Shown: piece after piece, positions 1-64,000 of the stretch | Layout: every line of letters starts with the position of its first letter | Position numbering within the stretch: the first letter of the stretch is position 1 | DNA from: OM182 bacterium | GTDB lineage: Bacteria; Pseudomonadota; Gammaproteobacteria; Pseudomonadales; Azotimanducaceae | Direction: 5' to 3' | DNA length: 64,000 nt | NCBI GenBank assembly: GCA_043512555.1 | Contig: CP121333.1 | Span: 2,309,955 to 2,373,954, forward strand | The notes under the pieces: generated by a model | What the model was told of the DNA's origin: nothing | Databases searched by the model: none | Seen by the model: the letters and a program-made list of their open reading frames with translations, nothing else | Position numbers and translations under genes: made by a program

Positions 1-7922: not shown

Positions 7923-8758
7923 CCGTCGCCCCTGGATTTAAGGTGGCCCGCGGTGGGTGTCGCGAAGTGTGTGCCGATAATCAGGATGTCTTCATCGGCG
8001 TATTTGTCCATTAGCGCTTTTCGTGTGCTGGTTGACGCCTGTTGATCGAAATCCGCTGAGCTTGCCCAGTCGAGATGATGAATCTGGCAGGGGTGGTGAA
8101 TGCAATCGCCGGTGATCAAAGCGTGTTGTCCCTCTGACTCAATGTGCACGCTGACATGGCCGGGCGTGTGCCCAAGTGTCGGCTCGAGGAAGACCTCGTC
8201 GCAAACCCGGTAATTCACATCGACCAGATCAACGAGACCCGCATCAAACACAGGCCGGACCGAATCATCCATTACGCCGACATTCAGATCGTCCGCCGGC
8301 ACAGAATCCCAGTATTCGTATTCCGTTTTGCCCATCAGGTAGCGAGCATTAGGAAACGTCGGAATCCATTGACCGTCTACCAACATCGTATTCCAGCCAA
8401 CATGATCCACGTGAAGGTGGGTGCACATGACGGTATCGATATCATGTCGATCGTATCCTGCTGACTTAAGGTCTTCCAAAAACGGCAGTTGCAGATTGCT
8501 CCAGTTGGGGAAGGGCCGTTCTTTGTCGTTGCCTATACAGGTATCCACGACCATTTTGCGAGTGGGTGTCTCGATGATCAGCGCATGAACGCTCATGATT
8601 AGATTACCCTCGGCATCAGCGAAATGTGGCGCAAGCCAGTCGATTTCTTTCACCTCGTCGCGCGTCGCCTGGGGCAGGATGAATTTTGATCCACCGGTAG
8701 CCTCCATCTCGATGACGCGGGTTACCTTTACGTTGCCTATCTGCCATTGGTTCGACAT
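7898..8758 (-). CDS. MBL fold metallo-hydrolase (lactonase-like)
   Basis: CTHLHVDHVGW motif and later HTPGH, 286 aa. Confidence 0.9.
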   Translation of the reverse strand: MSNQWQIGNVKVTRVIEMEATGGSKFILPQATRDEVKEIDWLAPHFADAEGNLIMSVHALIIETPTRKMVVDTCIGNDKERPFPNWSNLQLPFLEDLKSAGYDRHDIDTVMCTHLHVDHVGWNTMLVDGQWIPTFPNARYLMGKTEYEYWDSVPADDLNVGVMDDSVRPVFDAGLVDLVDVNYRVCDEVFLEPTLGHTPGHVSVHIESEGQHALITGDCIHHPCQIHHLDWASSADFDQQASTSTRKALMDKYADEDILIIGTHFATPTAGHLKSRGDGYWLDVGS

Positions 8759-8767
8759 AACGATTCC

Positions 8768-9820
8768 TTACCAGTTGCTGGATTCTGATTGAATGAGGTC
8801 CACCGCTTCAGCCAGTGAATCGGCGCGTTCTTTCCAGGTCTTTCCGCCTGTTGAGAGCCGGAGCGTAGAAACGGAAGCATCGCGATAGGCTTTCAACCTT
8901 TCAGCGATCATGTCTCTCGTGCCGATGAGATTGGTCTTCAGAACCATCTCGTCGGGCACACGACGAATGGCTTCGTCTTTCTTGCCGTCCACCCACAGTG
9001 ATTGCACTTCGATCGCTGCATCCGTATAGCCTGCGCGCCGAAATGCGTCGTTGTAGAAGTTGGTCTTCGCTGAACCCATACCGCCTAGCGTAAATGCCAT
9101 GGCCGGTTTTCTGTCTTCGATCATGCGCTCGACGTCGTCACCGATCTCGAAGCTGCCACCCACCTGTATATCGATATCGGAGAGTTGTCGGCCCGACTTT
9201 TCGAGCCCGCGGATCATAGGCTCCAGAAACACGTCGGCATGTTCAGGAATAAATGACGTGCCCAGCCAGCCGTCGGCCAGCTCGCCGGTCATCTCGAGAG
9301 ACTTTGGTCCCAGCGTTGCGAGGTAAATCGGCAGGTCGGGTCTGGGCGGCTGCGATAACTTGATGGGTTTGCCTTCACCACCAGGCCTTGGGAGTTGGTA
9401 GTGCTTACCTTCAAAGGCGAGTCGCTCACCGCTCAAGCCTTTTCGCACGACCTGTACGCACTCTCGCAGTCTGCCCAGCGGCTGGGCAAAGGCGGCGCCG
9501 TGGAGACCTTCGACCACTTGCGGCCCGCTGACCCCGAGGCCAAGTACAAATCGGTTGTTTGAGACCGTGGCCATACTCTGGGTGGTCATGGCAATCATTG
9601 AGGGGACGCGCGAGCTGATCTGCATGATGCCGGTGCCGAGCGTGATCTTTTTTGTTTTTGCCGCGAGGTAGGCGAGCGGCACGATGGCATCCATTCCCCA
9701 CGCTTCAGCTGACCAAACAAAGTCGACGCCCATGTTTTCTGCGGCAATGGTGTATTCCACCAGTTCGTCCCAGTCTTCGCCGTTGTAGTAGGCGCTACCG
9801 ACGCCGATCGCTGTCTTCAT
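8768..9820 (-). CDS. LLM class (luciferase-like) flavin/F420-dependent oxidoreductase
   Basis: 350 aa with TIM-barrel LLM-type sequence (VDFVWSAEAWG.., LGLGVSGPQVVEG). Confidence 0.85.
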   Translation of the reverse strand: MKTAIGVGSAYYNGEDWDELVEYTIAAENMGVDFVWSAEAWGMDAIVPLAYLAAKTKKITLGTGIMQISSRVPSMIAMTTQSMATVSNNRFVLGLGVSGPQVVEGLHGAAFAQPLGRLRECVQVVRKGLSGERLAFEGKHYQLPRPGGEGKPIKLSQPPRPDLPIYLATLGPKSLEMTGELADGWLGTSFIPEHADVFLEPMIRGLEKSGRQLSDIDIQVGGSFEIGDDVERMIEDRKPAMAFTLGGMGSAKTNFYNDAFRRAGYTDAAIEVQSLWVDGKKDEAIRRVPDEMVLKTNLIGTRDMIAERLKAYRDASVSTLRLSTGGKTWKERADSLAEAVDLIQSESSNW

Positions 9821-9898
9821 GTTGTTCTCCCCCCGGGTTCGTGTGCCAAGACGCTACCGTAAATCCGGATGTGCGTCGAGGTTTTGCCGAGGCAGTAC

Positions 9899-11323
9899 TT
9901 ATTCCTTGCCGGCGTTGCGTGCATCGAGCGCTGCTTTGATTTCCATCACCCGAGCGTAATCCAGCTTGTATCCCAAATAGAGAATCAGCCCTGCGAAAGA
10001 GAAGATGGAAGTTACAGGGCCAGCGATAAGGCCGAGGTTGAAAATGACGTCGGGAGCGACGGTGCCGGGTTCTGCCTTTTCGGGAAAAGCGATCAGGTCA
10101 ATGCCGATACCGCCAAACACGCCGCCGAGTGCACCGGTCGCTTTCAGCACAAAAGCCCGGGCTGAATAGATAATGCCTTCCTGCCGCTCGCCGGTTTCCA
10201 GTTCCTGCTCATCGGCGATATCCGCAAACATTGAGTTAACCGTAATGAGAATAATGGGGCCGATAACGCCTGTAACGAACCCGGGTATAAGCACACACCA
10301 GATAATGAAGGGGTGGCCGTTTTCCGGCAGCAGATCCAGAAGGCGCAGGATGATGAATACATTGGCACTGACGATGCCGAGCACGGCGGCACTCACCAGT
10401 GTCATTTTCTTGTCGAGCAGTCTTGTGATGATCGGTGTGCCGACAAATGCGATGGGTAATCCGAGTGCAACCGCCAGTGCGAGCCAGCGGAGATCCTCGG
10501 TCGCCAGGCCCCAGAAATGAATACCCATATAGGCGTTGAAGACACCTTCGATGGCGAGCACCAGGGTGCCTAGTGTCAGTCCAACAATAATGCGCAGGTA
10601 GGAGGCATTCGTGAGTACGGAGATGATTTGTGTGCCGAAGTTCTTCATTGATATCGCCGCTGCAGAAGTGACGACCCGCAGATGCGGGATCTCTTTCCAG
10701 GTACCCCAGCAGCAGATTCCGATGGCGGAAGCCGCCAGCACCGCGGCCAGCAGGCTGAAAGGTTGATACTGTTCGGGCCGGTACATACCGTGAGTGCCAT
10801 CCTCGGCGGTGGCGAAGAAAAACGACATCGCGAAAAACCAGTAGCCCCAGGCACCGACCCAGCCAAACATGGTGCTGTAGCTGAATACCCGGCTGCGATC
10901 GATGTAGTCGTGTGCCATTTCAGCGCCCAGCGCCATGTGCGGGATGTAGTAAAGCGTGAGGAAGAGCCGCAACAGAACGCTGGTCACGATCAGCCAGCCA
11001 AAGTAGAAACCTTCGCTCATGTCCGCCGGTGGATTAAACAGCATGTACAGGCATATCGACATGGGAATTGCGGCAGACAGTATCCACGGGTGTCGTCGAC
11101 CCCACTTTGAGCGGGTTCTGTCTGACAGGTAACCCGCAGCTGGGTCGGTAAGGGCGTCGATCAATACGGCAATACCCAGGGCGAGCGCGGTGAGTGTGGC
11201 GGATATGCCAATGATCTGGTTGTAGTAGAAGAGAGCGAAGGTGTTGAAGACGGTGGTCTTGATGCCTTCCGCCACTTGCCCGGTACCAAACGCCAGTTTG
11301 GACGACATAGGGAGCTTGCGCAT
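9899..11323 (-). CDS. MFS transporter, glycoside-pentoside-hexuronide (GPH):cation symporter family
   Basis: From MRKLPMSSKLAFGTGQVAEG..FALFYYNQIIG the sequence is 12-TM like and MelB/YicJ-like. Start chosen at ATG 11323; 11308 or 11362 are possible. The upstream 140 codons of the tracked ORF are not protein-like. Confidence 0.85.
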   Translation of the reverse strand: MRKLPMSSKLAFGTGQVAEGIKTTVFNTFALFYYNQIIGISATLTALALGIAVLIDALTDPAAGYLSDRTRSKWGRRHPWILSAAIPMSICLYMLFNPPADMSEGFYFGWLIVTSVLLRLFLTLYYIPHMALGAEMAHDYIDRSRVFSYSTMFGWVGAWGYWFFAMSFFFATAEDGTHGMYRPEQYQPFSLLAAVLAASAIGICCWGTWKEIPHLRVVTSAAAISMKNFGTQIISVLTNASYLRIIVGLTLGTLVLAIEGVFNAYMGIHFWGLATEDLRWLALAVALGLPIAFVGTPIITRLLDKKMTLVSAAVLGIVSANVFIILRLLDLLPENGHPFIIWCVLIPGFVTGVIGPIILITVNSMFADIADEQELETGERQEGIIYSARAFVLKATGALGGVFGGIGIDLIAFPEKAEPGTVAPDVIFNLGLIAGPVTSIFSFAGLILYLGYKLDYARVMEIKAALDARNAGKE

Positions 11324-11377
11324 GGAGACCTGTGTTCCTGGATCAGCGGACAAGTTGATCATGCCCGCCAAAATAAA

Positions 11378-11402
11378 GAAACCCCGCGCGAGGCGGGGTT
11401 TC
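11378..11402 (-). terminator. intrinsic terminator inside the leader of the GPH transporter gene
   Basis: Minus strand reads GAAACCCCGC-ctcgc-GCGGGGTTTC followed by TTTATTTT, ending about 50 nt before ATG 11323. Confidence 0.75.
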
Positions 11403-11910
11403 CTTAGGATTTTGGCCGGGACAATGTCAGGCAAGCCTGCCATCGTTCGTTGGTCTATCCATCCAGGCCTTTCGGTCTGGGGTTGAGTCATCGGTCCAGG
11501 GTTTAACCCCTGGGCCGGACTCGAGCGAAGTGCCGTTGTCCACTTTCCCTGCTCAAAGCCGCCAACCGAGGTTGATGATCTTGGCCAGGTTCCGCTTCGG
11601 TTTCCCTCCGCGTCGGCTGTTTCCATGCTACCGAACGTCTCCGGCGATTTTCGCAGCCTGTGACTCAGCGAGTCGTTCTTTAATGACGCCTTGCTACGTC
11701 CCCACACCCCGGGTCGATCGCCCTCATGATGTGGTGCAGGCATCCGGTCTACGGTTCACAGCTCCTCTCGGTTCTGCGTCCCGCTGCTTCCGAAGAAGCA
11801 CCCGGTAGCCCTTAAGCCGCCCTTGCCCTGGCGACCCCGACCCGGCACAGGTCTCTCGATTTGAAGGGTTTGTCTGGCTGGCCGTTTCCGGTCTTCCTGA
11901 CCCCCTCAAC
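11403..11910 (-). ncRNA. candidate structured leader RNA / riboswitch-like element, class not recognised
   Basis: About 500 nt with no credible ORF. Minus-strand hairpins capped by stable tetraloops: C(UUCG)G at 11785-11800, GAAA at 11463-11480 and 11882-11891. Further stems at 11496-11513, 11523-11554 and 11662-11674. The terminator lies at the 3' end. The 5' boundary is unknown. Confidence 0.35.
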
Positions 11911-11970
11911 CGTTAAGAGACAAGTTACGCCTGACTACAGCGTTTGACTACTGAAACGTCTGCAATCTTC

Positions 11971-12034
11971 GGTGGATTAGCTGTGGATAACCGGGGGGTA
12001 ACTTGCCCTGGCGGTGGATATTAGTTGTGAATAA
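11971..12034. promoter_or_regulatory. cluster of four same-orientation DnaA-box-like 9-mers
   Basis: TGTGGATAA (11982-11990) is the exact complement of TTATCCACA. TGTGAATAA (12026-12034) has 1 mismatch. GGTGGATTA (11971-11979) and GGTGGATAT (12013-12021) have 2 mismatches each. An AT-rich tract follows at about 12058-12140. Confidence 0.35.
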
Positions 12035-12209
12035 CGCCGGGATGGCCCTGGGGAGTCTAAGCTATTGTTATATAGACACTTAATCACTTGAATATCATTC
12101 ATTTTGCGGTGTCAGACGCGAAATATTATTTGCTCGACGAGGCGGTGAGTTGTTCCTGCTGTTTACGGATATCCTGAGGGAGCGGCAGAGCTTCGTGGTA
12201 GCGCCTCAG

Positions 12210-12647
12210 TCAGGTTGTTGGGGTTCGGTGAGCTGCCAGGTTTTGGCGCGTTAATCCAGGCAATTGATCATGGCGCTCATCCCAGGCAGGTAGATGCTCA
12301 ACAAAGATGTGTTTGTCCGGGCGGAGCCCCGGGTCATCGTCTAGTAGACCTGCAGGTATCTCCATGAACTCGCCAACCGGGTTGGCGGGGGGTACGGGCG
12401 AGCCGCACAGCTCACAAAAATTCACTTCGAAGGCAGGGGCGTTGTGAATAATGGGCGCAAAGTATTGTCTAATGTGTTCTGCGCCGGCCTTCATGTGAAA
12501 GTCTTTGGTATTGCAGCCAATGGCAGGCATACCCTGTGCACCACTGACTTTCCTGCAACGATTGCAGTGACAGATTTCAAAAGGGCCGGTGAACCGGTCG
12601 ACTGTAAACTGCACGGTATTGCAGAGACAGGAGCCACTGATACTCAT
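12210..12647 (-). CDS. GFA family protein (glutathione-dependent formaldehyde-activating / CENP-V fold)
   Basis: GSCLCNTVQF and CHCNRCRK zinc-cysteine motifs. The start overlaps the upstream stop by 1 nt (TGATG). Confidence 0.85.
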   Translation of the reverse strand: MSISGSCLCNTVQFTVDRFTGPFEICHCNRCRKVSGAQGMPAIGCNTKDFHMKAGAEHIRQYFAPIIHNAPAFEVNFCELCGSPVPPANPVGEFMEIPAGLLDDDPGLRPDKHIFVEHLPAWDERHDQLPGLTRQNLAAHRTPTT

Positions 12648-12997
12648 CAGAACTTTTCCTCCCCCCGATGGCGGTTAGCGTCTGGGAAATCGCGATAGAG
12701 CGCGAAGCGTACGTCGGTAACCTTCGAGTTGACCGCGTGGTGAAAGCTTTCTATTGGATCTTTCCTGCTCGCAGCCTGGGAGAATGCCTGGTCCAGTTGG
12801 GCAAGGTCATCGAACTCGAGCAGAATATGAAATTCGCCGAGATCAGATGGGCTGAGCCCCAGCTTGCATCGGGTAACGCGGTAGGTTGCCAGCTGACCGT
12901 CGGCCTTCAGTTTGCCAAGAAAGGCGTCGACATCTTCAGCGAACGTCACATCACTGACACCAGGCTTGAGGTTGCACCAGATGTGATAAATATCCAT
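12647..12997 (-). CDS. hypothetical small protein (116 aa)
   Basis: Clean ORF translationally coupled to the GFA gene. Globular-looking sequence MDIYHIWCNLKPGV... The family is not confidently recognised. Confidence 0.6.
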   Translation of the reverse strand: MDIYHIWCNLKPGVSDVTFAEDVDAFLGKLKADGQLATYRVTRCKLGLSPSDLGEFHILLEFDDLAQLDQAFSQAASRKDPIESFHHAVNSKVTDVRFALYRDFPDANRHRGEEKF

Positions 12998-13092
12998 AAC
13001 GAATGTCCTTTTCTATTAGTTGTGAGCCCGTTACTTGGGAGACTAGTTGTAGCATCATTAACGGATGTTGAACAAAGACTGGCGAACGATTT

Positions 13093-13878
13093 ATGGAAGT
13101 TAGACTGGACGGACGAATAGCGCTGATCACCGGCGGCAGCAAAGGCCTTGGCTACGCGATGGCACACAAGTTTGCAGCGAGTGGCGCGAAGGTATCGATC
13201 GTTGCTCGGAACGAAGCCGAAGTTAGTGCCGCGGCAGAAGAGATAATCAGTGATACGGGCAGTGAAGTGCTTGCCGTGTCCAGTGATGTCAGTCAGGCAG
13301 CCGGCGTGCAGTCAGCCTTCGACGAGACGATCAACCGGTTCGGTAAGGTGGATATCCTGATTAACAATGCCGGGTTTGCGAAAGCCGCGCCTTTTGAGTC
13401 CATCACCGATGATGAATGGCAGCATGACTTTGACCTGAAGCTGATGGCGGCGGTCAGACTCTCGCGGCTTGTCTTCCCGGGGATGAAAGCACAGCGCTGG
13501 GGCAGAATCATCAATATGTTGAACACGCTCGCGAAAACACCCTCGGCTGGTTCAGCACCCACATCGGTGACCCGGGCTGCGGGCATGGCGTTGACGAAAG
13601 TGCTGGCAGGAGAGGGCGCGCCCCACAATATACTTGTTAACGGGTTCAACATAGGCCTGATCAAGTCTGACCAGATTCGCCGCGCCTACGACGCCAAGCC
13701 GCGTGAGGAGACGTTTGACGAATTCGTGGACCGGGCCGGGAAAAAGTCAGTGCCCATTGGCCGATACGGTGAAGCCGAAGAATGTGCCAACCTGGCGTGT
13801 TTGCTCTGCTCGGATGACTGCGGGTTCGTTTCCGGCACATCGATCAACATCGATGGCAATATGTCACCCGCGCTTTAA
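13093..13878 (+). CDS. SDR-fold protein with non-canonical active site
   Basis: ITGGSKGLGYA and NNAG motifs are present. The positions aligned to the Ser/Tyr/Lys of the first SDR read N(or L)/T/R (NMLN ... TSVTR). Confidence 0.8.
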   Translation: MEVRLDGRIALITGGSKGLGYAMAHKFAASGAKVSIVARNEAEVSAAAEEIISDTGSEVLAVSSDVSQAAGVQSAFDETINRFGKVDILINNAGFAKAAPFESITDDEWQHDFDLKLMAAVRLSRLVFPGMKAQRWGRIINMLNTLAKTPSAGSAPTSVTRAAGMALTKVLAGEGAPHNILVNGFNIGLIKSDQIRRAYDAKPREETFDEFVDRAGKKSVPIGRYGEAEECANLACLLCSDDCGFVSGTSINIDGNMSPAL

Positions 13879-13879
13879 C

Positions 13880-14518
13880 TTAGCTGAAATCCAGTTCCTG
13901 CTGCTTGAACGCAATGTCGCCAATCTTTTCGGGCTGTTGCCACTTGTCGTGGTTCGCGCGGTAAGAGTCGATCAGCCCGTCTATGGCATCCAGTGACAGC
14001 TCATCGAGCGTCATGTTCGGTGCACCCTTGACGCCGCTACCTGAGCGAAACTCAAGGAGTTCGACACCGGCTGGGCCTGCGGTGTATTTGTAGGGCATGC
14101 CGTTGGGTAAAAAGAAGGTCGAGCCTGGCCCCAGTTTCCGTTTGCCCAGTGGGATTTCACCTGCGATGACATAGTAGAGGCAGTCACCGTAGGCAGGGTG
14201 ACTGTGTCGAAACAGCTCGAAGTTAGCCCCGAACCAGACGTGCGCCAGGGTCATACCATTTTTGCCACCCTGTGCGAACAAAAGCGTCGATGAGTTGCCA
14301 TCGGTAAACGCTTTGACCAACTCGATGACTTTTTCCCGTGTGGCTTCCTCGCCAAACTTTTCAGCCAGTGTGCTGTAGTCAAAAGCGGCTGCCGCGTGAT
14401 CGTCTTTGATTTTCCCGGATGGAATAGGGGTCATCATTGCTGGATTCTCATTGATCTTGAATGGCCCACGTTCTGATGTATAGCCTCGGGTAACCGTTTC
14501 CTTGCGCTGTTCGCTCAT
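13880..14518 (-). CDS. cupin-like hypothetical protein
   Basis: 212 aa with a segment FRHSHPAYGDCLYYVIAGEIPLG..GPGSTFFLPNG resembling the cupin two-motif pattern. Confidence 0.6.
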   Translation of the reverse strand: MSEQRKETVTRGYTSERGPFKINENPAMMTPIPSGKIKDDHAAAAFDYSTLAEKFGEEATREKVIELVKAFTDGNSSTLLFAQGGKNGMTLAHVWFGANFELFRHSHPAYGDCLYYVIAGEIPLGKRKLGPGSTFFLPNGMPYKYTAGPAGVELLEFRSGSGVKGAPNMTLDELSLDAIDGLIDSYRANHDKWQQPEKIGDIAFKQQELDFS

Positions 14519-14551
14519 GCCTGTCTCTCGCTGATCTGGGGGGTGGTGAAT

Positions 14552-14791
14552 CTACCCTAGCCAAGCCGGCCGGAAAGCGCAATTTGGTCGTCGTAGGATT
14601 TCAGTGGGAAAAAGCGTCAATCCCCCGACTACCAGAACAATCGCTGTCAGGTTCGCTTCGACATGGGCACCGTAGTGGGGGCATTCAAACCCATCGGGAT
14701 GAACCTGCTTAAAGTTGATCGTATTTTCGCCGCATCCTGGACATGATCTGGGTGGTTCGTTTCTCATTCTGAGACTCCGGGCGTAGAGCAC
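14552..14791 (-). CDS. possible small zinc-ribbon/membrane protein (weak)
   Basis: CPGCGE..ECPHYGAH followed by the hydrophobic stretch LTAIVLVVGGLTLF. No clear RBS. It could be spurious. Confidence 0.25.
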   Translation of the reverse strand: MLYARSLRMRNEPPRSCPGCGENTINFKQVHPDGFECPHYGAHVEANLTAIVLVVGGLTLFPTEILRRPNCAFRPAWLG

Positions 14792-15034
14792 CCGAATCGT
14801 TTACTCGTTGAGATATTCAGCTGCGCCATAGACGCTTGCCATAAAGCCGGCTCTTCCAAGCATGGAGCCCTTCATTTTGAGGGCCTTTCAGCATGAACCA
14901 GACTTTGGGTTTAGTCGTGCGAACAAGACGCTAATGGGCGTGATCCATTCGCCTGTCGGCGTGGGTGTAGATTCCGTTCGGCTTCAAAAGTTGTGTTACT
15001 GTTTCCCGCAATTGTGGAGCCACCAGGTGATGAC

Positions 15035-16159
15035 ATGCCGGATAACTTGCCAGATGCAGTGCTGGCTGAAAGAGACAAAGCATTCGCTTTCATTGAAGAT
15101 GTCGTTCGCCCTTTAGCAGAAGAAGGTGCAGAAGATGCGGCTGCTAAAGTGCGCGATGCATCAAAACAGGCAGGCTTCTTTTTCAAGACGCAGCCAGAAA
15201 CGTTTGGCGGTAGTCCTGCATCGACTTTGGAGCTGACCGTGCTCCGGGAGCTGTTCGCTGCGAGTAACTTGCCGCTGACGCAAAACATCTTTGGCCCTGG
15301 CCCTGGCGTTTTGCATGCTGTCGAAGGCGAACTCAAAACGGCGTACCTGGAACCGGTGCTGCGAGGTGAAAAACGCGGAGCCTTCGGATTTACTGAACCT
15401 GATTCAGCCAGTCATCCGACTCGCGGTGTTATCCAGGGTGACAACATTTGTATCAACGGACAGAAGTCCTACGTGACCGGTGGTATGCATGCGGATTTCG
15501 TATCTGCGCTCGTGAATGTTGTACATGAGAATGGAGACAAGGCAGGTACCGCGATGGTTGTGATTGACCGTGACATCGAGGGCCTCACGATTGACCGGGA
15601 GTTCTCGTCTCTGGACGGAAGTAGCCATGTGGCGATGACATTCAATGATGTTGTTGTGCCGAAATCTCATGTCATCGGTGCCCTGGGCGAGGGGATGCCA
15701 CGCGCACTTGCCAATATCGGCAACGTTCGCCTGATGGTGTCAGCTCAAGCTACCGGCATGTGCATGTGGGCCATCGACTTTATAGAGCAGCATCTGAAAG
15801 CGCCGCATCGCAGCGGTACCCCGCTCGGGGATCGCGAGGGTGTTCGGCTGCGCTATGCCGATATGCGTATCCAAACCTTCGCTGCCAGAAGTGCGTTGTA
15901 TCGAACGGCAAGGCTCGTTGATACGGGTGATCGGGCCATCAACGAAGTCGCCGCGACTAAAATACTGACGACTGAAACCGCAGGCAGGGTGGTGGATGCC
16001 GCCGTTCAGTTGTTTGGTGGTCAGGCGCTGGTCTCAGACCATCCGCTTGAAAAACTCTATCGTGAGGTGCGATCGCTTCGCTTTGTAGAAGGCGCAAGTG
16101 ACCTGCTGCGACTCAACATCGCCAAAGGGCGACTCGAACTGGATGCCGGTCGCCTTTAG
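15035..16159 (+). CDS. acyl-CoA dehydrogenase family protein
   Basis: ACAD-type C-terminus (FGGQALV..LEKLYREVRSLRFVEGASDLLRLNIAK). Start moved to ATG 15035, preceded by AGGTGA. Confidence 0.85.
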   Translation: MPDNLPDAVLAERDKAFAFIEDVVRPLAEEGAEDAAAKVRDASKQAGFFFKTQPETFGGSPASTLELTVLRELFAASNLPLTQNIFGPGPGVLHAVEGELKTAYLEPVLRGEKRGAFGFTEPDSASHPTRGVIQGDNICINGQKSYVTGGMHADFVSALVNVVHENGDKAGTAMVVIDRDIEGLTIDREFSSLDGSSHVAMTFNDVVVPKSHVIGALGEGMPRALANIGNVRLMVSAQATGMCMWAIDFIEQHLKAPHRSGTPLGDREGVRLRYADMRIQTFAARSALYRTARLVDTGDRAINEVAATKILTTETAGRVVDAAVQLFGGQALVSDHPLEKLYREVRSLRFVEGASDLLRLNIAKGRLELDAGRL

Positions 16160-16181
16160 TGATAGACGAGGTCGTTAGCGG

Positions 16182-17732
16182 TTAAGGTCGATAGGTGAAC
16201 GTTGACGCGCCGGGTGTCAGGGTGCGGTACGCAAGATCAGCCCATCGGCAAAGATTTGCGCGAGTATCCTGCGGATCAATGATTTCCTCTATCTCGAAGA
16301 ACTCTGCGGATCGAAAGGGTGATCTGAGTTTGTTCAATCGCGATTTGATTTTCTCGAGATGCGCATCGTAGTCATCCACTTCAGCCAGCTCAGCTTTGTA
16401 GGCCACTTCGATACCGCCCTCAATAGGCAATGAACCCCAGTCTCCCGATGGCCATGAAAAGCGAAAATGTTGGCTGCCGGGTTTGGTATTTGCTGCGCCG
16501 GCGACACCAAATGCCTTCCTGATTACAACACTGCAGAAGGGTACGTTGGCCTGACCCAGCGCCGCGAGCGCCTGCGAACCAAAGCGAATAGTGGCGTTTT
16601 CCTCTGACTGCTTGCCAATGAGAAACCCCGGGCAGTCAACCAGATGCACGAGCGGCAGGTGAAAGGTTGACGCCAGATCACAGAGCCTGATGAGCTTTCG
16701 ACAGGCATCCGCTGTCCAGGCGCCGCCGTAAATCATCGGATCTTCCGCGAAAAGCGCGACCGGCACACCGTTCAAACGTGCCAGTCCGGTGATGATGGAT
16801 TTGCCCCACTTGCGTCCGATTTCAAAGAAGGAATCCTTGTCGACCACGGCTTCAATGACCGGCCGCATCTTATAGACCTTTCTTGGGTCTTTCGGCACTA
16901 CCTCCGATAAAAATGCTTCTCGGCGATCCGTCGGGTCAGTGCAGTCTGTTTTATTGGGTAGTTCTTCGACGCTCGATGGCAGGTAGGAAAGGAAACGTTT
17001 CGCCATCGCGAACGCTTCAGCTTCGGACGCTGCCTCATCATCAATCGCGCCGTTACGTGTGTGGATGGTGCTCGCGCCCAGTTCCTCTTTTGAGACATCG
17101 CCGAGGCTTGCCCAGTCCACCAGCGCGGGGCCGGCAATCATCATTTGTGCCGTGTCCCTGACGATGACGGAATAATGTGATGTTGAAACGCGCGCGGCGC
17201 CAATCCCGGCAACGCTGCCCAGTGCCAGGGAGACGGAAGGTGCAATACCCAGGTGGCCGACGATCACGTCCCAACCGGCTACTTGCGGTATATAGGTGCG
17301 CCCGGCGGTCTCGATTGTCTTGACGCTGCCACCGCCACCCATGCCGTCGACCAGCCGAATATGTGGAAGGCGGAGTTCGGTTGCGAGGCCCTCGGCCTGT
17401 AAGCGCTTGGCACCGATAGATGCATCAGCTGAACCGCCACGTACCGTGAAGTCATCGCCAGAGACAATGACGGGTCGCCCGTCGATATCGGCCGTGCCAA
17501 ACAGGAAGTTTGACGGTGTTACGGATCTGAGATCACCGTTGTCATCATATTCGCCGACACCGGCCAACTTGCCGATTTCGTGGAAACTGCTTTCATCGAC
17601 GATGGCCTCTACGCGTTCACGAATGGTCAGCTTGCCGAATTCATGTTGTCTCGCAACTTTATCTTCACCACCCATTTGTTCCGCAAACTGCTCGCGTCGG
17701 GAAAGTTCCTCGAGTTCTTTCTCCCAGCTCAT
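16182..17732 (-). CDS. acyl-CoA carboxylase beta subunit-like carboxyltransferase
   Basis: 516 aa, propionyl/methylcrotonyl-CoA carboxylase beta-like (DGMGGGGS, two crotonase-like halves). ATG 17732 overlaps the upstream stop (ATGA). Confidence 0.85.
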   Translation of the reverse strand: MSWEKELEELSRREQFAEQMGGEDKVARQHEFGKLTIRERVEAIVDESSFHEIGKLAGVGEYDDNGDLRSVTPSNFLFGTADIDGRPVIVSGDDFTVRGGSADASIGAKRLQAEGLATELRLPHIRLVDGMGGGGSVKTIETAGRTYIPQVAGWDVIVGHLGIAPSVSLALGSVAGIGAARVSTSHYSVIVRDTAQMMIAGPALVDWASLGDVSKEELGASTIHTRNGAIDDEAASEAEAFAMAKRFLSYLPSSVEELPNKTDCTDPTDRREAFLSEVVPKDPRKVYKMRPVIEAVVDKDSFFEIGRKWGKSIITGLARLNGVPVALFAEDPMIYGGAWTADACRKLIRLCDLASTFHLPLVHLVDCPGFLIGKQSEENATIRFGSQALAALGQANVPFCSVVIRKAFGVAGAANTKPGSQHFRFSWPSGDWGSLPIEGGIEVAYKAELAEVDDYDAHLEKIKSRLNKLRSPFRSAEFFEIEEIIDPQDTRANLCRWADLAYRTLTPGASTFTYRP

Positions 17733-18136
17733 TGTTCCAGTGCCTCCACGCGCCGCCGTGTTGTTGCGAGCCCCACCAACACGGTCAGGCAAAACAGTTC
17801 AAAAATAAATGGGGGAAAGCCACCTTCCGGGATGCCGTCAACCACAAACCCGATGAGCCTGCCGGTGGCAGCAATGCCGAGCAACATTGCACAGCAGATG
17901 AGGTAGTGACCAGCGCCTTGTCTGCCCAGTGCTGCCAGGCTGGCGGTGATCGCTGTCACCAGAAAGAAGCCACCCAGATCAGCGCGCATGGTAGCCCATC
18001 CGAGAATCCCGTTGGGGAGCAGTGCGAATTGATCGCTCATTTGCTCCGGCACCAGCAGCCATTGCAGGCCCATGGCAAGAAAGAATAAGGCGATCAGTGC
18101 GGTCACAACACGAAAGATCTGATAAACGATACGCAT
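17729..18136 (-). CDS. small 4-TM membrane protein (DUF4345-like)
   Basis: The sequence from MRIVYQIFRVVTALIALFFLAMG has four hydrophobic helices. The upstream part of tracked ORF 17729..18427 is not protein-like. Confidence 0.6.
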   Translation of the reverse strand: MRIVYQIFRVVTALIALFFLAMGLQWLLVPEQMSDQFALLPNGILGWATMRADLGGFFLVTAITASLAALGRQGAGHYLICCAMLLGIAATGRLIGFVVDGIPEGGFPPFIFELFCLTVLVGLATTRRRVEALEQ

Positions 18137-18148
18137 AGGGCCCCTCGA

Positions 18149-18166
18149 GTTTTGTTGGTTTTGTTG
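18149..18166. repeat. 9-nt unit GTTTTGTTG x2
   Basis: Read directly, immediately upstream (minus strand) of the membrane-protein start. Confidence 0.9.
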
Positions 18167-18256
18167 GGATCGGGTTATCAGGATCATAGCAACTTCGATA
18201 CACTGCTGCTCTTTTGAGGGCGCGGCCCCGGAAAGCAGGAAAAGGCGGAAGAAAAG

Positions 18257-18946
18257 ATGGCAGAAAAAGAGTATCGACAGACCAGGTTCGAAGCGCCGGC
18301 AGGTGCGACCGATATCATTCTGGTACGTCACGGTGAGTCGAGACCCGCGTCGCCTGACAATCCTTTTCCTTTGGTCGACGGTCAGGGTGATCCGGAATTG
18401 GCGCCCCAGGGCAGGGAGCAGGCACATGCTGTGGGCGAAAGGCTTCGGGTGATGCCAATTGATGCGATCTACGTGACAAATTTACAGCGCACTTATGAAA
18501 CCGCAGCGCCGCTTTCAGGCCATCTGGGTATCGAACCCAGAGTGGAGCCGGATTTACGAGAAGTGCACCTCGGTGACTGGGAAGGGGGCCTGTTTCGAAT
18601 CAAGGCACATGAGAACGACCCCTTGGTTGAGAAAATGCGCAAGGAGCAGCGATGGGACGTAATACCTGGTGCTGAAAGCCGGGATGCTTTGCGTCAGCGA
18701 GTTTTCGGCGCGCTCGATCGGATCGCGACCAATCATCAAAACGAGTTGGTGGTCGTTGTCGCGCACGGGGGTGTTATTGGACACATCATTGCAGAAGCCT
18801 CGGGCGCTGCCCCCTTCGCATTTAACGGGTGCGATAACGGTTCGATATCACGCATCGTCTGGACCGCTGAAGGCATCGTTGTCCGCGGGTTCAATGATGT
18901 AAGTCACCTGGACGCGGTTCGATCTAATAGTGCGATGCCGACCTGA
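18257..18946 (+). CDS. histidine phosphatase family protein (phosphoglycerate-mutase-like)
   Basis: LVRHGES motif and later VAHGGVI. Confidence 0.85.
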   Translation: MAEKEYRQTRFEAPAGATDIILVRHGESRPASPDNPFPLVDGQGDPELAPQGREQAHAVGERLRVMPIDAIYVTNLQRTYETAAPLSGHLGIEPRVEPDLREVHLGDWEGGLFRIKAHENDPLVEKMRKEQRWDVIPGAESRDALRQRVFGALDRIATNHQNELVVVVAHGGVIGHIIAEASGAAPFAFNGCDNGSISRIVWTAEGIVVRGFNDVSHLDAVRSNSAMPT

Positions 18947-19007
18947 CAAAATGCCGAACAAGATAGATCCCGGCTAAGGGATCTGACGAGATACAAGGAT
19001 AAAGAAG

Positions 19008-20504
19008 ATGAAGAACGCCTACGAAACACTAACTGAACACTATCGCCAGGTTGGCGATTTGCGACACGTCGCGAGTATCTGTCACTGGGATGAAGCCGCC
19101 GTGATGCCTGAGGGTGGCGGCGAAGCTCGGGGTCAGGCCATGGCAACACTTGGAGTTGTGATTCACGAAAAGCTGACCAATACCGAGATTGGCAACTGGC
19201 TCGATGCCTGCTCGAATCTCGATCTGACGGAATGGCAACGCGCGAACGTGCGAGAGATCAAACGTGACTACGATGCGCGAACAAGTCTGCCAACGCAGTT
19301 GGTTAATGACCTTTCGCTGGCAACCTCGCGAGCTGAGCAGGCCTGGCGAAAACATCGTGCCGAGAACAACTGGAAGGCGATGCAACCGCTTCTGGAAGAC
19401 GTTGTACGACTGGTTCGGCAATCCGCCGTGGTGCGCAGCGAGCGTTCCGGATTGTCACTCTATGATTCGCTACTCGATAGCTACGAGCCTGATATGCGTT
19501 CTGAAACCGTTGACCAGTTATTTGCACCGCTCAAGGCAACGCTGCCAGGTCTCATTGATGATGTCATCCAAAAACAGAAAAGTGAGCCTGTATTGCCGAT
19601 TGGCAATCACTTCCCCATTGAAAGCCAGCGCGCTTTGGGGCTGAAGGTGATGGAAGTCATCGGGTTCGACTTCAACCACGGTCGTCTTGACGTTTCCCAC
19701 CATCCGTTTTGTGGTGGCGTAAAAGAAGACGTGAGAATCACAACACGATACACGACTGATAACTTTGTTGAGTCGCTGATGGGTGTGATTCACGAAACAG
19801 GCCATGCCATGTACGAGCAGGGCAGGCCGGACGGCTGGCAAGGACAACCTGTTGGCGAGGCTCGCAGCAGTGGCGTTCATGAAAGTCAGTCTCTGACGAT
19901 GGAAATGCAGGTCGGCCGGTCCAAAGAGTTCCTCGGCCATATCGCGCCGCTGATTCGTGAAGCCTTTGATGCGCCGGCCTCAGACGCCGCATGGTCTGAT
20001 GATAATCTCAGGCGGATTTACACCCGCGTGAACCGGGATCTGATCCGGGTCAACGCGGATGAACTCACCTATCCGCTGCACGTCATACTTCGATATGAAA
20101 TTGAGAAAGCCCTTGTTGAAGGTGAGATGGAAGTGGCGGATATTCCTGCCGAGTGGGATGCCCGCATGATGAAGTATCTGCAGCTCGACACCTCGGGCGA
20201 TTATGCCAACGGCTGTCTGCAGGATGTCCACTGGCAGGCAGGCCTGTTCGGCTACTTCCCGACCTATACGTTGGGTGCGATGATGGCTGCACAGCTCTTC
20301 AACGCAGCGAAAGTTGCCCACCCTGAACTGATGCAGCACATTGCAGTAGGGGACCTGTCTTCTCTGGTGAGCTGGTTACGCAGCAACGTGCATGAAAAGG
20401 CCAGCTCGCTGGGCGTGAATGAATTACTACGTGAGGCGACTGGCGAGACGATAAGCACCGACTTTCTGATTAATCATCTGAAGGCGCGATATTTGTCTGA
20501 CTAA
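19008..20504 (+). CDS. carboxypeptidase M32 (Taq-type metallocarboxypeptidase)
   Basis: HPF, HETGHAMYEQG (HExxH) and GVHESQS motifs, 498 aa. Confidence 0.9.
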   Translation: MKNAYETLTEHYRQVGDLRHVASICHWDEAAVMPEGGGEARGQAMATLGVVIHEKLTNTEIGNWLDACSNLDLTEWQRANVREIKRDYDARTSLPTQLVNDLSLATSRAEQAWRKHRAENNWKAMQPLLEDVVRLVRQSAVVRSERSGLSLYDSLLDSYEPDMRSETVDQLFAPLKATLPGLIDDVIQKQKSEPVLPIGNHFPIESQRALGLKVMEVIGFDFNHGRLDVSHHPFCGGVKEDVRITTRYTTDNFVESLMGVIHETGHAMYEQGRPDGWQGQPVGEARSSGVHESQSLTMEMQVGRSKEFLGHIAPLIREAFDAPASDAAWSDDNLRRIYTRVNRDLIRVNADELTYPLHVILRYEIEKALVEGEMEVADIPAEWDARMMKYLQLDTSGDYANGCLQDVHWQAGLFGYFPTYTLGAMMAAQLFNAAKVAHPELMQHIAVGDLSSLVSWLRSNVHEKASSLGVNELLREATGETISTDFLINHLKARYLSD

Positions 20505-20565
20505 AAGGGAGAGGCCAGTCGAGTTTCGCTAAACCCAACAGCGCCAGCGGCTGGTTTCAGGGCGG

Positions 20566-21402
20566 TTAGTCCAGATCTTTTGCGCTGAAGGTGGCTTTGC
20601 CCGTACGCTTTTCTGGTTGTTCCGGTTTTTTTCGCTTGGATTCCGTCAGTGCCATTCTGTCGGCGACCGATTGCACATCTTTGGAGCCGAAAGAGGCCTT
20701 GCCAGCGCCGCCAGCCTGACGCCCTGATAGTTTAGCTTTGATCGCCTCTGGCGTTTGCGCAATCTCTTTACTACCACTCGCAGCGGCGAACTGCGGCGGT
20801 GGTGGAGTGTTACTCGCAATGTCTCTGGCAACAAAGCTTGATGGCCCCATACTGCCGGATTTGCCTGCGAGTTTCTTTCTGATTTCATCGGGGGTTTGAG
20901 CGATGTCTCGTTTTATCGTTGGTTGGATATAGGCGGAAGTAAGTTCTTTTGAGTCGAATTGGGCACGCTCTTTCTGGATTTCCTCGATGGAGCGACCTTC
21001 GCGTACGTGTTGATTAACCTGCACGCTGAGAATTCTCAGCTCCCTTGATGCCGCGTGTTTCTCGCTCTCGCCCGGTTCTAGCTTGTGCTGTAGATGTTCG
21101 TTGTGGCTGAGCGTAAGGAATGCGGTTGGCAGTTTGCTGACCAACAGATTTCTCACGACGCGCATGCGGTCTTCAATCCACATCTGCTCATCGGACTTGA
21201 GGCTCAGTTCGCCAGCGTTCGCAGTGGCTGCCAATGCATCGACCAGGGCGGAGTAAATAACTTTCAATTCACTTTTCAGCGAAGGCTCAAGCTCGGAATA
21301 CGTTTCGTCGGAATTCAGCTTTCGGAGTCGGCTGATTTCAACCAGCAATCTCACTTCGAGGTCGATCAGATCACTGTCGATATTTTTTAGCGCTTCGTTC
21401 AT
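20566..21402 (-). CDS. hypothetical protein with internally repeated C-terminal motif
   Basis: 278 aa. N-terminal half is helical and coiled-coil-like. The C-terminal half repeats (K/R)(D/E)IAQTP(D/E)xI(K/R)xKL(A/S)G ... (A/S)(S/T)F(x)(A/S)(K/R)D(V/L/I). The start overlaps the CBS gene stop (ATGA). Confidence 0.7.
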   Translation of the reverse strand: MNEALKNIDSDLIDLEVRLLVEISRLRKLNSDETYSELEPSLKSELKVIYSALVDALAATANAGELSLKSDEQMWIEDRMRVVRNLLVSKLPTAFLTLSHNEHLQHKLEPGESEKHAASRELRILSVQVNQHVREGRSIEEIQKERAQFDSKELTSAYIQPTIKRDIAQTPDEIRKKLAGKSGSMGPSSFVARDIASNTPPPPQFAAASGSKEIAQTPEAIKAKLSGRQAGGAGKASFGSKDVQSVADRMALTESKRKKPEQPEKRTGKATFSAKDLD

Positions 21403-21803
21403 TTTCTCTTCAGGTCTTCGGTAACAGCGCGAAGGATCTGCCTGCAGGAAATTTGCCCTACCAGCTTTCCGTCTCGAATCACCGGCCGTCGTCGTCGTTT
21501 GTTTTCCATCATGGATGTCGCTACGTCTATGATGTTGTCATTAACATCTGCTATTTCAACGTCTCGGGTCATGATATCGCTGACGAGCTCACCGCCAGGA
21601 TCGGTGCCGTTGTAAACGCTGGTTACCATCGCGCGCAGACAGTCGAGTTCAGACAATACGCCTACCAGTTTTCCATCTGCATCGACGACGGTCGCGCCAG
21701 ATGCCTTGTTGGATAATATTACCTGTGAGGCTTCGTAGATATTCATTTCCGATGAGACTCTGACATCCTGCTCAGCGAGAAATCGCACTATACCGGTGGC
21801 CAC
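21399..21803 (-). CDS. CBS domain pair protein
   Basis: Two CBS repeats (GATVVDADGKLVGVLSELD and RRRPVIRDGKLVGQISCRQIL). Start placed at GTG 21803, preceded by GGGAG 9 nt upstream. Confidence 0.8.
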   Translation of the reverse strand: MATGIVRFLAEQDVRVSSEMNIYEASQVILSNKASGATVVDADGKLVGVLSELDCLRAMVTSVYNGTDPGGELVSDIMTRDVEIADVNDNIIDVATSMMENKRRRRPVIRDGKLVGQISCRQILRAVTEDLKRK

Positions 21804-21837
21804 AAATCTACTCCCTTTTGTCTGCCTTAAATTTAGT

Positions 21838-22584
21838 TTAGAGCTTCTCCCACAACGTATCAAAGGTGATTTTCATTGCACTTGAGATACCTCCGGAGTC
21901 GAGAATCACCACCGTTTGGTAGTCGCCGCCCAGCAGGGAAATCATGGCGCACTTGGAGCCATAGATGGCGACATACGAAGCGGACTTCTCCTCACCGGCA
22001 TCTTCAATCCACTTGCGTTCAGACAAGGGGGCATCTTCACCGCCCTCGCCAATAGCGATTACGTTGACATGAATGCCCGCTTTGACGCGGGCGCCGGTGA
22101 AGCCGGGGAAGGGGCGGTACAGGTATTTCCTGATCCGCCTTGATGAGTAGACTCGATAGTATGTTTCGCCCGAGGTCTTCATCGTCTCCAGGATATCGCG
22201 GAGAAGATATTCGACACCTTCGTCTCCTTCATAGTGAAACACGCCGGTCTCGGAGGTGTCGGGCATGATCTCTTTGAGATTGGGCAGTATTTCGCTTTCC
22301 AGCCTGTCAGCTGCTGATGTGGTCTGTTGCTGTACCTGGCGAGCTTTGCGCACCAGGATTTCCGGGGGCTCGGCGCAGAAGAAGCGGCGTTTGCCCTGTG
22401 GGAAGTAACTCACCAGTGACATGGAACGCAGCCGCTTCAACTCTTCATAGACAGTACCCCGGTTGATGTTGGCTGCCGAAGCGATATCCCGTATGGAGCT
22501 CGGGCCCAGTTTAAGCAAAGCGAGGTAGATGTCGGTTTGCCGGTTGCTGATGCCCAGTTCTGCCAGCGTTTCGTGGATAAACAT
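21838..22584 (-). CDS. TrmB family transcriptional regulator
   Basis: N-terminal winged HTH (LGISNRQTDIYLALLKLGPSSIRDIASAANINRGTVYEELKRL), 248 aa. Confidence 0.8.
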   Translation of the reverse strand: MFIHETLAELGISNRQTDIYLALLKLGPSSIRDIASAANINRGTVYEELKRLRSMSLVSYFPQGKRRFFCAEPPEILVRKARQVQQQTTSAADRLESEILPNLKEIMPDTSETGVFHYEGDEGVEYLLRDILETMKTSGETYYRVYSSRRIRKYLYRPFPGFTGARVKAGIHVNVIAIGEGGEDAPLSERKWIEDAGEEKSASYVAIYGSKCAMISLLGGDYQTVVILDSGGISSAMKITFDTLWEKL

Positions 22585-22603
22585 GTCAAATAAATGATGA
22601 CAT
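22583..22603. promoter_or_regulatory. palindrome ATGTCA-N9-TGACAT overlapping the trmB-like start codon (candidate operator)
   Basis: Read directly. It shares the TGTCA-N9-TGACA core with the site at 22657-22675. Confidence 0.45.
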
Positions 22604-22656
22604 TTTAGCCATCTCTCCTGGATTAAAGCTGGATATTGCGCTTTTGTTCAGATTAC

Positions 22657-22675
22657 TGTCAATCATTCTCTGACA
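22657..22675. promoter_or_regulatory. palindrome TGTCA-N9-TGACA abutting ATG 22676 (candidate operator)
   Basis: Read directly. It is the second copy of the same half-sites and spacing, 54 bp from the first. Confidence 0.45.
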
Positions 22676-23509
22676 ATGGCGGCGAAGGTCGCTGAGGGGC
22701 TCTGGTACAATGCGTCGCCTGACCTTCATTTCCGTAGCAACATGCTGGCACAACAACTGACCGATATAGATCGAGCAACGTTTCTCAGGGACGGGTACCT
22801 TGTCGCGCCGTCGATGGTGTCCGCTTCGCGGTGCGATGAGTTGGCTTCGCTGGCACGTGAGCATCTTGATGCGTTGATTGCGCCGGTTGAGTTTGAAGTC
22901 GATGTTCATTACCCCGGCTCACCGGTTGATCGCAGTGCACCGGGCGCAAGAACGTCCAGACGATTGCTGCAGGCCTATGCGCGAGGTAAAGCCTATCGGG
23001 ATTGGGCAACCGACGATGCCGTCAGGCACGGGCTGGAAACCCTGTTCGCTGGTGGGCCTGTTTGTCTCTCCCAGTGCCACCATAACTGCATTATGACGAA
23101 AGCGCCCGGTTTCAGCAGCGCGACCCTGTGGCACCAGGACAATCGTTACTGGTCGTTTGATCGCGAAGATCTGATTACGGTATGGCTGGCGCTGGGCGAT
23201 GAGAATCGAAAGAATGGTTGCCTGCGGGTTATCCCTGGCTCACACACCCTGGATCTTCCGCCCGGCCGTTTCGATGCCGCCAAGTTCCTGCGTCCTGACG
23301 TTGCGGAAAACAAGTCCCTCATTAGCGAGGCGGAGCGCGTCGAGTTGTCGAAAGGCGACGTGCTGTTCTTTCATAGCCGACTGTTTCATGCGGCAGGCCG
23401 TAATCTGACAGACGAAACGAAATTATCGGTTGTCTATACCTACCACCAGCAGACGAATCACCCCATTGAAGGTACGCGTTCGGATCAGTTCCCGTCGATC
23501 GTTCTTTAA
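22676..23509 (+). CDS. phytanoyl-CoA dioxygenase (PhyH) family Fe(II)/2-oxoglutarate oxygenase
   Basis: LWHQDNRYW (HxD), later H in FHSRLFHAAGRN. The start is uncertain (ATG 22676 or ATG 22742). Confidence 0.8.
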   Translation: MAAKVAEGLWYNASPDLHFRSNMLAQQLTDIDRATFLRDGYLVAPSMVSASRCDELASLAREHLDALIAPVEFEVDVHYPGSPVDRSAPGARTSRRLLQAYARGKAYRDWATDDAVRHGLETLFAGGPVCLSQCHHNCIMTKAPGFSSATLWHQDNRYWSFDREDLITVWLALGDENRKNGCLRVIPGSHTLDLPPGRFDAAKFLRPDVAENKSLISEAERVELSKGDVLFFHSRLFHAAGRNLTDETKLSVVYTYHQQTNHPIEGTRSDQFPSIVL

Positions 23510-24415
23510 TCAGGCACTTGTAGCCAACGGTTCGATGAGCGACATGAAGTCGATCAGTGTGCTCTCTCTTGAATGACCTTTACGCCAGGCGAAACCAATG
23601 TCCCGATAGAACAGCTCTCGTGACAGTGGCGACGTTTTAATACGCGGCAGATTTTGCACGAGGCTGAGCGCCATATCAGGGACGAGAGTAACGCCCAGGT
23701 CGTTCTCGACCATCTGTAACAAGAGCTGCAGGTTGTTCGCACCGAAGGTGTGAATCTTTTTGTGATTCTTCAGCCGGCAGCCGGCGAGCGCATGGTCCCT
23801 CAGGCAGTGACCGTCATCCAGGAGCAGCAGGCTTTCGTCGGGCAGCTCATCAAACTCGAAGTTAGTCTGGGTCGGGTCAATCAGTTTTGACTTCGCGTTA
23901 TAGGCGAGATGAAAACCCTCTCTATAGATCACCCGGGTTTGAACCCGGCCAACGTCGTAGGGCAGGGCGATCAGAGCAAAATCCAGTTTATTGCCCAGCA
24001 GTTCCTCGATCAGATTAGCGGTGGTGTTTTCGCGTATGTAAAGCTGCAGCCCCGGGTGGGATTGCTGCAGTGCATAGGCGTAATCGCCCATGATATAGGG
24101 CGCAATGGTGGGTATCGCACCGAGTTTGACAGGCAGCGCCAGCGGGTCAGTCAGGCCTCTTGCTTCAGCAATCAGATCCTCTGTTTGCATAATAATGTAG
24201 CGTGCGCGATCAACAATTTTTTCGCCCGCTTCGGTAAACACGACGGACTTATTGGTCCGCTCAACCAGCATGATCCCCAGCGAGGACTCCAGCTCCCTGA
24301 TGCCCGTCGACAGCGTGGACTGAGTCACGTTCAGCTCCTTTGCTGCATTACCAAAGTGCAGGTGTTCTCTAAGTCCAACAAGATATTGCAGCTGTCGAAT
24401 GGGAGGGAGGTGCAT
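23510..24415 (-). CDS. oxyR: LysR family transcriptional regulator, OxyR-like
   Basis: N-terminal LysR HTH. DDGHCLRDHALAGC matches the E. coli OxyR redox-cysteine segment (GHCLRDQAMGFC, Cys spacing 9). Confidence 0.6.
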   Translation of the reverse strand: MHLPPIRQLQYLVGLREHLHFGNAAKELNVTQSTLSTGIRELESSLGIMLVERTNKSVVFTEAGEKIVDRARYIIMQTEDLIAEARGLTDPLALPVKLGAIPTIAPYIMGDYAYALQQSHPGLQLYIRENTTANLIEELLGNKLDFALIALPYDVGRVQTRVIYREGFHLAYNAKSKLIDPTQTNFEFDELPDESLLLLDDGHCLRDHALAGCRLKNHKKIHTFGANNLQLLLQMVENDLGVTLVPDMALSLVQNLPRIKTSPLSRELFYRDIGFAWRKGHSRESTLIDFMSLIEPLATSA

Positions 24416-24521
24416 AGGGCTTACGTCAATTTGAGTTGGCGGGAGTTTACCCTATTCGTGCGCCGGCCGTTCTCGGTATCATGTGCGTCTTGTCCATCTG
24501 GCAGCAATTAGGAGTCGCAAC

Positions 24522-26066
24522 ATGAATGGTGCAGAAAGTCTGATCAGGTCACTGGTATCGGCGGGTGTTGATGTCTGTTTCGCGAACCCGGGTACTTCGG
24601 AAATGCATCTTGTGCAGGCGATTGATGCTGTGCCTGAAATGCGTGGCGTGCTGTCCCTTTTTGAAGGCGTCTGTACCGGTGCGGCCGACGGCTATGGGCG
24701 AATGACAGGCTCGCCGGCAACGACGTTGCTGCATCTCGGCCCCGGCCTGGGCAACGGTATCGCCAACCTGCACAACGCGCGCAGGGCAAGCACACCGATT
24801 ATTAACCTGATTGGTAATCATGCGCTGTACCACGTTGCCTATGACGCACCGCTGACGTCGGATATTGATACGCTGTCCGCCAACGTCTCCAGCTGGACGA
24901 AGTCGGATTCCACGGCACAGAGTCTTGCCGGTGACGGTATGCAGGCACTTCAGTTCTCCATGACCGCCAAGCCCGGCTCCCTCGGCCAGATATCGACGAT
25001 GATCATTCCTGCCGATGCCTGTTGGGAGGAAGCACCGGGAACCGCCAGCGCGCTAACAGCACCGGCGCGAGCGACCGTTGATGATGCTGTTGTCAGGCAG
25101 GTGGCAGATACCATCAATGCCAAATCCCTCATCTATCTTAATGCGGATGGGCTATCTCTGAATGCCCGCCGGGCAGCGGGGCGAATTGCGGCCGTGACCG
25201 GGTGCCGGGTCGCAACCACAGCATTTCCGGCACGAGTCGATAGCGGGGCAGGGACCCCTCTGGCAGAGAAAATGCCCTATTTTCCTGAGCATGTGATGGG
25301 ATTTCTCGAGGGCGTGGAGACCCTGGTGCTTGCGGGTGCGGATTCCCCGGTGAGTTTCTTTGCCTATCCCTCGACGCCAAGTGAGCTGGTACCCGAGGGT
25401 TGTCAGCTGGTGCGACTTTCTCAAAGCGAAGAAAACACGACGCTGGCACTGGAAGCAGTGGCAGACCTGATGGGTGCGCCTGACAGCGGCTCCGAATATG
25501 AGTTCCTGCAGCCTGAGTTGCCGACAGGCAAACTGTCTACCCGTTCTATCTCAACGGCTATTGCGGCATTGCTACCTGAAGGCGCAATACTCTGCGGCGA
25601 CTCGGGCGGTGGCGGCGCCGCGTTTGGGCCCACGCAAAAAAGTCATCAACACACCTGGCTCAACCTCACCGGTGGATCGATCGGGCAGGGTGGCCCGGTT
25701 GCTGTCGGCGCAGCGGTGGCGTGCCCAGATCAACAGGTTCTCGCGCTGTTGGGTGACGGTGCCAGTATGTATACCAATCAGGCATTCTGGACGCAGGCGC
25801 GGGAAGGTTTGAATGTGACCACCATCATTTTCAATAACAGCCGCTATGGGATTCTTGAAACGGAGTATCTGCGTTTGGGTGTGAATCAGATTGGTGAGCG
25901 GGCGGGTTCTCTTTTCGATTTGTCCAAACCTGATATCGACTTTGTGCAGCTGGGTGCCAGTATGGGCGTTCCAGGCAAATCAGTTCGAACAGCGGAAGAA
26001 TTCAACGATGCGCTTGCACGTAGCTTTGAGGAACCGGGTCCGTTTCTGATTGAAGCCCTGCTCTAA
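24522..26066 (+). CDS. thiamine-pyrophosphate-binding enzyme (acetolactate-synthase large-subunit-like)
   Basis: TPP N-terminal domain (GVDVCFANPGTSEMHLV) and GDGASMY...NNSRYG TPP-binding motif. AGGAG lies 8 nt before ATG 24522. Confidence 0.85.
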   Translation: MNGAESLIRSLVSAGVDVCFANPGTSEMHLVQAIDAVPEMRGVLSLFEGVCTGAADGYGRMTGSPATTLLHLGPGLGNGIANLHNARRASTPIINLIGNHALYHVAYDAPLTSDIDTLSANVSSWTKSDSTAQSLAGDGMQALQFSMTAKPGSLGQISTMIIPADACWEEAPGTASALTAPARATVDDAVVRQVADTINAKSLIYLNADGLSLNARRAAGRIAAVTGCRVATTAFPARVDSGAGTPLAEKMPYFPEHVMGFLEGVETLVLAGADSPVSFFAYPSTPSELVPEGCQLVRLSQSEENTTLALEAVADLMGAPDSGSEYEFLQPELPTGKLSTRSISTAIAALLPEGAILCGDSGGGGAAFGPTQKSHQHTWLNLTGGSIGQGGPVAVGAAVACPDQQVLALLGDGASMYTNQAFWTQAREGLNVTTIIFNNSRYGILETEYLRLGVNQIGERAGSLFDLSKPDIDFVQLGASMGVPGKSVRTAEEFNDALARSFEEPGPFLIEALL

Positions 26067-26090
26067 GTTGAAAAGTTTGTGCCGGCAAAG

Positions 26091-26106
26091 TGTGAAGGCC
26101 TTCACA
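26091..26106 (+). terminator. 16-nt perfect palindrome after the TPP enzyme gene (weak terminator candidate)
   Basis: TGTGAAGG/CCTTCACA with no U tract. Confidence 0.3.
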
Positions 26107-26248
26107 GATTTGGAAACAAGTCGATTTAGTCTAGTAAAATCAACCGTTTGAGGGCTTCATGTCGATTGTTATCCAGCGAATTTGGGGTATAGTGATTTTA
26201 TCTGAATCTGCAATGGGGGCCTGGATTTAACCGTCATGAGGCTAACCC

Positions 26249-27796
26249 TTGAAAACCCTTGATCTGACCCAGCCGCGCATCTTAGCGGGCATCTTAATTC
26301 TGATTCTCTCGGTTACAGGCAGCAGTGCTCTATTCGCAGCGGCTGCGCCTGAAAACCTGGAGAACAGCATTGTTGTGGTCGAAACCTATGTTGGCAACCA
26401 GTCCACAGACAAGGCCAGCGGTTTCGTTGTGCAGTCTGACCGATATAACGGTTATGTAGTCACTAACGCAGAGAGTGTTGCCGATAGTGATTCCGTTGTG
26501 GTGACGTCACCGATTACTGGCGGCAAGCTGGTTGCCGATATCCTGCGAATAGATCGGTCAGGCGATTATGCCTTGCTGAAAGTGAACGGCCTCAACATGC
26601 CGCCGCTTGAATTCGCCAGGACAGAGCCGGGTTCAGGTGAAGTGGTCTGGTCTGCAGCCAAGCTGAATGGCACTGAAACCGTGACGATATCGCGGGGTCT
26701 GCTTCGAATGGGTTACAAACTCTCAGAGGAAGATACCGGCTGGTATCAGCACACGGCGGCCATAGAACTGGTGGGTGGCTCTGTTCTCCTGAATGAATGT
26801 GGTGAGGTGCTGGGCCTGAATTTCACGCAACCGGCAAGTGATGGTTCAACCCGTGCCGTTGATCGCAGCACCCTGAAATCATTACTTCGCGCTCAAAACG
26901 TCAACGTCACGACGGCAAGTGCCGTATGCCTGTCCGAGATCGTCAAGGCGAGACAGAAAGCAGATTTCGCTTCCGATGAAGCCAGGAGAGCCCAGGAAGA
27001 GGCAGAAAAGGCCCAGGCGGTCGCGCGCCAACTGGAAAAACAGCTCAATGAAAGCCAGCGTTCCAATACGTCCCTGATAGAGCAGACCCGCATTGCCGGA
27101 GAGCGTGCCGAAGCCGCGATTGTTGCAGCAGAACAGGCACAGCGCAGGGCGGATAACACCCGGAGAGAGCTGGAAGAAAAGACCCAGGGGCTGAGAGAAG
27201 AAACCAAAGCGCTGCTCAAGAGCTTCGAAGAAGATCGAGCGGAGGCTGAGGCCAGATTCGAGGACATGCTTCGCGCGCAGCAGGCATCTGCTGAGAATCG
27301 AGAGCGCATCCTGATGGGGCTCTCAGCGGCTCTGATTGTGCTGATCGGCATCATTTTGTTCTTCCTTCGTGTTCGCTCAACACCCGCTATGGAGACAAAA
27401 ACCACCCAGGCAGCGCCCGTAGTCTATGGCTCAGGCAACACCGCAGCGAATCACCGTGGTGAACTCTCGGAATATGTCCTGGATGGCCGTGATGATGACG
27501 GTATCCGCTACCTGCTCAGGATATCCGGTGATCAGCTGGTCAATAAGGATGATGGCGTGATTATTGGCCGAAATCCGAAGGATTCTCCCTACATCATCAA
27601 TCATGCTGATGTATCCAGGAAGCATGCGCGCATTAAAGTAAAGAATAACCGCGTATTTATTGAGGATTTAGGCTCCACCAACGGTACCTCAGTTAACGGG
27701 CAGTCCATCGATGACAAGGGGCCAGTGTCCGTCGACAATGGTGATCAGATCATTATCGGCTCCGTTGTCATGAAGCTCCGCGTCATGGACGGCTAA
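26249..27796 (+). CDS. FHA domain protein with N-terminal secreted trypsin-like (probably inactive) domain, coiled coil and one TM helix
   Basis: Signal-like N-terminus. Trypsin_2-like block GFVV..GYVVTNAESV..DYALLKV..VGGSVLLNECGEVLGLN. Long E/A/R/Q coiled coil. TM helix ILMGLSAALIVLIGIILFFL. C-terminal FHA (VIIGRN..ISRKHARI..DLGSTNGTSVNG). TTG start is uncertain. Confidence 0.8.
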   Translation: MKTLDLTQPRILAGILILILSVTGSSALFAAAAPENLENSIVVVETYVGNQSTDKASGFVVQSDRYNGYVVTNAESVADSDSVVVTSPITGGKLVADILRIDRSGDYALLKVNGLNMPPLEFARTEPGSGEVVWSAAKLNGTETVTISRGLLRMGYKLSEEDTGWYQHTAAIELVGGSVLLNECGEVLGLNFTQPASDGSTRAVDRSTLKSLLRAQNVNVTTASAVCLSEIVKARQKADFASDEARRAQEEAEKAQAVARQLEKQLNESQRSNTSLIEQTRIAGERAEAAIVAAEQAQRRADNTRRELEEKTQGLREETKALLKSFEEDRAEAEARFEDMLRAQQASAENRERILMGLSAALIVLIGIILFFLRVRSTPAMETKTTQAAPVVYGSGNTAANHRGELSEYVLDGRDDDGIRYLLRISGDQLVNKDDGVIIGRNPKDSPYIINHADVSRKHARIKVKNNRVFIEDLGSTNGTSVNGQSIDDKGPVSVDNGDQIIIGSVVMKLRVMDG

Positions 27797-27888
27797 TAAG
27801 CCTCCGCCAAGTTGTTCAAAGGCCTGTTTTTTCTGTAAAATTTGGCTCTTGGCAGAGGTCCGAACTTTTATTTAACGCATCGACCCGC

Positions 27889-27914
27889 GCACGCTATATA
27901 GCGTGCTTTTTTTT
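27889..27914 (+). terminator. rho-independent terminator
   Basis: GCACGCTA-ta-TAGCGTGC followed by T8. Confidence 0.8.
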
Positions 27915-27984
27915 GGGGTGAACGGAAACGCTCGCCGATACGTAAATTTTTTAACAGCGCAGTATAACTTTTGAGGGAAAATTA

Positions 27985-29847
27985 ATGTCTGCAGTGGAAG
28001 ATACAAGCAGCGCAGGTGCCAGGCTGGTCAGTGATGTCGTTGTCCGTTTTGCGGGTGACTCTGGTGACGGTATGCAGCTCACCGGTAGCAACTTCACGGA
28101 AGCCACCGCACTTTATGGAAACGATTTGGCTACTTTTCCGGATTTCCCGGCAGAGATTCGTGCACCCGCCGGTGCAACTTTTGGGGTTTCTGCTTTCCAG
28201 ATTTATTTCGGATCGGAAGACGTTACGACCGCGGGCGATGACGTTGACGTCCTCGTTGCGATGAACCCGGCAGCGCTAATCACCAACCTGAAGGATCTGG
28301 TAAACGGTGGCGTCGTTATTGTCGACACTGATGCATTTACCGACAAAAACATGGCGCGAGCGGGATACAAATCAAACCCGATCGAAGACGGGAGTCTCGA
28401 TGCCTATCGTGTGATTCCTGTCGAGATCACCAATCAGGTGCTCGAAGCCGTTAAGCCTTATGGCCTTTCGCACAAGTTTGCCGTGCGTTGTAAGAACATG
28501 TGGACGCTGGGTCTGGTGATGTGGCTGTTTGATCGAGATCGAACCACGGCCATCGAGAACCTGAAAAAGAAATTCGCCTCCAAGCCCGATATTGCCGATG
28601 CCAACATTGCTGCAATTAACGCCGGGCATGCCTACGGTGAAACGGCTGAGCTACCGAGCGGTGTAGAGATCTATAAGGTACCTCGTGCGGAAGTTGCGCC
28701 AGGACTTTACCGAAACACGACAGGGTCCGAGGCGCTGGCCTACGGTCTGGTTGCGGGTGGCCAGTTGGCTAACCTGCCTATTACCTTTGCCTCCTATCCG
28801 ATCACGCCGGCTTCAAGCCTGCTGCATTCGTTGTCTGGTTTGAAGCACTTCGATGTGGTGACGTTTCAGGCAGAAGATGAGATTGCGGCAGTCTGTGCGG
28901 CAATCGGTGCATCGTTTGCCGGCTCTCTTGGCATCACGTCAAGTTCTGGCCCCGGCATCTCGCTGAAGGGCGAGGCGATCTCGCTTGCGAGCGCGACGGA
29001 ACTACCGCTGGTCATTGTGAACACCCAGCGCGGTGGACCTTCAACCGGCCTGCCAACGAAAACAGAACAGTCCGACCTTAATCAGGCGCTGTTTGGACGC
29101 CACGCCGACACGACCATGCCGGTGATTTCATCGTCAACCTCGGTTGACTGTTTTGATGTGGCGATTGAAGCGGTTCGTCTGGCGACCCAGTTCATGACGC
29201 CGGTGATGTTGCTGTCTGACGGCTACATGGCTAATGCGTCGGAACCCTGGCTGGTGCCAAACATGGATGATTACGAGGCCTTCCCGGTTAGTTTTGAAAC
29301 CGAGCCAGAAGGGTTTTCGCCCTCCAATCGTGACGACAAAACGTTAGCCCGTGTCTGGGCCAAGCCCGGTACGCCTGGACTCGAACACCGAATCGGTGGC
29401 ATCGAGAAGAACTATGAGACTGGCGATATTTCCTACGAACCGGAAAACCACCAGAAGATGACCGATGTTCGCAAAGCCAAGATTGATGGCATTGCTGACT
29501 TCATACCTGAGCAGGATGTGGCGCTCGGTGACACCAAAGGCAAACTTGCTGTTGTCGGGTGGGGTTCAACTTATGGCGCTATTCACCAGGCGGTAAAACG
29601 CTGCCGTCAGGAAAACCTGGATGTCTCTCACATCCACATCCGGTACATGAACCCCTTGCCGAAAAACCTCGGCGAGCTCCTGTCCGGCTATGACGAAGTG
29701 CTGATACCGGAGATGAATACGGGGCAACTAATTAATGTGATTCGCGCTCGTTACCTGATCGACGCGAAGCCGCTGAACAAAGTATCAGGCCAACCTTTCA
29801 AGATCAGGGAAGTCGAACAGAAAATCCGTTCGATGCTGGAGGTATAA
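27985..29847 (+). CDS. korA: 2-oxoacid:acceptor (ferredoxin) oxidoreductase subunit alpha
   Basis: 620 aa with fused gamma/alpha-type domains (RFAGDSGDGMQLTG..., YPITPAS). Confidence 0.85.
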   Translation: MSAVEDTSSAGARLVSDVVVRFAGDSGDGMQLTGSNFTEATALYGNDLATFPDFPAEIRAPAGATFGVSAFQIYFGSEDVTTAGDDVDVLVAMNPAALITNLKDLVNGGVVIVDTDAFTDKNMARAGYKSNPIEDGSLDAYRVIPVEITNQVLEAVKPYGLSHKFAVRCKNMWTLGLVMWLFDRDRTTAIENLKKKFASKPDIADANIAAINAGHAYGETAELPSGVEIYKVPRAEVAPGLYRNTTGSEALAYGLVAGGQLANLPITFASYPITPASSLLHSLSGLKHFDVVTFQAEDEIAAVCAAIGASFAGSLGITSSSGPGISLKGEAISLASATELPLVIVNTQRGGPSTGLPTKTEQSDLNQALFGRHADTTMPVISSSTSVDCFDVAIEAVRLATQFMTPVMLLSDGYMANASEPWLVPNMDDYEAFPVSFETEPEGFSPSNRDDKTLARVWAKPGTPGLEHRIGGIEKNYETGDISYEPENHQKMTDVRKAKIDGIADFIPEQDVALGDTKGKLAVVGWGSTYGAIHQAVKRCRQENLDVSHIHIRYMNPLPKNLGELLSGYDEVLIPEMNTGQLINVIRARYLIDAKPLNKVSGQPFKIREVEQKIRSMLEV

Positions 29848-29849
29848 CC

Positions 29850-30872
29850 ATGAACGCACCTGTAGAGAAACTTACTGCTAAAGACTATTCATCAGACCAG
29901 GAAGTACGATGGTGCCCCGGTTGTGGTGACTATGCGATTCTTAAGACCATCCAGAAGCTGATGCCAGAGCTCGATGTGCCGAAAGAAAACCTCGTTTTCG
30001 TTTCGGGTATCGGTTGCTCCTCGCGCTTCCCCTACTACATGAACACGTTTGGTTTTCATACGATCCACGGTCGGGCCCCTTCGGTTGCCACCGGCGTGAA
30101 GCTCGCGAATCCTGAGCTCGACGTATGGGTTGTCACAGGTGACGGTGATGGCCTCAGTATTGGCGGCAACCACATGGTTCACGTGCTTCGCCGCAACGTA
30201 AACCTGCAGATTCTGCTGTTTAACAATGAGATTTACGGTCTGACTAAAGGGCAGTACAGCCCGACGTCAAAGGTTGGCACACGCTCGCCTTCCACGCCGG
30301 ACGGATCTATCGACATGCCGCTCGTGCCGTGTACCTTTGCTCTCGGTGCAGGTGCAACGTTTGTCGCCCGAACCATCGATACTGAAGCGAAGCACATGAC
30401 GCCGACGCTGACGCGTGCCCATGATCACAAGGGCGCGTCTTTCGTTGAGATCTATCAAAACTGCCCCGTATATAACGACGGCATTTTTGACGTGATTAAA
30501 GAGAAGAAGACAGCAGCCGATACCAGACTGGTGCTTGAGCACGGTAAACCGTTGACGTTTGGTGCGGACAATCAGAAGGGCCTGCGACTGAATCCCAAAG
30601 CGCTGCAGCTGGAAGTGGTCACGATTGGTGAAGACGGTGTAACAGAAGAAGACATCGTCGTGCACGATGAAACCAACCGCGTGCTGGCTCAGATGTTGTC
30701 GGAATTGAAATTGCCTGACTTCCCAGAGCCGATCGGGGTGCTTTACTGCGATTCGACTGCGCCTGCCTTCACCGATGATGTGTTTCAGCAACGTATCGTT
30801 GTACGTGAATCAAAGGGTGAGCCGGATATTAACTCGCTGCTCCGCAGCGGGCACACCTGGACCGTAGACTAA
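29850..30872 (+). CDS. korB: 2-oxoacid:ferredoxin oxidoreductase subunit beta
   Basis: WCPGCGDY and GIGCSSR motifs, TPP-binding GDGD. Starts 2 nt after the korA stop. Confidence 0.9.
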   Translation: MNAPVEKLTAKDYSSDQEVRWCPGCGDYAILKTIQKLMPELDVPKENLVFVSGIGCSSRFPYYMNTFGFHTIHGRAPSVATGVKLANPELDVWVVTGDGDGLSIGGNHMVHVLRRNVNLQILLFNNEIYGLTKGQYSPTSKVGTRSPSTPDGSIDMPLVPCTFALGAGATFVARTIDTEAKHMTPTLTRAHDHKGASFVEIYQNCPVYNDGIFDVIKEKKTAADTRLVLEHGKPLTFGADNQKGLRLNPKALQLEVVTIGEDGVTEEDIVVHDETNRVLAQMLSELKLPDFPEPIGVLYCDSTAPAFTDDVFQQRIVVRESKGEPDINSLLRSGHTWTVD

Positions 30873-30875
30873 GCA

Positions 30876-31352
30876 GTGGCGCTGCCTAAGGTTGGCAGGG
30901 TCGCTCCTGCCTTTTCGCTGCTGAACCAGGATGGTGAGAAAGTCACCCTGAAAGATTTTCGGGGTGACAAAAACGTCCTCGTCTATTTTTACCCCAAGGC
31001 CATGACACCTGGCTGTACCACGCAGGCCTGCGGGCTTCGTGACAACAAAGCCAGGCTGAGTCGCCAGAAGCTGGTGGTGCTTGGCCTCAGCCCTGACCCT
31101 GTTGCCCGGCTTGAGAAGTTTCGCAAGAAAGAAAAGCTAAACTTTGACCTGCTGTCCGATGAAGATCACAAGATTGCTGAGAAGTATGGCGTCTGGGGTT
31201 TGAAGAAGTTCATGGGGCGCGAATACATGGGGATCAATCGAATGTCGTTTCTGATTGATATGGACGGCAAATTGCGCCACGTGATGGAGAAGGTCAATAC
31301 GAAGACCCATCATGATGATGTGCTTGCCCTTCTCAAAAAAATGAACGGCTAA
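30876..31352 (+). CDS. bcp: thioredoxin-dependent thiol peroxidase (Bcp-type peroxiredoxin)
   Basis: YFYPKAMTPGCTTQAC motif, 158 aa. GTG start 3 nt after the korB stop. Confidence 0.9.
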   Translation: MALPKVGRVAPAFSLLNQDGEKVTLKDFRGDKNVLVYFYPKAMTPGCTTQACGLRDNKARLSRQKLVVLGLSPDPVARLEKFRKKEKLNFDLLSDEDHKIAEKYGVWGLKKFMGREYMGINRMSFLIDMDGKLRHVMEKVNTKTHHDDVLALLKKMNG

Positions 31353-31388
31353 AGAAATGAACGGCTAAAGAGATGAACCGCTAAAGAG
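31341..31388. repeat. 16-nt tandem repeat x3 that duplicates the last codons and stop of bcp
   Basis: ATGAACGGCTAAAGAA / ATGAACGGCTAAAGAG / ATGAACCGCTAAAGAG. The first copy encodes MNG-stop of bcp. The last copy ends 10 nt before the next ATG. Confidence 0.95.
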
Positions 31389-31397
31389 AATACGCGA

Positions 31398-32456
31398 ATG
31401 GCTGAATTCGATCCGAATGAAAACTCAGGCACCATGCCTGTTCAAGAGCGACATCAGTTTGATGTTGCTAACCTTCAGTCTTTCATGGAAAGCAACGTCG
31501 AGGGTTACAGCGGGCAACTTACTGTTGAAGAGTTTGCGGGCGGGCAGTCCAATCCTACCTATCTCTTGACGGCCGGCGATAAGCAGTACGTCATGCGCCG
31601 CAAGCCGCCGGGCAACATCCTTAAGTCCGCGCACGCCGTCGATCGCGAGTACAAAGTGATAACCGCCCTGCAGAACACAGATGTGCCGGTGGCGAAAACC
31701 TATGCGCTGTGCACTGATGATGACGTGATCGGAACCTGGTTCTACATCATGGATTACCTCGACGGTCGCGTAATCTGGGACAGCACGGCTGGCCCTTATA
31801 CGCCGGAAGAGCGCGGAGAATTCTGGGATTCAGCTAACGACGCGATCGCAAGGCTGCACAATGTAGACATTGAAGCGGCGGGCCTCTCGGATTTCGGCAA
31901 GCACGGTGACTACATTGGAAGGCAGCTGAAGCGCTGGTCTGAGCAGTATGAGTACACCAAGACTGTCGATAACCCCTATATGGATAACCTGATCGATTAC
32001 CTGCCCAAGAACATTCCGGAAGAAGACAAAACCAGCTGCGCTGTTGTGCACGGCGATCCCAAGATCGACAACATGATGATGCACAAGACAGAGAACCGTG
32101 TGATAGGCATTCTCGACTGGGAACTCAGCACACTGGGTAATCCAATCAGCGATTTTGCGTATATGTGCATGCGTTACCACGACTCTCTGCGGGATGTGGA
32201 CGTTAAGGCCCTCGGGATTCCAACCGAAGAAGAGTACATCGCGACATACTGTGAACGAACCGGTCGATCAGAGATTAAGCACTGGGAATACTACATGGCA
32301 TTCAACATGTTCCGGTTGGCCGCTATCCTTCAGGGTATTGCCAAGCGGGTTGAAGATGGCACAGCAGCCAATCAGAATGCCGCAGAAGCAGGTTCAGGCG
32401 CGTATGATCTCTCGAAGCTCGCCTGGTCGCAGATCGACCCTTCGGTCAAGATTTAA
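31398..32456 (+). CDS. phosphotransferase family protein (APH-like, ACAD10/11 N-terminal type)
   Basis: EEFAGGQSNPTY, VHGDPKIDN and ILDWELS motifs. Confidence 0.85.
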   Translation: MAEFDPNENSGTMPVQERHQFDVANLQSFMESNVEGYSGQLTVEEFAGGQSNPTYLLTAGDKQYVMRRKPPGNILKSAHAVDREYKVITALQNTDVPVAKTYALCTDDDVIGTWFYIMDYLDGRVIWDSTAGPYTPEERGEFWDSANDAIARLHNVDIEAAGLSDFGKHGDYIGRQLKRWSEQYEYTKTVDNPYMDNLIDYLPKNIPEEDKTSCAVVHGDPKIDNMMMHKTENRVIGILDWELSTLGNPISDFAYMCMRYHDSLRDVDVKALGIPTEEEYIATYCERTGRSEIKHWEYYMAFNMFRLAAILQGIAKRVEDGTAANQNAAEAGSGAYDLSKLAWSQIDPSVKI

Positions 32457-33001
32457 AAACCTTCAATATCATCGTCCAGCGGGACACCTAACGAGTTCAG
32501 TGCGCCGGCGAGCATTCTGTACTGTCCACAGGTAAAGATCAGGTCCAGAATCTGTTCGGTATTGTAGGTGGCGGTCAGACCCTCCCAGGTTTCATCAGAA
32601 ATCATGACGGACTGATGGAGGTCGTCTGCGGCCTTAATAATGAATCGTTCCGCGTCGCTCCAGCATTCTGCGCGCGATCCTTCCCGGATACCTTCGATCT
32701 GTGCGTCGTTAAGTCCGGCTTCCTTGCCGATGATGACGTGCTGACCCCACTCGTAGGGTGACCCTGCAAGAAAGCCTGCACGCAGGATGGCAATCTCGCG
32801 ATCTTTCGCGGACAGCGTATTTTTGCTGAGTATGTGGGTGGCGAATACCAGCCAGCGTTTGGCCAGCTTTGGATGGCGGGCAATGGTGCGAAACACGTTC
32901 GGCACGTTACCTCGCATGAGCTGTCTTTCCAGCACCTCCCTTTGTTCGGGCGTCATTTCGTCATCGGTCAGCGGTGGTACGCGAGGTTCTGGCTGATTCA
33001 T
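32453..33001 (-). CDS. carboxymuconolactone decarboxylase (CMD) family protein
   Basis: 182 aa, AhpD/CMD-like helical sequence. Its stop overlaps the convergent gene stop within TTTAAA. Confidence 0.7.
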   Translation of the reverse strand: MNQPEPRVPPLTDDEMTPEQREVLERQLMRGNVPNVFRTIARHPKLAKRWLVFATHILSKNTLSAKDREIAILRAGFLAGSPYEWGQHVIIGKEAGLNDAQIEGIREGSRAECWSDAERFIIKAADDLHQSVMISDETWEGLTATYNTEQILDLIFTCGQYRMLAGALNSLGVPLDDDIEGF

Positions 33002-33072
33002 GGTTTCTTATGTCCATTTGGTAACAGTTCCATGAAAGGTATCATGAGGATTGTCGTATTGGGAGTTTTGAG

Positions 33073-34002
33073 ATGAGTGAAATTATTCTGCACGAATACC
33101 CCGAATCGTTGTTTTCAGAGAAGATTCGACTGTTGCTGGGTTACAAGAAAGCGAGTTACCGATCGGTCCAGATACCGATCATTATGCCCAAGCCGGATTT
33201 GATGCCGTTGACTGGCGGGTATCGAAAAACGCCTGTCATGCAGATCGGTGCGGATATCTATTGCGATACCGCAATTATCAGCCGGGTCATCGATGACATG
33301 TTTCCCGATGATTCGATCTACCCCGAGTCGCTCAGCGCGGCAATCAACACCATGGCGCACTGGACGGATACGTTTTTCTTCCGCGTATGTGTTGCGATTG
33401 CTTTTCAGCCGAAAGCTGCAGCGTCGAACCCTTTGTTCCAGGATGACGCCGCGATTGCTGCTTTCATGACGGACCGGGCGGAACTCTCGAAAGGGTCGAG
33501 TGAATTACAGATGTCTCTTGAGATTGCCGAACCGCATTTCATTTCCCATTTGAATCAACTGGACCGTCAGCTGTCAGATTCCGGACCATTTCTGTTTGGC
33601 GATCAGCCCACGATTGCCGACTTCTCGACCTACCATAACTGCTGGTTTATCTACACGAGAGAGGAGTTGCGCGATTACTTTGCCCCGTTCGATCAATTGA
33701 ACGCCTGGTATCAGCGGATGGTGGCGTTTGGCCACGGCAATGTGAAAGGGATGTCCGGTGCAGACGCGCTTGCTGTCGCGAAGGCGGCAGAACCAGAGGA
33801 AATTGCTGATGTGGCATTTCTTGAGCCACTCGAAGCGGGTGCCAAAGTGTCAGTCATGCCCATCGACTACGGTTTTCAACCGGTCGTGGGTGAATTGCTG
33901 TCGGCGAGCATGGATGAGATCGCGGTTGCCCGAGTGGATGAGCAGGTCGGGCGCGTTGTTGTGCACTTTCCGCGCACCGGTTTTCAGGTGGCCGCTGCTT
34001 GA
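33073..34002 (+). CDS. glutathione S-transferase family protein
   Basis: Thioredoxin-like N-terminal domain (SEKIRLLLGYKK..TPVMQIG) and helical C-terminal domain. Confidence 0.75.
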   Translation: MSEIILHEYPESLFSEKIRLLLGYKKASYRSVQIPIIMPKPDLMPLTGGYRKTPVMQIGADIYCDTAIISRVIDDMFPDDSIYPESLSAAINTMAHWTDTFFFRVCVAIAFQPKAAASNPLFQDDAAIAAFMTDRAELSKGSSELQMSLEIAEPHFISHLNQLDRQLSDSGPFLFGDQPTIADFSTYHNCWFIYTREELRDYFAPFDQLNAWYQRMVAFGHGNVKGMSGADALAVAKAAEPEEIADVAFLEPLEAGAKVSVMPIDYGFQPVVGELLSASMDEIAVARVDEQVGRVVVHFPRTGFQVAAA

Positions 34003-35027
34003 ACCGGCTGTGTGAAAGGCTCGGCATTGATTTGCCCATTATCCAGGCGCCGATGGCCGGCGTGCAGGGAGCGAGACTTGCAGCGGCTGTAACCCAGGCC
34101 GGTGGCCTGGGTTCTATTCCCTGTGCGATGCTGAATGAAGATCAGATCATCACAGCCGTCAATGACGTCAGGCAGCACACTGAAGGTGCGCTAAACCTCA
34201 ACTTCTTTTGTCATCAACCGCCTGCCATGGATGACAGATTGCGATTGTTTGCCGCCAGTCTCGCGCCATATTTCGAAGAATATGATCTTGATCCACCCGA
34301 TCTGGATGCGGGCGCGGGGCGACAACCTTTTAATGAGGCGCTGGCGGAGCTTGTGCGCGGGCTTAAACCACCCGTTGTCAGTTTTCATTTCGGGCTGCCA
34401 GCCGCATCGTTGCTTGAAACCGTGAGGGAAAGCGGCGCACTGGTGATCAGCAGTGCAACGACCGTTGAAGAAGCCGTCTGGCTGGAAGCACACGGGGTTG
34501 ACGCGGTGATCGTTCAGGGTGTCGAGGCGGGCGGCCATCGTGGTCACTTTCTGAATCGGGATCTTTCCGGCCAACAGTCAACACTTGAACTTCTGCCCGC
34601 AGTAGCGGCTGTCGTTCAGTGCCCTTTGATCGCGGCCGGCGGTATCAGTCGACCTGAGCAGGCGAGGGATGCAATGCACCGGGGTGCAGATGCCGTGCAG
34701 ATTGGGACGGCGTACCTGCTTTGCCCCGAAGCGGATACCAGCGCGCTTCATCGATCGGCATTGCGAGGCAAGCAGGCAGAGACCGCCTTAACGAATGTGT
34801 TTACAGGCCGCCCTGCGAGAGGTTTGATCAATCGCCTGATGCGCGAAATGGGACCGATGAATGACGAAGTGCCAGATTTTCCGCTGGCTTCCGGGCTGGT
34901 GACCCAACTGCGTCGCGCGGCAGAAGAGAAGGGCGCCGATGAATTTTCGCCGCTATGGGCTGGCACGGGTTATGCCGATATCGAAGAAGTGAGTGCCGCC
35001 GATGTGACTCGTCGCATGGCGCTATGA
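33999..35027 (+). CDS. nitronate monooxygenase (NMO / 2-nitropropane dioxygenase family)
   Basis: LPIIQAPMAGV and GVEAGGHRG motifs. The TTG start overlaps the GST stop. Confidence 0.85.
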   Translation: MNRLCERLGIDLPIIQAPMAGVQGARLAAAVTQAGGLGSIPCAMLNEDQIITAVNDVRQHTEGALNLNFFCHQPPAMDDRLRLFAASLAPYFEEYDLDPPDLDAGAGRQPFNEALAELVRGLKPPVVSFHFGLPAASLLETVRESGALVISSATTVEEAVWLEAHGVDAVIVQGVEAGGHRGHFLNRDLSGQQSTLELLPAVAAVVQCPLIAAGGISRPEQARDAMHRGADAVQIGTAYLLCPEADTSALHRSALRGKQAETALTNVFTGRPARGLINRLMREMGPMNDEVPDFPLASGLVTQLRRAAEEKGADEFSPLWAGTGYADIEEVSAADVTRRMAL

Positions 35028-35858
35028 GGAAGGCGTCTGGTCACCCAGCACCCTGACTTCCTGTTGCGGCAGCGGCAGCTTGATGCTGGCGTCGGCTAAA
35101 GCGCGATGGATGCCAAGGTTGATGCCGTGTAGCGCTTCAAAGTAGTGATCGCTTGGCACCCAGACGCGATAGTCCAGTACGATGGCGGATTCACCAAAGG
35201 TGTTAATGCCGACCACGGGCGCTGGCTCATCGGCAATACCCTCGTGTCCGGAGATCGCCTCTCGTATGACGCTGATCGCGAGTTCCGGGTCTGTCTCGTA
35301 GGAAATTCTGAGCTGCCCTTCGACAATGCGGTGTTCCTTCGAGTTGCGATGAATCTCACCGACAATATGTTTGTTCGGTATCACAATGCTCTCGCCATCT
35401 TCCGATTCGAGTGTAGTCGTTGACAGGGTGATTTCCCGTACGATGCCGGAGCAGCCACAGACAAAGATGGTGTCGTCTACCTTGAACATCCTTGTCAGAA
35501 TGATGACCAGACCGGCACCGTAGTTTGATACGGGGCCTTGTATCGCGAAGCTTGCGCCGACGGCCAGACCACCAATTGCTGCGATGAGCGGTGTAATGCT
35601 GATACCCATCTGGCTGAGCGCAATAATCAGGAAGATCGCAATAACCACCAGGCGCATGGCACTTGCTAACAGGTGCCTTAAGGTCACGTCGACTGCCCGT
35701 TTTTCCATCACCCCAAGCAGAACTTTGGCTACCCAGCCGCCGACAATGAAGCCGACGATCAAAACGATGACCGCGCCCAATAGCTGGAAGGAGTAGGTCA
35801 CCGCAAAGTTGATGATGAGCGAATAAGCTTCTTCCAATAGACCGAGTTGTTCCTGCAT
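35022..35858 (-). CDS. mechanosensitive ion channel family protein (MscS-like)
   Basis: Three N-terminal TM helices followed by an MscS beta-domain (FKVDDTIFV..G.V.EI.L..T). Confidence 0.85.
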   Translation of the reverse strand: MQEQLGLLEEAYSLIINFAVTYSFQLLGAVIVLIVGFIVGGWVAKVLLGVMEKRAVDVTLRHLLASAMRLVVIAIFLIIALSQMGISITPLIAAIGGLAVGASFAIQGPVSNYGAGLVIILTRMFKVDDTIFVCGCSGIVREITLSTTTLESEDGESIVIPNKHIVGEIHRNSKEHRIVEGQLRISYETDPELAISVIREAISGHEGIADEPAPVVGINTFGESAIVLDYRVWVPSDHYFEALHGINLGIHRALADASIKLPLPQQEVRVLGDQTPSS

Positions 35859-36005
35859 TGCGATGCGGCTCCCTTTACATAGAAGGATTGGTTAGAAATA
35901 TTTAGTCGGCTTCAAAAGCCTGTCATCAGCGGAGCCTGGTCGGCTCGCTGTATCGCTAACCTTATCAATCGTCGGGTTAGGGTCAAGGTTGGCGCTGTGT
36001 GATTG

Positions 36006-37235
36006 TCAGGTTACTCGCTGACGCTCACGGAACCTCGGGTCATCAAAGTGGCGGTTGGTTACCACGTCGATCAGTATCTCGATGGCGCGCTGGGTATCGT
36101 CGAAACTGTTGTAGAGCGGCGCAAAGCCGAAGCGCAGAATATCCGGTTCTCTAAAGTCGCCGATGACGCCGCGATCAATCAGCGCCTGCATTATGGCGTA
36201 CGCATCGGGGTGTGAGAGGGAGACCTGGCTGCCGCGTCTGTCATTGTCTCGGGGTGATGCGAGCGTCAGCTCGGGGATGTTCGCGACCCCTTCGATAAAA
36301 TATTCGGTCAAGCGAACGGACTTGGTTCGAAGTTCACGAATATCCAGGTCCTGATAGAGGTCGAGCGCAGCGGACAGCGCCTGCATCGACAGTATCGGCG
36401 GTGTCCCGGCAAGAAACCGGTCTATGCCGTCGGCAGGTTCATAGGTAGTGCTGAATTCAAACGGCTGCCGGTGTCCCATCCAGCCGCTCAAGGGTTGCTG
36501 CATTGCGGCCTGGAGTCGCCGATTCACGTAGACGAAAGAGGGTGCACCAGGGCCGCCGTTCAGATATTTGTAGCCACAGCCTACGGCGAGATCAACGTCG
36601 TTAGCGTCAAGATCGAGATTGACGATGCCGGCGCTGTGAGAGAGATCCCACAGCACGAGGGCCCCCCGGTCATGCGCGAGCCGGGTCAACCGCGGTAGAT
36701 CCTGAATGGACCCGTCCCTGAAATTCACGTGTGTCAGCATCAGTATGGCTGTGGTGTGATCAATTGCCGTATCGAAATCGCCATCTGAGACGAGTCTGAG
36801 TCTCGCGCGATCTTCGCCCAGCAGGCTTGAAACACCTTCAGCGATATAGAGATCTGTCGGGAAATTGCCTTGTTCCGAAACGATGACGTTTCGCTGTTGG
36901 TCCGTATCGTTGCTGCCGAGCGCTGCCGTTAACAGCTTGAACAGGTTGACGGAGGTTGAGTCGGCGCAGACAACCTGACCCTCACCGGCTCCGATGATGG
37001 GGGCAATTTTCTCACCCACACGGGTCGGAAGCGTAATCCATTCGTGCGCGTTCCAGCTGCGTATCAGATCGCTGCCCCATTGATTGACGATCGTTTCTTC
37101 CATCACCGATTTGACGTGCCTGGGTAGCGCACCCAGTGAATTGCCGTCCAGATAAATAATGCCTTCCGGCAACAGGAAACGGGTGCGGTAGTCCTTCAGC
37201 GGATCGGCGGAATCCCGTTGTTCGGCGTCGTTCAT
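36006..37235 (-). CDS. kynU: kynureninase
   Basis: 409 aa, PLP enzyme. IYLDGNSLGALP and CGYKYLNGGPGAPSF (PLP-lysine region) are typical of kynureninase. Confidence 0.85.
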   Translation of the reverse strand: MNDAEQRDSADPLKDYRTRFLLPEGIIYLDGNSLGALPRHVKSVMEETIVNQWGSDLIRSWNAHEWITLPTRVGEKIAPIIGAGEGQVVCADSTSVNLFKLLTAALGSNDTDQQRNVIVSEQGNFPTDLYIAEGVSSLLGEDRARLRLVSDGDFDTAIDHTTAILMLTHVNFRDGSIQDLPRLTRLAHDRGALVLWDLSHSAGIVNLDLDANDVDLAVGCGYKYLNGGPGAPSFVYVNRRLQAAMQQPLSGWMGHRQPFEFSTTYEPADGIDRFLAGTPPILSMQALSAALDLYQDLDIRELRTKSVRLTEYFIEGVANIPELTLASPRDNDRRGSQVSLSHPDAYAIMQALIDRGVIGDFREPDILRFGFAPLYNSFDDTQRAIEILIDVVTNRHFDDPRFRERQRVT

Positions 37236-38029
37236 GCCGACGCCAGTGTCTGTTTTAGAATCGGGAAAGCAACAGAGCCCGGATGCACCAGATCGAAATG
37301 ACCGGCGCTTTCAATCTCTAACATCGCGGACGTTGTTTCAGTTGCGAACCGTCTCGACTGACTAACGGGCACAATCGCATCATTGGTCCCATGTAGCAGA
37401 GCGATCCTTTGGTTCTTTTCAAGGCTTCTGAGCTGGAGAGGCGATGCTTCGGCATAACGTTTCGGGTGTTCCTCTGGTGTGCCACCCAGCAGGCTGATCG
37501 TGGATAGCTCACAGGGGCTGTCACCCCGTGAGTAGCTATCCAGATCCGATATCGCGGCAAGTCCGATGGTCAGGTCAATCGCTGGCGAAGGCTGCCCGGG
37601 ATGATTACCGCCAAGACGGGTTGAAACCCAGAGTGCCAGATGTCCGCCGGCAGAGTGACCAGCAATCACAAACTTTTCATCGTGATCCAGGCTTCTGCGG
37701 ACTTCGCTGACACCAGCCAGGATGTCTTCAAATGTCCCTGGCCAGCCGCCGCCTTCATCACCGATGCGCCGGTATTCCAGCGACCATATGTTCCAGCCCA
37801 GGGATCTAACGGCAGCGCAGAGGGGTCTGACATGTTTTAGATCGTAAGCCGACTGCCAGCATCCGCCGTGAATCATCAGCAGCGTCCTGTTTGAGGAAGC
37901 GCTTGTCCATCCTTCGGCGAACTGCAGTGCACCAGTGCCATATTCGAGACGGTGTTCAGGCGGTTCATAGCTCAGCGCGCTGATGTCGCTAAAGGTCGCC
38001 CCGGTGATCGGAGATGATTCGCTCGACAT
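37232..38029 (-). CDS. alpha/beta hydrolase, probable AFMID-type kynurenine formamidase
   Basis: HGGCW oxyanion motif and GHSAGGH nucleophile elbow. 4-nt overlap with the kynU start. The function is inferred from context. Confidence 0.6.
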   Translation of the reverse strand: MSSESSPITGATFSDISALSYEPPEHRLEYGTGALQFAEGWTSASSNRTLLMIHGGCWQSAYDLKHVRPLCAAVRSLGWNIWSLEYRRIGDEGGGWPGTFEDILAGVSEVRRSLDHDEKFVIAGHSAGGHLALWVSTRLGGNHPGQPSPAIDLTIGLAAISDLDSYSRGDSPCELSTISLLGGTPEEHPKRYAEASPLQLRSLEKNQRIALLHGTNDAIVPVSQSRRFATETTSAMLEIESAGHFDLVHPGSVAFPILKQTLASA

Positions 38030-38034
38030 AGATA

Positions 38035-38460
38035 TCAGCCGGTGGGGATGGGTTCAAGGTCGGGTTCTAAAAACAGTATCCGGGCTTCGTCGCTGAACAA
38101 CCGCTCTCGCGAGTAGTGGGTCAGCATGACATCGCTTTGCAGCAAGACCGGGCTGTTCTCCATGAATTCCCCAGCGGATGTGAAGTTTTGACCAGACCGC
38201 TGCATGAAATAGCTGACAGCTTTCAGCCAGGATACGGTCAGGGTCTCGTGATATTTCCCTGTACCCAGGTGATTACGGGTCAGCAGTTGTGTGATACCTG
38301 TACGAACTCGTTCAACAGCGGCATCAAGAGACAGTTCGCACAGATTCACATAGGCCAGGCGAAGGTGCTCCCGATGTGTGAAGTCCTCCGGCCCAATCTC
38401 TCCGCTTTCAAAGGCGTCACGAAACCGGAGATCTGATGACGATGTTCTGTGGTGTTGCAT
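38035..38460 (-). CDS. hypothetical protein (141 aa)
   Basis: Starts at MQHHRTSSSDLRF... The longer tracked ORF would overlap the M20 gene by 120 nt. No family recognised. Confidence 0.5.
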   Translation of the reverse strand: MQHHRTSSSDLRFRDAFESGEIGPEDFTHREHLRLAYVNLCELSLDAAVERVRTGITQLLTRNHLGTGKYHETLTVSWLKAVSYFMQRSGQNFTSAGEFMENSPVLLQSDVMLTHYSRERLFSDEARILFLEPDLEPIPTG

Positions 38461-38485
38461 GAAGCCGTTCTCGCGAGGAGCCTGG

Positions 38486-39655
38486 TTAGCCGTTCGGCAG
38501 TGTGCGTTCTGCCATGTTGACCCACCAGGAAGCGCCGATGGGTAATACATCATCATTGAAGTCGTAGCCCGGGTTATGTACGGCGCAGGAACCTTCGCCG
38601 TCACCATTGCCGATCCAGATGTAGGCGCCAGCCTTCTCCTGCAGCATGAATGCGAAGTCTTCGGAGCCCATCGCAGATTTCGGGTTCAGGTTCACGCGAT
38701 CTTCTCCGACCAGGTCGACGGCGACCTGGCCCGCAAACTGCGCTTCGGACTCCGAGTTGACTGTGGGTGGGTATCGGCGTTCATAGACGAATTCACAGCT
38801 CGCACCGTAGGCACGGCAGATATCGCTGGCGATCTGTGACATGGTCGATTCGAGTTTTAACTGGGTTCGGGGGGAGAAACAGCGGGTACAGCCCTTGATA
38901 CTGACTTCGTTGGGAATCACGTTGTACGCATCGCCTGCGTGAAACTGGGTGACTGATAATACGGTCGGTTCCTGTGGGTCGATGATGCGGCTGACGATGG
39001 ATTGAAAGGCCTCAACGATCTTGCTGCCCACGACAATCGGGTCAATCGCCAGGTGCGGCATAGCGGCATGACCACCTTTGGCAATGATCTTCAGTTCGAA
39101 GATGTCGAATGCGGCCATCATCGGACCGGGTTTGATCGCAAAGGTGCCGACTGGCATGCCGGGAATATTGTGCATGCCGTAGACGGCTTCCATAGGGTAG
39201 CGTTCGAACAGACCGGCCTCGACCATTGCCCGGCCGCCGCCTTCATTTTCTTCTGCCGGCTGGAAGATGAAATACACGGTACCGTCGAAGTCGCCGTGTT
39301 CCGCAAGATGTTTGGCAGCGCCAAGTAGCATGGTCGTGTGTCCATCATGTCCGCAGGCGTGCATCTTTCCCGGATGTCGGGACGCGTGCTCAAAATTGTT
39401 GGCTTCATTGATAGGCAGCGCATCCAGGTCTGCGCGCAGGCCGACGGCTCGCTCACTGGTGCCTTTCTTGAGAATACCCACAACGCCGGTGCCGGCGATG
39501 CCGGTCTCAATCTCCATGCCGAATGAGGCCAGCTTCTCGGCCACGATCCTGGCGGTGCGATGTTCTTCAAACGCGAGTTCCGGGTGGGCGTGTATGTCTC
39601 GACGCCAGGTTGTCATTTCGTCTTTGCAGGCATCCAGCTGACTGATGATGTTCAT
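38486..39655 (-). CDS. M20 family amidohydrolase (hippurate hydrolase / N-acyl-amino-acid amidohydrolase-like)
   Basis: RADLDALP, MHACGHDGH and FQPAEE motifs. Confidence 0.85.
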   Translation of the reverse strand: MNIISQLDACKDEMTTWRRDIHAHPELAFEEHRTARIVAEKLASFGMEIETGIAGTGVVGILKKGTSERAVGLRADLDALPINEANNFEHASRHPGKMHACGHDGHTTMLLGAAKHLAEHGDFDGTVYFIFQPAEENEGGGRAMVEAGLFERYPMEAVYGMHNIPGMPVGTFAIKPGPMMAAFDIFELKIIAKGGHAAMPHLAIDPIVVGSKIVEAFQSIVSRIIDPQEPTVLSVTQFHAGDAYNVIPNEVSIKGCTRCFSPRTQLKLESTMSQIASDICRAYGASCEFVYERRYPPTVNSESEAQFAGQVAVDLVGEDRVNLNPKSAMGSEDFAFMLQEKAGAYIWIGNGDGEGSCAVHNPGYDFNDDVLPIGASWWVNMAERTLPNG

Positions 39656-40185
39656 GATTCTCCTTGGGTACTTACCAGTTGCGCCAGTTTGCGCACGTGC
39701 TCATCGTGAACTCCCGCGTCTTCAAGGGCGCGGTGAAGCTCAAGTATATACTCAGTATTGCTGCCGCTGGGTCCGACAGATCTTTGTATCTCTGCGGCAA
39801 TGTCCTCGATGTGACTTTCGCCGGCGTAGTGGGGGTTATTCGGTGGTGCGTTGTAGGTTAGCCCGTCAACCACCTCGCCACTGTGCAACTGGATGGGAAC
39901 CGGGTATCGCTCGTAACCACCCACTTCTCGGATATCCAGAGCGTTTAGCGTGTCTTCCAGATAATCACGGCGAAGGCGATAAGCCATGCCCCAACACTGC
40001 TCACCGTCGACAGGGACCAGCGTCACGACACGGCCCGGCTGTTCGGGTGTACCTCTGTGATCGACGGAGAACTGCCAAAAACGCCTTGCATAGTTTTGAA
40101 TGTAGGCGGGGGTTCGTGACTCATAGTCAAACCCGGTCTTCCAGATGATGGAGCCGTAGCCGAATAGCCAGAAGTCGTCACCCAT
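39652..40185 (-). CDS. gamma-glutamylcyclotransferase, ChaC family
   Basis: FWLFGYGSIIWK motif. ATG 40185 overlaps the upstream HAD gene end by 8 nt. Confidence 0.75.
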   Translation of the reverse strand: MGDDFWLFGYGSIIWKTGFDYESRTPAYIQNYARRFWQFSVDHRGTPEQPGRVVTLVPVDGEQCWGMAYRLRRDYLEDTLNALDIREVGGYERYPVPIQLHSGEVVDGLTYNAPPNNPHYAGESHIEDIAAEIQRSVGPSGSNTEYILELHRALEDAGVHDEHVRKLAQLVSTQGES

Positions 40186-41014
40186 GGGCACGATTGAATT
40201 CACGAATGTAGGACACCACATCAACAATGCCGTCGCGCTCGTTGTGTCCGCACACATGATTGGCAATCTGCTTCAGTTCATCGTGTCCGTTTTCCATGGC
40301 AAAGCCATGGCCAGCGGCAGTAATCATGGCGACGTCGTTTAACTCGTCTCCCACGGTACAGACACCGGCCGCATCGATACTGAAATGGTCGTTGAGTTTG
40401 CTGAGCCCATGCCACTTGTCCACGTGGGCAAGCGATACTTCGCAATAACAGGTGTTGGTTTGCGGGTGCGGTACGATAATCACGTTGTAGGTTTCGGGGT
40501 GCGATTGCTGCAAGGCAGCTTTAAAGGCTTCGAGCGGTTCCGCGTCGGCGAAGGTGCCGCACACCATGAAGGACGATTCGTGTGATGTGATATCCGCAGC
40601 CTCGCACCACTCGGCATTATTCTGATGATGCTGATGAATGGGTTCTTTCCAGCTTGGGATCGAATCGATAACGAAATCAGCGCCGCCCAGGTCATGGGCA
40701 TCCCGTTGCGCGAAGATTGACAGATCGTGCGCTCTTGCCAGTTTCGCTACGTTGGCGACATCGATCGTCTCCGCATGTAACGTACGCTGCTCGGGTGTTT
40801 TCACGAGTGCACCGCCGTTACAAACCGCGAACACATCAAAACCAAGGTTCTCGATCACGAAGCGCGTTGTGCGGTAGCGTCTGCCGGTAGCGATGACCAC
40901 TTCGACGCCATCGTCATGGTGCAGGCGGGTAAGCGCCTCTTTTGTGGCGGGTGACACGCCGTGATTCTCCAGAGCCAGTGTGCCATCGAGATCGAGCGCT
41001 ATCATCCTGATCAT
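40178..41014 (-). CDS. HAD family hydrolase, Cof-type (HAD-IIB)
   Basis: IALDLDGTL motif I and GDELNDVAM motif IV. Confidence 0.85.
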   Translation of the reverse strand: MIRMIALDLDGTLALENHGVSPATKEALTRLHHDDGVEVVIATGRRYRTTRFVIENLGFDVFAVCNGGALVKTPEQRTLHAETIDVANVAKLARAHDLSIFAQRDAHDLGGADFVIDSIPSWKEPIHQHHQNNAEWCEAADITSHESSFMVCGTFADAEPLEAFKAALQQSHPETYNVIIVPHPQTNTCYCEVSLAHVDKWHGLSKLNDHFSIDAAGVCTVGDELNDVAMITAAGHGFAMENGHDELKQIANHVCGHNERDGIVDVVSYIREFNRAHG

Positions 41015-41024
41015 ATGTTTTGCC

Positions 41025-43412
41025 TTAGCTGCCGAGTCGGTATCTTAGCTTCACAACAAACACATCAACAGCCCGATCTGTCCAGCTCTTGCGGAGCAGG
41101 GTGCTGAACGTGTCGTCAGGCAGGTTGGGCAAATCGGACCCGCGGGTATAAACCACAAAGAGGTCAGAGAGCGGGGCAATCTCCCAGCGATAGCGTGCCT
41201 GAAAAATCAGGTTGCTGATTGAAAAGTCGCGTGAGCCGGTCACCGGATCCGGGTCTTCGATGAGATAGCCATCGCCAATGGGTACTTCCAGTCGACGGGA
41301 TTCATCGGCTTTGATGCCGATCCACTGCGCCGAGACGCGAAACTGCTGCTGAGCGGACAGGAAGAAATCCATGGAAAGCTTCGGCTCCCAGGCGCGGGCG
41401 TCGAAGGTGGTGAAATCCCGATCTTCCCGGTGGAGAAGCCAGTCGGTTCTGTCCCGGTAGGCAAGGCTGATGGTCGCTGCAAATCGATCACTGGGTCGCC
41501 AGACAATTTCCGATTCGAAGAAGTGCTGATAGCCACCCAGCAGCTCCTCGGTGAAGAAGTAACCGAAGCCCAGTCGCAGGGGCCTGGCGCTGTCGGTTTC
41601 ATAGAAAGCGCCAAGTTGCCGCCGAGGGTAGATTCTAAAGGCCCCGTTACCGTCGCTGTTGATGTCATCCCATCGGGATGGGAAGTAGTTCAGTTCCCAG
41701 AATAGAAAATGATTGTTGTTGAACTCGTATTCCTGGTTGAAGAAGGTGCCACTTCGAACGACGCGGCCGTCGGTGTTGTATTCCTGCGAGAGGAAGATGC
41801 TGGTCCGGCGGGAGCGCAAGGTCGGCATGTCTGATTCGTTGATTTCCAGCCGATAACTCGCGCCAATGGCATCGTTTCGTCGCAGAAACCCGAAGTCGTT
41901 GATGTCGAGTTCATCGTCAAAGTAGTCCAGCGAGACCCGGTGTTTCAGTCCTTGTCTTGGCGTATAGGCAAGGTCCATAAAAGCCCCTGACCCAGCGGTA
42001 TCACCAACGTTGGAATACAGCATCTGGCCGTCGAACGCCCATTTTCCATCCTGGGACAGATAGTGCCCATCGATGCCGTGAACAATCGCATCTTCATCCG
42101 GGTGTGCAACCATCGTGGTGATCCAGCCGAGTCCTGTTCGCCCGCTACCGGAGGTTGATTCATAGAGCAGACGGGCGACGCCAAAATCGCGACCATCCTG
42201 CATGAAAGCCACCGGCACATCGTCGATGGTGCCTTCTATTTTTGTGTCGTCTTCGATGGCGGCGAATACGCCATATCGCCAGTTATCTTTCTGGCCTGTA
42301 ATTTTGACCGCTCCTTCGAGCTCTGTGGGTTGAAACTCTTCGAGTTCAGTGATTTCAAGACCGGGAACATCCAGCTCGCGGGGTGGCGAGCCAATACGTC
42401 GGGTGTTGACCAGAACGGTCGGTGTGCTCCGGCCACGTGAGCGGGAGCGGGGCGTCGTGTTGAAAATGTCCTGACCTTCAAGGAAGAAGGGCCGCTTCTC
42501 CGGGAAAAAGGTTTCGAATGCGGTCAGGTTGACGTCCACGTCGTCTGATTCGACGTTACCAAAGTCTGGATTGATCGTTGCAGAGAGTTGCATGTTCGAC
42601 GACGGACGCCAGTAAATGTCAAAGCCCGCCTTGTAGTGGTCTTCTCGATCAATTGCGTTGTAACCCGCTGCGGCATACGGGTAGAAGGTGAACTGCTTTC
42701 TGGGTGTAATGTTTTCCAGCTCAAATATCTGCAGTGCGCTCATGAACCGGCTTATGGTAGGTGGCAGTGCAGGCCAGCCCCAGCGCTCCGAGCGCTCAGA
42801 CATGAATCGGGACATGTAAAAGCCAATGCGGCGAGTCTCTCCCTCAAGATTGGGCATTGTCATCATTGACCAGGGGAGGAACATTTCTGCGGACCAGCCG
42901 CCTTCTACAACGGCAGATGCACCGCGCCAGGCTCCGTCCCACTGGTTGTTGAACTGTCGCTCGGGCAAGAGGGTGCCGTCTGACAAAGAGCCGCCGAGAT
43001 TGACACCGAACCAGTAGCCGTAGAGGCCCTCGCCGGAAGGGTCCAGCGTGACGCTGACCTGGTCCCGACTGATAAAGCGGTCTCGAGATGAAAGGCGAGC
43101 CACCAGCGACTCAGCTGGCTGATGATTCATGAAGCCGATGTACAGACCGCGCGCCGTGTAAAAAAATCGGACCTCGGTGGAATGTGGTGCTGGGGTTAAG
43201 GTATCGGGGACGATAGTGTGCAGATTGTCGTACGCAGGCAGCGTTGACCAGACGTCGTCATCCAGTTTGCCGTCGATTTTGATTGAAACATCCGCTTTCT
43301 TTTCGAGAGAGATTGGCGGTAGTGCCAGAAATTCGTTTGCTGTGGACTGCTCAGCAAGCAATGGCCCGATCAGACAGGCAGCCAGAATGTACCATCGCAA
43401 AGGGGTGATCAC
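41025..43412 (-). CDS. CBM9-like / DUF5916 domain outer-membrane-type protein
   Basis: 795 aa with signal peptide. N-terminal IDGKLDDDVW..TEVRFFY..LYIGF..RD..D.V.V.LDP pattern. Long beta-rich C-terminus ending in an aromatic-rich strand. Confidence 0.7.
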   Translation of the reverse strand: MITPLRWYILAACLIGPLLAEQSTANEFLALPPISLEKKADVSIKIDGKLDDDVWSTLPAYDNLHTIVPDTLTPAPHSTEVRFFYTARGLYIGFMNHQPAESLVARLSSRDRFISRDQVSVTLDPSGEGLYGYWFGVNLGGSLSDGTLLPERQFNNQWDGAWRGASAVVEGGWSAEMFLPWSMMTMPNLEGETRRIGFYMSRFMSERSERWGWPALPPTISRFMSALQIFELENITPRKQFTFYPYAAAGYNAIDREDHYKAGFDIYWRPSSNMQLSATINPDFGNVESDDVDVNLTAFETFFPEKRPFFLEGQDIFNTTPRSRSRGRSTPTVLVNTRRIGSPPRELDVPGLEITELEEFQPTELEGAVKITGQKDNWRYGVFAAIEDDTKIEGTIDDVPVAFMQDGRDFGVARLLYESTSGSGRTGLGWITTMVAHPDEDAIVHGIDGHYLSQDGKWAFDGQMLYSNVGDTAGSGAFMDLAYTPRQGLKHRVSLDYFDDELDINDFGFLRRNDAIGASYRLEINESDMPTLRSRRTSIFLSQEYNTDGRVVRSGTFFNQEYEFNNNHFLFWELNYFPSRWDDINSDGNGAFRIYPRRQLGAFYETDSARPLRLGFGYFFTEELLGGYQHFFESEIVWRPSDRFAATISLAYRDRTDWLLHREDRDFTTFDARAWEPKLSMDFFLSAQQQFRVSAQWIGIKADESRRLEVPIGDGYLIEDPDPVTGSRDFSISNLIFQARYRWEIAPLSDLFVVYTRGSDLPNLPDDTFSTLLRKSWTDRAVDVFVVKLRYRLGS

Positions 43413-43514
43413 GGTTATTCACTTGTTCTTATTGCGCAGGAAAAAGAGCGGAGCTAAGCTGCGGCGCCTGACTCAAAGCTGCGGTATTCTACTGAATTCA
43501 AAGGGGCTTAGCTA

Positions 43515-44324
43515 TTGGCGACATACGATCAGGTCGGCCTGGGGATTCTCAATCTTCTGGCGAGGGCAGGCAGGTATCAATTGACAGAAGTCCGATTCGG
43601 CGATCATCCAAACGAAACCATCGACTGGTATCAAGTAGGGGATGACGCGCCATCGGTGGTTTTCTGCCACGGTGGCAATTGGCGATCTTACGATAAACGT
43701 CAGTTTCGTTTCGTCGCGGATACGCTTTGCGGTTTAGGTTACAACGTCGTATTACCCAACTTCCTCAAGTACCCGGAATTCCGGTTCAACCGAATACTCG
43801 AAAGCGCGATCGCTGCAGTTGATCATGCGCTTGAAGCACTGGTGCCTGCTGGTGATGTTGTCATGATGGGGCACTCATCAGGCGCACAGTTGGCCGCGTT
43901 AATGACATTGAACCAGGCGCTTCTCGCATCGCCCACGCGAATATCCGCGATGGTCGGACTATCGGGACCCTACGATTTTTATCCGTTTACCGAAGACGAC
44001 CACTGGGATCTCTTCGGCCCGGACGCCCATTACCCTAGGTCACAGCCCGTCAACTACGTCAGAGCTGATGCACCGGAACTCTACCTGCTGCACGGCGCTG
44101 ATGACACGCGAGTGCGCCGGGGCCATTCAAAGAGCCTGATGGAGAAGCAGCTTGCTGCGGGCGGACTTGCTTCGAGAGAGGTCTATGAGGGTATGGGTCA
44201 TGTCGATGCGGTGCTATCGTTCTCCCGAATACACCGTCGAAACAACCCGCTCGTTCGTGATATACAGTTGTTTCTACAATCCCGTCTCAACAACAAAAGA
44301 GGAAATCCACGTGGCTGTCAGTGA
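43515..44324 (+). CDS. alpha/beta hydrolase (esterase/lipase type)
   Basis: HGGNW and GHSSGA motifs. TTG start preceded by AAGGGG. Confidence 0.75.
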   Translation: MATYDQVGLGILNLLARAGRYQLTEVRFGDHPNETIDWYQVGDDAPSVVFCHGGNWRSYDKRQFRFVADTLCGLGYNVVLPNFLKYPEFRFNRILESAIAAVDHALEALVPAGDVVMMGHSSGAQLAALMTLNQALLASPTRISAMVGLSGPYDFYPFTEDDHWDLFGPDAHYPRSQPVNYVRADAPELYLLHGADDTRVRRGHSKSLMEKQLAAGGLASREVYEGMGHVDAVLSFSRIHRRNNPLVRDIQLFLQSRLNNKRGNPRGCQ

Positions 44325-45123
44325 GTCAACTACCGACGAGTTGCTTGTCGAAACCAAGGGACATATTTGTGTCATCACCCTTAACCGTCCAGAGCGAATG
44401 AATGCGATCAGTCGCGACATGCTGGACCAACTTTCCGCGAAAGTGACAGAAGCGAACAAGGATCCTGATATTCGCTGCATCGTGCTCACGGGCACCGGTC
44501 GCGGTTTCTGCGCCGGGCTTGACCTGGTGGATGTGGGTGCAGGTGGCATTGGCGGTGGTAAGGGCAGCAATCGGCCCAAGCAACTATTTGATCTGCGCGA
44601 TGCGCCTATTAACGTCATGTGGAACATTGATACGCCAATGGTCTGTGGGCTGAATGGGCCTGCTGCGGGTTACGGCATGGACCTCGCGCTGCTGTGCGAC
44701 ATGCGTGTAGCTGGCGAATCCGCAAAAATGGCGGCGGTCACGGCCAAGCGCAACGTTGTACCTGAAAGTGGCGGCACCTGGTTGCTGCCTCGTCTGATCG
44801 GCTGGGCCAAATCATCGGAGCTCTATTTCCGTGGCCGCGTAGTCGGTGCAGAAGAATGTCTTGAGCTTGGTCTGGTCAATACGATCGTACCGGACGACAA
44901 GGTGCTCGAAACGGCGATGGAGTGGGCTGAAGAGATTGCCGAAAATGCACCGATGGCAGTTCAGACCACCAAACGCATGATGCGCATGGGCCTTGAAGAG
45001 TCCTATGACACGGCGGTTGACCATTTGATGGTCCACCTCAACGTCATGTTTCAGAGTGAAGATTTCGAGGAAGGCGTGAAAGCATTTCTTGAGAAGCGAA
45101 AGCCTGAGTTCACCGGTCGGTAG
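44311..45123 (+). CDS. enoyl-CoA hydratase/isomerase family protein
   Basis: ITLNRPERMNA and GTGRGFCAGLDL motifs. Start placed at GTG 44311 after AAAGAGGAAA. The tracked ORF start 44152 lies inside the previous gene. Confidence 0.85.
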   Translation: MAVSESTTDELLVETKGHICVITLNRPERMNAISRDMLDQLSAKVTEANKDPDIRCIVLTGTGRGFCAGLDLVDVGAGGIGGGKGSNRPKQLFDLRDAPINVMWNIDTPMVCGLNGPAAGYGMDLALLCDMRVAGESAKMAAVTAKRNVVPESGGTWLLPRLIGWAKSSELYFRGRVVGAEECLELGLVNTIVPDDKVLETAMEWAEEIAENAPMAVQTTKRMMRMGLEESYDTAVDHLMVHLNVMFQSEDFEEGVKAFLEKRKPEFTGR

Positions 45124-45530
45124 TGATTCAGACACTGACGTGCCCTGTCGACCGACAGGGCATGCACGACATCACGGGCGCGATTGTTCGCATTGTTGAT
45201 AGCGCGCACGTTGGGGAAGGGCTCTGCACACTCTTCATTCGCCACACTTCTGCAAGCCTGTTGATTCAGGAAAACTACGACCCTACCGCGAAGGCGGACC
45301 TCGAAATGTGGTTGAACCGGCTCGTGCCGGAAGATGATCCGGATTTCACGCATCGCCTTGAAGGCCCGGATGATATGCCGGCTCACATCAAGTCGGCATT
45401 AACAGCGACCTCGTTATCAATACCGTTCTCTGACGGTTCTCTTATGCTGGGAACCTGGCAGGGCATATTTCTCTGGGAACATCGTCATGCGCGAGCGCAT
45501 CGAGAAATCGTTGTTCACCTCTCGGCTTAA
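45123..45530 (+). CDS. YjbQ/UPF0047 family protein (secondary thiamine-phosphate synthase enzyme)
   Basis: 135 aa with HTSASLLIQEN and PAHIKSAL motifs. Confidence 0.8.
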   Translation: MIQTLTCPVDRQGMHDITGAIVRIVDSAHVGEGLCTLFIRHTSASLLIQENYDPTAKADLEMWLNRLVPEDDPDFTHRLEGPDDMPAHIKSALTATSLSIPFSDGSLMLGTWQGIFLWEHRHARAHREIVVHLSA

Positions 45531-45559
45531 GTACAGATTAGGTAACGATCGGGAGCAGA

Positions 45560-46906
45560 TTACTCCGCAGGTGGAAGCCTGAGAGTTAGCCCTATGCCAA
45601 GGAGGCCGATGGTGCCCAACAACACAATTACCGTCACCGTGCCGTAGGCCAGGTCCACCAGACCAAAAATGCCGGTCATCATGACCAGAATGCCAATCAC
45701 CGTGTTGGAGACCGCGGTATAGCGGGCGCGATTGTCGCCGGTGGCGATATCGACGAGATAAGTTTTTCGTCCGATTCTCACGCCCTGGTGACTGACTGCA
45801 GCGATGAAGATGATGATTCCCGCAATGGGTGCTGCGCCAAGCACTCCGGGGTTTATCAGCTGAATGAAGACTACAGATGCCATCAGCACTACGCTTAAGC
45901 TACCAGCAACCGCCATTACATAGTGTGACGCCGCGTCGGACCACTTCCCCCAGAAAGATCCTGATACCAGGGCCGCGACACCTTCGGCCAGCATCAGAAC
46001 CCCAAGATCGCCGAAATTAGGCGTCGAGGCACTGCTTTGACGCTGAATCAGGATGACCAGATAGGGGATCGCAATACCAACGGAGATGAGCATGGCGCGC
46101 GCAATGACAAAGGCTCTCAGGGTTTCATCGGATGCCAGCAACTTCACGTTGTCGATCGCTTCCTGAATCGCACTCCCGCCGCCTTCAGTCGCGCCCGGCA
46201 CTTCAGGAATACCAAGATAAATCGTCATGCTGAGCATCCAGAGCGCGGCGGCTGATGCGAGCATCATGATGAAAACAGTACTGTTGCCGTCGAACGCTAT
46301 ACCTAGCTCCATTTTCAGTATGAGCGCGAGCGCAACGCCCAGGATGGCAATCCCCGAGATAGAAGCCGCCAGCCCGTTCAGGCGCCCGCGACGTGATTTG
46401 GAGACGGTTTTCCCCAGTACATCTTTCGATGAAACAGAACAGATACCGCGGCATAGACTGAATGCCGTTAACAGTGTGATGATTGCAAGACCCAGCAAGG
46501 TGCCTTCCAACAACATCACGGCAAAGACCATGCCTATAAGCGCGCCTGCTTGTCCCGCTGCGCCGAGCGCCCAGAATGTTTTTCTCAGGGGGCGCTCACG
46601 AAGATATTTAGCGATAAACAGTTGAGGAACCAAAGACATGGATTCCCTGATCGGAACCAGCAGGGATATAAACAGTGCCGGTGCGCCAAGGGACGACAGC
46701 ATCCATGCCAGCACCAGTCTCGGGCTGACTAGCGCATCAGCGAATTTCGTTAGCGTCTGAGCAGCAAGCTGGCGCGTGAATGCCGCCGGCTGATCGTCGC
46801 AGGCTGCATCCGGAATGTCTCGACACACTCGGCCTTCATCGTCGTTGTCGCCGATGAAGCTGTCGTAGAGCTTCTCTGAAAGCGGGTCGGATTTGGTATT
46901 TCCCAT
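45560..46906 (-). CDS. MFS transporter
   Basis: 448 aa with about 12 hydrophobic helices. Confidence 0.8.
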   Translation of the reverse strand: MGNTKSDPLSEKLYDSFIGDNDDEGRVCRDIPDAACDDQPAAFTRQLAAQTLTKFADALVSPRLVLAWMLSSLGAPALFISLLVPIRESMSLVPQLFIAKYLRERPLRKTFWALGAAGQAGALIGMVFAVMLLEGTLLGLAIITLLTAFSLCRGICSVSSKDVLGKTVSKSRRGRLNGLAASISGIAILGVALALILKMELGIAFDGNSTVFIMMLASAAALWMLSMTIYLGIPEVPGATEGGGSAIQEAIDNVKLLASDETLRAFVIARAMLISVGIAIPYLVILIQRQSSASTPNFGDLGVLMLAEGVAALVSGSFWGKWSDAASHYVMAVAGSLSVVLMASVVFIQLINPGVLGAAPIAGIIIFIAAVSHQGVRIGRKTYLVDIATGDNRARYTAVSNTVIGILVMMTGIFGLVDLAYGTVTVIVLLGTIGLLGIGLTLRLPPAE

Positions 46907-47034
46907 GGCTGTACTACGTCTTAAGGGTCAATAAAGATTATTTCTGAGACACCAACAAAGTTCTGTAACCTTTCTCTGTTGATCTGGTCTTAATCTGATG
47001 CGTATTTACTGGTATAGCAAAAACGGAGGCTAAC

Positions 47035-48378
47035 ATGCCAAAGAAGCAGGATTACATTGATGAGTTTCTGGATTGGGTGCAGGAGCGTAATGCCGGCCAG
47101 GAAGAGTATCTGCAGGCTGTCAGGGAGATCGTCCACGACATCAGTGACGCGGCGACAGTAGAGCAGATTCACACAGAGAAACTGTTTCATCGTATGGCGG
47201 AGCCCGATCGAATCATCTCATTTCGCGTTGCCTGGGAAGACGATAAGCACAATGTGCAGGTCAATCGGGGCTGGCGCGTGCAGCATAGCAATGCGATTGG
47301 TCCCTACAAAGGTGGATTGAGATTTCACCCCACAGTGAACGAAAGCGTTCTGAAGTTTCTGGCGTTTGAACAGATGTTCAAGAACGCGCTTACAGGCCTG
47401 CATATTGGTGGAGGTAAGGGCGGATCGGACTTTGACCCAAGGGGGCGGTCTGATCGGGAAATCATGCGCTTCTGCGTTGCGTTTATGAATGAGCTTTATC
47501 GCTATATTGGTGATGACGTTGATGTGCCGGCTGGCGACATCAATGTGGGCGCTCGTGAGATTGGATTTCTGTTCGGTCAGTATCGCCGGCTTGCTAACAA
47601 TTTTTCAGGGGCGCTTACCGGTAAGGATCTGGAGTTCGGCGGTAGCCCGGTGCGCACAGAGGCAACGGGTTTCGGCCTTGTGTACTTCCTTGAGCAGATG
47701 CTGTCCTACCAGGGTGACAAAATAGAAGGGAAGCGAGTAACAGTATCCGGTGCGGGTAATGTCGCGCTGCATGCCGCGTTGAAGGTGGCTGAACATGGTG
47801 GTGAGGTTATCTCATTGTCCAATAGCAAAGGCTCGCTGTATGTAAAAGGAGGCATCAGCGGCGCCGATCTGCGCAAGATGATTGATGCTAATTCCGATTC
47901 AATGCAGGCCATGAAAGCGATTGCCTCGGCCGAGGGTGGTAGCTTCAGGGAAGGCAAAAGCCCGTGGGATCTCAAGTGTGATATAGCACTGCCGTGTGCT
48001 ACGCAGAATGAGCTGGATGGGAAAGATGCGGAGCGCCTCATTAGAAATGGCTGTCGGTATGTCGCCGAGGGGGCCAACATGCCAACCACTGAATCGGCCA
48101 TTGAAGTGTTTGAGAAGGCAGCAGTGCTGCATGCGCCTGGCAAGGCGTCCAACGCGGGTGGTGTCGCGCTGTCGACGCTGGAGATGGGCCAGAATGCCGG
48201 TTTCAAGCCGATGGAATTCACGGTGCTTGATAACGAGCTCAGGGACATCATGCGAGGGATCCATCGGCAGTGTGTGAAACACGGAGAAGATGGCGACTTT
48301 GTGAACTATCGACTAGGCGCTAATCGAGCGGCGTTCAAACGACTGTCGCGCGCGTTTCTAAATCAGGGCGTGAATTAG
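47035..48378 (+). CDS. gdhA: NADP-specific glutamate dehydrogenase
   Basis: GPYKGGLRFHP and GGGKGG motifs, 447 aa. GGAGG lies before the ATG. Confidence 0.92.
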   Translation: MPKKQDYIDEFLDWVQERNAGQEEYLQAVREIVHDISDAATVEQIHTEKLFHRMAEPDRIISFRVAWEDDKHNVQVNRGWRVQHSNAIGPYKGGLRFHPTVNESVLKFLAFEQMFKNALTGLHIGGGKGGSDFDPRGRSDREIMRFCVAFMNELYRYIGDDVDVPAGDINVGAREIGFLFGQYRRLANNFSGALTGKDLEFGGSPVRTEATGFGLVYFLEQMLSYQGDKIEGKRVTVSGAGNVALHAALKVAEHGGEVISLSNSKGSLYVKGGISGADLRKMIDANSDSMQAMKAIASAEGGSFREGKSPWDLKCDIALPCATQNELDGKDAERLIRNGCRYVAEGANMPTTESAIEVFEKAAVLHAPGKASNAGGVALSTLEMGQNAGFKPMEFTVLDNELRDIMRGIHRQCVKHGEDGDFVNYRLGANRAAFKRLSRAFLNQGVN

Positions 48379-48407
48379 TCGAACAGTTTAGTCGATCGTA
48401 GAAAAAA

Positions 48408-48434
48408 GAAAGGCCCGCTCAAAGCGGGCCTTTC
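48408..48434. terminator. bidirectional intrinsic terminator between convergent gdhA and the aldehyde dehydrogenase gene
   Basis: GAAAGGCCCGC-tcaaa-GCGGGCCTTTC, flanked by A6 on the left and a T-rich run on the right. Confidence 0.8.
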
Positions 48435-48479
48435 TCTTCGTGGTAGGGCGCTGACTGAAGAGTCGCTAACGTAGCCAGT

Positions 48480-49889
48480 TCACGACGCCTTCTTGTAAGG
48501 CGGTCGCATGGCGGCGGCGAGTTTCGATACCGTCTTGGATTGGCTAAAGATGGACTTCGCATGGGAGAAGTTCTTGAAGCCATCGTATCCGTGATAAGAG
48601 CCCATACCGCTCGGTCCGACACCGCCGAAGGGCAGGTCTTCCTGGGCAACGTGCATGATGACGTCGTTGACGGTCACACCACCCGATGTCGTACGGGTCA
48701 GTACTTCTTTTTCTTCGGCAGAATCCTGACCGAAGTAGTAAAGGCCCAGAGGGCGGTCCCTGCCGTTTACGTAGTTAATCGTCTCGTTTACATCGTTGTA
48801 TTGCTTGACGGGCAAGAGTGGCCCAAAGATCTCATCCTGCATGATCTGCATGTCGTCAGTCGGATCAAGAACCAGCGTCGGTGGAATGCGGTGGTGCTGC
48901 TGCTGCGAGAAGTCCTCGCCAGCAGGGTTAAGCTCAACGACGTTAGCGCCTTTTTCTTTTGCGTCTTCGAGGTAGCCGTTCAGGCGATCAAAGTGACGTT
49001 CGTTGACGATAGATGTGTAGTCCGGGTTGTCCTTGATATCCGGAAACATCTTGGCAACTGAGTTGCGAGCGTGTTCAACGAATTCATCTTTGCTTTCTTC
49101 AGGCAGGAATACATAGTCCGGTGCGAGACAGATCTGGCCAGCATTCATGGTTTTACCTGCCATGATGTTCGTTGCTGCCAGTTCCATATCAGCGGACCGA
49201 CCGATGATGACCGGTGACTTACCACCGAGTTCCAGGGTCAGCGGTACCAGATTTTCTGCTGCTGCTCTCATGACATGCTTGGCAATCGATGTGGCGCCGG
49301 TAAACAGCATGTGATCGAAGGGTAGTCGTGAGAAGGCGCCGCCAACATCCGGTCCGCCGGTGCACACAGCCACTTCATCTTCATCAAACTTCGCAGCAAA
49401 CAATTCTTTCATCAGTTCTGATGTTTGCGCTGTGAACTCAGACGGCTTGATCATCGTGCGGTTGCCTGCTGCAAACACGCCGGCAAGCGGGGAAAAAGTA
49501 AGCTGGACCGGGAAATTCCATGGGCTGATGCAGCCTACTACGCCGAGTGGCTGGTATTCGATCCGGCCACGAGCGCCAAAGATGCCGAGCGGGAACATCA
49601 CCTTGCGGCGTTCCGGGCGCATCCATCTGCGTACATTCTTCTTGGCGTGCTCGAGCGGGCCGATCGCGCCGTCGATATCAGTCATTTTTGATTGATCCAT
49701 TGAGCGGTGGCCAAAGTCTGCTGCCATGGCCTCACATAGCTTAGGGCCATTGTTTTTCAGGATGTCGATTGCTCGATCGATCCGATCAATGCGTGTTTCG
49801 GCGGATACTTCGCCTTCTGCGAGATACGCCTGCTTCTGTCGATCCAGAATCGCCTGCATATCGGCCTGGGTAAGTTCTGCGTTAGCCAT
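48480..49889 (-). CDS. aldehyde dehydrogenase family protein (coniferyl-aldehyde-DH-like)
   Basis: ELGGKSP and QICLAPDY (catalytic Cys region) motifs, 469 aa. Confidence 0.9.
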   Translation of the reverse strand: MANAELTQADMQAILDRQKQAYLAEGEVSAETRIDRIDRAIDILKNNGPKLCEAMAADFGHRSMDQSKMTDIDGAIGPLEHAKKNVRRWMRPERRKVMFPLGIFGARGRIEYQPLGVVGCISPWNFPVQLTFSPLAGVFAAGNRTMIKPSEFTAQTSELMKELFAAKFDEDEVAVCTGGPDVGGAFSRLPFDHMLFTGATSIAKHVMRAAAENLVPLTLELGGKSPVIIGRSADMELAATNIMAGKTMNAGQICLAPDYVFLPEESKDEFVEHARNSVAKMFPDIKDNPDYTSIVNERHFDRLNGYLEDAKEKGANVVELNPAGEDFSQQQHHRIPPTLVLDPTDDMQIMQDEIFGPLLPVKQYNDVNETINYVNGRDRPLGLYYFGQDSAEEKEVLTRTTSGGVTVNDVIMHVAQEDLPFGGVGPSGMGSYHGYDGFKNFSHAKSIFSQSKTVSKLAAAMRPPYKKAS

Positions 49890-49973
49890 TTGAGTCCTCT
49901 CAAGGTCGCTCGAAAAAGAAAGGGGCAGAGTTTATCAGTCTTGTACAAGGCTTCCTATTGCCCGCCTGGTTAG

Positions 49974-50540
49974 TCAATCTTTGTTCAGATCTTCGGGAAT
50001 TACAGCGTAAAGATGGGCATCGTGAGCCTTGCCGTGAAGCATGAGTCGGTTCTTCATTCGGCCCTCGTACTGGCCACCTGCGGCCTCTGCGACCTGTTGG
50101 CTGGCGCCGTTTTCTACCGACATCACGATCTCGATACGCTGCAGGTCAAGGTGGGCGAAGGCAAATTGAAGCAGCCCCTTTGTCGCCTCGGTGGCAATTC
50201 CCTGGCCTGTTGCGCTGGATCGGATCCAGTAGCCCAGATTGCCAACCGGATGTTCGTCGATAAGGTTGATACCACAGCCTCCAAAATAATCGTTGCCATC
50301 ATGGCTGAAGATACCAAAGCTGAAACCTTCTCCTTTGGCCCAGTTTTCCTGGGTTATCTCCAGCCACTTTCTTGAATCTTCAATGTCGTAGTCAGGATGG
50401 CACCAGGGCAGGAATCTGAACACCTCACTGATGGATGCTCGAGCAGCCTGATAAAGGCTTTGTTCATCGCCCTGCTGGTAGCGGCGTATGAGAAGACGAG
50501 ATGTCTCGAAGCGGGTTGGAATCTTCTCCGAAAGGTTCAA
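49974..50540 (-). CDS. GNAT family N-acetyltransferase (RimJ/RimL-like)
   Basis: TSRLLIRRY N-terminus and QGIATEA acetyl-CoA loop. The TTG start overlaps the stop of the upstream gene. Confidence 0.75.
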   Translation of the reverse strand: MNLSEKIPTRFETSRLLIRRYQQGDEQSLYQAARASISEVFRFLPWCHPDYDIEDSRKWLEITQENWAKGEGFSFGIFSHDGNDYFGGCGINLIDEHPVGNLGYWIRSSATGQGIATEATKGLLQFAFAHLDLQRIEIVMSVENGASQQVAEAAGGQYEGRMKNRLMLHGKAHDAHLYAVIPEDLNKD

Positions 50541-51898
50541 GCGAATTCCACAGTGGTATAGGTGAACACTTCAGTGTTCTGGTTCCAGCCGTCGGGGTGC
50601 AGGCCGGCCTTACGGCGGAGCTCCCGAACGAACTGGCCGGGATCTGGTAGCTGCGTCCATACTGATGGCAGGTAGGTTGACTGCCTGGCGCCTTCTTTAA
50701 TGATCAGACCGTCGATACCAGGACGAAGCGCCTGTTCCAGAGCGCTGCGCGAATCCACCAGCAGGGGCGTTGGTTTGCTCAGTATTGAAATGTGCACATC
50801 GAGCTGTTGGTATTCTTCGTGGCTGACCGCTCGGAACCTCGGATCCTTGAAGGCAGCTGCCTGGGCATTGTGAGCAACATCCAGAACCAGCGGGCGATGC
50901 GCGGTCAGAGACCCGATACAACCACGCAGCTGACCGTCGATGTTAAGCGTGACAAAGCTGGCGCGCTCTTCTTTGATGTGTGACTGAAAGCGGTCGAGGT
51001 TGAGATTGAATCGTTCTTCTCCTTCAAGCGGGCTGCGGATCGCTTCTCGAGCCAGTTGCAGCAGCGTTTGTCTCTCAGCCAGAGACCAGGACTCCTGCGC
51101 CGCAACCTTCTTCTCGCCGCTGATGGCCCATGCGCCATAACCGACGACCCGGCTGTGGTCACCCGCGGTATCACCGGAATTGCTGACCTCGACAGTGCTC
51201 ACGTCCATACCGTTTCGTTTCAGATGGTGCAGCAGTCCATTAATCGCTCTGCTGCCGCAGGCTTCCTGACCGATCAGACTCGAATCCAGTTGCTCTATCT
51301 TGCGGCAGGTGTTGGCATCGGTGCGCCGGGCTTGCTCGTAGGGCAGGTAGTGGCTGAGGTCAGTGCTGATAACGATCAGTGTGTCATCTTCGCCCCAGAG
51401 TGCACCGACTACATCGGCGACTTCTTCGCGACTAGCATCACCGACCACAACCGGTACCAGATCAAAGTCATCGATGACCCGTTGAAGAAACGGCAGATGA
51501 ACTTCAAGGCTATGTTCTTCGGCGTGCGCATCATCTCGATAGTGAACGGCGTGATGGCCTGCGATGCGGGATATCCGGTCCTTGGCCAGCGGGATATCAC
51601 CTAGCGGTGTGCGGAAGCTGGCAGAATAGGGTACTGCCATACCTTCAAATGCCACGCGATGAGACGGCCCAAGCAACACAACATGTTTGATCCTGGCATG
51701 GGCAGGCGAGAGCAGGCGATAGGCGCTACCGGCAACAGGGCCCGAGTAGGCATAGCCGGCATGGGGTGCAATCAGCGCTTTGGGTGCCTCAGAGGGAACC
51801 GGGTTACCTTCAAGATAGGTGTCGATCAGCGAGCTGAGAGCGACCGGATCATTCGGGTAGAATGTACCAGCAACGGCAGGTTCTCTTACAGCTTCCAT
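50537..51898 (-). CDS. AmmeMemoRadiSam system fusion protein: protein B (MEMO-like) N-terminal half plus protein A (AMMECR1) C-terminal half
   Basis: VAGTFYP..APHAGY..GPSH (MEMO-type) in the N-terminal half. LRGCIGS and later AMMECR1-like sequence in the C-terminal half. 453 aa. Confidence 0.8.
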   Translation of the reverse strand: MEAVREPAVAGTFYPNDPVALSSLIDTYLEGNPVPSEAPKALIAPHAGYAYSGPVAGSAYRLLSPAHARIKHVVLLGPSHRVAFEGMAVPYSASFRTPLGDIPLAKDRISRIAGHHAVHYRDDAHAEEHSLEVHLPFLQRVIDDFDLVPVVVGDASREEVADVVGALWGEDDTLIVISTDLSHYLPYEQARRTDANTCRKIEQLDSSLIGQEACGSRAINGLLHHLKRNGMDVSTVEVSNSGDTAGDHSRVVGYGAWAISGEKKVAAQESWSLAERQTLLQLAREAIRSPLEGEERFNLNLDRFQSHIKEERASFVTLNIDGQLRGCIGSLTAHRPLVLDVAHNAQAAAFKDPRFRAVSHEEYQQLDVHISILSKPTPLLVDSRSALEQALRPGIDGLIIKEGARQSTYLPSVWTQLPDPGQFVRELRRKAGLHPDGWNQNTEVFTYTTVEFA

Positions 51899-51939
51899 GG
51901 ATTGGCAGCGCCTGAAAATGATTGGGCATTGTAATTTTA

Positions 51940-53109
51940 ATGAGGGATGAAACCAACATCACAACCACTGACATCACAAAATGGGACTGGTCCGACAGCG
52001 GTCAAGCGGGCAAAGGCGCTTCAACTATCGCAACACCTGTCGCTTCAACAAAAGGAAAGTATTTCCATCAGCTTGAAGATGGCCGGGTGCAATGCGATCT
52101 CTGTCCTCGATTCTGCAAGTTGCGTGAAGGGCAGCGAGGCCTTTGCTTTGTCCGCGCCTGCGAGCAGGGTGAAGTTCGGCTGACGAGCTACGGCCGCTCA
52201 AGCGGATTCTGTATCGACCCCATTGAGAAGAAACCGCTGAATCATTTCCTGCCGGGAACCCCGGTTCTCTCATTCGGCACCGCAGGGTGCAATCTTGCCT
52301 GCAAATTCTGTCAGAACTGGGACATCAGCAAATCCCGCGAAATGGACAGCCTGGCAGATCAGGCATCGCCGGAAGCGCTGGCCAAAGCGGCGGTCGAGTC
52401 CGGTGCTCGCAGTATCGCTTTTACTTATAACGATCCGGTAATCTTCCATGAGTATGCCGTTGATGCCGCCCAGGCTGCGCGTGCGCAGGGTGTGAATTCA
52501 GTCGCGGTTACGGCGGGATATGTCTGTCCCGAGCCCAGGGCGGCGTTTTTTCAGCACATGGACGCGGCCAATATCGACTTGAAGGCATTTACCGAACGCT
52601 TTTATCACAAGGTCTGCGGTGGCCATCTGGCCCCGGTGCTAGATACGCTGATGTTCCTGAAGCATGAAACCAGCGTCTGGTTCGAGATCACGACGCTCCT
52701 GATACCGGGTGAGAATGACTCTGATGCGGAACTCGAGTCAATGACATCCTGGATTGCCGGGAACCTGGGCAGCGATGTCCCGCTGCACTTTTCTGCGTTC
52801 CACCCCGACTACCGCATGCGTGATCTGCCGAATACGCCGCCAGAGACACTCTCCCGTGCCCGAAACATCGCCATGTCTGCTGGCTTGCAGTTTGTTTACA
52901 CGGGCAATGTGCATGATCCGACGGGTGGTTCGACCTATTGTCCCGGGTGTGAGCGACCCTTGATCGAGCGGGACTGGTACGAGCTTGGCGAATGGCACCT
53001 TGACAGCCAGTCCTGCTGTTCTCATTGTGGTACCTGGATCGCGGGTGTGTTCGATGAACAGCCCGGTGATTGGGGTCGGCAACGTCAAATTGTCAGAATC
53101 AGAGAGTAG
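51940..53109 (+). CDS. AmmeMemoRadiSam system radical SAM enzyme
   Basis: CNLACKFCQNWD (CxxxCxxC) plus N- and C-terminal Cys clusters (CDLCPRFC, CPGC..CSHCG). Start at ATG 51940 (TTG 51922 is possible). Confidence 0.85.
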   Translation: MRDETNITTTDITKWDWSDSGQAGKGASTIATPVASTKGKYFHQLEDGRVQCDLCPRFCKLREGQRGLCFVRACEQGEVRLTSYGRSSGFCIDPIEKKPLNHFLPGTPVLSFGTAGCNLACKFCQNWDISKSREMDSLADQASPEALAKAAVESGARSIAFTYNDPVIFHEYAVDAAQAARAQGVNSVAVTAGYVCPEPRAAFFQHMDAANIDLKAFTERFYHKVCGGHLAPVLDTLMFLKHETSVWFEITTLLIPGENDSDAELESMTSWIAGNLGSDVPLHFSAFHPDYRMRDLPNTPPETLSRARNIAMSAGLQFVYTGNVHDPTGGSTYCPGCERPLIERDWYELGEWHLDSQSCCSHCGTWIAGVFDEQPGDWGRQRQIVRIRE

Positions 53110-55402
53110 TTTCGTGTCAAAAATTCAGTCTCTATCCGATATCACCTCGCAGATTGGTTCGCCGTCCGCGATACGCCTGGCGACGGACACCGTCTCCCGT
53201 GGCGTGGATAACTATCACGCTGATATAGAGATCTCCCCTGGCTTCACCTTGAAGCTTCGAGAAGCCATCGCACAGAATCTCAAGCTGCTGATGGCGGGCA
53301 AGACCATGATGTCGGGTAACTCCGAGATGATGCATGACTACCGGGACGCATACGCTGACCTTGTTCAGACCATGCTGCATCGGATCAAAACTGATTTCAC
53401 CGCGGGCCAGGTGCATGTGCTGCAGTTCGGCATTGTGAAGAACGTGATCGAGGAAGTGCGTGATGCGGTAGACCAGCAGTACGAGTCCCTCGAAGTGACG
53501 CTGGGTCAGCAACAGAGTTCAGGTTCTCGATCATTGCTGGCGACCCAGGAAAGGCTTGCGTGGTTTCGTGCGCACAGCGGCGAGTTCGTATATCGACTGA
53601 CGAGACTCTTCTTGCGCGCTATGCAACGGGAAGAAAACAATCAGCTGCGTGCCCTCAGAGAACAGTTCGTGGGAGATTTTTCTGCCGCGGTTAATCTGAT
53701 GTTCAATCCCATGCTGGCCGCGAGGTCGCCACGTGACCCGTTGCTTCAACTTGATCACTACGCGGTCTGGCCGGGCGAGGGTGCCAGGTTCGATGAGCTG
53801 AACCAGGCCTTTGAAGATATTTTTAAGAATCACTTCCCGGACCAGCTGACGCGCCCGCTGAAATCCGACAGCAAGCCTGGGCGGGGTGAGTCTGAAGTGT
53901 ACGACGCACTGGGAGGGCTGTTTGCCTCACAGTCGATGCTGGGTCCGGCTGAGGACCAGAAAGACCGTTTGCGCGAAGAGTTCTCCTGGCTGGATCACCC
54001 GGGCAATATGCGCCTGCTCTTCGATCCCAGTCTCCATGAGCAGCATCTTGCGCAGGAAGGGCTGGGTTTTGCTGGTACGCGAAAGCTGAAGTCTGAATTG
54101 AAAGTGCTTGAGAAGGTCGTTGCTGAACTGCGTAAAGCTGTGGGTGATGAAAGCACGCTGCGCAAGGTGCTCGCGAGCTATGCGCTGAGAGATAAGCTGC
54201 AGCAGTCCGATCTGGATGTCATCAGCATCGAGGATGCGCTTGAACTGGTCGCTGGCCGAGATCACCGTAAAGTAGCCCGCTTCCTCGACGCCGGTATGGA
54301 AAACGTCCACTTGCTTCAATCCAAGCTGGAAGACTGCGTCAAAGAGTTTGATCGGCTGTACAAAGAGTCCAGCGATGAACTCATGGTCAGGCTGCTCAGC
54401 GACTTCAGCCGCTACCGCCTGCATCTGAAGTTTTATCGCTTTGCCCATCGACTTTTTAATCGCATCTCGGTGATCACAAATCCCGATGAGATTCAGTTAG
54501 CGAAGGTTGGCGGTAACCTCTATCGACTGCTGAGTGGGGCAGAATCCAGGGACGCAGAGGACTCAGCGGAATCAGAAGTGGTGCATCACTGTGTAATCAA
54601 AGCCGATGTGCGCGGTTCCACCACGGTGACACGAGAACTGGCCAGGCAGGATTTGAACGCGGCGTCCTATTTCTCGCTTCGCTTCTTTAATCCGATCAAG
54701 GAAAGGCTTGGCCTTTACGGCGCAACCAAGGTCTTCATTGAAGGTGATGCCGTCATTCTCAGTATCAATGAGCTCAACGATGCACCGGACCAATGGTTCA
54801 GCGTGTCGCGAAGTTGCGGTCTTGCCAAAGAAGTACTGGATATCGTGAAGTCCAAGAACGCGCATTCCAAGCAGACTGGATTGCCAGCACTCGAGTTGGG
54901 TATCGGCATCTGCTACAGGGACGAACGACCCATGTTCCTGTTCGATGAGGATAAGCCCATTATGATATCGCCAGCGATTGGTGATGCTGACAGGATGTCC
55001 GGCTGTGCCTGGCAACTGCGCGATAATATTCAGCCAGGTCACTTCAATGTGGGTGTCTTCCTGCCCGACCCTGCAACCAGCCAGGAGGGCGAGAAAGGCC
55101 AGAAACTGCTTCGGTACAACGTCAACGGCATCGTTGTGGATGATGCTGCCTTCAAGAAATTGCAGGACGAGGTTCATTTCACGCAGGTGAAGGTGCGTTC
55201 TGGCGGCATCGAGGAAAACTTTTTTGTCGGGCAGTATCCGGACATTGTCGGCAAAAAACGGGACCTGGTGATACGGCAGGGCAAAGTAGGGGTCTGGCGC
55301 GGTGATGCCAGCGTTAAAGACGCTGAGACCGGCCTGTTCTTCTATGAAGTGCTGCCCAACACCAAATTCGCCGCCCAGATCGTGGAGATGGCTCAGAAAT
55401 AG
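53054..55402 (+). CDS. large uncharacterised protein with C-terminal class III nucleotidyl-cyclase-like domain
   Basis: The cyclase-homology pattern reads VIKADVRGSTTVT ... KVFIEGDAVILSI ... LELGIGICYRD ... ISPAIGDADRMSG. The N-terminal ~550 aa is helical and unrecognised. The start is uncertain (ATG 53054 or GTG 53114). Confidence 0.65.
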   Translation: MNSPVIGVGNVKLSESESSFVSKIQSLSDITSQIGSPSAIRLATDTVSRGVDNYHADIEISPGFTLKLREAIAQNLKLLMAGKTMMSGNSEMMHDYRDAYADLVQTMLHRIKTDFTAGQVHVLQFGIVKNVIEEVRDAVDQQYESLEVTLGQQQSSGSRSLLATQERLAWFRAHSGEFVYRLTRLFLRAMQREENNQLRALREQFVGDFSAAVNLMFNPMLAARSPRDPLLQLDHYAVWPGEGARFDELNQAFEDIFKNHFPDQLTRPLKSDSKPGRGESEVYDALGGLFASQSMLGPAEDQKDRLREEFSWLDHPGNMRLLFDPSLHEQHLAQEGLGFAGTRKLKSELKVLEKVVAELRKAVGDESTLRKVLASYALRDKLQQSDLDVISIEDALELVAGRDHRKVARFLDAGMENVHLLQSKLEDCVKEFDRLYKESSDELMVRLLSDFSRYRLHLKFYRFAHRLFNRISVITNPDEIQLAKVGGNLYRLLSGAESRDAEDSAESEVVHHCVIKADVRGSTTVTRELARQDLNAASYFSLRFFNPIKERLGLYGATKVFIEGDAVILSINELNDAPDQWFSVSRSCGLAKEVLDIVKSKNAHSKQTGLPALELGIGICYRDERPMFLFDEDKPIMISPAIGDADRMSGCAWQLRDNIQPGHFNVGVFLPDPATSQEGEKGQKLLRYNVNGIVVDDAAFKKLQDEVHFTQVKVRSGGIEENFFVGQYPDIVGKKRDLVIRQGKVGVWRGDASVKDAETGLFFYEVLPNTKFAAQIVEMAQK

Positions 55403-55610
55403 GTCGGCCAGAGCGCCTCAACACTCTTCCAGCCCGGCCCCGAGACCTGCCTTCAAACTGTATCTCAGCTGGGCGTAACCCATTATTTTCTATCGCTTTT
55501 TGTTTATAGCGACTATTCCTAATCGCCATCGTTTGCTGTGGTGTTTGTGATAAACTTGCCGCCTTTTTTTGAACCGCCCGGCGAGTCATTCGGGTTATTC
55601 GGAGTACATT

Positions 55611-57026
55611 GTGGGTAAAAATCTGTTTCAAAAGGTGTGGGACGACCACGTCATTCGTCAACTCGATAGCGGTCAGTATCAGGTCTTCATGGCTCTGCAT
55701 CTGATCCATGAGGTCACCAGCCCTCAGGCCTTTGGCATGTTGAAAGACAAGGGTCTTAGCGTGGCATATCCGGGCAGAACCTTTGCCACGGTCGATCACA
55801 TTATTCCAACGGATAATCAGTCTCGACCGCTGGCTGATGATATGGCGGAGAAAATGATCCAGGTGCTGGGTGATGCCACGGCAGAGCATGGTATCGAGTT
55901 CTTTCCACCTGAATCCGGCTCACAGGGCATCGTGCATGTGGTGGGTCCCGAGCTTGGACTGACGCAGCCAGGTATGACTATCTGCTGCGGAGACAGCCAT
56001 ACGGCCACCCACGGTGCTTTCGGTTGTATTGCGCTGGGTATAGGAACGAGTCAGGTTCGCGACGTGCTGGCCAGCCAGACGCTGGCGATGGACCCGCTGA
56101 AGGTTCGCCGCATCAATGTTGAAGGTAAATTGTCACCCGGCGTGACTGCCAAAGACGTCATTCTGCACATCATCAGGCTATTGGGCGTGAATGGCGGCGT
56201 GGGTTACGCCTACGAGTACGGCGGCTCCGCGATCGAAGCGATGACCATGGAAGAGCGCATGACCGTGTGCAACATGAGTATTGAAGGTGGCGCGCGTTGT
56301 GGTTACATCAACCCTGATGCAACCACCGTCGAATTCCTGCGGGGCAGAGAACGGGCACCCGATGATTTCGACAGTGCAGCGGAACGCTGGCTTTCTTATG
56401 CCAGTGATGCTGATGCAACCTACGACGATACCGTAACGATTGATGCTGCCGGGATTCAGCCCACGGTCACCTGGGGCGTTACACCTGCACAGGCCATTTC
56501 CATCGAAGAATCGATTCCATCGCCTGAAAGTGCAGAGGGTCTTGAAAGCAGCCTGATCAGTGATGCGCTGAGCTACATGAAGCTTGCATCGGATGCGCCA
56601 ATCAAAGGCACAAAGATTGACGTGGCATTCATCGGTAGCTGCACAAACGGTCGGCTGTCCGATTTTCGGGAAGTTGCCCGCATGATCGAGGGTCACAAGG
56701 TCGCTGGCAATGTTAGAGCGATTGCCGTGCCGGGTTCCGAGAAAGTTGATAAAGATGCGCGGGCTGAAGGTCTCCACAAAGTGTTTGAAAACGCCGGTTT
56801 TGAATGGCGCAAGCCAGGATGCTCCATGTGCCTGGCAATGAACCCGGACAAACTGGTCGGCGATGAAGTCTGTGCTTCAAGTTCTAACCGAAACTTCATT
56901 GGCAGACAGGGTTCATCAACGGGCCGCACGATTCTAATGAGCCCGATCATGGTAGCTGCCTCAGCCATTGAAGGGCAGGTGGCTGATGCACGGGAAGTGT
57001 TCGATATTAAAGGAGATGCAGCATGA
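55611..57026 (+). CDS. leuC: 3-isopropylmalate dehydratase large subunit
   Basis: [14 protein letters not shown] and CSMCLAMN Fe-S ligand motifs. GTG 55611 follows GGAG. Confidence 0.92.
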
Positions 57027-57610
57027 GTCTTGCAAAGATTGCCGGTCGTGGTGTGTATGTGAAGGGTAATGACATCGACACTGACCGAATCATTCCGGCG
57101 AGGTTTTTGAAGTGTGTGACCTTTGACGAACTCGGTCCGGCGCTTTTCTACGATGTGCGTTTCGATGCAGACGATAACCCCACTGGGCACGTGCTGGATG
57201 CGCCGGCACACCAGGGTGCGGAGATTCTGATTTCAGATGACAACTTCGGATGTGGCTCCAGCCGAGAACATGCACCGCAGGCCATCCAGAAATTCGGCCT
57301 CAAGGCGGTTATCGCCGGCTCATTTGCGGAGATTTTCCAGGGTAACTGCACGACATTGGGTATTCCCTGTGTGGTCATGGCAGACGAGCACCGGGCAAAA
57401 CTCGCTGCAGAAATCGAGCGCAACCCGGACGCTGATATCATTATTGATCTTGAAGCGGGTCAGGTGATCTGCGCTAACGAGATTTTTCCCGCAGGTATGA
57501 AAGATTCAACCCGTGAAGCGTTTTTAGCGGGTACTTATGATCCACTCGACAACCTGTTGAGTGCGCGGAATGAGATCGACAAGACAGCGGAGAAGCTGGG
57601 CTACGCCTGA
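57023..57610 (+). CDS. leuD: 3-isopropylmalate dehydratase small subunit
   Basis: [11 protein letters not shown] motif. 4-nt overlap with leuC. Confidence 0.92.
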
Positions 57611-57620
57611 GGATTCTGAC

Positions 57621-59267
57621 ATGGCCAGAAAAAAAATCGAGATCTACGACACCACGCTGCGAGACGGCAACCAGGGCGAGGGCGTCAACCTCTCTCTCGG
57701 CGACAAGCTGGACATCACGCGCGAGCTGGATGCAGTCGGTGTTGACTATGTAGAAGGTGGCTGGCCTGGATCCAACCCCAAGGACGATGAGTATTTTCAT
57801 CGCGTGCGGGACATGGACCTCGATCATCTGAAGATCGTCGCTTTTGGTTCGACCCATCGTTCTGACTCCCTGCCATCTGAAGACTTTTTCCTGCAGAAAC
57901 TGATAGCCGCCCAAGCGGACGTAACCTGTATCTTCGGCAAGACCTGGGATTTACACGTTGAGCAGGCACTGCGCGTCTCGCCGGATCGTAATCTTGAGAT
58001 GATTCAGAATTCGGTAGCGCATTTAAGTGAAGCCACCGGCAAACCGGTGTTCTACGATGCCGAACATTTTTTTGACGGATTCAAGAGCGACCCTGGTTAC
58101 GCGCTGGCAACCATTGAGGCCGCTGTTGAAGGAGGCGCCTCTCGCGTCATCCTGTGTGACACCAACGGTGGCGTAATGCCCCATGAGGTAGCGAGCGCCG
58201 TACGTGAGTTACGAAAGGAAGTGCCCGGCATTAAGCTGGGTATACATGTGCACAACGATGGTGGTCTTGCCGTCGCCAACACCCTTCGTGCGATCGAAGA
58301 GGGCGTGGTGCAGGTTCATGGCACGATCAATGGGATTGGTGAGCGCTGCGGCAATGTCGATCTGACTTCTATTCTCGGGAATCTTGAACTCAAGATGGGT
58401 TATGACTGTCTGCCGGAAGGCCGGATCAAGGGGCTGACGAATCTTTCCCGCAAGGTCTGGGAATACCTCGGTATTGACGGGCCGTCAGGTCAGCCTTTTG
58501 TGGGCCCGAGCGCGTTCGCGCACAAGGGCGGCGTCCATGTTTCTGCAGTGCAGCGTAACCCTGAGACCTATGAGCATATCGAGCCTTCACTGGTGGGTAA
58601 CTCTCGAAAGATCTTGATCAGCGAGCTCGCAGGGGGGTCTAACCTCAAAGCGAAGCTGTCCAATCGCTACCCGGAACTTGAAGATAACGATCGGGTGAAG
58701 GCAATCCTGAATGATATTCAGGACAAGGAACACGCCGGTTACTCCTTCGAAAACGCCGATGGCAGTTTTGATCTGGTGGTCCGCAGGCACATCGGGAAGT
58801 ACAAACCGGTGTTCGAGCCGATCTATTACAGAATTTACTCACCCAGCAACGAAGAAAACACCGAGTCTCCCGGGCTGATCGAAGCCAGCGTCAAGGTTCG
58901 TATTGAAGACCAGGTAGAACTTTGTGCCGCGGAAGGTAACGGGCCGGTAGATGCACTGAACAAGGCGCTGCAAAAAGCGTTGCTCGAAAGATTCCCTGTC
59001 ATCGCAGACCTGCATCTCCGCGACTTCAGCGTGAAGGTTGTGAATAGTACAAAAGAGACGGCTGCCAAGGTGCGTGTTTATCTTGAACACAGTTTTGAAG
59101 GGGAAATGTTCGGCACGATCGGTGTTAATGAAGACATCATTCAGGCCAGTTGGAGCGCTTTGATTGAAGCTTATCAATATGCGTTGATGCAGCACGCGGA
59201 TTTCAGGGCGGAACTGCCGGGGGACGACCGGGTGGCGGGAGCCAGCGAAAATCAGCCAGCTCACTGA
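57621..59267 (+). CDS. cimA: citramalate synthase (LeuA-family, CimA type)
   Basis: IYDTTLRDGNQGEG and HVHNDGG motifs, about 548 aa with a regulatory C-terminal domain. The CimA-versus-LeuA call rests on N-terminal and length similarity as I recall them. Confidence 0.7.
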   Translation: MARKKIEIYDTTLRDGNQGEGVNLSLGDKLDITRELDAVGVDYVEGGWPGSNPKDDEYFHRVRDMDLDHLKIVAFGSTHRSDSLPSEDFFLQKLIAAQADVTCIFGKTWDLHVEQALRVSPDRNLEMIQNSVAHLSEATGKPVFYDAEHFFDGFKSDPGYALATIEAAVEGGASRVILCDTNGGVMPHEVASAVRELRKEVPGIKLGIHVHNDGGLAVANTLRAIEEGVVQVHGTINGIGERCGNVDLTSILGNLELKMGYDCLPEGRIKGLTNLSRKVWEYLGIDGPSGQPFVGPSAFAHKGGVHVSAVQRNPETYEHIEPSLVGNSRKILISELAGGSNLKAKLSNRYPELEDNDRVKAILNDIQDKEHAGYSFENADGSFDLVVRRHIGKYKPVFEPIYYRIYSPSNEENTESPGLIEASVKVRIEDQVELCAAEGNGPVDALNKALQKALLERFPVIADLHLRDFSVKVVNSTKETAAKVRVYLEHSFEGEMFGTIGVNEDIIQASWSALIEAYQYALMQHADFRAELPGDDRVAGASENQPAH

Positions 59268-59285
59268 TCGAAGGCGCGCAGCCTG

Positions 59286-60305
59286 ATGACCTGGGAAAGG
59301 CGGTGGCACCCGTTGCGCGAAGAGTGGGTGACCATCACGTCCCACAGAAACAATCGTCCATGGAGTGGCTCTGAAACGGATGCTTCGGACCATCAGGCCG
59401 TTGCCCACGATCCGGCGTGCTATCTCTGCCCGGGCAACACCCGGGTATCGAAGGCCCTGAATCCTGACTACACCGGGATTTACGTGTTCGACAACGACCA
59501 TCCCTCGTTTCAGACACCGGCAGCCGAGACGGAACCACCACCCCATCCTTTTTATCGCGTTGCACCGGCCGATGGTGTTTGTCGCGTCATCTGCTTTTCA
59601 CCTCGACATGATAGCTCGCTGGCAGCCGCCGGGGTTCAAAGAACTCGTGAGTTGATCGATGTCTGGAGTGAGCAGACCAGCGAATTGATCACCAGGGATG
59701 ATGTGGCCTCCATACTTATCTTTGAGAATCGCGGTGAGGTCGTTGGCGTATCCAATCACCACCCGCACGGCCAGATCTACGCACCGGGTTTTGTTGTCGA
59801 TGGTATACGCCGGGAAGCTGATGTGTTTGAGAAGTCAGACGCGCCGGTGATGCAGATGGTCCTGGATGCGGAGAAAGCAGACGGTCGCAGGCTGGTTTCT
59901 GAAACTGAGACGGTAACCGCGTTTGTACCTTACTTCGCACGATTTCCCTATGAGGTGTACATCGTGCCGCACAAGCCGCACCGGTTTCTGTTTGAGCTGG
60001 ACGCAGCCGAGCGTGATGACCTGGCCCATGTGCTAAATGATGTGCTGATTCGTTTCGATAATCTCTGGCAAATGCCATTTCCTTATATGTTGCTTGTGCA
60101 TCAGGCCCCGGCAGACGACGAGTACGGAAAGTATCATCTGCACATTCAGATTCACCCGCCTATGCGCCAGCCCGGATTGCAAAAGTTTCTTGCGTCGGTT
60201 GAAACCGGTGGCGGCCATTTTCTCAACGACGGCTCTCCGGAAGACAAGGCGGCGGAGTTGCGCTCCCAGCCAGACACTCACTACAGCGTGAGCCTCAAGA
60301 ATTAG
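59286..60305 (+). CDS. galT: galactose-1-phosphate uridylyltransferase
   Basis: CYLCPGN zinc site and HPHGQIY (HxHxQ) active-site motif. Confidence 0.85.
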   Translation: MTWERRWHPLREEWVTITSHRNNRPWSGSETDASDHQAVAHDPACYLCPGNTRVSKALNPDYTGIYVFDNDHPSFQTPAAETEPPPHPFYRVAPADGVCRVICFSPRHDSSLAAAGVQRTRELIDVWSEQTSELITRDDVASILIFENRGEVVGVSNHHPHGQIYAPGFVVDGIRREADVFEKSDAPVMQMVLDAEKADGRRLVSETETVTAFVPYFARFPYEVYIVPHKPHRFLFELDAAERDDLAHVLNDVLIRFDNLWQMPFPYMLLVHQAPADDEYGKYHLHIQIHPPMRQPGLQKFLASVETGGGHFLNDGSPEDKAAELRSQPDTHYSVSLKN

Positions 60306-60373
60306 CGTGAACAGGTGGCGCAGGTGACCCGGTGAAAGCAATCCGCTATCTTGTCGCAATCAGTTCCCGCAAC

Positions 60374-60427
60374 AATACAGTCGAATACAACAGCACAGTC
60401 GAATACAACAATACATTCCAATACAAC
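60374..60427. repeat. 18-nt tandem repeat x3 (imperfect)
   Basis: AATACAGTCGAATACAAC / AGCACAGTCGAATACAAC / AATACATTCCAATACAAC, ending 35 nt upstream of the LLM gene start. Confidence 0.9.
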
Positions 60428-60462
60428 AAACTCTCATTTCACAACAACAAAAGGAGCATGCA

Positions 60463-61467
60463 ATGAAGGTCGACGGTTACCTGACACCGGACTGGCACAA
60501 CATTCCGGAACACATTAAAAACATGGAAGCCGATGGCTACGATGGCGTAGGCACGGCAGAGATGAACCACGATCCGTTTATGCCGCTGCTGCTTGCAGCC
60601 GAGCATTCATCGAAGATCGATCTCGCCACCGGCATCGCGGTGGCATTTGCACGGAGCCCAATGATTCTCGCGAACCTCGGCCATGATTTGAATGCCTACT
60701 CCAAGGGGCGTTTCACGATGGGTCTTGGCTCTCAGATCCGCCCCCACATCACCAAGCGATTCAGCATGCCCTGGGGTGCACCAGCACCGCAGATGCGGGA
60801 ACTCGTGATGGCAATGCGCGCGATCTGGGCAAACTGGTATGAAGGTGAGCCGCTGCGTTTCGAAGGCAAATACTACAATCACACTTTGATGACGCCGGCC
60901 TTTACGCCGGAAGATAAAGAGTATGGTGCGCCCAAAGTGACGCTCGCAGCCGTTGGCCCGATAATGACTGAAGTGGCGGGTGAAGTTGCCGATGGACTCA
61001 TCATTCATCCTTTCAGCAATGAGAAGTACATCCGCGAGGTAACGCTGCCAGCAGTAGAGCGTGGACTCGCCAAATCGGGTCGATCGCGGGAAGACTTCCA
61101 GATCAGTTACACGCCGTTCATCATCTCAGGCAAGGATGAAGAAACCTTCGAGAAAACCAAGAACGAGGTTAAGGGAAGGATTTCATTTTACGGTTCCACG
61201 CCGGCCTACAAGAATGTGCTGGGTGTTCACGGCTGGGGTGAGATGCAGATCGAACTCAATGCGATGTCGAAAAAAGGGCAGTGGAAAGAAATGGCCGAAC
61301 TGGTGACCGACGATATGCTTAACGTCTTCGGTGTGATGGGCGAGCCAGGCAGCATTGTCGCCGAGATCAAATCACGATACGGCGACGTTGTGGACCGGAC
61401 CAATGGCGGCTTCACATTCGTGGATCACGATCAGCGACTGGAAATGGTCGCGGACCTAAGAGCCTAG
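60463..61467 (+). CDS. LLM class F420-dependent oxidoreductase
   Basis: 334 aa with luciferase-like TIM barrel sequence. AAGGAG lies before the ATG. Confidence 0.85.
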   Translation: MKVDGYLTPDWHNIPEHIKNMEADGYDGVGTAEMNHDPFMPLLLAAEHSSKIDLATGIAVAFARSPMILANLGHDLNAYSKGRFTMGLGSQIRPHITKRFSMPWGAPAPQMRELVMAMRAIWANWYEGEPLRFEGKYYNHTLMTPAFTPEDKEYGAPKVTLAAVGPIMTEVAGEVADGLIIHPFSNEKYIREVTLPAVERGLAKSGRSREDFQISYTPFIISGKDEETFEKTKNEVKGRISFYGSTPAYKNVLGVHGWGEMQIELNAMSKKGQWKEMAELVTDDMLNVFGVMGEPGSIVAEIKSRYGDVVDRTNGGFTFVDHDQRLEMVADLRA

Positions 61468-61469
61468 TC

Positions 61470-62201
61470 CTAGAACTTCTTGACCTTATCCATCATGGTG
61501 GGGTCAACACCGGGGCTGTTCTCGCGTTCATAGAGCAGCCCCTCATTTAACGGCAGGTTCATGCCCTTGTTCACCAGCATTTTGTCGGCGCGTACCGTGT
61601 GCCAGGAATTGGCAACAATCTGACGTGCGATGCCCCTGACGTGTTCAAGCAGTGCATCGTCGCTCACACATTCATTTGCTAAACCCAATCCGACGGCCTC
61701 GGGTCCGGTAACAACTCGCCCCGTGTACATCATCGCCTTGGCGTGGATGGGTCCTATGCGGCGCGGCAGGCGCTGACTCATGCCCCATAGCGGAGTCATG
61801 CCCCATTTTCCGTGGGTGTCGGCAAACTTGGCTGAATCAGAAGCGATCAGCAGATCGCAGGCGATCGCGAGTTCCAGGGAACCGGTGTAGCAGTGCCCCT
61901 GTACGGCGGCGATCACCGGTTGCGGCAGGTTTTCGATCAATTCCAGCGTTTCTGCCTGATAATGACGGGACGGGGCCTGCTCACCTTCACCAATGGCCTT
62001 GAGGTCGTTACCGGCTGAAAACGAACGACCTTCTCCACGAAGGATCACGCAGCCAACGTCTTCTGTCTGCTGGCCAATGGTTTCAAAATGCTCACGCAGT
62101 TCGATAAACAGGTTAGGGCTCAGCGCATTCAGCGCTTCCGGTCGGTTCAATGTCAGCGTTGTGACACCCTCTTCATCATCGCGCAGTACCAGTGATCCCA
62201 T
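61470..62201 (-). CDS. enoyl-CoA hydratase/isomerase (crotonase) family protein
   Basis: LTLNRPEALNAL and GRSFSAGNDL motifs. Start placed at ATG 62201 after GAAGGG. The tracked start 62357 would overlap the divergent mtnA. Confidence 0.8.
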   Translation of the reverse strand: MGSLVLRDDEEGVTTLTLNRPEALNALSPNLFIELREHFETIGQQTEDVGCVILRGEGRSFSAGNDLKAIGEGEQAPSRHYQAETLELIENLPQPVIAAVQGHCYTGSLELAIACDLLIASDSAKFADTHGKWGMTPLWGMSQRLPRRIGPIHAKAMMYTGRVVTGPEAVGLGLANECVSDDALLEHVRGIARQIVANSWHTVRADKMLVNKGMNLPLNEGLLYERENSPGVDPTMMDKVKKF

Positions 62202-62318
62202 CGCTTTTGTCCCTTCAATTTGTTTGGTTTCGGCATTGTGCGACATCACCTGTCTGGTGCCAAGCAGGGCGGTAGACGTGTATTCTTGCGATTCCACACA
62301 GTTGTTTGAATTTGTCAT

Positions 62319-63347
62319 ATGAAGGACATCCCACGTTCCGTGATCTGGCAGGATCACCGTCTCTATCTATTGGATCAACGCAAGCTACCCGCAGAAGAAA
62401 CCGTGATTGAATGCGAGTCTCAGGAGGATGTGTTCAACGCTATAAAGACGCTTACGGTCAGGGGTGCGCCAGCGATCGGAATAGCGGCTGCATATGGCCT
62501 GCTACTTGGGCTCAGCGAGCGTTCCCCCGACGAGATTGCTTCAGCGTTTCCCGGGCGATGTGACTACCTCATCAGCTCGCGGCCAACCGCGGTGAACCTC
62601 GCCTGGGCAGTGAACCGTATGCAGGACTGTCTTCGTCAACACGAGGGCAGCAATGACCTCTACTCGGTGCTGCATGCGGAAGCGATCGCAATTCATGAAG
62701 AGGACCGCAGGGCCTGCCATGCTATTGGTGATGTCGGGCTGCCAATTGTCGAGGGCCACCCGAGACTATTGACCCACTGCAACGCAGGCAGCCTGGCGGT
62801 TTCTGAAATGGGTACCGCACTTGCGCCGATTTACCGCGCCCATGAGCGAGGCGTCAAGGTTCACGTCTATGTCGATGAAACCCGGCCACTCCTGCAGGGC
62901 GCGAGGCTCACGGCTTTTGAGCTGCAGCGTAACGGTGTCGACTGCACATTGATATCAGACAACATGGCGGCGCATATCATGTCTGAAGGCGGCGTTGATG
63001 CGGTCATTGTTGGCGCTGATCGTATAGCAGCCAACGGCGATGCCGCTAACAAGATTGGGACGATGAACCTTGCCATCCTGTGCCAGTATTTTGAGATACC
63101 TTTTTACGTAGCGGTGCCTCTCTCAACGATTGATGTTTCCACGCGGTCCGGTAAAGATATTGAAATCGAAGAGCGATCGGCCGAAGAGGTGAAATCCTTC
63201 GCAGGAACACCGGTTGCCCCAGCGGACGTCGCAGCGAGGTCGCCTGCTTTTGATGTGACGCCGGCGGCCCTGATCACCGGCATCGTCACCGACGCTGGCC
63301 TGCTCGAAGCACCGTATGAGACTTCAATCGCAAAGGTAATGGAATAG
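62319..63347 (+). CDS. mtnA: S-methyl-5-thioribose-1-phosphate isomerase
   Basis: LLDQRKLP, VRGAPAIG, TRPLLQGARLTA and GADRIAANGD motifs of the eIF-2B/MtnA family. Confidence 0.9.
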   Translation: MKDIPRSVIWQDHRLYLLDQRKLPAEETVIECESQEDVFNAIKTLTVRGAPAIGIAAAYGLLLGLSERSPDEIASAFPGRCDYLISSRPTAVNLAWAVNRMQDCLRQHEGSNDLYSVLHAEAIAIHEEDRRACHAIGDVGLPIVEGHPRLLTHCNAGSLAVSEMGTALAPIYRAHERGVKVHVYVDETRPLLQGARLTAFELQRNGVDCTLISDNMAAHIMSEGGVDAVIVGADRIAANGDAANKIGTMNLAILCQYFEIPFYVAVPLSTIDVSTRSGKDIEIEERSAEEVKSFAGTPVAPADVAARSPAFDVTPAALITGIVTDAGLLEAPYETSIAKVME

Positions 63348-63356
63348 GGTGATGCA

Positions 63357-63977
63357 ATGACCGAGCAGGAAGGTGTCATCAAGTTTAATCTGGAATACGC
63401 AGAGCAAATCCTGCGAGACATTCCCGTGGAGCCGCTGACTGCCTGGCGCTCGATTCTGAAAGATCTGGGCCTGGTAGGTCAGACACCTGAACGATACGAC
63501 GGCTATGGGTTCGGAAATGTCAGCATCCGCCACGGAGATGGCTTTTTGATCTCTGGAACGCAAACCGGCGCGCTCGATCACGTCACGCTATCTGACTATG
63601 CCTTGTGCGAGACCTGGGATCTGCCCGGGAACGCGGTGACAGCGATAGGGGAGGTGAAACCCTCTTCGGAGTCACTGTCACACGCCTCTATCTATGATGT
63701 GAACCCCGCGGTGACCTGTGCGCTTCATGTCCATAGTCCGGATATCTGGCAGGCAGCCCAAAGGCTCGGCATTCCGATTACCGATAAGGATGTACCTTAC
63801 GGAACGCCGGAAATGGCCAAGGCGGTTCGACGCCTGATTCAGAACATGCCACTGCCCGGCATTTTTTCCATGGGCGGACATGAAGACGGTGTGTTCACTT
63901 TTGGCACGTCGCTTGCGGAGGCTGGTGAGTTGCTGGTCAGCATGCTGGCGAAAGCAAGAACCGGCACGATAGGCTAA
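63357..63977 (+). CDS. class II aldolase/adducin family protein (possible methylthioribulose-1-phosphate dehydratase)
   Basis: 206 aa with a SESLSHASIY..ALHVHS His-rich metal-site pattern. Follows mtnA by 9 nt. Confidence 0.7.
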   Translation: MTEQEGVIKFNLEYAEQILRDIPVEPLTAWRSILKDLGLVGQTPERYDGYGFGNVSIRHGDGFLISGTQTGALDHVTLSDYALCETWDLPGNAVTAIGEVKPSSESLSHASIYDVNPAVTCALHVHSPDIWQAAQRLGIPITDKDVPYGTPEMAKAVRRLIQNMPLPGIFSMGGHEDGVFTFGTSLAEAGELLVSMLAKARTGTIG

Positions 63978-64000
63978 ACTGACGTTTTATAACGCGAAAT

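Follow-up and report, generated by a model that had tools for sequence, protein, structure and literature searches.

Conservation of the gene trio encoding Memo, AMMECR1 and a radical SAM enzyme extends from archaea to humans (Memo1, AMMECR1). To our knowledge the trio has no known substrate, so that a reproducible further partner would be of value. The system, termed AmmeMemoRadiSam, has reportedly been treated further by Burroughs et al. in 2019. Balaji & Aravind 2007 (PMC2034487) described its gene neighbourhood and the fusion of its proteins B and A, and defined the RGChG and DxRa motifs of AMMECR1.

The copy analysed here lies in a 64,000-nucleotide stretch of an OM182 bacterium genome (the window; Table 1). 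All three NCBIfam models of the system were matched above cut-off. The B and A proteins form one polypeptide of 453 aa, as a sequence-only reading of the window had claimed, encoded on the minus strand at 50537–51898. Its Memo domain scored 263.3 bits against TIGR04336 (cut-off 26, E 2.1e-78; PF01875, E 3.1e-51) and its AMMECR1 domain 196.1 bits against TIGR04335 (cut-off 99, E 3e-58; PF01871, E 1.5e-44), and both predicted active-site motifs of AMMECR1 are present in the translation, as LRGCIGS and DPRF. The radical SAM ORF scored 646.1 bits against TIGR04337 (cut-off 220, E 1.1e-194) and carries a CX3CX2C motif (CNLACKFC); besides the ATG at 51940 there is an in-frame TTG at 51922.

The A, B and radical SAM genes are adjacent and divergent, and the distance between start codons, previously given as about 41 bp, was found to be exactly that. 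This spacer is unusually short compared with the 75–260 nt or so measured between alignment ends in most relatives, the maximum being about 1,060 nt. The number of matches in a promoter and terminator scan of the locus was no higher than chance, and the only promoter-like match on the plus strand (51834–51863) falls inside the B-A gene. The divergent arrangement was also observed in 13 of the 15 loci from other families in which the radical SAM gene lay inside the flank, and at least 15 further genomes in the class sample encode a fused B-A protein. The B-A fusion with a divergent radical SAM gene, shared with many other Gammaproteobacteria, is a common and already published layout and not a distinguishing feature; the window core shows no difference from the described system, and the trio is an ordinary copy of this widespread gene set. 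An exported version of the trio was rejected, since the N-termini open straight into their domains and show neither a signal nor a twin-arginine (Tat) motif.

Table 1. Coordinates of the features at the locus, in positions of the window
Feature	Position	Strand	Basis and remarks
Aldehyde dehydrogenase (ALDH)	48480..49889	-	ORF; 84 nt downstream of GNAT; outermost gene of the conserved ALDH-GNAT flank
GNAT N-acetyltransferase (Acetyltransf_3), 188 aa	49974..50540	-	PF13302
AMMECR1 / AmmeMemoRadiSam protein A domain	50543..51067	-	Fusion residues 278-452; TIGR04335, PF01871
Memo / AmmeMemoRadiSam protein B domain	51125..51886	-	Fusion residues 5-258; TIGR04336, PF01875
Spacer between divergent start codons, 41 bp	51899..51939	.	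Fusion ATG 51898, radical SAM ATG 51940
AmmeMemoRadiSam radical SAM enzyme (AmrS type), 389 aa from ATG	51940..53109	+	TIGR04337
LARGE, N-terminal all-helical domain	53114..54568	+	Residues 1-485; AF2 model
LARGE, C-terminal class III nucleotidyl-cyclase-like domain	54572..55372	+	Residues 487-753; fold, conserved D498, D545, R627
leuC-leuD-cimA-like genes	55569..59267	+	ORFs; conserved downstream flank of LARGE in the window's family

The GNAT was assigned on a match to PF13302 of 95.5 bits (cut-off 25.4, E 5.7e-27). The predicted overlap of its TTG start with the stop of the fusion is present as a 4-nt TTGA shared by both (50537–50540). Its description as RimJ/RimL-type is borne out by Pfam domain family and size (~180–190 aa) only; the protein falls far under both equivalog cut-offs (NF007539 for RimL, 50.3 bits against 184; NF008072 for RimJ, 25.9 bits against 190) and is therefore not an orthologue of either. 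In 8 of 11 related loci the GNAT gene follows the fusion at ~0–45 nt. Its steadiest neighbour is the aldehyde dehydrogenase rather than the trio; ALDH orthologues of 62–89 % identity adjoin GNAT or the fusion in 13 loci of the family.

Downstream of the radical SAM gene there is a large ORF, here called LARGE, with a maximal extent of 52985–55402. It had been read as a protein of ~780 aa with possible overlap of the preceding gene. Homologues of LARGE are 760–770 aa long, and in an alignment of 64 sequences the initial Met was aligned to GTG 53114 in at least 90 % of them. LARGE therefore most likely starts at this codon, which would give a 762-aa product beginning 4 nt past the radical SAM stop (TAG, 53107–53109) and without overlap.

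No match to LARGE was found in Pfam or NCBIfam, and a full-length profile retrieved nothing from PDB sequences at E≤10. The N-terminal domain was modelled with high confidence (pLDDT 90, pTM 0.90), but Foldseek returned nothing for it at E≤0.001 and its best VIA Z of 8.2, to helical bundles of the FtsX and KaiA-like kind, is within helical-bundle noise. The C-terminal domain (pLDDT 90) gave a structural assignment, with VIA Z 16.0 to CyaB 3r5g_B (rmsd 3.6 over 182 aligned residues), 15.6 to Cya2 2w01_A, and a Foldseek match to CyaC 1wc4 at E 8e-7. Among the 54 chains at VIA Z≥8, cyclases ranked above GGDEF domains. The fold is shared, at Z 14–16, with class III cyclases (CyaB 3r5g, Cya2 2w01, CyaC 1wc0-6, Rv1625c), including two Pycsar pyrimidine cyclases (8jsf, 7r65), and with 6yii, a cyclase-like protein that binds ATP. 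On the basis of the model LARGE is thus a cyclase-fold protein, and the earlier label 'cyclase-like' holds by fold.

At the sequence level the resemblance is more distant. LARGE differs from class III cyclases in sharing only 11–16 % identity with them; PF00211 did not match the whole protein at E≤0.01, nor any of 23 C-terminal domains even at E≤10. Cya2 aligns weakly by profile (E 0.26), with D498 (KADVRGST) falling on the Asp of SDLRGFT and D545 (EGDAV) on the Asp of MGDG. These are both metal-binding Asp positions, at the end of beta1 and in the beta2–beta3 hairpin, and each is at least 90 % conserved. The conserved Arg of the GxxxxAxR region is likewise present (R627). In class III cyclases the base is specified by a Lys or Glu located four residues ahead of the second Asp, and NxAxR holds the transition-state Asn. 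Going by motif, the nearly invariant F541 of LARGE would occupy the former position, and G-D-A-D-R is presumably the NxAxR equivalent, with A625, D626 and R627 conserved and the Asn not. LARGE probably synthesises or binds a nucleotide in its own right.

LARGE belongs to a family of ~390 clusters of cyclase-fold proteins without a Pfam model. The 485-aa helical domain ahead of the cyclase domain is a further difference from class III cyclases, and many relatives in other lineages begin with an LspA-like membrane domain. Among the look-alikes of one homologue, all unnamed clusters, one bore the automatic name 'putative guanylate cyclase'. The possibility that LARGE is a glycyl-radical client of the PflA-like radical SAM enzyme was rejected, its fold not being PFL-like and no glycyl-radical-type motif being recognised in it.

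To determine the context of the cassette in relatives, neighbourhoods were rebuilt from genome searches and retrieved genomic flanks, plus tblastn. Within the window's GTDB family the fused cassette was always located in an ALDH-GNAT-[BA]<>[rSAM]-LARGE-leuCD-cimA block (rSAM, radical SAM; BA, fusion); all 14 fused loci, the window and 13 others each in a different genome, had the ALDH/GNAT and LARGE/leuCD context and none was found elsewhere in the family. GNAT and LARGE flank the fused cassette in 9–10 genera. Split-gene trios were found at 12 loci of the same family, all elsewhere and without GNAT or LARGE. The fused and split forms are two mutually exclusive cassette types within one bacterial family. 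In the tree of class-I (fused-block) radical SAM proteins, 14 of 16 fell in one clade (support 93/91), those of G235 and G267 having no resolved position; because of this single clade, most of the block's association traces to one ancestral event.

The leuC-leuD-cimA genes follow LARGE at seven loci (L005, L031, L032, L039, L046, L055, L058), and at L061 leuC and leuD are present before the contig ends. Several relatives have inserted genes within the block (L029, L032, L039, L046). Single parts of the block can be missing separately. Three genomes of 96–99 % completeness (G243, G262, G290) retain ALDH-GNAT<>LARGE, with B/A and radical SAM genes found nowhere, and GNAT and LARGE are adjacent without the cassette at L058, L059 and L060. 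No cassette remnants were detected by tblastn or blastn in the GNAT<>LARGE spacers of these three trio-less genomes, so that loss of the cassette and its never having been inserted are indistinguishable. LARGE is present without the trio in G179 and G147; LARGE is absent from the arrangement GNAT-BA<>rSAM-leuCD in G253, and GNAT from LARGE-rSAM<>BA-ALDH in G274.

The flanking partners recur beyond the window genome, contrary to the absence of co-occurrence that the sequence-only reading had named as refuting it, and their linkage was found only within one GTDB family. In other gammaproteobacterial families, 20 trio loci had no GNAT, no LARGE and no conserved neighbour, and the flanks fetched for 15 LARGE loci from 10 families had no trio gene or GNAT and no conserved neighbour. 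No linkage of GNAT or LARGE to the trio was found in independent lineages.

At the level of whole genomes, the trio was present in 17/17 LARGE-bearing genomes of the class sample versus 189/400 overall, and in 15/19 versus 32/101 of the family sample. In the phylum-level replicate the radical SAM gene occurred in two of five LARGE-bearing genomes, unlinked in both. Overall, 34 of 42 LARGE-bearing genomes had the trio, a count that ignores kinship. The other eight, 93–100 % complete, lacked the radical SAM gene, and no Memo-AMMECR1 genes were found in the five of these that were searched. Conversely, LARGE was absent from 17/32 trio-bearing genomes of the family sample and 171/188 of the class sample (G000 left out). 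The trio is modestly enriched among LARGE-bearing genomes, in counts that ignore kinship, and this could reflect a functional tie without adjacency.

We consider it reasonably likely that the locus is a canonical cytoplasmic AmmeMemoRadiSam cassette in inherited synteny, with GNAT and LARGE not dedicated components. Since their adjacency to the trio is limited to one family and each is found without it, neither is likely to be part of the system. Its core would be the fused Memo-AMMECR1 protein with the divergently transcribed, PflA-like radical SAM enzyme. The latter would cleave SAM at the CX3CX2C cluster to give a 5'-deoxyadenosyl radical, for which RNA or a nucleotide base, or an isoprenoid, are the published predicted targets, and the metal-dependent Memo and Cys-bearing AMMECR1 domains may then finish the chemistry. 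The fused cassette would sit within an older ALDH-GNAT<>LARGE-leuC-leuD-cimA block, both its arms running in the orientation of their flanking genes. Judging by spacing, translation of GNAT is probably coupled to that of the fusion in the window genome, and readthrough from the radical SAM gene may extend into LARGE. LARGE itself would belong to a cyclase-fold signalling family that stands alone, with a helical domain and a class III cyclase-like domain.

Several observations count against this account, namely the very tight spacing on both sides (the 4-nt overlap and the 4-nt gap), the closeness of GNAT behind the fusion in most related loci, the enrichment of the trio with LARGE, and the lack of any fused cassette outside the block in the family. 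Together with the kinship of the radical SAM enzyme to protein-activating PflA-type enzymes, the spacing, the constant position of class-I cassettes between GNAT and LARGE across genera and the 34 of 42 genomes would also fit GNAT, LARGE or both being true accessory parts of a lineage-specific fused-type system, in which GNAT might acetylate the trio's product or substrate and LARGE might be a modified client of the radical SAM enzyme or a sensor of the product. We regard this as rather unlikely, given the eight near-complete LARGE-bearing genomes without the radical SAM gene, the adjacency of GNAT and LARGE where the cassette is absent, the many trios without LARGE, the absence of the association from every other family examined and the lack of a recognisable glycyl-radical-type motif in LARGE. 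The single clade of class-I radical SAM proteins moreover makes the block roughly one evolutionary observation. The proposal that GNAT and LARGE are candidate additional components or substrates is supported in part: their co-occurrence extends beyond the window genome, but has the pattern of one inherited syntenic block rather than that of a system with several components.

It is very unlikely, in our estimate, that the LARGE family is functionally tied to the trio even when unlinked, using, sensing or depending on its product, for example a modified nucleotide; adjacency in the window's family would then be where the tie became physical. If true, such a tie would make LARGE the first candidate for a partner acting downstream of the trio. 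Least probable is a co-regulated metabolic island spanning the whole block, in which the trio would make or repair a cofactor or metabolite for its neighbours, for example in branched-chain or keto-acid and aldehyde metabolism. The order with leuC-leuD-cimA and ALDH is kept across the family, and between LARGE and leuC the scan predicts no strong terminator. However, these flanking genes are of housekeeping type and occur also where the trio, GNAT or LARGE is missing, trios elsewhere adjoin unrelated genes, and gaps of 84–166 nt and the inserted genes speak against one operon.

That GNAT and LARGE do not generalise as partners spares wet-lab effort on them as components of the system. The useful yield is the description of fused and split cassette types within one bacterial family and the modest excess of trio carriers among genomes with LARGE, in counts that ignore kinship, together with an uncharacterised cyclase-fold family of which many members carry an LspA-like membrane domain.

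The AmmeMemoRadiSam trio of the window comprises protein B (Memo), protein A (AMMECR1) and a radical SAM protein (rSAM), flanked by a GNAT acetyltransferase gene beside B-A and a large ORF (LARGE) after rSAM. The sequence-only reading held for the B-A fusion, with both TIGR04336 and TIGR04335 matching a single ORF, for the overlap of the fusion stop with the GNAT TTG start, where TTGA is common to the fusion end ...GAATTCGCTTGA and that start, and for the divergent rSAM gene, with 41 bp separating the two ATGs. An alternative in-frame rSAM TTG at 51922 would give a 23 bp spacer; no obvious Shine–Dalgarno sequence was found before either candidate start. An rSAM N-terminal extension of ~40 residues (MRDETNITTTDITKWDWSD...; 51940-52060) precedes the TIGR04337 model and showed no recognizable domain or signal. 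Consensus scans of the window locus gave matches within chance.

Features of the window cassette and of related loci (G, genome; C, contig; L, fetched locus; P, protein)
Feature	Location	Strand or orientation	Detail
GNAT	49974-50540	-	PF13302, E 5.7e-27
B-A fusion, 453 aa	50537-51898	-	Memo/TIGR04336, residues 5-258, 263 bits; AMMECR1/TIGR04335, residues 278-452, 196 bits
Radical SAM gene	ATG 51940	divergent from fusion	TIGR04337, 646 bits (cut-off 220)
leuC-leuD-cimA/leuA-like flank	55569-59267		also L005, L031, L032, L039, L046, L055, L058
LARGE copy of G201	L055:5816-8002	-	
Second rSAM	G272:C17:7097-8092	-	L056/L057 pair
Second rSAM	G240:C41:6221-7216	-	L056/L057 pair
LspA-like LARGE relative	L088:8273-11053	-	
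LspA-like LARGE relative	L092:382-3180	+	
LspA-like LARGE relative	L073:709-3561	+	
LspA-like LARGE relative	L094:7331-10534	+	
LspA-like LARGE relatives, proteins			P0136, P0145, P0151, P0152, P0166, P0174

The persistent neighbourhood of AMMECR1 with a radical SAM enzyme and the ring-opening-dioxygenase-like protein (Memo), fusions between AMMECR1 and the latter, and a predicted role in RNA-base modification were all reported in 2007 (PMC2034487). The AMMECR1 part of the window fusion carries LRGCIGS and DPRF, corresponding to the RGChG and DxRa motifs proposed as its active site by Balaji & Aravind (PMC2034487), and CNLACKFC is present in rSAM. The cassette is a typical representative of this known, unsolved system, and its proteins carry no export signals. 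Our literature search found no experimental function for the trio; a later comparative paper, cited in PMC7159879, reportedly ties Memo systems to the modification of nucleotide bases and isoprenoids.

The large protein predicted after rSAM is present, with a revised start. Its reading frame is open from 52985, and the sequence-only reading gave ~780 aa with possible overlap with rSAM. Since homologues are 760–770 aa long and the initial Met falls at codon 53114 in at least 90 % of them (64-sequence alignment), GTG 53114 is the likely start, giving 762 aa and an overlap-free arrangement 4 nt past the rSAM stop. In relatives the rSAM–LARGE gap is 30–340 nt, and that between A and GNAT is mostly 0–45 nt (maximum 470 nt). 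We infer, solely from spacing, that GNAT would be co-transcribed with the fusion and LARGE with rSAM.

Pfam and NCBIfam scans of LARGE gave no match; its family is well defined, a search of 1.84 billion library proteins yielding 391 cluster representatives at E≤0.001. An AlphaFold model from the family alignment (pLDDT 90) predicts a class III nucleotidyl-cyclase fold at residues 487–753, bearing out the earlier ‘cyclase-like’ label. Foldseek matched this region to CyaC (1wc4, E 8e-7), and VIA matched LARGE to CyaB (3r5g, Z 16.0, rmsd 3.6, 182 residues) and Cya2 (Z 15.6); Z was about 14 for Pycsar pyrimidine cyclases and only about 9 for GGDEF domains. By profile alignment to Cya2, weak at E 0.26, D498 and D545 match the pair of metal-binding aspartates, and these residues and R627 are each at least 90 % conserved. 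The residue four before the second Asp sets adenine/guanine specificity in canonical cyclases; the position assigned to it in LARGE is a nearly invariant Phe, and the putative equivalent of the transition-state Asn is not conserved. The C-terminal domain is thus probably catalytic or nucleotide-binding, with non-canonical specificity. The N-terminal 485 residues are modelled as a helical domain (pLDDT 90, pTM 0.90), for which structure comparison found no convincing relative. The LARGE copy of genome G201, which remains downstream of rSAM, lacks the two metal-binding aspartates and also the conserved Arg, reading NVNFRKTA, ITGSGM and AEKLSS at these sites, and may be a pseudo-enzyme.

The window's own family, Azotimanducaceae, was surveyed in one fixed set of 101 genomes, used for every search. 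Of these, 19 contained LARGE and 32 contained TIGR04337, with 15 having both; in 13 of these 15 LARGE lay directly downstream of rSAM on the same strand, while one had a 1.5-kb insert between the genes and one had the genes on separate contigs. Window proteins were mapped onto each of 38 fetched loci. Fused B-A (class I) was found in 13 loci and the window, always within the order ALDH-GNAT-BA<>rSAM-LARGE-leuC-leuD-cimA (ALDH, aldehyde dehydrogenase; <>, divergent). Separate B and A genes (class II) were found in 12 loci elsewhere, without GNAT or LARGE, and no genome among the family loci examined (L028-L062) held both classes. In the rSAM tree, 14 of 16 class I sequences formed one clade (93/91) and 11 of 13 class II sequences another, weakly supported one (84/62). 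By this topology most of the class I context goes back to one event, so that finding it in 9–10 genera is not independent evidence.

The leuC-leuD and cimA/leuA-like flank follows LARGE throughout the family, trio-less loci included, and several family genomes have an extra gene of ~1.2 kb between LARGE and leuC. A second, divergent TIGR04337-type rSAM (~39 % identity, 332–333 bits) occurs in two genomes of one genus; each copy has one in-frame TGA, similarly positioned in the two, which could be a selenocysteine codon or mark a shared pseudogene. Locus L032 (G278:C86:1-17000) has rSAM, LARGE and leuCD, but neither Memo nor AMMECR1 is encoded within 7.6 kb upstream of rSAM, and the GNAT orthologue is on a different contig (C34); the layout reflects either a rearrangement or misassembly of the MAG.

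The block also occurs in parts. GNAT orthologues (≥45 % identity; 17 of the 101 genomes) track the block whether or not the trio is there. Genomes G243, G262 and G290 (96–99 % complete) have ALDH-GNAT<>LARGE as cassette-free divergent neighbours with a spacer of ~430–520 bp, and neither B/A nor TIGR04337 was found genome-wide. LARGE occurs without the trio in G179 of this family and G147 of another, G253 has GNAT-BA<>rSAM-leuCD without LARGE, and G274 has LARGE-rSAM<>BA-ALDH without GNAT. No cassette remnant was detectable in the trio-less GNAT<>LARGE spacers, so the cassette may have been lost there or never inserted; for G243 loss is more parsimonious, as two congeners carry the cassette.

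Beyond Azotimanducaceae, 17 other genomes, from 10 families, had LARGE in a sample of 401 gammaproteobacterial genomes. None of the 15 of these loci fetched (up to 8 kb per side) held relatives of rSAM, Memo, AMMECR1 or GNAT, and no neighbour of LARGE was conserved across them. The Memo–AMMECR1 query matched 189 of 400 class-sample genomes (a tally including unpublished genomes G334, G436 and G602, on which no other claim is built), at least 15 of them with an uninterrupted fused frame. Among 20 trio loci examined (15 fused, five split), none had a GNAT or LARGE relative within 5–6 kb and no other neighbour was conserved. The rSAM gene was divergent in 13 of the 15 loci holding it within the flank, the exceptions being L113 (co-oriented) and L118 (orientation relative to Memo ambiguous).

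At genome level, every one of the 17 class-sample genomes with LARGE also has the trio, at an unlinked site, compared with 47 % in the background, an enrichment real on its face in raw counts uncorrected for phylogeny or lifestyle. It is weakened by a phylum-level replicate, in which five LARGE-bearing genomes, all of one family, included only two with rSAM, one interrupted and both on a contig other than that of LARGE. Overall, the trio is present in 34 of 42 LARGE-bearing genomes and absent in eight, so LARGE is not dependent on it. The proposal that GNAT and LARGE are additional components of the system thus stands only in part: they do accompany the fused cassette, within one family, and the association is best explained as inherited synteny there.

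Longer LARGE relatives outside the family (~900–1,070 aa), seen among database proteins and genomic ORFs, are fusions in which an LspA-like membrane domain (Peptidase_A8, PF01252) stands N-terminal to the helical and cyclase-like parts, an architecture of which we know of no description. This fits LARGE being a signalling protein in membrane-anchored and soluble forms, and the uncharacterized cyclase-fold family is mildly interesting in its own right.
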